The notes: a model not told the origin generated them from the sequence alone. Counted from the stretch's first letter, positions 1-64,000 are shown. The stretch: DNA of 64,000 nucleotides from Macrostomum lignano (GCA_002269645.1 NIVC01001551.1:205279-269278), one strand, 5' to 3'. Translations and numbers: made by a program.

Positions 1-370
1 ATTGCAATTGTCTCCCATCCACTAATTTTTAAACCATCAATCTTTATTTCTACAATAATGGGCTCAATATTTTGACTTTTCAAAGCTGGAGAGAACTATG
101 TGTATTTTTTGTATTATCAACATCTAAATGTTTGTTAAAGTTAAATACATAAATTCAGAAAGTTCCCGTAGCCAAGCATATAATCGATCGATTCAAGTAG
201 CTCATCGTATATTTTATTCAATATTTAACGGCACACCAGACACCAAAGTCAAAAAAGTAAGCTCAAAAAAAAAAATTGATACTTGCATACATCTCTAGAA
301 CATGCAGTTATACATCCGATTATGTGCAATTATGAAATTTTCATTCAAACAAGAATTCTAAGACTAAAAG

Positions 371-2197
371 TTATACAATCCGATCAATGAAATTCGTATT
401 CAGCAAGTAGTGCTCATAACAACATGGTCGTATCAAGCCACTATCCGACTTTTGCGGCCTTGAGAACGGATTTCGGTGCCACTTCCACGCCCTAAAGCCA
501 AGGTCAAAGATGCCCAGAAGAATGCGAATATATCGATCATATTTAGATTTTCTTCGAAAAAAGCCATCCGTATGAGTCTCAAAAAGAAACTGCTTCACTC
601 TCGTCAGGCAGCCGTCCTGCAAAGCTTGCTCAAACGCAGCCCACTCCCAATATTCGACGTCAACTTTTAGAATATCTATTGTTCCATTTCCGGGCACAAG
701 TTCTTGGAACAGATCACATAGAGTGCGCATCTTCCAGCCTTCCGGTGATGTCTTGTTGCTGAATGACAACCCTGATCGATAAAACCACGATGTCTTCCGA
801 CGCTTGTGATCATTCACTTTGGACATACTCGGATCGAACATGAACACTCGGCAGTGAAATTTGTCGGCTAGCTCGTCATCGTACTTCCACATGTAGTTGA
901 TTCCAAAGGAAAACGCGGTGCACTGCTTCGCTGAATCAATGCTGAACGGCTCACTGAAGCAGACATCCCAGCCACCATCGTTTTCTTCGCCGATCCGTCT
1001 GCTGTAAGGACAGAAAAGATGCTGCTGCTCCACCAGCTGAAAGTACAGGTGATCGAGTTGAGCTGGAGACATTGTGGTCAGGTTTGCTTGACGTACAGTC
1101 ATCAGTTGGTCGAAGCCGGGGCTTCGGGAAATCGGGAGATTCTTTAATGGAAGGTCGATCGTACTTTTAATTCTGTTTCTGAGTTGATGATTAACAGTAG
1201 TATTATGCAGGAAGTTGATGTTGATGTAGCTGACGCTGATACCGGATGCGGTATCTAGTCGCATATTCCACTGTCGGAATCCAGCATTGTGCAGGCCAAT
1301 CAGAGCAAGGATGCTACGAATGAGCTCTTTATTAGTCAGGGAACCTTTCCTGTTAGAGCTAATAGTCAGCACAAGCTGCTTCGTCAACACCAATGAACCA
1401 TCGTTGGCAGCTGCCTCAAGTGATAACCAATCTTCTGGCCCGACATTAACCTTCAGCACGTCGATGACAGTTTGCTTGGCTTTGAATCGCTTCAGGTAGC
1501 CCTGATAGCTGTCAGATCTGACATTTCCTGCAGTCTGTGCGGCACTCAGGCCCTCCTTCAGAAGTATCACCTGGCTGCTGTGCATGTGGCTCGGCTGTTT
1601 CATCGTCGGGTCGAACACCAGCGCGTAGCAGCCGTGGCCGGCGGACAGATCCTCTTCGAAGCGCAATGAGGAGGACGCGCTGCCACCGAATGAGAAGCTG
1701 TAGCACGGCCGGCTGGGCTGGAACGGGCCCACCGTGCACAAGCCGTGGCCAGCGCGTCTCCGATCAGCGACTGCTATTCGACGTCCGAATCGGCTGCTGA
1801 TAGAGCAGTGCGCTGTCGGCCGCGTCACAATCTGCTCTAATTGAACTTCTAAGGTCTCCAATGCCATGCTGAACAGCCTGTGGTCTTCTAGCAGATTCGG
1901 GAACTGCTGGGTCGTCACGGATATGTTTCCGTTAGGCAGGCGGTACAGCACAGTCGATCCATCATGGCTAAGCACGGACTCAATGATCTTGTCTCTATGG
2001 GCATTGCTGACTGTCTCAGAGTGCTCTGGCTGAGCTACTCTGCGCTGAAGCTTCAAGGTCAGAATAGTTGTCAGAAGCAGACTAACAAAAATAATCGCTG
2101 CTGTTCTTTGTCGGGACAGCTTTCTCAGGCAGGCGCATTGCAGTAAGACTGACAGCGACTGAAGCTGAAACGTTTTCTTGCTGTATCGGTTTCTCAT
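371..2197 (-). CDS. METTL24-like (Methyltransf_22 family) type-II membrane protein with two tandem domains, single exon, 608 aa
   Basis: ATG-to-stop ORF. N-terminal hydrophobic anchor (TAAIIFVSLLLTTILTL). The C-terminal domain has METTL24-type motifs: C..RRIG..NDGGWDVC, FSFGI, MFDPSM, IDILKVDVEYWEW, VKQF..E.H. The N-terminal half repeats them in degenerate form (YSFSFG, VFDPTM, IDVLKVNVG). Family recognised from memory, not by database search. Confidence 0.85.
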   Translation of the reverse strand: MRNRYSKKTFQLQSLSVLLQCACLRKLSRQRTAAIIFVSLLLTTILTLKLQRRVAQPEHSETVSNAHRDKIIESVLSHDGSTVLYRLPNGNISVTTQQFPNLLEDHRLFSMALETLEVQLEQIVTRPTAHCSISSRFGRRIAVADRRRAGHGLCTVGPFQPSRPCYSFSFGGSASSSLRFEEDLSAGHGCYALVFDPTMKQPSHMHSSQVILLKEGLSAAQTAGNVRSDSYQGYLKRFKAKQTVIDVLKVNVGPEDWLSLEAAANDGSLVLTKQLVLTISSNRKGSLTNKELIRSILALIGLHNAGFRQWNMRLDTASGISVSYININFLHNTTVNHQLRNRIKSTIDLPLKNLPISRSPGFDQLMTVRQANLTTMSPAQLDHLYFQLVEQQHLFCPYSRRIGEENDGGWDVCFSEPFSIDSAKQCTAFSFGINYMWKYDDELADKFHCRVFMFDPSMSKVNDHKRRKTSWFYRSGLSFSNKTSPEGWKMRTLCDLFQELVPGNGTIDILKVDVEYWEWAAFEQALQDGCLTRVKQFLFETHTDGFFRRKSKYDRYIRILLGIFDLGFRAWKWHRNPFSRPQKSDSGLIRPCCYEHYLLNTNFIDRIV

Positions 2198-2544
2198 TGC
2201 AGTATAGTATAGAATTCTTAATTATGTCTCCCTCTTTCAAGAATGTTCGGCACAAGCTGTATATAATTAACCTGCCGTCAGCATTGAACAGGAAGTTCAA
2301 GCTGGAGCCAATTTCTGATATGCTGACCTTGTCCTAGTTTTGTGCCCCTACATTATAAAACCTACTGCATGCGAAGATAGTATTAATTCTCTTGCAGTCC
2401 TGCCTCTAAAGCCCCTAAACAATATCTACATGTAAAAGCTGCCCGCAAACTGCCATATGGTTGCTGTATACTGACTAAAATAGTTACTTATTATTATACA
2501 CTTACACGAAAGGTCAATTCAGGCAATACTGAAGCTCATACAAA

Positions 2545-2838
2545 AAATCTGGGAGGCTGGCCCATGCAGCAACTGAGGATCTGGGAGGCTGGCCCATGCA
2601 GCAACTGAGGATCTGGGAGGCTGGCCCATGCAGCAACTGAGGATCTGGGAGGCTGGCCCAGCAACTGAGGATCTGGGAGGCTGGCCCATGCAGCAACTGA
2701 GGATCTGGGAGGCTGGCCCAGCAACTGAGGATCTCTGAGGCTGGCCTAGCAACTGACATCTGGGAGGCTGGCCCAGCAACTGAGGATCTGAGAGGCTGGC
2801 CCAGAAACTGAGGATCTGGGTGGCTGGCCCAGGAACTG
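2545..2838. repeat. Minisatellite, about 25-31-bp unit (gatctgggaggctggcccatgcagcaactgag)
   Basis: Tandem units visible directly; explains ORFs at 2514-2779. Confidence 0.9.
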
Positions 2839-3344
2839 AGATTATTTTCTCTGTGTATTTTCCTTGTATTTCTATTCTCAGTAGAGTATCAAATAAAAGT
2901 TCAGTATAATTTATACCACTTATTGTTGTTGATTGTACACTGTATTTTAATTTATCTATTTGTTAGTTTTAGTACACTGTATTCTGTTGCGGTTCAGCCA
3001 AGTAAATATAAATATAATGGAGATGTCTATAGCTCACAGCTCACTTAATGTCTTCTCAAGTACAACGGCAACTGCAATACACAACAGTGGTCACGATTAT
3101 AATCTCATTATGCTCTTAAACCTTATCAACAACTTAAACTTCCTTTTACGAAATGCTAGAGTTAATTATCTGCAATGTCCCCCTACACTATTGATAGTAG
3201 ACGCAAGAGAGAAAGTAAACTTGCATTTGTTCGTAAATGCAGAATATGAACAACCCAAGAGAGATAGGAAGTGCTCGGTCTTTGAGAACTAAATTGACAA
3301 TCTCTCTGAGCTTTTGAATCGCAAATGAAGCAAGAAAATGTAAA

Positions 3345-4405
3345 TGACCTTTCTACACTCCCTGGCGCCTTTCTACATTTTCTTGGCGCTTTTATACATT
3401 ATCTGGCGCCTTTTTACACACCTTGGTGCCTTTCTACATAAACTGGCGCCTTCTACACTCCTTGGCGCCTTTTTACATTCCCTGGCGCCTTTCTACACAA
3501 CTTGGCGCCTTTCTACACTCCTTGGCGCCTTTCTACACTCCTTGGCGCCTTTCTACACTCCTTGGCGCCTTTCTACACTCTGGTACCTTTCTACATTCCC
3601 TGGCGCCTTTCTACACACCTTGGCGCCTTTCTACACCCCTTGACACCTTTCTACACTCCTTGGCGCCTTTCTACACTCCTTGGCGCCTTTCTACACTCCT
3701 TGGCGCCTTTCTACACTCCTTGACGCCTTTCTACACTCCTTGGCGCCTTTCTACACTCCTTGACGCCTTTCTACACTCCTTGACGCCTTTCTACACTCCT
3801 TGACGCCTTTCTACACTCCTTGACGTTTTTCTACACTCCTTGGCGCCTTTCTACACTCCTTGACGCCTTTCTACACTCCTTGACGCCTTTCTACACTCCT
3901 TGACGCCTTTCTACACTCCTTGGCGCCTTTCTACACTCCTTGGCGCCTTTCTACAATCCTTGGCGCCTTTCTACACTCCTTGGCGCCTTTCTACACTCCT
4001 TGGCGCCTTTCTACACTCCTTGACGCCGTTCTACACTCCTTGGCGCCTTTCTACACACCCTGGCGCTTTTCTACATTCACTGGCACCTTTCTACACAACT
4101 TGGCGCCTTTCTACACTCTGGTACCTTTCTACATTCCCTGGCGCCTTTCTACATTCCCTGGCGCCTTTCTACATTCACTGGCACCTTTCTACACAACTTG
4201 GCGCCTTTCTACACTCCTTGGCGCCTTTCTACACTCCTTGACGCCTTTCTACACTCCTTGGCGCCTTTCTACACTCCTTGACGCCTTTCTACACTCCTTG
4301 GCGCCTTTCTACACACCTTGGCGCCTTTCTACACACCTTGGCGCCCTTCTACATTCCCTGGAATCTTTCTCCATTCCTTGGTGCGTTTCTACATCCCCTG
4401 GCGCC
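3345..4405. repeat. 20-bp minisatellite (cttggcgcctttctacactc)
   Basis: About 50 tandem units visible. Confidence 0.95.
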
Positions 4406-6477
4406 CATGAAACTCAATTGACTGGTGCTTAACAACACACAACAGTACTTCCAGAATCTGCTCCTTTATTATTCGTGTCTTTACAACTCGATGTGGTGAC
4501 GCAAGTCGCGAGATTTCAGTAGTCACTAGGGCACTATAATGATTCTGAGAGCTTGGGGATTCAGTTATTTGTACCGAAACCAAAATTATTATGCGATAAT
4601 TTCAATATGAAACACACAAAATTGACTTAACTCGTCAAGCTAATCTATGCCCACAGAATGCACAACAATAACAGAATTTGCAAGTATAACATCTGCGAAT
4701 ATGTTATAACATAAACTGGTATGCGAAGCCCTGACTGCTTGCGCCATCTTCTTGAGCTAGAATTTTAATTCACTCAAAAGATAATGTAAGCTAGCTCGGA
4801 GACTTGCTTGACTTGTTTGCTTTTGCACCCGGTAGGTAACACAGGAACAATGACCCAGGTAGTTAATATCGTTCATTCACTTATTCATTCACTGGTGAGG
4901 GAGTTTGACAAACCTGCCCATAGAGCAGACGTCCCCTATTAAGACTTAATGGAGAAGGGAAAAATCTGTGTAAATTTTAACCAATTGCTACAGTAGTGTC
5001 CTACCCGCTGAGTAAATAGTCTTTGTAGCAGATGATGCGGAAACTTTGAGCTCACAATCGACTTTTCATATTAAGCATCAATTGTGCTCAAATCAAAGTC
5101 TTCAAGGCGTTCAAGCGATGGCAATTCAATTTCAATTTGTGTAGAAATTTTTATAGCACAATGGTCAGTGCCCGAGCATGGTCTGTGTCTTCTGAGAGGC
5201 CCCAGCGGGGCGGCGGTCCCTAACTCTGCAGGTCCAGCATGCTATCTTGGAAGAACTGACTGACCCTCAATACGTAATCGAGGCCTTAGAAGTCAGTCGG
5301 CCTTAAACTAATGGAAGATTTAACAAGCATTTTGTTTCAAGGATGCATTTTATTGTCTCTTGCAGGGGCAATTTATTGTTGGAAAAATATTTAGTAAGTC
5401 ATAAATAAAATTTTCCCACCTAAAAGATGAGCCTCCGGCCTCCTGTCAGGGTGTCAAAGATGCCACACCCCTTTTGCTTCACCTGTCCATCTGGGGAGGC
5501 AAAATATGACTAGTATTGCTGCAGACAAATTTGCCTGTTTTTGTCACCTCAGCTTGACCAGTGGAACGCAGAGTTCCAGTCCAGCTGTCTCACGCAGAGT
5601 CAGGTGCGAAATGTTTATTGCAGAGGCTGAGAGGCTATCGCAAGAGCTGTTTACTTCGCAATTAAATTTAAATTGGGCGAAGTTTTCTTAGAAAGTGTAG
5701 AGGACCATCAGCTGATTCCTCCATTATACGCTCGTAGCTGCATTGAATCAGGACATGCCGAATCCGAATGCGTGCGGTTGCTATGGCCTCGAAATTAAAC
5801 GAAAGTCTCTGTGGATGGCAGTGACACAACTTGGTCAGTTTCCAGCGCTCTCTCCCTATTAAGCAAAAGGAAAAATTTCATAACACATCCGCCCGGGCTC
5901 GCACAAGCGGAGGGCGGGGCTCCAACATCCAGCTTCATCTAGAAGTCCACTTCATCATTATTAAAAATTGAGAGAGACAGAGAGCCTATATATATGCGTT
6001 GTTTATTAGAAATTCTATCTGTCTTATTAGTTCGGTTTGCCTGTTGGTCTGCCCACGGATACGACCTCACCTCACCTCCCATCCACCCCAGATATTAATT
6101 TGCATAGACTATATCGCGATTGCTTCACAATGTAGAACTCAACTTTTAATTACCGTTTGTTCAGACGGAGGCTATAGGAGTCTGGGACCGATGATGAGGC
6201 GGTGCCAATTTTGAGTCTCGGTTTTGACTGAGCCCCGCCCACTCTGTCTCAGCCTCGATCCTGCAGTTGAATTGGTCACTTTACGGTGGGACTAGTAATT
6301 ACCTGATGTTGTGTTGAAATATTTATTCGATAGAGGAAAGAATATAGAAATTCAATGCCTGCGCTGCTTATAGAAGTATCGCTCACTGGTTTCCGAGAAT
6401 TCTCTCAAATACTTTCCATCTATTTGCCTCTCCGGTCCGCTTCTCTGTTCCATAACTGCCTCTCTCTTCCCACTCCG

Positions 6478-7135
6478 CCCTCACCTATCCGCTCCCCGAT
6501 TCTATCTCCGCCTTTGCCTATCCGCTCCCCGATTCTATCTCCGCCTTTGCCTATCCGCTCCCCGATTCTATCTCCGCCTTTGCCTATCCGCTCCCCGATT
6601 CTCTCTCCGCCTTTGCCTATCCGCTCCCCGATTCTATCTCCGCCCTCACATATCCGCTCCCCGATTCTATCTCCGCCTTTGCCTATCCGCTCCCCGATTC
6701 TATCTCCGCCTTTGCCTATCCGCTCCCCGATTCTCTCTCCGCCTTTGCCTATCCGCTCCCCGATTCTATCTCCGCCCTCACATATCCGCTCCCCGATTCT
6801 ATCTCCGCCTTTGCCTATCCGCTCCCCGATTCTATCTCCGCCTTTGCCTATCCGCTCCCCGATTCTCTCTCCGCCTTTGCCTATCCGCTCCCCGATTCTA
6901 TCTCCGCCTTTGCCTATCCGCTCCCCGATTCTCTCTCCGCCTTTGCCTATCCGCTCCCCGATTCTATCTCCGCCTTTGCCTATCCGCTCCCCGATTCTAT
7001 CTCCGCCTTTGCCTATCCGCTCCCCGATTCTATCTCCGCCCTCACCTATTTGCTGCCCGATTCTATCTCCGCCCTCACCTATCCGCTCCCCGATTCTCTC
7101 TCCGCCCTCACCTATCCGCTGCCCGATTCTATCTC
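6478..7135. repeat. 33-bp minisatellite (cctatccgctccccgattctatctccgcctttg)
   Basis: Tandem units; produces the spurious PIRSPILSPPL ORF. Confidence 0.95.
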
Positions 7136-7174
7136 CGTCCTTTACTTCGCCCCTCTACTTCAACTTTCGCCCCT

Positions 7175-7992
7175 GAGTTTCAATCTCCGCCCCTCAAGTT
7201 CAATCTCCGCCCCTCAAGTTCAATCTCCGCCCCTCAAGTTCAATCTCCGCCCCTCAAGTTCAATCTCCGCCCCTCAAGTTCAATCTCCGCCCCTCAAGTT
7301 TAATCTCCGCCCCTCAAGTTCAATCTCCACCCCTTAAGTTCAATCTCCGCCCCTTAAGTTCAATCTCCGCCCCTTAAGTTCAATCTCCGCCCCTTAAGTT
7401 CAATCTCCGCCCCTCAAGTTCAATCTCCGCCCCTTAAGTTCAATCTCCGCCCCTCAAGTTCAATCTCCGCACCTCAAGTTCAATCTCCGCACCTCAAGTT
7501 CAATCTCCGCCCCTCAAGTTCAATCTCCGCCCCTCAAGTTCAATCTCCGCCCCTCAAGTTCAATCTCCGCCCCTCAAGTTCAATCTCCGCCCCTCAAGTT
7601 TAATCTCCGCCCCTCAAGTTCAATCTCCGCCCCTCAAGTTCAATCTCCGCCCCTCAAGTTCAATCTCCGCCCCTCAAGTTCAATCTCCGCACCTCAAGTT
7701 CAATCTCCGCCCCTCAAGTTCAATCTCCGCCCCTCAAGTTCAATCTCCGCCCCTCAAGTTCAATCTCCGCCCCTCAAGTTCAATCTCCGCCCCTCAAGTT
7801 CAATCTCCGCCCCTCAAGTTCAATCTCCGCCCCTCAAGTTCAATCTCCGCACCTCAAGTTCAATCTCCGCCCCTCAAGTTCAATCTCCGCCCCTCAAGTT
7901 CAATCTCCGCACCTCAAGTTCAATCTCCGCCCCTCAAGTTCAATCTCCGCCCCTCAAGTTCAATCTCCGCCCCTCAAGTTCAATCTCCGCCC
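7175..7992. repeat. 20-bp minisatellite (caatctccgcccctcaagtt)
   Basis: About 40 near-identical tandem units. Confidence 0.95.
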
Positions 7993-8376
7993 TCTCCCAG
8001 ATCTCCGCCACTCCACTTCAACTTTCTCTTCATTTAATTGAACTTGAGGACTTTGATCTCTTCGAATCTTATCCAATGAATTCAATCAACAAAGGCAGGG
8101 TATAATTGCAGTAATTGCAGTTTTATCAGTATACTAGTAAATATTAAAACATATATATTTTTGCAAAACAAGCTGCACTCGAAACAAGGCTGTACACAAG
8201 CACCAACTCTTTGCGCAAATCCGAGATAAACTTCGGATTACAAAACGAACTAAAATCCCTGGCTCAGACAAGAGAATCATTGAGACAGCAACTCGCCAGA
8301 AAGACGCGATTTAAAATATAAACGATAGAAAGCTGCTATTCATATTGCTGTCAATCAAAATGTCAGGAGATTCAGT

Positions 8377-9864
8377 CTAGCAGGCCGGCTGCTTGTGGCC
8401 GCCAAACCTTAGCGGGCTGGATGCCGCCGCAGCCAGCAGGTGCAGCTTGCTGGCTGCCGACAACGGCGACCAGAGGCGGCGCAAGCGGTCCTGACAGGCC
8501 GGCGCCCGCTGCTGCTTAGCGACCAGGCCGGACTGGCGCAGGGCGCGGAGGCTGTCGCGCGGCGACCGGCGCGCCCGACGATGCCGGGATAGCGACAGAG
8601 GCGGCGGCGGCTGCTGCTGCTGCTGCTGCGACGCCGGCGGCGGTGGAGTGGCGACTCTCGAAGGCAGCGCCGCGGCCGACTGGGCAAAGCGAAGCGCCTT
8701 CAGCGGCGCCGGCTGGAGCAGCTTTGTCGATGTCGTCGTCGAAGTCTCCGACTGCGGCGGGGTCGGCGCTGGCATCGGCTGAAGCTTCTTTCGGCCGCCG
8801 ATCAGCGGCGTCCGCGCCGGGTCGAACCGGGCGAAAGTGGCGCCTCCTTCAACGTCGCCAGATGGAGCCGCCGCCGCCGCTGCTGATGCCGCCGCTGCCG
8901 TCGTTGCTCCGAGGGGGCTGCGGCTGCGGCTGCGACTCGCCAGGCGGGAGACGGCGCGGCCGAAAGCGGCGCGCAGCGCGCTGCCCAACGAAGCGGCGCG
9001 CTGCATGCTGCGCTGCTTTCGTTCCTGCTGTTGCTGCTGAGGATGAAGCTCCGATTGTCCAGCCTCCTCGGCCTCTTCTTCCTCATCGCAGCCGTACTCA
9101 ACAGCGTCGCTAGCGGCAACTCCGACGCAGTCGCCGAATTCAACCAGCAGGGCGGCCAGGCGGGCGGAGCGGGCGGCCTCGGTCGGGGTGGCGGCGCCGC
9201 CGGTCAGACAGGGCCCGAGGCAGACGGCCAGGTTGCCGGCGCTCATCCGGTTGACGTCGGATGCGGCGGCGACACGGCTGAGGAAGCCGCACAGGAGGCG
9301 CAGCGAGTGCAGCTGGCGGAGCGGCAGCAGGAGGCTGGCCAGGCGGAGCGCGCGGACCCGGCGCTGAAGGCCGAGAGCGTCGGGCAGCAGGGCGGCCTCC
9401 GCCAGCCAGGCGGGCGCCAGTGGCTCCGGCAGCTCTCGCAGCCAGGCCTTCAGCACGGCGCTGACGTCGTGAGCCGGGGAGCCGTCGCGAATGCCGCAGC
9501 CCCGGTCCAGACGCAGGCGGAGGTCGCGCTGGCGGAGCCGGGAGCCTTCGAGGCGGAACAGGCCCTCGCAGCGGAGCCGGTCCTCGGCTGACAAGTAGCG
9601 GCAGCAGGCGGCGAGCACAGCGGGCACCTGGCCGATGCCTTCGACCATCGAGCTCGGCTGGTCCTCCAGACGTCGCCCGAAGCACCGGCTGGCGGCGGCA
9701 GGCGGCGGTGGCGGTGGCGGCAGCTGGCGTCGGCGCCAGTCCAGGCGCAGGCCAAATTGTCGTCGGAGCTCGCGCTCGGCGCCGCCCATCGCCCGCCGTC
9801 GGGACTCCGGCGACATCTGGCCGATGTAGTGCTGGCTGCTGGACTCAACAGTTTGCAGTGGCAT
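8377..9864 (-). CDS. RhoGAP-domain protein, ARHGAP11-like, single exon, 495 aa
   Basis: RhoGAP motifs: FG..L, VP.VL..C, EGLFR (arginine finger), DVSAVLKAWLRELPEPL, NRMSAGNLAVCLGPCL. The N-terminal ELRRQFGLRL and the GIGQVP / DRG.G segments resemble ARHGAP11A. Low-complexity C-terminus. Confidence 0.85.
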   Translation of the reverse strand: MPLQTVESSSQHYIGQMSPESRRRAMGGAERELRRQFGLRLDWRRRQLPPPPPPPAAASRCFGRRLEDQPSSMVEGIGQVPAVLAACCRYLSAEDRLRCEGLFRLEGSRLRQRDLRLRLDRGCGIRDGSPAHDVSAVLKAWLRELPEPLAPAWLAEAALLPDALGLQRRVRALRLASLLLPLRQLHSLRLLCGFLSRVAAASDVNRMSAGNLAVCLGPCLTGGAATPTEAARSARLAALLVEFGDCVGVAASDAVEYGCDEEEEAEEAGQSELHPQQQQQERKQRSMQRAASLGSALRAAFGRAVSRLASRSRSRSPLGATTAAAASAAAAAAPSGDVEGGATFARFDPARTPLIGGRKKLQPMPAPTPPQSETSTTTSTKLLQPAPLKALRFAQSAAALPSRVATPPPPASQQQQQQPPPPLSLSRHRRARRSPRDSLRALRQSGLVAKQQRAPACQDRLRRLWSPLSAASKLHLLAAAASSPLRFGGHKQPAC

Positions 9865-10124
9865 TGCGGCAGTGAGTAGTCGAAAATTTTAACTGAGTTT
9901 GAAAATGCAAATTTGCTTAGGTTGGAAAATCCGCTTGCTTTTATATTTATACAGCCATGATTCCCCAGTGCCTTACGAGCGGGTGTTGCATGGTTGGGCT
10001 CTTCTCATTGGCTGGCCGGCTGGACCAATGGGTGAGCGCTGTTCGCCCTGCGGGTGGGAGAAAGGAGCTGTGTGTTGGGAGGTGTCTGAATTTGCGCCTC
10101 AGGGAAACTTCGGCTGCTTTTTAA

Positions 10125-10833
10125 TCATGCTCTGTCTCATGCTCTATCTCATGCTCTATCTCATGCTCTGTCTCATGCTCTGTCTCATGCTCTGTCTCAT
10201 GCTCTGTCTCATGCTCTGTCTCATGCTCTGTCTCATGCTCTGTCTCATGCTCTGTCTCATGCTCTGTCTCATGCTCTGTCTCATGCTCTGTCTCATGCTC
10301 TGTCTCATGCTCTGTCTCATGCTCTGTCTCATGCTCTGTCTCATGCTCTGTCTCATGCTCTGTCTCATGCTCTGTCTCATGCTCTGTCTCATGCTCTGTC
10401 TCATGCTCTGTCTCATGCTCTGTCTCATGCTCTGTCTCATGCTCTGTCTCATGCTCTGTCTCATGCTCTGTCTCATGCTCTGTCTCATGCTCTGTCTCAT
10501 GCTCTGTCTCATGCTCTGTCTCATGCTCTGTCTCATGCTCTGTCTCATGCTCTGTCTCATGCTCTGTCTCATGCTCTGTCTCATGCTCTGTCTCATGCTC
10601 TGTCTCATGCTCTGTCTCATGCTCTGTCTCATGCTCTGTCTCATGCTCTGTCTCATGCTCTGTCTCATGCTCTGTCTCATGCTCTGTCTCATGCTCTGTC
10701 TCATGCTCTGTCTCATGCTCTGTCTCATGCTCTGTCTCATGCTCTGTCTCATGCTCTGTCTCATGCTCTGTCTCATGCTCTGTCTCATGCTCTGTCTCAT
10801 GCTCTGTCTCATGCTCTGTCTCATGCTCTGTCT
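10125..10833. repeat. 12-bp minisatellite (catgctctgtct)n
   Basis: Near-perfect tandem array. Confidence 0.97.
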
Positions 10834-12224
10834 AAACATCAGCCCAGTCCATTCTCCCTCAACCTCCATCTCCATCACTTCTTTTCTCTCTTTCACTCTC
10901 TGTCTATCTCTCAATCAGTTGTTCAGTCTCTCAGTCTCCATCGACTTACATCGGAATTCCACACACAGCCCGCATGGGAATCCTTTGTATCCTCCTATGT
11001 TCCCGCTTTACCCAGCGATAGAGGCCCATTGAAAGTTTTTAGATATGAGTATAAGGTAAAACTGCAACATCAGTTAAAATAATACAAATTTTGTATCTTA
11101 TTCAGCATTGGCTTTTTGAAATTTTACATGAAAGTATAGTGATATCAGATATCCTTTCTATTGGTAGAATGAATTAATGTCTGTGTGGAATTTAACAGAT
11201 TAATGATAGATATACTTATTAGGTAAAATAGCTATATAGTAAATTTAGAGAGACAAAGGGTGGGATGCAGTGCTTTTCTGCTCGAGCGTGAAGCTGATGA
11301 TGATGGGATCAAATGCTGGCTATTCGATACAGATCCTCATCTTGAAGAGCGGCGCCAAAACTGTCTTACTGTTAAAGCAGTTCAGAACTCAGTTTAGAGG
11401 GATAAGAATCTATCCCTGTCTAATACCCAGAAATCCTTCTCTCGGGCGAGTCTGGCGTTACTTCCGCTCGGTCGCTTCTCCATACGAGGCTCCGCATTCT
11501 TAGTTAACTCGACGTTCGGCCCATGCGGCCCACGCGGACCACGCGAAACAGCGCGGGCGTGACAGGGGGGGGGTCCGATTGATGACATTTTTGATGGCCG
11601 AATTTCACAATAATCATTGCTCGCGATCTGAAAAATCACTGCCGCCTGCACTGCAGAGAGAAATAACTGTTGTGCAATCAAGGAGGCTGCAATTTGAAGT
11701 TTCGAGATTTACGATGACAGACAATTGTTCTCCAAAAAAGGGTTGAATAATAATTTGAATTGAAATTCTCGCTTCTGCCTCAGTAAGCAGCTGTTTGAAA
11801 GCATATCGGGGTGATTTACAACGCCAATGTGATGCTGACCACAGAGATGGAGAGGAGCTTTCACAAAATCAAAATTTCGCGAAGAAATCTTTGGCTGAAA
11901 AAGTGAATGCTTGAGATTTTTGGCAGTTTGTAACTTAGATCTCATAATGAAAGCAGTCCTAATGGACAGGAAAATGATATCAAAATACCAGAGTGACTTC
12001 AGATATCAACCACAGAAATGACTACTGGGGAGAAGGGAGAGAGGAGAGGAGAGGGAAGAGGGGAGAGAGGAGAGAAAAGTAAAAGTGTAGAAAAAAGAGA
12101 GGATAGAGGGATGGAATAGAGGGGAGAGGCGAGAGGCGAGAGAGGAGAGAGGAGAGGGGAAATGTGAGAGGGGAAAGAGGAGAGGGGAGAGGACTGAGAG
12201 GAGAGGGTAAAGGGGAGAGCGTCG

Positions 12225-13018
12225 AGAGGAGTGGAGAGGGTAGAGAGGAGGGGAGGGAGTAGAAAGGAGTGGAGAGGGTAGAGAGGAGTGGAGAGGGTAG
12301 AGAGGAGTGGAGAGGGTAGAGAGGAGTGGAGAGGGTAGAGAGGAGGGGAGAGGGTAGAGAGGAGTGGAGAGGGTAGAGAGGAGGGGAGAGGGTAGAGAGG
12401 AGGGGAGAGGGTAGAGAGGAGTGGAGAGGGTAGAGAGGAGGGGAGAGGGTAGAGAGGAGTGGAGAGGGTAGAGAGGAGGGGAGAGGGTAGAGAGGAGGGG
12501 AGAGGGTAGAGAGGAGTGGAGAGGGTAGAGAGGAGGGGAGAGGGTAGAGAGGAGTGGAGAGGGTAGAGAGGAGGGGAGAGGGTAGAGAGGAGGGGAGAGG
12601 GTAGAGAGGAGTGGAGAGGGTAGAGAGGAGTGGAGAGGGTAGAGAGGAGGGGAGAGGGTAGAGAGGAGGGGGGAGGGTAGAGAGGAGGGGAGAGGGTAGA
12701 GAGGAGGGGAGAGGGTAGAGAGGAGGGGAGAGGGTAGAGAGGAGTGGAGAGGGTAGAGAGGAGTGGAGAGGGTAGAGAGGAGGGGAGAGGGTAGAGAGGA
12801 GGGGAGAGGGTAGAGAGGAGTGGAGAGGGTAGAGAGGAGGGGAGAGGGTAGAGAGGAGTGGAGAGGGTAGAGAGGAGGGGGGAGGGTAGAGAGGAGTGGA
12901 GAGGGTAGAGAGGAGGGGGGAGGGTAGAGAGGAGTGGAGAGGGTAGAGAGGAGTGGAGAGGGTAGAGAGGAGTGGAGAGGGGAGAGAGGAGGGGAGAGGG
13001 TAGAGAGGAGGGGAGAGA
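12225..13018. repeat. Purine-rich 20-bp minisatellite (gagagggtagagaggagtgg / ...gggg)
   Basis: Tandem array. Confidence 0.95.
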
Positions 13019-13824
13019 GCAAAGTGCATGAAAATTCCAAAGTTAAAAAGTGAAAAGTGAACGAGATATAGATTTCATAAATGTTGTTGAGAGCTCTATA
13101 GTTGCAAGGTGTTGGGAGGGGTTAAAGAAAAATTCACTGGTCGGTGAGCTGGAGTCTCCCAGAGCCACAGCTCTTCTCACCACCCCACTAGAGACTCTCG
13201 TGCCTTCGCTTCGGTTCAATCAAGAATCTGTTGGATTCTTCGAAGCGAAAATGGAATTCGTCGAGTTTCTAAATTTAATGGCGCTAAACTGATCCTTGAG
13301 GCAGCTAAATGGGTAAGCCAGCGGGAGTCTGCATGGCCTTGAGTTCCTGACTGCGACCTCCAAGCCAGTCTGTATGCCTCGTGGCTTATTTTTGTTTGAA
13401 AAAAAATTCGGGGGGGGATGGTGAGGCAGTTAGTAGAAGAGCGAACGGCTCCCTGAAGCGGCGCATTGTTTCCGTCCTTCTGTTTAGGGTGCCCCCCGCA
13501 TTCTTAGAAATCGAGCCTCCAGCGCCTCAAGGCTGAAATGTGCAAATTGATGTTGATAATCAAACCGGAAGGTGGCTCTTTTCTTAACTGTTCTTTTTCG
13601 AGCGGAAAATCTCTTCTAGTGGACTTTTTGTGTTGCATTGTGCAGGCTTTTGTTTTCAGTAGGCCATGCAGGCCAATGCCCTCAAGCATGCCCTGATCGT
13701 GAGGCGCTTTCACATTACCGAAATTTCACTTTGCCAAGAAAATCAAATTAGCACGACCACTTTACAACACCGAAATTTTACAAGAGCTTCGCATCGCCTA
13801 AAAGATTTTAAACATTCACTTTCA

Positions 13825-14160
13825 TAAGACCTAAACTCTACAAGACCTAAACTTCTTTAGACATTCTCTTTTTAAGATCTTAAATTCACAAGACCTAAAC
13901 TTAATAGGACCTAAACTTCACGAGAAGACTTCATAAAACCTAAACTTCATACAACCTAAACTTCATGAAACCTAAACTCTACGAAGCCTAAACTTCATGA
14001 AACCTAAAATTTTTAAGACCTAACTCCATCAGACCTAAACTTCACGTGACCTAAACTTCGTAAAACCTAATCTCCAAAAGACCTAAACTTCACGAAATCT
14101 AAACTTCCTAAGACCTAAAAATAAGACCTAAACTTCGCAAGACCTAAACTTCCTTAGACT
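13825..14160. repeat. Degenerate ~20-bp repeat (agacctaaacttc core)
   Basis: Recurrent acctaaact motif at roughly regular spacing. Confidence 0.75.
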
Positions 14161-14819
14161 TGAACATCTCATATACTAGCTCGTAAAAAATGGTTTGTCG
14201 GTAGGTATCTATGTTTTATTGAATGTCACCTGAGTGTGCCTTATCTTTGGATACGCAGCCAAACCGGAATATTTTGTTTTAGAAACCCACAGTTTAAAAC
14301 TCCTTATGGAACAATAAAAATTAAACAGAAATAATCTAAATACCTTTGTAAAATTTGTTTACCGAAACTGGCTTATCGCACCGACACAGACTTGTTAAAT
14401 ATAAGCCGCTCCTTAGTCCCCTTATTGATTAATTAATATTCGCTAATGCTCCAAAGCTTTGGCGGCGGTAACACATTCTTAAGTAGCGGGGAGAATTTAT
14501 TGGAAATCTACGACTTTTGATTGACGTCATTCGCAACCTCAGCGCTGCGCTTTTCTAGACTGCTTCGTTGACTTCTGTTACCAGTTGCTAGCAAAGGATT
14601 ACTGCTTGTAGGGGTTTTAAAGTCGATAATGATTTATGCTTAGTGACTTCTGCACAGCCCTATGTTGTGCCGAGTTTTATAATTTAGATGTTTGTAATCC
14701 AATACTTGAAAGGCTGGCGGCGGGACTTATCGAGCGAAGGAGGGGAGAGGATAGAGCGAGGGATAAACAATGAGATGCGAAAGAGGAAATTGAAATGAAA
14801 AAATGGGAGGGGGAGAGAG

Positions 14820-15625
14820 AAAGGATGAGATAAGGAATGAGAGCGGGAGAGAGAGGGTGGGATAAAGAATGAGAGCGGGAGAGAGAGGGTGGGATAAAGA
14901 ATGAGAGCGGGAGAGAGAGGGTTGGGATAAAGAATGAGAGGAGAAGAAGAGGGAGAGATAAGGAATGAGAGCGGGAGAGAGAGGGTGGGATAAAGAATGA
15001 GAGGGGAGAGAGAGGGTGGGATAAAGAATGAGAGGGGAGAGAGAGGGTGGGATAAACAATGAGAGCGGGAGAGAGGGTGGGATAAAGAATGAGAGGGGAG
15101 AGAGAGGGTGGGATAAGGAATGAGAGCGGGAGAGAGGGTGGGATAAACAATGAGAGCGGGAGAGAGAGGGTGGGATAAACAATGAGAGCGGGAGAGAGAG
15201 GGTGGGATAAAGAATGAGAGGGGGAGAGAGGGTTGGGATAAAAAGTGAGAGGGGAGAGAGAGGGTTGGGATAAAGAATGAGAGCGGGAGAGAGGGTGGGA
15301 TAAACAATGAGAGCGGGAGAGAGAGGGTGGGATAAACAATGAGAGCGGGAGAGAGAGGGTGGGATAAACAATGAGAGCGGGAGAGAGAGGGTGGGATAAA
15401 AAGTGAGAGGGGAGAGAGAGGGTTGGGATAAAAAGTGAGAGGGGAGAGAGAGGGTTGGGATAAAAAGTGAGAGGGGAGAGAGAGGGTTGGGATAAAAAGT
15501 GAGAGGGGAGAGAGAGGGTTGGGATAAAAAGTGAGAGGGGAGAGAGAGGGTTGGGATAAAAAGTGAGAGGGGAGAGAGAGGGTTGGGATAAAAAGTAAGA
15601 GGGGAGAGAGAGGGTTGGGATAAAG
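14820..15625. repeat. Purine-rich ~29-32-bp minisatellite (gagagagggtgggataaagaatgagagcgg)
   Basis: Tandem array. Confidence 0.93.
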
Positions 15626-16107
15626 AATGAAAGGGCAAAATTGCGAGTTGCCATTGATTCCCCCAAACAGAAGCAAAATTCAAACTGAGGCTGCTTGACA
15701 ACTGATCTGAGAAATGCTTTTAGCTCCTATGGCAGAAGTGGCAGCAAACATTTGAGGTCAGGCCGCCTGTTGAAGTCAAATATTCGAGCCGCATGCATTA
15801 GCCAGGCTGTGGCCGAGCGCGATAAAAGCCTCTTCTCTCTGACTTGTCCCCATCAAGGCGTCAAGTGGCCTTAATTGACACCCCGCTGCGGGCCGGGACT
15901 GGCATTTGCATTTTGCACATTCGCCACTTTTTCTTTGTCTGATTCTAAGTGGCTGAAATGGAGAAAAAAGTGAAATAGAAGGCGGGAGGCGGTTTTCCCA
16001 GGCTGAGGTGCAACTTGACAGCTTGACTGACATTTGAAGCCTTCTTTGTTGCTAAGGCTGTTTCTGGGATTGTGAATGCGCAAAACTGGCTACTACTTAG
16101 ATAGATT

Positions 16108-16990
<883 letters not shown>

Positions 16991-17569
16991 AGGCACAGAC
17001 AACTGACTCTTGATCGATCACGTGCTCATTGTAATAAAGAGTCCCCCAGCCTGAACGGGCAAGCAGTTTTTGCGCAGGAGAAACACCAGCATGCCCAAGT
17101 ATCACTCAGCCCAATTCGAAATTGGCCACGACCTGTGTGTACAAAATTGAGGTCGGCCACCGATGCAAGCTGGAGAGCCGGAGCCTCATCAAGTGGCCCG
17201 GTATGGCTAATCATATTATTAGCTGTATACTAAAAACATTGTTGACTGACGGGCGGCGAAATGACGGATCTGTTTGCTCAGGCCGAGCCTTTAACTCGAT
17301 ATTTTTTTAACTGAAATGTTGTGGTCTCTGATTAGCGATTAGCATAAGCACACGCTGGTTCATTGAGAACAATTGATTAGCACAATAGAGTGAAACGACT
17401 GCTCGATTGAAGCTTTTTATTTTTTGCGCTTTGTTCTGATGCAACTGCTTTTAGAAATGCTTTTTTAAGAGGGACTTCAAGTTGCTTCACTTTGGAATTG
17501 TTCGACCTTGTTCGAATTGTTCGATCATAAAAATCTTCTATACACTAAAAATCGATTGCTTCTTGGTTT

Positions 17570-18460
17570 CAAATGGCAGTGTGTGGGTTTCTAATGGCGG
17601 TGTGTGGGTTTCTAATGGCGGTGTGTGGGTTTCTAGTGGCGGTGTGTGGGTTTCTAGTGGCGGTGTGTGGGTTTCTAGTGGCGGTGTGTGGGTTTCTTGT
17701 GGCAGTGTGTGGGTTTCTAATGGCAGTGTGTGGGTTTCTAGTGGCGGTGTGTGGGTTTCTTGTGGCAGTGTGTGGGTTTCTAATGGCAGTGTGTGGGTTT
17801 CTTGTGGCAGTGTGTGGGTTTCTAATGGCAGTGTGTGGGTTTCAAATGGCAGTGTGTGGGTTTCAAATGGCGGTGTGTGGGTTTCTAATGGCGGTGTGTG
17901 GGTTTCTAATGGCAGTGTGTGGGTTTCAAATGGCGGTGTGTGGGTTTCTAATGGCGGTGTGTGGGTTTCTAATGGCGGTGTGTGGGTTTCTAATGGCAGT
18001 GTGTGGGTTTCTAATGGCAGTGTGTGGGTTTCTAATGGCGGTGTGTGGGTTTCTAATGGCGGTGTGTGGGTTTCTAATGGCAGTGTGTGGGTTTCTAATG
18101 GCGGTGTGTGGGTTTATTGTGGCAGTGTGTGGATTTCTAATGGCAGTGTGTGGGTTACTAATGGCAGTGTGTGGGTTTCTTGTGGCGGTGTGTGGGTTTC
18201 AAATGGCAGTGTGTGGGTTTCAAATGGCGGTGTGTGGGTTTCTAATGGCAGTGTGTGGGTTTCTAATGGCAGTGTGTGGGTTTCTAATGGCAGTGTGTGG
18301 GTTTCTAATGGCAGTGTGTGGGTTTCTAATGGCACTGTGTGTGGGTTTCTAATGGCATAGTTAGGGTTTATAATGGTTTTGTTTGGGTTTCTATTGGCAT
18401 TGTGTGGGTTTCTAATGGTGGTTTGTATGTTTCTAATGGTTTGTGGGTTTCTAATTGCAG
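17570..18460. repeat. 21-bp minisatellite (gtgtgtgggtttctaatggca)
   Basis: Tandem array that decays towards the 3' end. Confidence 0.95.
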
Positions 18461-18885
18461 TGTGTGTGGGTTCTATTATACAATGTGTTGGTTATATATT
18501 ACAGTGTGTGGGTTCTATATTACAGTGTACTTAGGCTTTCAAGATTTAAACAACCTTTTGCCGAATTAAATCTTACTTTGTTACTAGCAGTAGTGCTTAA
18601 AAAGTATCTTTGGTATCATAAAAAACATGATTTAAAATGCCAAAATAAAAAAATTAATTCCATATGGAATTCGACAAAAATCCAGTTCAAATTTTTAGTG
18701 TCAGGTGGTTAATGATCTCTTTAACTTTTTTTTCACACAGGGACACAAATTTTTGTTATACTTGCAAGTCGATTATAAAAAAATTTATTTGAAAAAATCG
18801 TGACGAATTCGGTAACAGACGTAGCGGAGGAACTTTGTTTTACTTAGGTGGAGACGAGTTTTTTCCGGTGTTTTCAAATCGCATC

Positions 18886-18922
18886 TATATAAGTCTGACT
18901 GGAAAGTCTCTCAGACTTAGTT
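18886..18922 (+). promoter_or_regulatory. Putative core promoter of secreted gene A: TATA box plus initiator-like element
   Basis: TATATAAG at 18886-18893 and TTAGTT about 30 nt downstream at 18917-18922, about 50 nt before the ATG at 18974. Confidence 0.55.
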
Positions 18923-18973
18923 GACACTGTTTGACTTTCTGCCAAATTTTAAGCCTTTGTTTTTTATCTGAAT

Positions 18974-19657
18974 ATGGCTTCTCCAACCCGATCTCTTCTA
19001 CTGCAGTGTCTGCTGCTTGTCTGTCTGCTCAGCTTTGCCACCTCAGCTGCTTTGGACGCTTTGCCTGCTCAAAACGGGGCGCCGAAAGCGACTGAGGAAA
19101 CTACCGCTTTGCCGGAGGAAACTACCGCTTTGCCGGAGGAAACTACCGCTTCGCCGGAGGAAACTACCGCTTCGCCGGAGGAAACTACCGCTTCGCCGGA
19201 GGAAACTACCGCTTCGACAGAGGAAACTACCGCTTCGCCGGAGGAAACTACCGCTTCGACAGAGGAAACTACCGCTTCGCCGGAGGAAACTACCGCTTCG
19301 CCGGAGGAAACTACCGCTTCGCCGGAGGAAACTACCGCTTCACCAGAGGAAACTACCGCTTTGCCGGAGGAAACTACCGCTTCACCGGAGGAAACTACCG
19401 CTTCGCCGGAGGAAACTACCGCTTCGCCAGAGGAAACTACCACTCCGCCACCGGAAACTACCACCGAGCAAAACAAACCGAACCGACATAAATGGCATGG
19501 AAAAGAGCCCAGGCGCGTCGGCTGGCGCCATCATCATGGCCCGCCGCCTGCCAAGGGAAGGAAGGAGCCTCCGCACCATTCGCGAGAGGAGCGTTATGAC
19601 CGCAGTGACCGCTTTGACCGCTTTCATCGCAATGAGCTTTTCTCATTCGAAACATAA
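18974..19657 (+). CDS. Secreted protein A: signal peptide, about 17 acidic EETTASP heptads, His/Arg-rich C-terminus; 227 aa, unknown family
   Basis: ATG start; Leu-rich signal peptide (MASPTRSLLLQCLLLVCLLSFATSA); unique sequence on both sides of the repeat in the same frame; upstream TATA; AATAAA at 19789-19794. Confidence 0.8.
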   Translation: MASPTRSLLLQCLLLVCLLSFATSAALDALPAQNGAPKATEETTALPEETTALPEETTASPEETTASPEETTASPEETTASTEETTASPEETTASTEETTASPEETTASPEETTASPEETTASPEETTALPEETTASPEETTASPEETTASPEETTTPPPETTTEQNKPNRHKWHGKEPRRVGWRHHHGPPPAKGRKEPPHHSREERYDRSDRFDRFHRNELFSFET

Positions 19658-19998
19658 GAAGCAGCAATTCTTCCAAGGAGGTCCATCCGAGAGACAAAAT
19701 GCAGAGATGCAGTTCAAAGGTGTTCACTGCTCAGTGACTATATAGATATCGATCAGCTATTATTTTGGTGTTGGGATCATTATTGCTAAATAAAATTTGC
19801 CTACGTGTGTCCAGTCTGAGGCTTGGGAGTTTGAGAGATATTGAGTTAAATGTAGATTCATTTATTCCTATAGAATTTCTTTCTTTCGTCTTTTCTTCGT
19901 TAATAAAGGAAACGACAGAAGTAGATATCTCAGGTGTAGAGTAGATAGCTCAGGTGTAAAGTAAATAGCTCAGGTGTGTGTAGAGTAGATTATAGTAG

Positions 19999-21063
19999 AT
20001 TACACCACAGAGAACTACACCACAGAGGACTACACCACAGAGGACTACACCACATGAAACTACACCACATGAAACTACACCACATGAAACTACACCACAT
20101 GATACTACACCACATGATACTACACCACATGAAACTACACCACATGAAACTACACCACATGAAACTACACCACATGAAACTACACCACATGAAACTACAC
20201 CACATGAAACTACACCACATGAAACTACACCACATGAAACTACACCACATGAAACTACACCACATGAAACTACACCACATGAAACTACACCACATGAAAC
20301 TACACCACATGAAACTACACCACATGAAACTACACCACATGAAACTACACCACATGAAACTACACCACAGAGGACTAAACCACATGAAACTACACCACAT
20401 GAAACTACACCACATGAAACTACACCACATGATACTACACCACATGAAACTACACCACATGAAACTACACCACATGATACTACACCACATGAAACTACAC
20501 CACATGATACTAGACCACATGAAACTACACCACATGAAACTACACCACATGAAACTACACCACATGAAACTACACCACAGAGGACTAAACCACATGAAAC
20601 TACACCACATGAAACTACACCACATGAAACTACACCACATGAAACTACACCACATGAAACTACACCACATGAAACTACACCACAGAGGACTAAACCACAT
20701 GAAACTACACCACAGAGGACTAAACCACATGAAACTACACCACATGAAACTACACCACATGAAACTACACCACATGAAACTACACCACATGAAACTACAC
20801 CACATGAAACTACACCACATGAAACTACACCACATGAAACTACACCACAGAGGACTACACCACAGAGGACTACGCCTTCAGTTCGTCATTTCGTCGATCG
20901 GCATCGCCACCGACGCTGTCGCCGTCGCCGTGGCAAGCAATGTCGCAAGCATCTGTTTCATGAACTCAGCCTCGGCAAAGGCCGCTATGGTTACGGAGGC
21001 GGCCGCAAGCGGTTTGAGAAATCGGACGAAACTATCGAACACGATTGGGATGAAGGAGTTTAA
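19999..21063 (+). CDS. Putative 5'-partial protein B (not in ORF track): about 58 ETTPH pentapeptides, then a His/Arg/Cys-containing basic segment and an acidic tail
   Basis: The frame is stop-free from 19999 to TAA at 21061-21063. Manual translation ends ...[64 protein letters not shown]. No in-frame ATG or signal peptide found. Confidence 0.55.
20000..20875. repeat. 15-bp tandem repeat (catgaaactacacca), probably coding (ETTPH)
   Basis: About 58 units; variants read [15 protein letters not shown] in the +1 frame. Confidence 0.95.
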
Positions 21064-22058
21064 ATGCTAACTCGATTTGACAGATTGAGGATGGTTTTGC
21101 TTCGCTCGAATCGCTTCGCTTCGCTGCACCAGCTTAGTGACAAAGTGACCAGACATGAACGCGACCCCGTGTTACATTGTTAGTGGACGTTGTTTCATTT
21201 TTAAGGCTGCAAGAGACCGGAAGTCTGGTGCACAGATACTAGAATAACTATAGATGGGGCCACTCAACACATTTGCGCCCAACCTACTTTTAGTTCAGTA
21301 TTCTCGTAGTACGAGCTAAGTTAAACTGAAGTATTTAATGTACTTTTAAAGACAAGGCTCATTTATTGGCTTTTAACCCCCCCCCCCGCCCCAGCTTAAA
21401 CCCTCAAACAGAACCTCTACCCCTGCCCCGCCACCCAATTTTTATTGCCTTCCCTGATTGTTCCAGCCTAAAGCTGCCATGTACATTTCAGTGGACTGGC
21501 TAATGTACATTATTGCTGAACCAATTAGCAAGCTGTTTACGCCTGCAAGCTTGGGCTTCTAAACTTATCAAAGTCATTTCAGCCGCTTTTATTTTTCAAA
21601 ATGCCATCTGTATTCTTCATTGCTACTGTACTGAAAGTAGAAAGCCGTTTTGCTAAGTATACATGCCTGAGTGGCCTACCCCCTTATCAAATCCGAGGCG
21701 AAAAAATCGATTAGCATTTTAATTTCGGTAAATGTGCATTCAATTCAAACAAAACTTTTCGTAAACTGAATTATGGAGCCAGATGCAGGGAGACATTACA
21801 GAGAAATCAAAGGTATCCAGTGTGCCAATGAAGAAATGAAATGTTTTTGCAGGCTTAATTTAATTCATAGTTTTTGAAGCAACGAACCAAAAAATCAATA
21901 AAACTTCGAAACCTTCTTACTAGCAAAATCTAATATATTAGACACAGTAGAACTCATAACTGATTTTGCATAGAAAAATAAAGGGTTCAACGCAAAGTTA
22001 CACCAAGATCGATTATGTCAATGTAAAAGGCATTGATGCATTCTAAAGACACCAAGTG

Positions 22059-23150
22059 TTAGTCATGTCGGTGACGAGGGCTGTAATCAGGACGCCGGTA
22101 ATGTTGACGGCGTGATCTGTAATCAGGGCTTCGTTCGTGATGTCGGTGACGAGATCTGTAATCAGGGCTTCGTTCGTGATGTCGGTGCCGATATCTGTAA
22201 TCAGGGCTTCGTTCGTGATGTCGGTGACCAGATCTGTAATCAGGGCTTCGTTCGTGATGTCGGTGACCAGATCTGTACTCAGGGCTTCGTTCGTGATGTC
22301 GGTGACCAGATCTGTACTCAGGGCGTTGGTAATGTCGTCGACGTGATCTGTACTCAGGGCGTTGGTAATGTCGTCGACGTGATCTGTACTCAGGGCGTTG
22401 GTAATGTCGGCGACGAGATCTGTACTCAGGGCGTTGGTAATGTCGGCGACGAGATCTGTGGTCAGTATGACGGAATTCGACCTGAGGTATTTTATCACTT
22501 TTATTGTTTTTATTCGTATGATCCATGTCGTATGTCTTTGTTTGAGCTAATTGCTTAGCTATGACTTCAGAAGGTCGAATAATGGTCTTTTCTGGTGGCC
22601 GTGCAGCAGCAGCTGGTGGAGCAGTGGCTTCGGCTGGTAGAGCAGGGGCTTTAGCTGGCAGAGCAGGGGCTTTAGCTGGCAGAGCAGGGGCTTTAGCTGG
22701 CAGAGCAGGGGCTTTAGCTGGCAGAGCAGGGGCTTTAGCTGGCAGAGCAGGGGCTTTAGCTGGCAGAGCAGGGGCCTTAGCTGGCAGAGCAGGGGCTTTA
22801 GCTGGCAGAGCAGGGGCCTCAGCTGGCAGAGCAGGGGCCTTAGCTGGCAGAGCAGGGGCTTTAGCTGGCAGAGCAGGGGCTTTAGCTGGCAGAGCAGGGG
22901 CCTCAGCTGGGCGATGCACATTCTTGTTGGCTGAAGCTGCTGAAATCACAGTGCGATTATTTACAAGCACGTGGAGCTGTTTAGCTGGTTTAACATGTTG
23001 TTGTAAACCATTTGCTGCGTTGCGGATGTCAGAACCATCACCAGCTAAGCCGGAGATCCTACTTAACGGAGCCGAGTTGACACAGCTGGCAATGCACAGG
23101 ATGATAAGAAAAACACACAGGTGAGGTCTCTGCAGGACAGTCTGCGCCAT
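22059..23150 (-). CDS. Secreted protein C: signal peptide, about 13 APALPAK heptads, Arg/His/Tyr-rich 12-13-aa repeats; 363 aa, unknown family
   Basis: ATG start; signal peptide (MAQTVLQRPHLCVFLIILCIASCVNS); two distinct repeat blocks joined in frame by unique sequence; TAA at 22059-22061. Confidence 0.8.
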   Translation of the reverse strand: MAQTVLQRPHLCVFLIILCIASCVNSAPLSRISGLAGDGSDIRNAANGLQQHVKPAKQLHVLVNNRTVISAASANKNVHRPAEAPALPAKAPALPAKAPALPAKAPALPAEAPALPAKAPALPAKAPALPAKAPALPAKAPALPAKAPALPAKAPALPAKAPALPAKAPALPAEATAPPAAAARPPEKTIIRPSEVIAKQLAQTKTYDMDHTNKNNKSDKIPQVEFRHTDHRSRRRHYQRPEYRSRRRHYQRPEYRSRRRHYQRPEYRSRRRHYQRPEYRSGHRHHERSPEYRSGHRHHERSPDYRSGHRHHERSPDYRYRHRHHERSPDYRSRHRHHERSPDYRSRRQHYRRPDYSPRHRHD

Positions 23151-23618
23151 GCTGTTTTGGTTTCAACTTTTTTGTGTCGGAAAGAAGTTGTTTTTAGCGC
23201 ACTTGTGAGCTGTGTTTTAAAACCTGTTTTTGTCTTGCCAAAATGGTTCAACGAAAGCTTTTAATTCGTGTCCCGATGGCACACAATGTCACGCAAACTA
23301 GCCATAAAATTTATTGTAGCTTGAGTCTGAAATTCGCATAACCAGCTGTGAATTCATTTCTCATTGCTTTCCCTTTCAACAAAGTTTTTTGAAACTTTTC
23401 TCTGTTTGTTTCACCTCTGCAAAGCTATGATTACTGCACTTGCGTCACGTTCAGATTCCGGAGGTCGTTGCAAAAATCACCTGTTCGGCAATGAAAAATC
23501 CAAAGCAAAATCTTAACCTAAAAATAAAAACCTGACGAATTCCAGCCGGCTCAGCATTGTCAAAGTTTTAATTGCAAGAGAGCTTTGTCAGCATTTGAAA
23601 CTGTTTAACATCGAAAAG

Positions 23619-24611
23619 ATGAGATTTTTAAAGACAATTTCGTCCGTTTTACTGCTGAGTGTCGCAGCAGCAGCAGCTGCTGCTGTTGCAATCGACAGTG
23701 CATTTGACGATATCAGCAGCCAGTGGACGGCTGACTCAGGATCGGCATCAAGGTGGGACGAAGACTTCGAGAAAGAATTCAGCAATCGTTTTGGAATCTC
23801 TCGACCGAGGCGCTCGGACTCAGTGGAAAAGAGCGACGAGTTTAGGGTTGGAAAAGGGGCAGAGAAAAGGCCCGGCTTTAAAAATTGGAAGTTTGATGGC
23901 GAGACATCACGAAAGCGACGTCGCGAACACGGCAGACGCGAAGAAGAACGTCGCGAACACGGCAGACGCGGAGAGGGACGTCGCGAACACGGCAGACGCG
24001 GAGAGGGACGTCGCGAACACGGCAGACGCGGAAAAGGACATCGCCAACACGACAGACGTGGAAAAGAACGTCGCGAACACGGCAGACGCAGAAAAGGACG
24101 TCGCGAACATGACAGACGTGGAAAGGGACGTCGCGAACGCAGCAGACGAGGAGAGGGACGTCGCGAACATGACAGACGTGGAAAGGGACGTCGCGAACGC
24201 AGCAGACGAGGAGAGGGACGTCGCGAACATGACAGACGTGGAAAGGGACGTCGCGAACACGGAAGACGCGGAGAGGGACGTCGCGAACATGACAGACGCG
24301 AAGAGGAACGTCGCGAACACGGAAGACGCGGAAAGGGACGTCGCGAACACGGCAGACGCGGAGAGGGACGTCGCGAACGCGGCAGACGTGGAAAGGGACG
24401 TCGCGAACGCGGCAGACGCAGAAAAGGACGTCGCGAACACGGCAGACGTGGCGAGGGACGTCGCGAACTCGAAAGACGTGGAAAGGGACGTCGCGGACAT
24501 GAAGACCGATATAGACACTACAGGCATGGAAACAGACATAATAAGCAGGGTCGATTTAAACCGGGCAAGAGACGCAATGGGCACAGAGAGGATTCAAGAA
24601 CTCGCGAGTGA
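23619..24611 (+). CDS. Secreted protein D: signal peptide, acidic pro-region, RKRR site, about 19 RREHGRRGEG decapeptides; 330 aa, unknown family
   Basis: True ATG at 23619 ([24 protein letters not shown]). Repeat variation includes synonymous changes in this frame (cgc/cgt/cga, cac/cat). AATAAA at 24737-24742. Confidence 0.8.
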   Translation: MRFLKTISSVLLLSVAAAAAAAVAIDSAFDDISSQWTADSGSASRWDEDFEKEFSNRFGISRPRRSDSVEKSDEFRVGKGAEKRPGFKNWKFDGETSRKRRREHGRREEERREHGRRGEGRREHGRRGEGRREHGRRGKGHRQHDRRGKERREHGRRRKGRREHDRRGKGRRERSRRGEGRREHDRRGKGRRERSRRGEGRREHDRRGKGRREHGRRGEGRREHDRREEERREHGRRGKGRREHGRRGEGRRERGRRGKGRRERGRRRKGRREHGRRGEGRRELERRGKGRRGHEDRYRHYRHGNRHNKQGRFKPGKRRNGHREDSRTRE

Positions 24612-24944
24612 ATGAATCTTGCGAAGGGCTCCGAAGTCAGTGACTTCTACAGGCCCACAATAGAGTTGAGTTTATGACACAATGATTTCGCAGGTGAAAG
24701 GGTGAACTTTTAAATTTAGCTAATGTTTTATCAAATAATAAACGGAATGTTGACAAATCGATTTTAAATCTTTGATTCATCATCAGAACGATTATAAGAG
24801 CTATATACTCGTGTATATTAACACTAGCACGGTTACCAAAGCAATAAGAGACAAATGAGAATGAACGATCAAAAGCGGATCACAGACAAGCATTAATTGT
24901 ATTGGAGCAGCCAGTTCAATTCGAGTGCCAGTTAAAAGCTCGGA

Positions 24945-33535
<8,591 letters not shown>

Positions 33536-34526
33536 TTGCCACGTACATGAATTTAATCGGAATTGATTTTTAATTTTTTTATCTTAAATAAGTATTCATT
33601 TGCGATTTAATATACCATATTGAATAAGCTTATTAAAACGAATAGGTAATAAATAATACAGATGTTCTCAATAAATATAATTTTTTAATAAGCCTTTAAA
33701 GAAGTTTTTGTATCAAAGTGCTAGTTAGATTTTTGGGATTTCTAGAATTGTTGGATATTAAAATATAAATTAATTATCACACAATAGCTATGAACCTCAT
33801 TTTATGCGAATCAAAAGATTTTTAACTAGCATAAAAAACTCTGACAGTATGAACAACATAATATAAAACTTTGAATCACTATGCCAAATTGAGAATTAGT
33901 AAATTTTTACTTTGCCTTTATTTCTACAATGTGTTATGCCTAGCAGGTAAGCAGGATGATAGATATGTTGTTTGATATTATTGGTTAATCAAAATGTTTT
34001 TTGTAAAGAATGAAAGCTGGCGAAAAATAATTTTCTTTTTCTAAAATATTCTAATAAATGCAACATTAATTCATTATAAAATATATTTGAATTTATAAGT
34101 GCATGTATGCATCAACAATGCATTGTTGTGCTTTGTACAAATAGTTAAAGAAATTTTCACTAATACACTATCATTAAACGTATCGTTCATTAGTTGCTAT
34201 TCCATTTCAGAGAAATAATAAGTATGATTATGATATGAAGTATGAACTGATATATTAAAACTAGCTACGCTCGTATATTGAAATTTAATAACATCCGATG
34301 ACTCAAACTGAACATGTGTCGTTTGCAATAGATTCAGATGAACGGGGAATAATCTTTACTTATGAATACGACGTAATCTTTTAAAAAACCTGAACTTTTA
34401 TTTAGAAAACAATATAAATATATTACTTTTTGTAGATTCGGAATTTTTGTTTTATTTTTCTTCGGTGTAGCGTTTCAGCAATCAGCGTTTCAGCAATCGG
34501 AGCTTTTGTTTCAAGTCACTTATGAA

Positions 34527-34723
34527 CAGGGGCGTAGGGAGGGGGATAGGGGGATGTACCCCCCCCCCCGAAGAGCCTGACCAAAACTTTTTTGTTGGCC
34601 CTTTGTTGCTATACATGCTACCATATTACTCTGTCATAGCACTTTTACCTTGGTGTATCCCCCCGTAGAAAATTCACCTTGGTGTTATCCCCCCGTAGCC
34701 GGAAATTCCTGGCTATGCCCCTG
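34527..34723. mobile_element. Non-autonomous hAT-type MITE, 197 bp
   Basis: TIRs caggggcgtag / ctatgcccctg (10 of 11 match). Perfect 8-bp TSD cttatgaa at 34519-34526 and 34724-34731. Confidence 0.85.
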
Positions 34724-36904
34724 CTTATGAATATAGGTTTCTCGGATAAATATACTATTTTTCCGATTTTTACTCCTAAATTACTTTAAAAATTCTTTTT
34801 TGCCTAATCGCTTGTCATGCAATGACATGTATTATCTAAATATACTAAATCTCTAAGGTTTGTATGCTTGAATGAATGAATGTCCATAACGCTCTAGAGA
34901 CTGCAATTCTTCACCGATTTTGATCGCGTTTTCGCCAAAATCATTCTACTATTTTTCAAGTTGTTGAATATACTGAAGCTGCATGGTTGAACGAAAAGAC
35001 GAATGATCAGAATTGAAAACAATATTTCACTTTACAGGCCCTGAATCTGACTAATAATGGACTCGAATATGTTGGGAAAATGCAAACATTTATTTAACTA
35101 TCATGAATGCGAGTAGCGCTCCAGATCTACTATAAACTATGACGATAATGAAATACCAAAATTGATTTGTATTTGAGCTAAGTTAAACAAAAAGACTACA
35201 TGAAATTATGCGCATTTCCAGGTCCTTCGATAGAATTAGGAAATCGATATGAAATAAGGATCGATGGATTGCTATAAGCAGCGAAATGTCGATTATAGCT
35301 GAATTATGGCATTTACTATACGATGGTCGAATTATCAATGCATGTATGCCTTTCAATCAACCCTTTTTCTTTAGAGAATAAGAGCGTTCTAGCTACAAGT
35401 ATGTAGTAGTCAGTATATAGTAAATGCTACTGAATGTACCGCGAGCGTGTACATGTAATTCGTACAAGCTACTAATTGAGTACGTATAGATGCTTCCTTC
35501 CCCGTTCCAAAAAAGCAAATTAAGTGAGCAACTCCCGAGAAGGTTCTGTTGAAGATCAGTGCAAAAGCAAAATAAGAAACCAAAAAACAGAGTCGATATA
35601 TTTTTTGTTTAACGTTTTAAGTCACGAAAACGATTCTAGAGGCATGCAGAAATTACTCACAAGTGCACATTTTTATCATAGTAGAAATTTTTATTAGAAA
35701 TTTGGTCAGCCGCAGCTTATATAGGCATGCAGAGTCCGGCTAATATCACAAAAACACCAAATAAAGGACAAACAAAAGGCTGAGTCAAAAAAACAGATGG
35801 TGGTTGGTCGTGGGATTCATGCGTTAAAATCAAAACTGAGCGATCGTAAAAACGCGCGGTTATTTAAGCTCGATTAATTTATCCAGTTGCTTGGCAACAA
35901 TTAAAGTTGCAGTGCGGTGCAGCTGTTGCCAACTGTACAGAGAATTACTAAGCTCGATAGTGAGGCATCTGTGAAACGCCAAGGTGGCTCGGCAATGGCA
36001 ACAGGCAGGCATGCAGGCTGGCAAGTGCAGACAATCTGCATTGCTGCATGGTTGCAGGCATTGTGATTCCTTTGATCGATAAAACTAATGCCAGAAATCA
36101 AACGCACAAAATTTAAACTAAAATAAGTGTGAGCGCATGCTTTGACGCCTACTGTGAGAGTGTGAGTAGCAATATTCGACAGTGCAAGTAAAATATATGA
36201 GAGAAACTGTAAAGCATTCAGCATTGACTCCCGCCTTCGGTGCCTATCCTATTAGAGAGACATAAAACCACCTTAATTAGATAGACATTAGCAAAGGTGA
36301 CATTTTGAATTAAAATCAATAATATGTGTAAGATGGCCATCTAATATGGGATTAATTAGATAGGATAAAAGGGGAAGGCAAAATTTCAACCGAGGCTTAC
36401 ATTACAGAAAACAGCAAAAAAACAGCAAGTAAAGAGGGGACGCGGACACAGCACGCATTGCTATGGACACGAGTCTGCATTGATTTCGGTGCATTGTTGC
36501 GTTGAAGGCCGCGAGAATTCAGTTAAAAAACAACTGCTTCTGCTTCAGCAGGCCATGAGCACGAGTCATTTTGTATTCAATTGAGGTTTGGATGCGCAAT
36601 GGTCAAATAGAAGTGACAGACAAAGTCTAAAACTGCTAAACAAGATTGCCCGGCAAGATGAACGAGTAAAAAATAAATTTATAAAAAAGATTTCTAATGG
36701 GTAAGCAAACAGCTTTGAATTGAAAAAAGGTGCACTCAATAAAGTACTTCATCATTACATGGTGCTGCAGAAAGGGCAGTATTTACAAATTCATTGGTGA
36801 GACAGTCGGGTTCAGTGAGACAGCGAAACACCGCATTGAGTGAGTTGCAGGTATATAAGATTATTTGATTGCAGTTTTTACGGGGAGAGAAAGGGATAGG
36901 GCAG

Positions 36905-37047
36905 CGGACAGACAGGCAGACAGGCAGACAGACAGGCAGACCGACACAGTCAGACAGACACTAAGACAAACAGACAGACACTAAGACAGACAGACAGACA
37001 CAGACAGACAGACACTGAGACAGACACTAAGACAGACACTAAAACAG

Positions 37048-37082
<35 letters not shown>

Positions 37083-37101
37083 GACAGGCAGACAGACAGA
37101 A

Positions 37102-37144
<43 letters not shown>

Positions 37145-37145
37145 A

Positions 37146-37202
<57 letters not shown>

Positions 37203-37300
37203 GGCAGGCAGACAGACAGACAGACAGACAGACAGGCAGACAGACAGACAGACAGGCAGACAGACAGACAGACAGGCAGACAGACAGACAGACAGACAGG
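36905..37300. repeat. (GACA)n-type microsatellite downstream of frizzled
   Basis: Directly visible. Confidence 0.95.
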
Positions 37301-37337
37301 CAGGAGCCGCAGGGATGGTCAGTCAGGGGCGCAGCTG

Positions 37338-40300
37338 TCAGACGTGAGACATCTGGTTGCCAGCCGACTGCGGCAGCAGCGGCAGCGGCGGCTGCCCCGG
37401 GGCCTGGCTGAACTTGTAGTGCGACCGCGGGTCCCCAGTCAGGCTGACAGCAGCAGCCGACGCCGCCGCCTGCGCCTGCGCCGCAGCGCCGCCGTCAAGG
37501 ACGAAGTGATGACCGCCAGCTGATGGGCGGCTGTAGGCTCCGCCGCCGCCACCGCCGCCACCGCCGCCGCCGCAGCCGGTGCAGCAGAACAGGCGGCCAA
37601 GAAACTGACGCCAGGTGTGCAGAGTCTTGCCGGACCAGACCCACACCCCGCTGGTGATGCCAACGGCCAGCTGCATGAACTGGCGCAGCATGAACACGCC
37701 GTACTCCGGCTCCGCGGCGGGCTTCTCCCCCGGGCAGCGGCAGGCCTTGTCCTGCAGCCAGCGCTCACGCATCTGCGACTCGTAGAAATGGCAGGCGATG
37801 ACCACGGAGGCTGGCAGGGTGTACAGGATGGAGAAGATCCCGATGCGGATCATCAGCTTCTCCAGCTTGTAGGTCTTGGCGCTGGCCTGCTGCTTGATGA
37901 CCGACCGGATGCGGAACAGGGCCACGAAGCCGGTGAGCAGGAAGACGCTGCCGATGAGCAGGTAGGTAACCAGGGGCAGCAGCACGAACAGGCGCATGGC
38001 GGTGAGGTTCGTGTTGCCAACAGAGCAGATTCCGGAGATCGGGTCGCCGTCAACTAGGGAGAAGGTCAGGACCAGGATGAACTTCACGATTGGCAGCACC
38101 CAGGCGATGCAGTGGAACACCTGCGGCGGGAGGTGGGAGTGGAGCTTTGAGTAATCGATATTTTTTACTGAATATTATTGATTTGTCAACTGCAAGGTAA
38201 AAAAATATTTATTACTACTTTGTGCGAATTTTTGAGAATAGAAAACTGCCTATCATTTGCCCGCTCCTCTCCTCTCCTCTCCTCTCCTCTCCTCTCCTCT
38301 CCTCTCCTCTCCTCTCCTCTCCTCTCCTCTCCTCTCCTCTCCTCTCCTCTCCTCTCCTCTCCTCTCCTCTCCTCTCCTCTCCTCTCCTCTCCTCTCCTCT
38401 CCTCTCCTCTCCTCTCCTCTCCTCTCCTCTCCTCTCCTCTCCTCTCCTCTCCTCTCCTCTCCTCTCCTCTCCTCTCCTCTCCTCTCCTCTCCTCTCCTCT
38501 CCTCTCCTCTCCTCTCCTCTCCTCTCCTCTCCTCTCCTCTCCTCTCCTCTCCTCTCCTCTCCTCTCCTCTCCTCTCCTCTCCTCTCCTCTCCTCTCCTCT
38601 CCTCTCCTCTCCTCTCCTCTCCTCTCCTCTCCTCCTCTCCTCTCCTCTCCTCTCCTCTCCTCTCCTCTCCTCTCCTCTCCTCTCCTCTCCATCTCCATCC
38701 CATCCCATCCCATCCCATCCATCCCATCTCATCCCATCCCATCCCATCCCATCCCATCCCATCCATCCATCCCATCTCATCCCATCCCATCCCATCCCAT
38801 CCCATCCCATCCATCCCATCCCATCTCATCCCATCCCATCCCATCCCATCCCATCCCATCCCATCCCATCCCATCCCATCCCATCCATCCCATCCCAACC
38901 CATCCCATCCCATCCCATCCCATCCCATCCATCCCATCCCATCCATCCCATCCCATCCCATCCCATCCCATCCCCCATCCCATCCCATCCCATCCCATCC
39001 CATCCCATCCCATCCCATCCCATCCCAACCCATCCCATCCCATCCCATCTCCTAATTCCAAGCCAAAGCATCGCCAAGCGCAGCCGCAGCGCTGCAGTCT
39101 CACCTCGCTGTACTTGGCGATGGCCTCGCTGCCCCACTTGAGCCCGGCCGCCAGGAACCAGGCCACGCACAGCATGACCCACCACACGCAGCTGGCCATG
39201 CCGAACAGGTAGGTCAGCAGGAACACCACGGTGCACAGCCACGGTCCAGACGATCCGTAGCGCAGCACCCGACCGTCGCAGGCGATGGTCTGCGGTCCCA
39301 CGGCCAGGCGGACAATGTAACCAGCTGACACCATGACGTAACAGGCAGACAGCATCACAATGGGCCGCTCTGGATAGTTGAACCGCTTAGAGTTAATTAG
39401 AAAGGTGAGCACAGTAACGGTGGAACTGACGGCGCACAATATCGACCACATGCCGATCCAGACGCTCGCGAACTGCCGGTCACGATCCTTCTCGGAGAAG
39501 AACAGCCCCTCGCAGGGCATGGCGCAGTTCGGTAGGCCGGCAGTGTACACCTTGTTGTAGTGTGCCTCGTTCTCCGTCAGCTGCACCAGCGGCGCCTGGC
39601 AGTGGCACTCGCAGGAGGCCGGCGCCGAGCCGTATGAGGTGTCCGTGTCTGGTGGCAGCGTGGTGACCGGCTGCGAGGTACTCGTGTGGTTGACGTCCAT
39701 GCACAGCGTGTCAGGATCGCCGTAGTCTGCGGTGGAGAGACAGGACACTGTTGGGGTGGTGCTGCCTTACTGCTGTTGGGTCATGGTTATCCCCGGTGGG
39801 TCAGGGTTCTGTCCAATGGGTCAGGGTTCTCTCCAATGGGTCATGGTTATCACCGGCGGGTCAGGGTTCTCTCCAATGGGTCATGGCTATCACCGGTGGG
39901 TCAGGGTTCCTTCCAATGGGTCATGGTTATCACCGGCGGGTCAGGGTTCTCTCCAATGGGTCATGGCTATCACCGGTGGGTCAGGGTTCCTTCCAATGGG
40001 TCATGGTTATCACCGGCGGGTCACGGTTCTCCCCAATGGGTCATGGTTATCACCGGCGGGTCAGGGTTCTCTCCAATGGGTCATGGTTATCACCGGCGGG
40101 TCAGGGTTCTCTCCAATGGGTCATGGCTATCACCGGTGGGTCAGGGTTCCTTCCAATGGGTCATGGTTATCACCGGCGGGTCAGGGTTCTCTCCAATGGG
40201 TCATGGCTATCACCGGTGGGTCAGGGTTCCTTCCAATGGGTCATGGTTATCACCGGCGGGTCACGGTTCTCCCCAATGGGTCATGGTTATCACCGGCGGG

Positions 40301-43300
40301 TCAGGGTTCTCTCCAATGGGTCATGGTTATCACTAATGGGTCAGGGTTCTCTCCAATGGGTCATGGTTATCACCAATGGGTCAGGGTTCTGTCCAATGGG
40401 TCAGGGTTCTCTCCAATGGGTCATGGTTATCACCAATGGGTCAGGGTTCTGTCCAATGGGTCAGGGTTCTCTCCAATGGGTCATGGTTATCACTAATGGG
40501 TCAGGGTTCTCTCCAATGGGTCATGATTATCACCGGCGGGTCAGGGTTCTCTCCAATGGGTCATGGTTATCACCAATGGGTCAGGGTTCTGTCCAATGGG
40601 TCAGGGTTCTCTCCAATGGGTCATGGTTATCACCAATGGGTCAGGATTCTCTCCAATGGGTCAGGGTTCTCTCCAATGGGTCATGGTTGTCACCAATGGG
40701 TCAGGGTTCTCTCCAATGGGTCATGGTTATCACCAATGGGTCAGGGTTCTCTCCAATGGGTCATGGTTATCACCGGCGGGTTGGGGTTCTCTCCAATGGG
40801 TCATGGTTATCACCGGCGGGTCAGGGTTCTCTCCAATGGGTCAGGGTTCTCTCCAATGGGTCATGGTTATCACCAATGGGTCAGGGTTCTCTCCAATGGG
40901 TCAGGGTTCTCACCGGCGGGTCAGGATTCTCTCCAATGGGTTAGGGTTCTCTCCAATGGGTCAGGGTTCTCTCCAATGGGTCATGGTTATCACCGGCGGG
41001 TCAGGGTTCTCTCCAATGGGTCATGGTTATCACCGGCGGGTCAGGATTCTCTCCAATGGGTCAGGGTTCTCTCCAATGGGTCATGGTTATCACCAATGGG
41101 TCAGGGTTTTCTCCAATGGATCATGGTTATCACCGGCGGGTCAGGGTTCTCTCCAATGGGTCAGGGTTCTCTCCAATGGGTCAGGGTTCTCTTCAATGGG
41201 TCAGGGTTCTCACCGGCGGGTCAGGATTCTCTCCAATGGGTCATGGTTATCACCGGCGGGTCAGGGTTCTCTCCAATGGGTCAGGGTTCTCTCCAATGGG
41301 TCATGGTTATCACCAATGGGTCAGGATTCTCTCCAATGGGTCATGGTTATCACCAATGGGTCAGGATTCTCTCCAATGGGTCATGGTTATCACCAATGGG
41401 TCAGGGTTCTCTCCAATGGGTCATGGTTATCACCGGCGGGTCAGGGTTCTCTCCAATGGGTCATGGTTATCACCGGCGGGTTGGGGTTCTCTTCAATGGG
41501 TCAGGCTTATGTCTAGTTAAGTCAAAGACCTTTCCAATGGATCAAGATTTGCGTAAAAAGGTCGAGTTTTATTCTCAGTGGCTGATAGAATCAAGTTAGT
41601 CACAGATGAGTAATCTCGAACAACCTCCCCTCCCTATAAAAGGTCTGTAAAAGTGAAGCTCAAAAATTTCCCATTCAGAAGGAGAGTCAGGCTGAAAGCT
41701 CCCAGAGACTTGGCTGGTGGAGTACCTGCTGCGGAGGCTTGGGGTGCCTCTAAAAAACTACTCTTTCTATTTTTGTATCTCAATGGGCCGATGCGACCCC
41801 ATTGTGCCGGCTCAAAGCTAAGAGGAAAGGGGAAGTGGCTGCCGCTGTGGACTCGGCATTTTTTACTTTTTTTAAAAGAAACTCATTTTTTCTTGCCCGA
41901 TGAGGACAATGCAAGCGTTTTGCTGTGTCGGCGACAAAAAATTCTTGGGATGATGCGCTGCCTACCTATTCTCCCTCTTCAGCTCCTCCAGTTGGTCCCT
42001 TCTTGAAAAAGAAGGCACAATGGGGCCTGCAGCTTATTTATTCATTTCAAAGCGGCAAAGAGGTGGGACCGGCTGGCCGGGTGGCTGCGGACATCAATAG
42101 ACGTGTTGCCGACGGAATGAAATATGAAATTTTTGTTTCCAGAAATTTCCCTCACCATCTCTATTCTATACTTGTATGCTAATGAGAGAGCGGCATGCCA
42201 AAAACCTTTGTCTCCTTGCTTGTTATGTCTGCTGTAGCTAAACATAGACTTATTGGTAGATAGATCTGACCAATTGGTAGATAGATCTGACCAATTGGTA
42301 GATAGATTTGACCAATCGGTAGATAGATCTGCTCAATCGGTAGATAGATCTGTTAAATCGGTAGATAGATCTGCTCAATCGGTAGGTAGATCTGCTCAAT
42401 CGGTAGGTAGATCTGCTCAATCGGTAGGTAGATCTCACCTGGCAGTTTAGAGCAGTCCATCTTTTCTGGCCAGCTGAACCCGTACTGTCGCATCAGCGGC
42501 GCGCAGCCCTTCTTGGCGCGCAGGCAGACGGAGCGGCAGGCCGGCAGGTGCCTGTCGTAGTTGTGCATGCAGATTGGCACGTACATGCTGCAGAGGAAAA
42601 AGCGCAGGTCCTGGCTGCACGAGATTTCCACCAGCGGCCAGAACTGATGCACCTGCAAAGAGGAGAGCGAGTTGAAGTGCAGGGGGTTAAAAGTCTAGCT
42701 AAAATTAATAGGGAGAATAATCCATATTGTTCATTTGTCCATCAAAACTTCAGGATGTTCAGGAATCATTACAGTAGTTCAGGAATCATTACAGTAGTTC
42801 AGGAATCATTACAGTAGTTCAGGAATCATTACAGTAGTTCAGGAATCATTACAGTAGTTCAGGAATCATTACTGTAGTTTAGGAATCATTACAGTAGTTC
42901 AGGAATCATTACTGTAGTTCAGGAATCATTACAGTAGTTCAGGAATCATTACTGTAGTTTAGGAATCATTACTGTAGTTTAGGAATCATTACAGTAGTTC
43001 AGGAATCATTACTGTAGTTTAGGAATCATTACTGTAGTTTAGGAATCATTACTGTAGTTTAGGAATCATTACTGTAGTTCAGGAATCATTACAGTAGTTC
43101 AGGAATCATTACAGTAGTTCAGGAATCATTACAGTAGTTCAGGAATCATTACAGTAGTTCAGGAATCATTACAGTAGTTCAGGAATCATTACTGTAGTTC
43201 AGGAATCATTACTGTAGTTCAGGAATCATTACTGTAGTTCAGGAATCATTACAGTAGTTCAGGAATCATTACTGTAGTTCAGGAATCATTACTGTAGTTC

Positions 43301-46300
43301 AGGAATCATTACTGTAGTTCAGGAATCATTACTGTAGTTCAGGAATCATTACAGTAGTTAAGGCTTATTCGGGTAGCTCAAAATTATTCAGGTAGTTTGG
43401 CCACCCTTCACGCCCAAAAAAAATTAATTGAATTTCAAGTTCTTAAGTATACACTATAGTAATTTATGACCTCATAATGTACATTACGGGATGTACATTA
43501 AAATAAGAGGAGAGAGATTGAGACAGAGAGAGCCATGAGGTTGTCGCGCACTGGGGCGGCGCGGTTCAGTCGATTGAGTTCGACCCAGAGTCTCCGCAGC
43601 TGCCGTGCCGCCTCTGAGCTGAGCTACTAATCTCTGCTCCCTCATCCGTGTAGAAGGTCCAGCATCCCGGACAGGCCCATGAGAGAAAGTGTGCCAAAGG
43701 ATTATAGAGAGTTGGCTAGGGGGGGTCTGGCACTGTTCGATATCCTTGTTAATTAATGTGGACGGATGGTGGACTGATTGCTGGGGTTGGGGGGAGGGAG
43801 CAGAGGATCTTCTTCTGCGGCTTCCTTCGAGCTGAGAACTTCATACTCTCCACTCTGTGTGCGCCGCTAGCTCGGGTTGCTGCCCCACAGGAATTCTCTT
43901 CCCCTCCCAGCGAGGACAAACTCGCAGAAAGTCCCCCCCCGAGCTGATCCGTTCGACCAGCCCCATTAGCCGCCTTTGATCTGCCCAGCTGCTGAGCTGC
44001 TGAGGGGACTCGGAGATGGACTGCTTCACGTCTAGCTGTCTAAGCATGTGTGTGTCTAAGCGTGTGTGTGTCTAAGCGTGTGTGTGTCTAAGCGTGTGTG
44101 TGTCTAAGCGTGTGTGTGTCTAAGCGTGTGTGTGTCTAAGCGTGTGTGTGTCTAAGCGTGTGTGTGTCTAAGCGTGTGTGTGTCTAAGCGTGTGTGTGTC
44201 TAAGCATGTGTGTGTGTGTCTAAGCATGCGTGTGTCTAAGCATGTGTGTGTCTAAGCATGTGTGTGTCTAAGCGTGTGTGTGTCTAAGCGTGTGTGTGTC
44301 TAAGCATGTGTGTGTGTGTCTAAGCATGCGTGTGTCTAAGCGTGTGTGTGTCTAAGCGTGTGTGTGTCTAAGCGTGTGTGTGTCTAAGCGTGTGTGTGTC
44401 TAAGCATGTGTGTGTGTGTCTAAGCATGCGTGTGTCTAAGCGTGTGTGTGTCTAAGCGTGTGTGTGTCTAAGCGTGTGTGTGTCTAAGCGTGTGTGTGTC
44501 TAAGCGTGTGTGTGTCTAAGCATGTGTGTGTGTGTCTAAGCATGCGTGTGTCTAAGCATGTGTGTGTCTAAGCATGTGTGTGTCTAAGCGTGTGTGTGTC
44601 TAAGCGTGTGTGTGTCTAAGCATGTGTGTGTGTGTCTAAGCATGCGTGTGTCTAAGCATGTGTGTGTGTGTCTAAGCATGCGTGTGTCTAAGCATGTGTG
44701 TGTCTAAGCATGTGTGTGTCTAAGCATGTGTGTGTCTAAGCATGTGTGTCTAGACATGTGTGTGTGTCTAAGCATGTGTGCGTCAGCATTCAGCTATCTA
44801 ACCAAGCTCTATCTAATTTATTTTTTTAACTAAGGCTAACTGCCCCCCAAGGGCAACCCCCCTTCCCCCGCGGAGAGAAGCCAGAAAGGGGTTGCTACGG
44901 AAGCAGAAATCCTAGCTGAAGAAAGAAACCACCAGCACACTTCAGCACCCCTGCAGCGACTTTGAGAGCGGCCAGACCAGCACAGTCTCAACAATCAAGT
45001 GGGAGATTCTTTTGTTTAAATCGACCACTATAGCGGTTACGCAATCATTTCGCGCAGTGGGGCCACGCGGCGACTGAACTGCCGAAATCGAACTTTCAGC
45101 TTGAAAAAGGGGGAAATAAATCCCTTTTCACTCGTGATAGGCACTTCTAGCAGACACTGGATTCCCCACTAATGCCCGGGCCTCGCCTGTTTCTAAGAAT
45201 CCCGCGGCTTCATTCCTCCACAATTATCGAGGATTGACGTGGTTCTGGGCAGCCCCTGGCTCTGATTGAAGGACTGCAAGAGCTTCTTCTGCTAACCCCC
45301 CCCCCCCCTAACCCACCCAAAAGCTCCCGGCGCAATCCAAGCTGGGGATCCCCGCGGAGCTAAGGAAACTGACAACTTCCTCCGTAAGATGGGATGCAGG
45401 CCTCGGGATTTTATATTATTCCAGCATCTTTCCTCATCCGCCGCCCCCCCCCGCGCAATTCTCCTCGACTCGAGCGAATCGTGAGGCCCAGAAATCATCA
45501 AAAAGAATCCCATAGCAGATTTGCGGTAGATTGACGCGCCCGCCACCTTTGCATAGCGGGCCTTGTTTTTCCTCTCAAATTATATCCGCTGGCGTCTGTT
45601 GGAATTGTTTTGCAGCGCATAGCATCGATTAACTAACTATCTGCTAACCCTCCCGCGCCTCCCTCCTCCTGTGTGATGCCGATCAATTTGCGGCGAATGC
45701 CGACGATGATGAGGAAGGGATGCTGCGCTGAATCATGACTGACGGATGCTACTGATGAAGCTCTTACACGTCTCCTCTCAGTCTGCTCCCGTCATTTAGA
45801 AGAAGCGAAATTCGAAATATTGCGAGCGTAATATTTGAATTCTCCTGTTCAAAATGCTTCACCAGGAGCCGCTATGCTCAGGCCATCCCTGATGCCTCAG
45901 AGGGAGCCGCTATACTCAGGCCCTCCCTGATGCCTCAGAGTGAGCCGCTATACTCAGGCCCTCCCTGATGCCTCAGAGGGATCACCACTATACTCAGGCC
46001 CTCCCTGATGCCTCAGAGGGAGCCGCTATACTCAGGCCCTCCGTGATGCCTCAGAGGGAGCCGCTATACTCAGGCCCTCCGTGATGCCTCAGAGGGAGCC
46101 GCTATACTCAGGCCCTCTCTGATGCCTCAGAGGGAGCCGCTATACTCAGGTCTCCCTGATGCCTCAGAGGGAGCCGCTATACTCAGGCCCTCCGTGATGC
46201 CTCAGAGGGATCACCACTATACTCAGGCCCTCCATGATGCCTCAGAGGGATCACCACTATACTCAGGCCCTCTCTGATGCCTCAGAGGGATCACCGCTAT

Positions 46301-47000
46301 ACTCAGGCCCTCCATGATGCCTTAGAGTGAGCCGCTATACTCAGGCCCTCCCTGATGCCTCAGAGGGATCACCACTATACTCAGGCCCTCCATGATGCCT
46401 CAGAGTGAGCCGCTATACTCAGGCCCTCCCTAATGCCTCAGAGGGATCACCACTATACTCAGGCCCTCCATGATGCCTCAGAGGGATCACCACTATACTC
46501 AGGCCCTCCATGATGCCTCAGAGGGAGCCGCTATACTCAGGCCCTCCATGATGCCTCAGAGGGAGCCGCTATACTCAGGCCCTCCATGATGCCTCAGAGG
46601 GATCACCGCTATACTCAGGCCCTCCATGATGCCTCAGAGGGAGCCGCTATACTCAGGCCCTCCCTGATGCCTCAGAGGGAGCCGCTATACTCAGGCCCTC
46701 CCTGATGCCTCAGAACTGCTCAGCCCCGAAGCCTCAGAGCTGCTCACCTCGGACGCGGCCTCCTCCTGCGTGTCGTCGCCATACTGGTTGGGCATGGAGG
46801 TGTAGTTGTAGCCAATGTTGCGGCACATGGGCACGCTGATCAGTTGGCACTTTTTTGGCGCCGACACGGAGAGATCCGGGCCGCCCGAGAGGTGCCGACC
46901 GACGCCTCCTATGCTGCCGGGACCGCTCTGGCCGAGGCTGGCGCGGCTCCCGGACAGCAGAAGCAGCAGACTGCTGGTGCGGATCGGGGATGTTTGCTGG
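37338..47000 (-). CDS. fzd5/8: Frizzled-5/8 Wnt receptor. Exons ~47000-46748, 42652-42439, 39726-39104, 38120-37338; start codon or first exon not resolved
   Basis: Spliced CRD: [35 protein letters not shown]|[28 protein letters not shown]...[16 protein letters not shown]. Seven-TM region ([36 protein letters not shown]), KTxxxW motif (KTLHTW) and C-terminal PDZ motif SHV. All three GT-AG junctions are phase-consistent. Confidence 0.93.
38265..39050. repeat. (CCTCT)n followed by (CATCC)n pentanucleotide arrays (fzd intron)
   Basis: Directly visible. Confidence 0.97.
39775..41505. repeat. 40-bp minisatellite built from two 20-bp subunits (tcatggttatcaccggcggg / tcagggttctctccaatggg) (fzd intron)
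   Basis: Tandem array. Confidence 0.95.
42255..42432. repeat. 21-bp repeat (ggtagatagatctgctcaatc) abutting the fzd exon donor
   Basis: About 8 units. Confidence 0.9.
42758..43340. repeat. 20-bp minisatellite (aggaatcattacagtagttc) (fzd intron)
   Basis: Tandem array. Confidence 0.95.
44038..44780. repeat. About 16-bp minisatellite (ctaagcgtgtgtgtgt) (fzd intron)
   Basis: Tandem array. Confidence 0.95.
45865..46715. repeat. 38-39-bp minisatellite (gagccgctatactcaggccctccctgatgcctcagagg) (fzd intron)
   Basis: About 22 tandem units with no unique spacers. Confidence 0.95.
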
Positions 47001-47044
47001 ATTAATGGATTTATGAATTTATGAATTTATAGACTGTTAATTGA

Positions 47045-47182
47045 TAGGTTGATAGGTTGATAGATTGGTTGATTGATGGATTGATAGATTTATATATTAA
47101 TAGATTGATAGATTGATGGATTGATAGGTTAATGATTGATATATTGGTAGATTATTAGATTAGTAAATTGATAGATAGATAC

Positions 47183-47268
<86 letters not shown>

Positions 47269-47400
47269 TGATTGATTGATTGATTGATTGATGGGTTAAT
47301 AGATTGGTAGACTGATAAATTGATGAATTGATAGTTTACTAAGACAGGCAAATTGATACATAGATTGACAGATGGATAGAAAGAAGGATTGATGGATTCT
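47045..47400. repeat. (GATA)n/(GATT)n microsatellite
   Basis: Directly visible. Confidence 0.9.
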
Positions 47401-48292
47401 TGGATTACTAAATGGCAGATTAACAACTTGTAGCAAAGATTGATACATCGAATGAGAGCAAATAAAACACTGCCGCTGGAATCCGCTTTATTATTATTTT
47501 GATTAATAAATATTATTACTGTTATTATTACTATGCTAGACAACAATGGACACATTAGTTACTAAGGATTACAGCCACTTCAGGCTGCAGCACCGGGCCA
47601 GCAGTGCGTGCAGCGGGCCTGAGGCTCTCAGCGGGAGCGCTTCCGGGAGTTTCTGGGTAGCGTGACTTGAGCTCTGTGCTCAGCCTCCTCTGCTTCCCCT
47701 TCATCATCCCAGCTAGCCAGCTATAGTCTCCCATCGCAAATGTCAGGAACTTTATTCTAGAGAAAAAAAGCCTGACAATCAACCGACCGACGCGCAAATT
47801 CTCCACTGCACAATGGCATTTTGCTTCTAGGGGCCGCTCCGCCCATTTCTTGGGCTTCCTAGAGCCCCCCCTGACTGGCTTGATCTCAGCCCACATTGCT
47901 GAGCTAAAGGGTTGGAGAGCTCAGCTGACTGACAGCTTCTGGAGAGCTCGCAACAAAAGCAAGGGTTCAGAGCAAGCATTGACACGCACTGCCATCCAGT
48001 ATATCCCGGAGTTAGTTAATTGCTCTAAAAAGAAGTCAACGGGCCTGAAAGCAGAACTAATTACAAGGAAGGCTGCCTGCGCTTATCTATCTGTCTATCC
48101 TGTTTCAGCAGGAAATTTGACAAAATTCTCCTGTTTCAGCAGCAACTGTTTATGTCTGGTAGAGCGGGTGCGCGTGACACTTCTCAATTTGTTGGTCAGT
48201 GAGGTCGGGCGCGTCACCAACATATAACTTTGTGGTCTGTCGCATGCGTCGCTCTGTGGCGCATTGAGTAGTGGCTCCGGATACGCAGTTGC

Positions 48293-48294
<2 letters not shown>

Positions 48295-48338
<44 letters not shown>

Positions 48339-49020
48339 CAGAGAGAGGCAGAGAGAGGCAGAGAGAGGCAGGGAGAGACAGAGAGATGCAGGGAGAGACA
48401 GAGAGATGCAGGGAGAGACAGAGAGATGGAGAGGCAGAGAGATGCAGGGAGAGACAGAGAGATGCAGGGAGAGACAGAGAGATGGAGAGGCAGAGAGATG
48501 CAGGGAGAGACAGAGAGATGCAGGGAGAGACAGAGAGATGCAGGGAGAGACAGAGAGATGCAGGGAGAGACAGAGAGATGGAGAGGCAGAGAGATGCAGG
48601 GAGAGACAGAGAGATGCAGGGAGAGACAGAGAGAGGCAGAGAGAGGCAGGGAGAGACAGAGAGATGCAGGGAGAGACAGAGAGATGCAGGGAGAGACAGA
48701 GAGATTCAGGGAGAGACAGAGAGATGCAGGGAGAGACAGAGAGATTCAGGGAGAGACAGAGAGATGCAGGGAGAGACAGAGAGAGGCAGAGAGAGGCAGA
48801 GAGAGGCAGGGAGAGACAGAGAGATGCAGGGAGAGACAGAGAGAGGCAGAGAGAGGCAGAGAGAGGCAGGGAGAGACAGAGAGATGCAGGGAGAGACAGA
48901 GAGATGCAGGGAGAGGCAGAGAGAGAGGCAGAGAGATGCAGAGAGAGGCAGAGAGAGAGGCAGAGAGAGGCAGAGAGAGGCAGAGAGAGAGGCAGAGAGA
49001 TGCAGGGAGAGACAGAGAGC
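48295..49020. repeat. (GA)n plus ~20-bp GA-rich minisatellite (cagggagagacagagagatg)
   Basis: Tandem array. Confidence 0.93.
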
Positions 49021-49704
49021 TACACGCTGAGACGGTGAGACGCGGGCCCAGACAGAAGGCAGATGCAGACGGAGGGCGGGGCAGAGGCCTGGGGGAGCCG
49101 AGGCGGAGGTGAACCGAGACAGCCGAGTGGCAGGCGGGCAGGAGGTCCTGGGGGGTCACCCAGACCAGGCCGGCCCCCATAAAGGCGGTGACTTTCTCGC
49201 CTTATTTATTTCTCCCATCGTCCAACTCCCCTCCTGCCCCCCCCCCGGCGGGCTTGGCCTGTCAGTCACTTGCCGGTCCAAGAGCGGCGCAGGTAAATCG
49301 AGGTGGGAAGAATGACGATGGAGAATTACTGGGGGGGGGGGGATTTTGTACCGAGCTTCAAACGCCGACCGCTTGGCCTCCCATATAAGGGAAAGATAAT
49401 AAGTGGACCAGGGTCCTTAGTTTGTTGGCTTTACCTGGACCGCGGGCGGCCTGCCTCCTTAAACCTCATTTTCCACGCCGCCTCAGACTCCCTGTGGCCT
49501 ATCTTTGTCGCTTCATCTTGCCCCCTGGCCTCCCCTTCTGCCCCGTCTCGCAGCCAGTATGTCCAGAATACGGTTATATTGACGAATATTATGCGAGTAG
49601 AACTTGCTCTTCTTATTTGATGACAATGTCTGGTGCTTGGCTGACATATTGACCAACCAACTAGCTGACAGCCCAGGAAAACTCACCTACATACCCCTAA
49701 CCTA

Positions 49705-50150
49705 CCGACCTGCCGACCCAATGACCTACTGACGCGCTGACCCAAAAGTCCACTGACCCACTGACCCGCTGACCCGCTGACCCGCTGACCCACTGACCCA
49801 CTGACCCGCTGACCCGCTGACCCACTGACCTACTGACCTGCTGACCCACTGACCCGCTGACCCGCTGACCCACTGACCCACTGACCCGCTGACCCGCTGA
49901 CCCGCTGACCCGCTGACCCACTGATCTACTGACCTGCTGACCCGCTGACCCGCTGACCCACTGACCCACTGACCCACTGACCCACTGACCCACTGACCCA
50001 CTGACCCGCTGACCCGCTGACCCACTGACCCACTGACCCGCTGACCCGCTGACCCGCTGACCCGCTGACCCACTGACCTACTGACCTGCTGACCCGCTGA
50101 CCTGCTGACTCGCTAAACCACTGACCCGCTGACCCGCTGACCCACTGACT
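49705..50150. repeat. 8-bp repeat (ctgacccg/ctgaccca)n
   Basis: Tandem array. Confidence 0.93.
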
Positions 50151-50794
50151 CGCTGGTCCGCGGACTCTCTGGACACATCCCAGTCCCAAAAGCCTCAATC
50201 AGCCGTCAACCAAGATGTGGCAGACAGCCAGACAGCCGCTCAAATCCCAAAAAAGCCCAAAGCCAAATGAGGCCCAAAGTGCGCCCCAACTCCAGTGATC
50301 GCTGTACACAATAGGCAGCCAGTATCTGAGTTGCCCCCCCCACCCTGACAGCAACCAGGCCCCGCTCCAGTGCTCAAGCCTCACGCATAAGTGACTGACA
50401 CGCCAGAGCACTCAAAGAGCTGCCAGTTAACACACAACAAAAGAGCGATTGCCCACCCGCTTCCCCCCACACCGTTCGCCTCTTTCTCTCTCTCTCGCTC
50501 TTCAAGCCTCTCCAGAAAGCAAGTCGCTAGTTTATTTTTTTGTCCTGCTTGCTTGTGCGAGAGCCACTTATTTTTTTGTCCTGGCCCGGCCCCTCTTCGT
50601 GTCGCTCAAAGAATGTGCTGAGTTGAGTTGCTGGTTGAGCAGCTCACAGAGCTCAGAGCTCACAGATCAGGGCGCTCACCCGCTCACCTTGTTGGCCCCA
50701 GACCCCTCGCCTTTGGAGCTCTACGTGTTTTTTTGACACTTTAATGCTGCCATTTTCGCTGGGGAGGAGGAGACACGATAGGCAGTAGAGCGAA

Positions 50795-51210
50795 AAACGC
50801 CTGACATCCCAAGTTGGTAGCACTGACACACCCTGACACCCCGAAATTAGAACGCCTGACACCCCCTGACGCCCCAAATTAGCACGCTTGACACACCCTG
50901 ACACCTCGAAATTATCACGCCTGACACCCCGACTAGGTACACCCTGACACTCCAACTTGACACGTTTTGACATCCTGACACCCTCAAATTGTCACTCTGA
51001 CACCCCAAAATTCTCACTCCTGACACCCCGAAACTCTCACCCTGACGCACTAAAAGCAGCACCCCTGACACTACAACTTGGCACAACTGATGCCTCAATC
51101 TGGTACGCCTGACACCCCATCATAATTCTCCTGACCCCTCAAAATTGTCATCTGACACATCAAATCGGCTGCAGGTCTGACATCAAAATTGTCAACTCTG
51201 ACACATCTTT
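50795..51210. repeat. Degenerate ctgacacccc repeat
   Basis: Recurrent ctgacac motif. Confidence 0.7.
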
Positions 51211-51824
51211 AATTAGTTGAGAAACCACCGAGGCCATCACTGAGGTTCCGATGGCAAAGCAAGTTGGCTGCAGTAAACAAAATTCAAAGGCAAAAATGGA
51301 TGACACAGAAAGGGAGGAGTGGCAAAGCAGTCAGAATTCTAAATGCCGGGCCGTTCGCAGCCTCGCAGAGCAAATTGGGACAGAAATGTCAAAAGCCGCC
51401 AGGGACCTTCTCATATTTGGGGCACTCTGTCGCCTCCCCCCCCCCGCTGTGAGCCGGAGCCCGCGGCCTTTGCAGCAGCAAAAGCAGAAGAAGATACAAA
51501 AGACAGCAGGCGAAACAAGTAAAAAAGAGAATTTCGCATTCCATGCTTCAGCAACATCTTTCTTTCCTCTCTTCTCTCTCTCTCTTGTCTCGCGTTTCCC
51601 GGGCGCGTCCCCTTGACAGGAGAGTGGGAAGTAAAGGCTCCGGACTCAAGTAACCTGCGGGACTGACTCACAAAGGGAAATGAAAGGAGAGAGGCAACCC
51701 GGGAGTGGGAGCAACAGGGGTGAAACGCCTTCTGCGGCCATCGGCAAGATGGGGAAAAATTCTTTTGGTTGAAGCATTTCCCAAAACAATGCATATTCCA
51801 CCGCCATCTGAGGGCCTGCTGACA

Positions 51825-53765
51825 GAGTCAAAAAGATTCTGACCCAGTCACAAAGATTCTGACACAATGAAAAGATCCTGACACAATGAAAAAGATCCTG
51901 ACACAATGAAAAAAATTCTGACACAATCAAGAAGATTTTGAAACAATCAAGATTCTGACACAGTCACAAAGATTCTGACACAATGAAAAGATCCTGACAC
52001 AATGAAAAAAATTCTGACACAATCAAGAAGATTTTGACACAATCAAGATTCTGACACAGTCACAAAGATTATGACACAATGAAAAAGATCCTGAAACAAT
52101 CTAGAAGATTCTGACACAATCAAGAAGATTCTGACACAATCAAGAAGATTCTGACACAATCAAGAAGATTCTGACAATCTAGAAGATTTTGACACAATCA
52201 AGAAGATTCTTACACATTCAAGAAGATTCTGACACAGTCACAAAGATTCTGACACAATCAAGAAGATTCTGACACAATCTAAAAGATTCTGACACAATCA
52301 AGAAGATTCTGACACAATCTAAAAGATTCTGACACAATCTAAAATATTCTGACACAATCTAAAATATTCTGACACGATCAAGATTTTGACACAATCAAGA
52401 AGACTTTGACACAATCTAGAAGATTCTGACACAATCAAGAAGATTCTGACACAATCTAGAAGATTCTGACATAATCTAGAAGATTCTGACACAATCTAAA
52501 AGATTCTGACACAATCTAGAAGATTCTGACACAATCTAAAAGATTCTGACACAATCAAGAAGATTCTGACACAATCAAGAAGATTCTGACAATCAAGAAG
52601 ATTTTGACACAGTCACAAAGATTCTGACACAATCAAGAAGATTCTGACACAACCAAGAAGATTCTGACACAACCAAGAAGATTCTGACACAATCAAGAAG
52701 ATTCTGACACAATCTAGAAGATTCTGACACAATCTAGAAGATTCTGACACAATCTAGAAGATTCTGACACAATCTAGAAGATTCTGACACAATCTAGAAG
52801 ATTCTGACACAATCTAGAAGATTCTGACACAATCAAGAAGATTCTGACACAATCAAGAAGATTCTGACACAATCTAGAAGATTCTGACACAATCTAGAAG
52901 ATTCTGACACAATCAAGAAGATTCTGACACAATCTAGAAGATTTTGACACAATCTAGAAGATTCTGACACAACCAAGAAGATTCTGACACAATCAAGAAG
53001 ATTCTGACACAATCTAGAAGATTCTGACACAAGATTCTGACACAATCTAGAAGATTTTAACACAAGATTCTGACACAATCTAGAAGATTTTGACACAAGA
53101 TTCTGACACAATCAAGAAGATTCTAACACAATCAAGAAGATTTTGACACAACCAAGAAGATTCTGACACAATCTAGAAGATTCTGACACAATCAAGAAGA
53201 TTCTGACACAATCTAGAAGATTTTGACACAAGATTCTGACACAATCTAGAAGATTCTGACACAATCTAGAAGATTCTGACACAATCAAGAAGATTCTGAC
53301 ACAATCAAGAAGATTCTGACACAATCTAGAAGATTCTGACACAATCTAGAAGATTCTGACACAATCAAGAAGATTCTGACACAATCTAGAAGATTTTGAC
53401 ACAATCTAGAAGATTCTGACACAACCAAGAAGATTCTGACACAATCAAGAAGATTCTGACACAATCTAGAAGATTCTGACACAAGATTCTGACACAATCT
53501 AGAAGATTTTAACACAAGATTCTGACACAATCAAGAAGATTCTAACACAATCAAGAAGATTTTGACACAACCAAGAAGATTCTGACACAATCTAGAAGAT
53601 TCTGACACAATCAAGAAGATTCTGACACAATCTAGAAGATTTTGACACAAGATTCTGACACAATCTAGAAGATTCTGACACAATCTAGAAGATTCTGACA
53701 CAATCAAGAAGATTCTGACACAATCTAGAAGATTCTGACACAATCAAGAAGATTCTGACACAATC
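51825..53765. repeat. 20-bp minisatellite (attctgacacaatctagaag) with higher-order duplication
   Basis: About 95 units; blocks near 52830-53280 and 53285-53745 are near-duplicates. Confidence 0.95.
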
Positions 53766-54542
53766 TGAAAACTAACAGAACTCCCAAGGCTGACACAAAA
53801 AAGACACTCACCCAACTGCAGCGATATTCCGCATCCACATTTTTTAACCAATTGATGGTCGCCAGTCACTTTTTCAGCTTGTTGTCAGGACTCGAACTCG
53901 CGGATCTCTAGCTTATATTATCCAGCATCAATAAAGTTCTCACATGGAGCGCCAGCAACAATGACCGCTAAACTGTGTGAAACAATGGCTCCAATTGAAC
54001 TTCTCTATATTTGTCCGTTGTTAAATGCGTGGGCAACCCCACCTCCGCATTGGTGATTGACTGACAGAGCTGGGGAGCTACTGGTGGGGGAGGGGAGTCA
54101 GGATAGGGCGATTGTGCCACGCTCTCTGCTTTTTTGCCAAAAAGCAATCGGATTGCTCCGCCTATCTCTTAGTGCGTCTCTCCAGCTATTAAACACGATG
54201 AGGTGGGGTTGGGCGAGAGAAACCTGCACACTCTTCATTACTTTTTAGTAGCAGAAATGAAGGGTTCCGAGGTAGGGCAGAGCGATGGACAGACACAGCA
54301 GCAGGAGCAGAGGGGGGAATCCCCGTGGCGGCTGCCAACCAATCCGGCACGCGCTGACAGCTGATTGGTCCAGCGCCTTTGCTGACACGGCCGTGCCAGG
54401 GCTGCAATTAATTATTAATTCGCCCCCCTCCCCCTGTACTGCCTCTCCTCCCTCTCTCCGCCTCATCAACGCGGTCTAGCATGATTGACAGCTCTGGAGA
54501 TGCGGGGTTGGCTGCGGCTTTGTCAGGTCTCTAAGCCACACT

Positions 54543-54575
<33 letters not shown>

Positions 54576-55287
54576 TAATGATGCACAATGGGCTGTCCTC
54601 TTCTGCTCTCTCTGTATCTTACTCGTTCCAGCTCAAGTGCCCGGCTCTCCCATGGTGCAGAAGACAGAGGAGCGGCATTGAAGAGAGACAGAGAGTGAGA
54701 GAATGGAGATGACAAGGCCGGCCTCCTGGCGTGAAGAAGCCCAGCCGCCGTCCCCACCGGGGACCGGGGACCGGGGACCCCCCGTGGTCAAGCGCCCCCA
54801 AAGGCATTAGCGCTGTTGCCAAGGGTCTATTAATAAGAGACCCCCCGTCTGCGGCCGGTGAAATGCAATTCCAGCGGCCGCCGCAGGCCGAGAGTTCGAT
54901 TTTCGTGAAGTGGCCCCGCCTTCCCTCAGCCACGGAGCTCTCGCAAGGCTACTCAACAGCCATTAGCCTGTCGTACTCGACGAGAGGTCTCAGTTGAAGC
55001 GCGAGCTGCACGATTTGCAGGTGAAGAGGATAGTTATAAACATGCATCATTCGTTATGCCAGACGTAAAGAAACAATTAACGAAGGTAAAAGACCGGGGC
55101 GGGTTACGAAACCGGATTGCCAAGTGGAGCATGAGAGCCCGCGTGTGCTCGTGTGCGCCTAGCTTAGCTTAATTAAGGCTCAGGCATTTCGCTTATTTTA
55201 TCTAATGGTTAAAACCAGCTTACTAATGACAGAGGTTTCATTTGTTGCTAATATATTAACTTTAAGAAAAATGATGTGCCTTGGCAT

Positions 55288-56140
55288 CCGGTTGAAGCCA
55301 CACAATCCGCCTCTACTTCCGGTTGAAGCCGCACAATCTGCCCCTACTTCCGGTTGAAGCCGCACAATCCGCCCCCTACTTCCGACTGAAGCCACATGAT
55401 CCGCCCCCTACTTCCAACTGAAGCCACATGATCCGCCTTCCACTTCCGGTGCTGAAGCCACAATCCGCCCGCCACTTCCAGGGCTGAAGCCACAATCCGC
55501 CTTCCACTTCCGGGGCTGAAGCCACACAATCAGCCTTCCACTTCTGGGCTGAAGCCACACAATCCACCCTCCAATTCCGGTGCTGAAGCCACACAATCCA
55601 CCCTCCAATTCCGGTGCTGAAGCCACACAATCCACCCTCCACTTCCGGTGCTGAAGCCACACAATCCGCCCCCTACTTCCGACTGAAGCCACATGATCCG
55701 CCCCTACTTCCGACTGAAGCCACATGATCCGCCTTCCACTTCCGGTGCTGAAGCCACAATCCGCCCGCCACTTCCAGGGCTGAAGCCACAATCCGCCTTC
55801 CACTTCCGGGGCTGAAGCCACACAATCAGCCTTCCACTTCTGGGGCTGAAGCCACACAATCCACCCTCCAATTCCGGTGCTGAAGCCACACAATCCACCC
55901 TCCAATTCCGGTGCTGAAGCCACACAATCCACCCTCCACTTCCGGTGCTGAAGCCACACAATCCGCCCCTACTTCCGACTGAAGCCACATGATCCGCCCC
56001 CTACTTCCGACTGAAGCCACATGATCCGCCTTCCACTTCCGGTGCTGAAGCCACAATCCGGCCGCCACTTCCAGGGCTGAAGCCACACAATCCGCCTTCC
56101 ACTTCCAGGGCTGAAGCCACACAATCCGCCCTTCACTTCC
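55288..56140. repeat. About 29-30-bp minisatellite (gaagccacacaatccgccctccacttccgg) with ~295-bp higher-order repeat
   Basis: Tandem array; the same series of variants recurs. Confidence 0.9.
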
Positions 56141-56794
56141 AAAGCATTCTACCTCGTTTTTGAATAAAGTTGCATCTTCCGCTCCCCTACCTCCGTTAAT
56201 TAGCTTTAATAATACCTGGACATGAATGAGAGCAAAGGTTCACCGCCATCGTCATAGTTATAAGCATCAGCTGCCATCTAAGGTGCTGAAGCCTCCTTTT
56301 CTTTCAATCGCTCTCTTCTTCAGACCGATAAGTTCAGAGGAGCGAAGAGAAGGGAGGCCGAAAAGAGAGGTTTAAGGCCCCCAGGCATGCAGATATCCCT
56401 GACTGACACATGCCACAGACTGATAGGGAGCGAGCGCCATACCAATCCTCTTCTAGCTCTGCTGACTCTGCATTCAATTGAAGCATTCGAAATTCTAGTT
56501 CAGCTTCTTAGCCAAGTGCAGCAGCCGGGTGAGCTTCCCGTCTGAAACTGTGGAATCCGCTTTGAACAGCGGCTTAAAAAGAAGCTTAGGCTGATAAAAG
56601 TAAGGCACAGAGCTAGTAGTTAGAGGTATACAGAATATACTGAAGCACTTTAGAGTTTTGCCATTCATACGAAGCATTTCTTATTCATTTATTGTATGGC
56701 TGGACATAAAAGCTTCCAGCTCTGTTGTGGCAGACCCAACAAGCTTCCAGTCCTGTTGTGGCAGACCCAACAAGCTTCCGATCCACGTCAGGGC

Positions 56795-57450
56795 TGAACA
56801 ACAAGCTTCCGGTTGAACAAGCTTCCGGTTGAGCAACAAGCTTCCGGTTGAACAACAAGCTTCCGATTGAACAACAAGCTTCCGGTTGAGCAACAAGCTT
56901 CCGGTTGAACAACAAGCTTCTGGTTGAACAACAAGCTTCCGGTTGAACAACAAGCTTCCGGTTGAACAACAAGCTTCCGATTGAACAACAAGCTTCCGGT
57001 TGAACAACAAGCTTCCGGTTGAACAACAAGCTTCCGATTGAACAACAAGCTTCCGGTTGAACAACAAGCTTCCGGTTGAACAACAAGCTTCCGGTTGAAC
57101 AACAAGCTTCCGGTTGAACAACAAGCTTCCGGTTGAACAACAAGCTTCCGATTGAACAACAAGCTTCCGGTTGAACAACAAGCTTCCGGTTGAACAACAA
57201 GCTTCCGGTTGAACAACAAGCTTCCGATTGAACAACAAGCTTCCGGTTGAACAACAAGCTTCCGGTTGAACAACAAGCTTCCGGTTGAACAACAAGCTTC
57301 CGATTGAACAACAAGCTTCAGGTTGAGCAATAAGCTTTCGATTGAACAACAAGCTTCCGGTTGAACAACAAGCTTCCGGTTGAACAACAAGCTTCCGATT
57401 GAACAACAAGCTTCAGGTTGAGCAATAAGCTTTCTATTGAACAACAAGCT
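56795..57450. repeat. 19-bp minisatellite (aacaagcttccggttgaac)
   Basis: Tandem array. Confidence 0.95.
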
Positions 57451-57618
57451 TTCAATCTACTTGAATTGAGAACAAAGGTTCAAATAACAGAGTAAAATGC
57501 AAATATGTTATTTTTTTATCAAGTAAAAAATGCTTGACTCGGAAGGCACAAGGCACAACACAACAATGTACATTTAGCGCCAACCAATCAGAGACGCGCG
57601 ATTCTCTCTACCTTATTG

Positions 57619-60600
57619 TCAGTCAAAATAGTCGTCAATGTCAACTCCGGGGTCAAGCAGGTGCTCGCCAAACTGGCTGAGATCCAGCTGGTTGAGAATG
57701 AGATTCTCAAATGTCTCCTCAAGATCTGTCTCGCCAATAAGCACGCAGCCCTGCATTCGGCCGTTGCGCATGACGCACTTCACGTACTCGACGCCTGGGG
57801 TCACACGAAGCAGCGCCTCGTATTCGCCGCTGGCCAAGCCTTGTGCGTTGTACAGGCCTGACAATTGGGGGTTGAATTTCATACTGACTACTGACAGTAG
57901 CTTATAGGCATGTAAGCAAAACTAATGCTAGTAATAATTTATGCAGGTGTCGCTTTGGAAACGTTTGCCGCAACCAGAAATCATTTGGCGCTAATTTAAA
58001 CCATTTGGCGCTAATATAACCATTTGGCGTTAATATAAACCATTTGGCGCTAATATAAACCATTTGGCGCTAATAGAAACAATTTGGTGTCAATAGAAAA
58101 TAGTTGGCGTTACATAAAAGACAGCAAAGCACAGGCAGTGAGGCTCTGTGGAAGGCAGTGAGGCGCCGCCGTGGAAGGCAGTGAGGCGCCGTGGGAGGCA
58201 GTGAGGCGCCGTGGAGGCAATGAGGCGCCGTGGGAGGCAGTGAGGCGCCGTGGGAGGCCAGCATGGCTGGGCAAGAAGCGAACACGACAGCGGCGAGCGA
58301 CTCACCCAGCAGCACGATCTTGTAGCTGAAAAACCGGGTGACGTGGGTGAACAGCTCGAAGCCGATGTCCAGCGGAGGCGGCGACTCGCCCCGCCTGGCC
58401 GCTGACATGCAGCGGGCGGCAAACGAGCCGGTCTGGCGCGCCTGCGACCACAGGCGCATCTGAAACCACAGCCGCGTCTCCTCCGCCGCCGAGGAAGTCT
58501 CGCCGTCGGACGACCAACCGGCGCAGCCGCAAGCGTCACCGGCGGCGAACACGTGCGCCAAGGAGCTGCGCATGCCGCGGTCGACGGCCACGCCCTCAGC
58601 ATCCAGCGCCGGACCGACGCCGCCATCGGCTAGCAGGGCGGTCGGCGTCACTCCGGTTGCGCTGACAATCAAATCGACGCCCAGCAGTTCGCCGTTGCTG
58701 AGCGCGGCGAACACCGGCCAAGAATCGGTCAGAGCCGTGGTGTCGGTCGGAGCAGCTCGACGGCCTCCTTGGGGCTCAGAAGGCTGACGACCTCCACCGA
58801 GTAGATTATTCGAGTCTCCGCGGCGTCGCCTGCCGACGTCGCCGCTATCGCTGCCGGTGCAGCTGTCGGTGCCGATGCCGATGTCGATGACGGTGCCGGT
58901 GTCGATGCCGATGTTGGTGTTAATGTCGGTGCTGATGGCAGTGCCGATGTCGGTGCCGATGTTAGTGTCGCTGCCGATGTCGGTGCTGATGTCGGTGCTG
59001 ACGTCGGTGCCGATGTCGGTGCCGATGCTGGTGTCGCTGTCGATGTCGGTGTTTCTGCCGACCTCGACGATGCACCGACGCAGCCGCTAAGTTTAAAGCC
59101 GCTCGACCAGTCGGGGCCAAGGGCGCTTCCGGGAAACTGCTGACGCATCTGTTGCTGCTCTTGCTGCCTCTGCTGCTTAAGCGGGGGAGGGGCCGAGTCC
59201 TCGGCAAGTTGGAATCTGCAAAGGACCGAAAGGAAGCCGATAAATATTAAATAGCCCCACCGTCTCCATTCCCTGACACCCCACCGTCTCCATTCCCTGA
59301 CACCCCACCGTCTCCATTCCCTGACACCCACCGTCTCCATTCCCTAACACCCCACCGTCTCCATTCCCTGACACCCCACCGTCTCCATTCCCTGACACCC
59401 CACCGTCTCCATTCCCTGACACCCCACCGTCTCCATTCACTGACACCCCACCGTCTCCATTCCCTGACACCCCACCGTCTCCATTCCCTGACACCCCACC
59501 GTCTCCATTCCCTGAACCCCACCGTCTCCATTCCCTGACACCCCACCGTCTCCATTCCCTGACACCCCACCGTCTCCATTCCCTAACACCCCACCGTCTC
59601 CATTCCCTGACACCCCACCGTCCCTGACACCCCACCGTCTCCATCCCCCTGACGCCCCGACCGTCACTCCGATGCTTAGTCACGCCGGGCTTGTCGACCC
59701 TCGCCGCCAGGCCGCGCCAGACTGGGCAACAGGAACTGGCGCCGGCGCCGTCAAAGAACACGGCTCCGATGGAGTCCTGGCGCACCGCCCACACGACGTC
59801 GACGTTGCGCAACTCGTAAACCAGCTCGGTGGCGATGCCGCCGTTGCCAACGACAAGGACGCGTCGACACGTCGACAACTTCTTGGACAGGTCGGCCACA
59901 GTCTCGGTGTCGCGAATGCCCACAACCAGATCCGGGTGCTGCCGGGCCTGCGGAATCAGCTTCGGCGAAGCGCCGGTGCACAGGCACAGCTCCCCGTAGC
60001 CGATCCTGACCTCGGCAGCTTCGCCGGCTGCTGACGGCTCCGGATTGGCCAGCGAGGCGCGGAGCTGCCGAGTCTCCGCGTTGAAAAACCCGCGTGCAGC
60101 TGGCGTGCAGGACGCTAACGCTGCCGCAGCCGCTTCGCTGACGCTGTTGCCGCTGGAACTCGGCTAGCGGGCGCTCCTGGGATGGTCGGTGAGGTGTAAA
60201 TTGAGTCAGTGGGGTGTCAGTTGAGTCGGTGAGGTGTCAGTTGAGTCAGTGGGGTGTCAGTTGAGTCGGTGAGGTGTCAGTTGAGTCAGTGAGGTGTCAG
60301 TTGAGTCGGTGAGGTGTCAGTTGAGTTAGTGGGGTGTCAGTTGAGTCGGTGAGGTGTCAGTTGAGTCAGTGAGGTGTCAGTTGAGTCAGTGAGGTGTCAG
60401 TTGAGTCAGTGGGGTGTCAGTTGAGTCAGTGGGGTGTCAGTTGAGTCGATGAGGTGTCAGTTGAGTCGGTGAGGTGTCAGTTGAGTCAGTGAGGTGTCAG
60501 TTGAGTCGGTGAGGTGTCAGTTGAGTCAGTTGGGTTGTCAGTTGAGTCGGTGAGGTGTCAGTTGAGTCAGTGGGGTGTCAGCAGAGTCAATGGGGTGTCA

Positions 60601-60825
60601 GTAGAGACAGCAATCCAAAAAAGACCCGCCCTCAGCCGATAAACCTCAACGTCGAACTCTTCCAGCAGTTTGGTGACGGGCCGCAGGTTGGTGACGGCTT
60701 TGACCACAGGCGAGGCGGACACGATCAGCACCCGGGCGTCCGGCTCCAGCGCTGCCAGGGTCTCCGCGCAGGTGACACCGGCAATGCCGCCCCACAATGA
60801 CAAAGTCGTATTGGTGCTCAACCGC
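57619..60825 (-). CDS. PYROXD1: Pyridine nucleotide-disulfide oxidoreductase domain-containing protein 1. Exons 60825-60645, 60176-59662, 59215-58306, 57857-57619; at least 4 apparent indels; 5' end unresolved
   Basis: Highly diagnostic peptides: [127 protein letters not shown], and C-terminal IDDYFD*. Confidence 0.9.
59255..59650. repeat. 24-bp minisatellite (ccccaccgtctccattccctgaca), PYROXD1 intron
   Basis: Tandem array. Confidence 0.93.
60190..60600. repeat. 20-bp minisatellite (gagtcagtgaggtgtcagtt), PYROXD1 intron
   Basis: Tandem array. Confidence 0.93.
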
Positions 60826-60887
60826 CTGAAAACGGGCGCGGTTTGCCTCGCTGTCAGAGCAACTGTTGAATGCCACTTGCTGGTGCA

Positions 60888-61242
60888 CCACTCTGCCTAT
60901 GTTGAACTTGCAGGGATCTGTCACTCCAGCACCACTCTGCCTATGTTGGACTTGCAGGGATCTGTCACTCCAGCACCAGTCTGCCTATGTTGGACTTGCA
61001 GGGATCTGTCACTCCAGCACCACTCTGCCTATGTTGGACTTGCAGGGATCTGTCACTCCAGCACCACTCTGCCTATGTTGAGCTTGCAGGGATCTGTCAC
61101 TCCAGCACTACTCTGCCTATGTTGAGCTTGCAGGGATCTGTCACTCCAGCACTACTCTGCCTATGTTGAACTTGCAGGGATCTGTCACTCCAGCACCAGT
61201 CTGCCTATGTTGAACTTGCAGGGATCTGTCACTCCAGCACCA
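60888..61242. repeat. 44-bp minisatellite (cactctgcctatgttgaacttgcagggatctgtcactccagcac)
   Basis: About 8 tandem units. Confidence 0.93.
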
Positions 61243-62229
61243 GCCCCAATAAAAGCCTGGCAGATCTCTGAAAGCAATTGTAAACGAAACTACCCTTTTT
61301 TGTTCTAAATAAGTGTTGCAAAAAATCAAGTTTATGAAAACGCAGCGTGTGGCAAGTTTGAAAAATGAAGCAGACAAATAGTTTAGCACGGGTGCAGGTG
61401 CACTTATACACAACACACCCGCCAACACATACAAACACACACAAACAATATAAACTGTCATTTTATTTTTTCAACAAGCTTTCAAAAAAGTTGCACAATG
61501 CAAACGGTCTCTCTTTACATTTTTGATCTTCAAAAATAAAGTTCAGAGTTGGGAGGAATATCGGTAAAACAAAAAAACAATTCCTGACAACGGAGACAAA
61601 AAAAATCTCGGACAAAAGTCTGCAGAGATTAAAAGTACATTTGAATGATAGTTATTCTCACTTTGTTCGCGCACTTAAAGTACAAACACTGAGGTGTACT
61701 GTAATAATAACTACAAAACATTATAAGATAACAATACTGAGACACTGTGCAAATAACTAGCAAAATATTTTTTGTAAATATTTTATCCGTTGAAAAGTAG
61801 AACAAAACACCAACTGAGATAGCGAGACCAGACCTTTTTGACTCGGAACGAAAGACACAAAGCACACGAAAAGTACATAAGAGATATAAATAACAAATTA
61901 ACTAATCTGTTATACAATAGAAAAAATAACTTCAATAATTTGAAAATGGATCAAAATATTCGTAGTAATTTGCTGTTTAGCTACAGTAAAACAAAAAATA
62001 GAAACAAAAAGTAGCAACTCGACTTGCACACTTAGTACCGCGTTGAGTAAAAATTAAAATATAATTTTTTTTGGTTGGTTGAACGCGAACGAAAATTTTG
62101 ACGATAGATTTTTATTTGCCTCGGATACACAATACGAGCGATAAGCGCCAAACAAAAAACACTCTTCTAGGGAATTTCTGAAGCTAGCCGGAATATTTAT
62201 GCTTGCGTGTGTAGCAGGTGCACATTAGA

Positions 62230-62800
62230 GGGGGCAAGAGGTTGGCTGGTCGGGAGCGAGTGTACATTGGGGAAGAGGTTAGATGGCCGGCTCGGTGTAC
62301 ATTGCAGGCAGAGGTTGGCTGGTCATGATAGAGTGTACATTGCAGGCAGAGGTTGGCTGTCATGATAGAGTGTACATTGCAGGCAGAGGTTGGCTGGTCA
62401 TGATAGAGTGTACATTGCAGGCAGAGGTTGGCTGGTCATGATAGAGTGTACATTGCAGGCAGAGGTTGGCTGGTCATGATAGAGTGTACATTGCAGGCAG
62501 AGGTTGGCTGGTCATGATAGAGTGTACATTGCAGGCAGAGGTTGGCTGGTCATGATAGAGTGTACATTGGGGGGGAGAGGTTGGCTGGTCGGGAGCGAGT
62601 GTACATTGGGGAAGAGGTTGGCTAGCCGGGAGCGAGTGTACATTGGGGGAAGAGGTTGGCTGGCCGGGAGCGAGTGTACATTGGGGAAGAGGTTGGCTGG
62701 TCGGGAGCGAGTGTACATTGGGGAAGAGGTTGGCTAGCCGGGGTGGGTGTACATTGGGGGAAGAGGTTGGCTAGCCGGGAGCGAGTGTACATCGGCGGGC
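62230..62800. repeat. 38-bp minisatellite (ggcagaggttggctggtcatgatagagtgtacattgca)
   Basis: About 14 tandem units in two variant blocks. Confidence 0.93.
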
Positions 62801-63520
62801 GGCTCAAAATCGACATAAAAAGCTTAACAAATACAAAATGCCACGAAAAGCAGAGCACAAATTGCACAAAAAACTTTAAAGCCAGTAGAGTAAAAACAAA
62901 TGACAATTAAATGAGTGTGAGATATTTCCATAGTCTAATCGGGTTTTAAAAAAATTGCTTTATGCAATAACATTTAAAAAACAATCTTACACATCCTAAT
63001 GATGCCAGGGAATAAGGACTCCATTGCAGGAGCATAGAGTAACAACTCTTTGCCAACCATTTTCAGACCAGTATAGGCTGACTGCAATGGTTCCTCCGAT
63101 GAAAACGGCACCTAGGCCAAGAAGCGTCCCTCAATAAAAGATTAGTAATTGTGCATTCTCCAATATGTATTGTGCGTCAAACTGAAAACTCAGGGGTTGA
63201 ATACTCCGCGTTCACCTTGCTTGACCCCCATCGTCAGGCCGGATCACAGCAGCAGTGTAGCGTCAGTTCCGGCAGTTGGCGGCTGCTGCTGCTGGCGACC
63301 CGGGGCCTCATCAGCACCGCCTCCAGTCACAGTGCCATCGCCGTCCAGACTGGCCAGGACCTCCGTGGCCATCGTGTAAGAGTCCCGACGCACTGCGGAA
63401 CGGTTCGTCAGTGAATATAGTTTTCAGCAAGGGGGCGCTCTGGATTCAGCTGACCCCTGAGCACGCACAAGCTCACGAATGTACACTTCATCTGCCATCG
63501 GGGGCTGGGCCTCCTCGCTA

Positions 63521-63864
63521 GGGGTCGCCATCATAAGCTCGAAAAATCACATCGTCGAAAAGTTCAGCAAACATCATCACAATCTCGAAAAGGCACAAGC
63601 TCTAACCCTAACCCTAAGGCACCAGTACCCTAGCCTAACCCTAAACCCTAACCCTAAGGCACAAGTTCTAACCCCAACCCTAAACTTAACCCTAAGCCCT
63701 AACCCTAAGCCACAAGTTCTAACCCAACCCTAAACTTAACCCTAAACCCTAACCCTAAGGCACAAGTTCTAACCCTAACCCTATTCGAGATTGTGATGGT
63801 GGTTGCTAGACTTTTCGACGATATGTTTTTCGAGCTTGACTTTTCGAGCTTGTGTGAGGCCCCC
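63521..63864. mobile_element. Non-autonomous TIR element (MITE) with a telomere-like (CCCTAA)-rich core and 8-9-bp TSD
   Basis: About 55-bp imperfect inverted repeats at 63535-63589 and 63784-63837. GGGG/CCCC termini. Direct repeat cctcgcta(g) at 63513-63520/21 and 63865-63872/73. Core of degenerate aaccct repeats. Confidence 0.75.
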
Positions 63865-64000
63865 CCTCGCTAGTGTGAATCGCAAGACACCCCCCGAGAC
63901 CAAATTTTGTGCCACGACCCCAAAGAGAGATTGCAGTATAAAAAATCATAGCATAGTCAATGCTCGCTACTGATTAGTAGACGATTATTGATTTGTTTTT

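What the first reader, a model, noticed from the sequence alone, without database searches (positions are those of the whole stretch)
18974..24611. Compact cluster of four orphan, repeat-built, His/Arg-rich (mostly secreted) proteins: candidate gland-secretion system
Seen: within 5.6 kb, between satellite DNA and the conserved DUF4551 gene, lie four reading frames with one shared design: signal peptide (A, C, D; missing in B), a Pro/Thr- or acid-rich repeat spacer, and a strongly basic His/Arg-rich C-terminal region. A: EETTASP x~17 then RHKWHGKEPRR..RHHHG. B: ETTPH x~58 then [12 protein letters not shown]: APALPAK x~13 then RSRRRHYQRPEY / RSGHRHHERSPDY repeats. D: acidic pro-piece then RREHGRRGEG x~19. 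None resembles a family I recognise. Established knowledge: flatworm adhesive proteins include a Lys/Arg-rich secreted component (Mlig-ap1), trematode eggshell precursors are His/Tyr-rich, and cationic defence peptides are often made with acidic pro-pieces. Inference: a co-regulated, fast-evolving locus for a secreted material or defence function (adhesive, rhabdite, eggshell, seminal or antimicrobial). This is the best candidate here for an undescribed system.
Basis: partly seen in the sequence, partly recalled or inferred. Interest (0 to 1): 0.8.

Follow-up and report, generated by a model that had tools for sequence, protein, structure and literature searches.

The report
Flatworm cluster of secreted repeat-protein genes
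In a minisatellite-packed stretch of the Macrostomum lignano flatworm genome, two already-annotated genes, one probable gene and one likely non-gene encode signal-peptide-led, disordered, highly charged repeat proteins with no detectable relatives; they are probably lineage-specific secretory material, a common kind of gene, and their function is untested.

Summary
All four reading frames, their repeat units and their copy numbers are at the stated coordinates. The window is Macrostomum lignano contig NIVC01001551.1. C (22059-23150, minus) and D (23619-24611, plus) are already annotated in GenBank's RNA-seq-derived gene set. They lie head-to-head, 468 bp apart. A (18974-19657) looks like a gene, with a TATA box, a good start context, a signal peptide and an AATAAA signal, but it is not annotated. 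B has no start codon, no signal peptide, no poly(A) signal and no annotation. It is most likely a plain minisatellite or a truncated relic related to A.

No true homologue turned up in Pfam, the PDB or two very large protein collections. Every match fell on low-complexity repeats. Those collections do not appear to hold flatworm proteomes, so "orphan" is not proven.

The proteins are predicted to be disordered. Mature A is a polyanion (net -29, mucin-like), while C and D are strong polycations (+43, +63).

My best reading is lineage-restricted secreted repeat proteins built from coding minisatellites, acting as charge-driven granule or extracellular material. Nothing here supports a co-regulated "system", a particular gland or a specific function. 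This is a new member of a known kind, of modest interest.

The parts
17565..18475 (.). Flanking non-genic 21-bp minisatellite (43 copies). It is open in several frames but not annotated. It serves as an internal control showing that a triplet-period array alone yields long ORFs here.
   Evidence: no gene called there
18886..18893 (+). TATATAAG box 81-88 bp upstream of the gene A start codon. There is no upstream ATG in between.
18974..19657 (+). Gene A (probable, not annotated), 227 aa. Layout: signal-peptide-like start, (EETTASP)17 acidic Pro/Thr/Ser repeat at 19094-19462, then a 62-aa basic His/Arg tail. Start context is A at -3 and G at +4.
19789..19794 (+). AATAAA poly(A) signal 132 nt after the gene A stop codon. 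A second one lies at 19902-19907.
19999..21063 (+). Frame B: (ETTPH)~58 from a 15-bp minisatellite (20001-20864) plus a 64-codon basic tail. It has no ATG in this frame, no signal peptide, no AATAAA or ATTAAA within 400 nt and no annotation. A second frame (HHMKL, 19949-21070) is equally open. It is most likely non-genic or a 5'-truncated relic related to A.
22059..23150 (-). Gene C (annotated in GenBank), 363 aa. Layout: signal peptide (cleavage predicted after about residue 26), a unique 57-aa piece, (APALPAK)13 at 22611-22910, a unique 57-aa linker, then (RSRRRHYQRPEY)4 and (RSGHRHHERSPDY)5 at 22058-22459. Mature protein net +43 with 28 His. Predicted disordered.
23151..23618 (.). 468-bp head-to-head intergenic region between the C and D start codons, a possible shared bidirectional promoter. 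A/T-rich boxes lie at 23215-23222 (C side) and 23519-23530 (D side).
   Evidence: The promoter function is inferred.
23619..24611 (+). Gene D, 330 aa from its ATG. GenBank annotates it as a 5'-open 363-aa CDS starting at 23520. Layout: signal peptide, a 73-aa acidic piece (pI 4.9) ending in an RKRR site, 19 x RREHGRRGEG-type units (23917-24499), then a His/Arg/Tyr tail. Mature protein net +63.
24737..24742 (+). AATAAA poly(A) signal 126 nt after the gene D stop codon.
24945..33538 (-). Neighbouring conserved DUF4551 gene (multi-exon, 680 aa), convergent with D. It is not part of the cluster and marks its right-hand boundary.

Best explanation
This is a small cluster of lineage-restricted, single-exon genes of Macrostomum lignano. 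They encode secreted, intrinsically disordered repeat proteins whose repeat domains are coding minisatellites.

Shown: C and D are transcript-supported genes arranged head-to-head. Each has a signal-peptide-like start and a frame that runs through unique sequence as well as arrays.

Probable: A is a third such gene, an acidic mucin-like protein (Pro/Thr/Ser/Glu repeats) with a short basic tail.

Probable: B is not an intact gene. It is either a minisatellite or a 5'-truncated relative of A.

Inferred origin: the arrays arose through the same slippage and unequal-crossover process that fills the rest of the window with 19-21-bp minisatellites. Only triplet-compatible unit lengths (15, 21, 30, 36 and 39 bp) are seen inside the reading frames.

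Inferred mechanism: after entry into the ER and removal of the signal peptide, the products act as bulk secretory or extracellular material through charge rather than fold. A would be a glycosylated, possibly phosphorylated polyanion (net -29, 15 S-x-E/D sites). C and D are polycations (+43, +63) with regularly spaced His and Tyr. Such opposite charges favour electrostatic condensation in granules. His gives a pH or metal switch on release into seawater. The Tyr, His and Lys of C could allow cross-linking. The gland and the biological role are not determined.
For: - **Identity and annotation.** The window is identical to NIVC01001551.1. That record's annotation derives from RNA-seq transcripts plus TransDecoder. 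It contains C and D but none of the neighbouring satellite ORFs, so it discriminates.
- **Open unique sequence.** P is about 3e-5 for D and 3e-4 to 8e-4 for C.
- **One frame through two arrays.** A single frame in C joins two unrelated arrays and two unique segments. The unit length changes from 36 to 39 bp, which preserves the frame.
- **Synonymous variation in C.** Of the repeat-unit variants in C's first two arrays, 5 of 6 are synonymous in the annotated frame, against about 0.28 expected. In the third array (C2b) 1 of 4 is, so 6 of 10 over all three.
- **Signal-peptide-like starts.** Seen in A, C and D. Residues 9-26 are the only confident helix in the C model.
- **Start and end signals.** A at -3 for all three start codons and no upstream ATGs. 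TATATAAG lies upstream of A. AATAAA lies 132 nt (A) and 126 nt (D) after the stop.
- **Disorder and charge.**; C has mean pLDDT 47.6.
- **Repeat periods.** All 5 arrays inside the frames have triplet periods, against 10 of 39 elsewhere in the window (Fisher P = 0.003).
- **No folded domain or family.**
Against: - A and B are absent from the transcript-based annotation.
- A codon-usage likelihood trained on five conserved ORFs of the window does not favour the proposed frame for the unique parts of A, C or D (about 0, against +0.26 to +0.58 for the training genes). The training set is small (1,769 codons) and more GC-rich.
- Synonymous versus non-synonymous counts in A, D and B are uninformative.
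- The period test is post hoc. A run-length permutation gives P = 0.024, and only 0.29 if a small 3-copy 20-bp array between A and B is counted.
- My signal-peptide rule is permissive: 17% of ATG-ORFs pass.
- No protein-level, expression or cross-species evidence was obtainable.
- The charge-condensation mechanism rests on composition alone.
Confidence: 0.5

Rival explanations
1. By-products of a minisatellite-rich genome. The frames are open only because the arrays have triplet periods. C and D are low-level or read-through transcripts on which TransDecoder called the longest ORF, and no functional protein is made.
For: Tandem and simple repeats make up about 15% of this genome, and the window holds about 44 arrays. 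A neighbouring 21-bp satellite gives 259-292-aa ORFs. Two intronic arrays read in frame with a DUF4551 exon for 674 codons. Codon usage gives no support for the frames. No homologues were found. A and B are not annotated.
Against: The unique, non-repeat parts of C and D are open far beyond chance. All three start with a signal-peptide-like segment at the first ATG in a good context. C shows an excess of synonymous variants. The annotation did not call ORFs on the other satellites nearby.
Confidence: 0.2
2. Reproductive-tract secretions specifically. These would be seminal-fluid (prostate) proteins, or eggshell or cement-gland precursors. C's regularly spaced Tyr together with His and Lys would serve as a substrate for quinone tanning, as in trematode eggshell proteins.
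For: In M. lignano, 76 prostate-limited transcripts were found, 31 of them with no BLAST hit and 38 of the 65 with an identifiable reading frame carrying a signal peptide. Small orphan secreted proteins are therefore typical of that tissue. The basic domain of C is 12% aromatic (mostly Tyr), 17% His and 33% Arg, and the APALPAK domain adds 11 Lys. That trematode eggshell precursors are Tyr/His/Lys-rich is established knowledge, cited here from memory.
Against: There are no expression data for these loci. I could not link them to any published transcript or probe. D and A have almost no Tyr in their repeats. No tyrosinase or other pathway gene lies in the window.
Confidence: 0.12
3. Host-defence precursors. 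The signal peptide and acidic pro-piece would be removed at the RKRR site of D (and the RSRR sites of C), releasing cationic His/Arg-rich antimicrobial or metal-binding peptides resembling histatins.
For: D has the layout signal peptide, 73-aa acidic piece (pI 4.9), R-K-R-R, then a polycationic region. The His/Arg/Tyr/Lys composition of the tails resembles that of human histatins (from memory).
Against: Within D, RR pairs recur every 5 residues. Dibasic processing would therefore leave tripeptides and remove the charge. There is no amphipathic or Cys-stabilised motif, no homology to any antimicrobial peptide family, and 0 Cys in the mature proteins.
Confidence: 0.07
4. Intracellular Arg-rich proteins (RS/RE/RG-type nuclear or RNA-binding low-complexity proteins). 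On this view the hydrophobic N-termini are not functional signal peptides.
For: RSRRRH, RSPDY and RREHGRRGEG resemble the Arg/Ser- and Arg/Glu-rich low-complexity tails of splicing-related proteins (from memory). My signal-peptide rule has a high false-positive rate.
Against: All three have canonical positive n-regions, 14-18-residue hydrophobic cores and small residues at -3 and -1. No RRM or other nuclear domain is present. A carries a mucin-type Pro/Thr/Ser repeat, which makes sense only in the secretory pathway.
Confidence: 0.04

Closest known systems
Lineage-specific 'orphan' mucins and the mammalian SCPP saliva/milk gene cluster (MUC7, Muc10, histatins, statherin, proline-rich proteins), as in Pajic et al. 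2022, PMC9417175
   Same: A compact cluster of small secreted, disordered, fast-evolving proteins with exonic tandem repeats. Mucin-like function is gained by adding Pro/Thr/Ser repeats to a secreted protein. His-rich cationic members sit next to acidic S-x-E-rich members. Family membership is defined by function, not descent. A meets the compositional criteria: 29% Thr+Ser overall and 42% in the repeat, with Pro/Thr/Ser confined to the repeats.
   Different: There is no sequence homology and the phylum is different. No shared exon structure exists: these are single-exon genes, whereas SCPP genes share a conserved signal-peptide exon. Glycosylation, phosphorylation and tissue are all untested.
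Macrostomum lignano adhesive protein Mlig-ap1 (Wunderer et al. 2019, PMC6410801)
   Same: Same species. It is secreted and extremely cationic, with repeat-rich basic regions, and it had no homologues at the time of description. Its function depends on charge interactions with polyanions.
   Different: Mlig-ap1 is a very large protein whose Lys/Arg-rich regions alone exceed 3,600 aa, and it carries C-type lectin, vWD/C8 and TIL domains. C and D are 330-363 aa, Arg/His-rich rather than Lys/Arg-rich, and have no domains.
Drosophila salivary glue (Sgs) genes (from memory)
   Same: Clustered, partly divergently transcribed small genes. They encode a signal peptide, Thr/Pro-rich tandem repeats and a short distinct C-terminus. 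Repeat copy number evolves rapidly, and the products are packed in secretory granules.
   Different: Sgs C-termini are Cys-rich, whereas the mature proteins here have no Cys. There is no homology and expression here is unknown.
Oppositely charged cement proteins of the sandcastle worm, and His-rich squid-beak or Nereis-jaw proteins (from memory)
   Same: Secreted disordered polyanions (phospho-Ser-rich) paired with His/Arg/Lys/Tyr/Gly-rich polycations. These condense by complex coacervation and set through a pH change, metals or Tyr/His cross-links. The charge pattern matches that of A versus C and D.
   Different: The resemblance is purely compositional. No co-expression, phosphorylation or DOPA evidence exists, and the repeat motifs differ.
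Trematode eggshell precursor proteins (vitelline protein B, p48; from memory)
   Same: Flatworm secreted proteins rich in Tyr, His and basic residues. The C-terminal domain of C is 17% His and 12% aromatic, mostly Tyr.
   Different: Those proteins are Gly/Lys/Asp-rich and are made in vitellocytes, which Macrostomum lacks as a separate organ. C is Arg-dominated. A and D lack Tyr in their repeats. Homology was not testable here.

Membership tests
Mucin (functional class; criteria of Pajic et al. 2022), applied to A | Thr+Ser richness above 20% of the peptide | tested here: met
   Mature A is 29% Ser+Thr and its repeat domain is 42%. The B repeat is 40%.
Mucin (functional class), applied to A | Pro/Thr/Ser-rich sequence clustered within exonic tandem repeats | tested here: met
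   17 x EETTASP, a 21-bp unit with 93% matches and 0% indels, inside the ORF.
Mucin (functional class), applied to A | Secretion (signal peptide) | tested here: inconclusive
   The n/h/c-region heuristic is positive, but the rule is permissive (17% of ORFs pass) and SignalP was not available.
Mucin (functional class), applied to A | More than 4% predicted or actual O-glycosylation sites; expression as a glycoprotein | not testable with these tools
   No O-glycosylation predictor or expression data were available. A is absent from the transcript-based annotation.
Mlig-ap1-type flatworm adhesive protein | Very large protein with Lys/Arg-rich regions plus C-type lectin, vWD/C8 and TIL domains | tested here: not met
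   The proteins are 227-363 aa, have no Pfam domain, and are Arg/His-rich with only 0-6% Lys in the basic regions.
Neuropeptide or prohormone precursor, applied to D | Signal peptide plus repeated bioactive peptides of at least about 4-5 residues flanked by dibasic sites, often with a Gly amidation donor | tested here: not met
   RR pairs recur every 5 residues, so the intervening pieces are EHG and GEG tripeptides.
SR/RS-domain nuclear proteins, applied to C and D | An RNA-binding or other nuclear domain plus an RS-dipeptide-rich region, with no signal peptide | tested here: not met
   No RRM or other domain is present, and the N-termini look like signal peptides.
Histatin-like His-rich cationic peptides | Short (about 24-38 aa) His-rich cationic secreted peptides, with descent from SCPP genes | tested here: not met
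   Only the composition resembles histatins. No Pfam or PDB match was found, and the phylum and gene structure differ. Activity is not testable here.
Non-coding minisatellite, applied to B | A tandem array with no start codon, targeting signal, poly(A) signal or transcript annotation; more than one frame open only because of the unit length | tested here: met
   The ETTPH frame has no ATG and the HHMKL frame is equally open. No AATAAA or ATTAAA lies within 400 nt. It is not annotated. Caveat: its unit aligns with the A unit in the same frame at 11 of 15 positions (P about 0.01), so a decayed paralogue remains possible.
Taxonomically restricted (orphan) gene | No homologue outside a narrow lineage | tested here: inconclusive
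   No true hits were found in Pfam, the PDB, the 5.8-billion-cluster collection or the 1.84-billion representative set. Those collections do not return even C itself, and no other Macrostomum data could be searched.

The most novel reading that the evidence does not exclude
The locus encodes a matched polyanion and polycation set for a charge-switched secretion. In the sharpest version, A (acidic, heavily O-glycosylated, protein-poor per unit mass) would be the unidentified negatively charged releasing factor of the M. lignano duo-gland adhesive organ, or part of it. Wunderer et al. proposed a *small* negatively charged molecule as that factor, which a 202-aa glycoprotein fits only loosely, and they described the releasing vesicles as PAS-positive and poor in protein. 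C and D would be cationic partners in the same or an opposing gland. A broader version is that coding minisatellites in this repeat-rich genome act as a routine birth mechanism for new secreted materials.
Probability: 0.04. Interest if true: 0.7.

Novelty: new member of a known kind. Interest (0 to 1): 0.3.

Why it matters
If C, D and perhaps A are translated, they are a compact example of how a minisatellite-rich genome turns slippage-prone DNA into new secreted, charge-patterned materials. The nearest parallel is the way mammals repeatedly invented mucins and salivary proteins. M. lignano is a transgenic model used to study temporary bioadhesion, seminal-fluid biology and regeneration. The negatively charged releasing factor of its adhesive organs is still unidentified, and many of its gland-specific transcripts are orphans. 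A short head-to-head promoter driving two secreted polycations could also serve as a tool if it proves gland-specific. Without expression data, however, these are two uncharacterised hypothetical proteins plus two unannotated frames, which is a common sight in flatworm genomes.

Tried and rejected
- **Homology searches with A and C.** Only low-complexity hits appeared, mostly unnamed entries from environmental and other public sources (the few named ones bacterial) on the Glu/Thr or Ala/Pro repeats.
- **Chimeric query.** I joined only the non-repeat parts of A-D to escape the low-complexity hits. It returned zero hits even at E <= 10. C itself is not in that collection, so the search is uninformative for flatworms.
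- **Exhaustive HMMER search with C.** It gave 888 hits. Of the 150 listed, 149 fell on residues about 13-231, centred on the APALPAK array (82-172), and one fell on the basic repeats. All are compositional.
- **PDB search.** RPB1 CTD heptads and chemoreceptor coiled coils matched by 7-residue periodicity only, so I rejected them as homology.
- **Pfam.** Nothing reached the cut-off.
- **Paralogy among A-D.** No similarity was found in flanks or unique parts. The satellite at 17565 compared with the A unit is at chance level.
- **Codon-usage frame test.** Inconclusive.
- **Synonymous versus non-synonymous counts within arrays.** Informative only for C.
- **Transcript evidence from Logan RNA-seq assemblies.** I predicted the k=31 unitig-edge partial products of A and D and looked them up. 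They are not on record.
- **Second genomic copy.** Exact look-ups of C and D found a single contig only.
- **Link to published in situ screens.** No primer or sequence tables are held, and repeat motifs are absent from the full-text library.
- **Splicing A to B, or finding an upstream signal-peptide exon for B.** I found no plausible donor or ATG by eye.
- **Rfam and tRNA scans of the window.** Nothing found.

Full report
**Where the window comes from.** An exact-product look-up of frame C placed it on GenBank contig NIVC01001551.1 of assembly GCA_002269645.1. The fetched locus is base-for-base identical to window 12059-33150. NIVC01 is the Mlig_3_7 assembly of the flatworm Macrostomum lignano. 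Window 1-64000 corresponds to contig positions 205,279-269,278, so the window ends at the contig end. More than half of that genome is repetitive, and simple and tandem repeats make up 15% of it. The window reflects this: Tandem Repeats Finder reports 87 rows, about 44 distinct arrays. Conserved genes in the window are:
- an FkbM-type methyltransferase ORF (371-2197, minus)
- a RhoGAP exon (8377-9864, minus)
- the DUF4551 gene (24945-33538, minus)
- a Frizzled gene (about 37338-42586, minus).

**The observation.**
- A (18974-19657, plus): 17 x EETTASP.
- B (frame 19999-21063, plus): about 58 x ETTPH.
- C (22059-23150, minus): 13 x APALPAK, then 4 x RSRRRHYQRPEY and 5 x RSGHRHHERSPDY.
- D (23619-24611, plus): 19 units of the RREHGRRGEG type.

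Two refinements are needed. First, mature A is acidic overall (net -29, pI 4.5), and only its last 62 residues are basic. Second, B's ETTPH frame has no ATG, and a second frame is equally open.

**Are these genes or just open minisatellites?** This is the main question, because in this window any array with a triplet period gives a long ORF. The adjacent 21-bp satellite at 17565-18475 yields ORFs of 259-292 aa. Two intronic arrays read in frame with a DUF4551 exon for 674 codons. Five lines of evidence separate C and D from that background.
1. Both are in the GenBank annotation, while none of the neighbouring satellite ORFs is. [quoted passage not shown] D is annotated as a 5'-open CDS from 23520, one codon after an in-frame stop. 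I infer from this that its transcript starts near 23518.
2. The non-repeat parts of the frames are open far beyond chance: 169 codons in D (P about 3e-5), 134 in C (3e-4 to 8e-4), 111 in A (1e-3 to 1.6e-2), but only 65 in B (0.02-0.07).
3. In C, one frame links two unrelated arrays and two unique segments. The unit grows from 36 to 39 bp, which keeps the frame. Of the unit variants in its first two arrays, 5 of 6 are synonymous, against about 0.28 expected; in the third array (C2b) 1 of 4 is, so 6 of 10 over all three.
4. A, C and D each begin at the first ATG with a positively charged n-region, a 14-18-residue hydrophobic core and small residues at -3 and -1. All three have A at -3 and no upstream ATG. 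A has TATATAAG 81-88 bp upstream. A and D have AATAAA 132 and 126 nt after the stop. C has ATTAAA at +194.
5. All five arrays inside the frames have triplet periods, against 10 of 39 elsewhere (Fisher P = 0.003).

**Caveats on that evidence.** The period test is post hoc. A run-length permutation gives 0.024, or 0.29 if the small 20-bp array between A and B is counted. My signal-peptide rule passes 17% of ATG-ORFs in the window. A codon-usage likelihood trained on five conserved ORFs gives no frame preference for the unique parts of A, C or D. That is expected for young genes and for a small GC-rich training set, but it is not support.

**Verdict per frame.**
- C and D are real transcribed genes (likely).
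- A is gene-like in every sequence feature but is missing from the transcript-based annotation (probable; about even odds that it is expressed).
- B has no start, no signal peptide, no poly(A) signal and no annotation. It is best read as a minisatellite or a truncated relic. Its unit aligns with the A unit on the same strand and in the same frame (SPEETT against TPHETT, 11 of 15 positions, shuffle P about 0.01), so descent from an A-like array is possible.

**Relatives.** Pfam gives nothing above cut-off. Searches of the 5.8-billion-cluster collection with A and C return only low-complexity matches. A chimera of all unique segments returns nothing at E <= 10. An exhaustive HMMER scan of 1.84 billion representatives with C returns 888 hits. 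Of the 150 listed, 149 lie on residues about 13-231, centred on the APALPAK array, and one lies on the basic repeats; inspection shows unrelated Ala/Pro-rich proteins. PDB hits are heptad-periodicity artefacts such as the RPB1 CTD. These collections evidently do not contain M. lignano proteins, since C itself is not found. No other Macrostomum data were searchable. "Orphan" is therefore consistent with the evidence but not demonstrated. The four frames show no detectable similarity to each other in flanks or unique parts. The shared "design" may be convergent rather than inherited.

**What the proteins look like.** All regions fall on the disordered side of the charge-hydropathy boundary. AlphaFold, run on a single sequence, gives C a mean pLDDT of 47.6, and the signal-peptide helix is its only confident element. 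None of the three predicted mature proteins (A, C, D) contains Cys; frame B's tail does.
- A's repeat is 42% Ser+Thr, 14% Pro and 29% Glu (net -36), with 15 S-x-E/D motifs. By the compositional criteria used for lineage-specific mucins, A qualifies, apart from the untestable glycosylation criterion.
- C is net +43 with 28 His. It has Tyr at regular spacing in the basic domain and 11 Lys in the APALPAK domain.
- D is net +63. Its 73-aa acidic piece ends in R-K-R-R. RR pairs then recur every five residues, so classical dibasic processing would leave tripeptides. That argues against a neuropeptide or antimicrobial precursor.

**Most likely mechanism.** C and D, and probably A, enter the secretory pathway and serve as bulk, fold-independent secretory material whose behaviour is set by charge. 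A would be a glycosylated or phosphorylated polyanion, while C and D are His/Arg polycations. This favours electrostatic condensation in granules. His titration (acidic granule against seawater at about pH 8) or metal binding would act as a switch, and the Tyr, His and Lys of C might allow cross-linking. All of this is inference from composition. The arrays themselves are products of the same slippage and unequal-exchange process seen throughout the window. Sixteen of 44 arrays have 19-21-bp units, and D shows a 60-bp higher-order repeat.

**Comparison with the known.** The closest analogues are functional, not evolutionary:
- orphan mucins and the SCPP saliva gene cluster
- Drosophila glue genes
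- oppositely charged marine cement proteins
- Mlig-ap1, in the same species, whose adhesion chemistry depends on polycation-polyanion interactions.

Membership in the Mlig-ap1, neuropeptide, SR-protein and histatin families was tested and not met. Mucin-class criteria are met for A where they could be tested.

**Assessment.** There are two, or perhaps three, secreted repeat-protein genes and not four. There is no evidence for a co-regulated system beyond the 468-bp head-to-head arrangement of C and D, and the function is open. C and D are already deposited as hypothetical proteins. This is a new member of a known kind, of modest interest (0.3). A low-probability but testable upside is that A is the unidentified negatively charged releasing factor of the adhesive organ.

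Noticed in passing
window 63602-63783: (CCCTAA)n telomere-type repeats mixed with a 40-50-bp composite unit, about 220 bp from the end of the contig (window 64000 is the end of NIVC01001551.1). The C-rich strand is on the plus strand at a right-hand end, which is the wrong polarity for a terminal telomere. It is therefore an interstitial or subtelomeric tract, or an assembly-end artefact.
   Followed up: partly
window 28035-30059 (-): A 674-codon open frame. It consists of one genuine DUF4551 exon (Pfam E = 1.2e-9) flanked on both sides by minisatellites (18-bp unit at 28334-28861, 21-bp unit at 29273-29944) that stay in frame with the exon. The annotated product is only 680 aa, so the arrays are presumably intronic. 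Exonisation of such arrays would be an easy route to repeat insertion.
   Followed up: partly
whole window (TRF arrays): Unit lengths cluster strongly at 19-21 bp: 16 of about 44 arrays, with 20 bp occurring nine times. The sequences of these arrays are unrelated. This suggests a length-biased minisatellite-generating process in this genome.
   Followed up: no
window 9043-9591 (+): A 182-aa ORF with a convincing signal-peptide-like start (MKLRLSSLLGLFFLIAAVLNS|VASG) and a Gly/Gln-rich continuation. It lies antisense to the RhoGAP exon in a 60-64% GC stretch. It is probably spurious, and it is a useful reminder of the false-positive rate.
   Followed up: partly
window 38264-39049: Long pentanucleotide arrays, (CTCCT)~87 and (CCATC)~73, sit between the two Frizzled 7TM-coding ORFs (37338-37997 and 38777-39700, minus). 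They lie in an intron and directly abut coding sequence.
   Followed up: no
window 16109-16992, 25622-25840, 26542-27090, 36907-37303: Tetranucleotide arrays of the GACA/ACAG/GGCA type recur at four places. Each is open in several frames (DRQT and CLSV repeats).
   Followed up: no
window 23917-24499: Within gene D, units 7-11 (with unit 12 partly matching) alternate RREHDRRGKG and RRERSRRGEG. This 60-bp higher-order repeat is present about 2.5 times, a sign of recent unequal exchange inside the coding array.
   Followed up: partly
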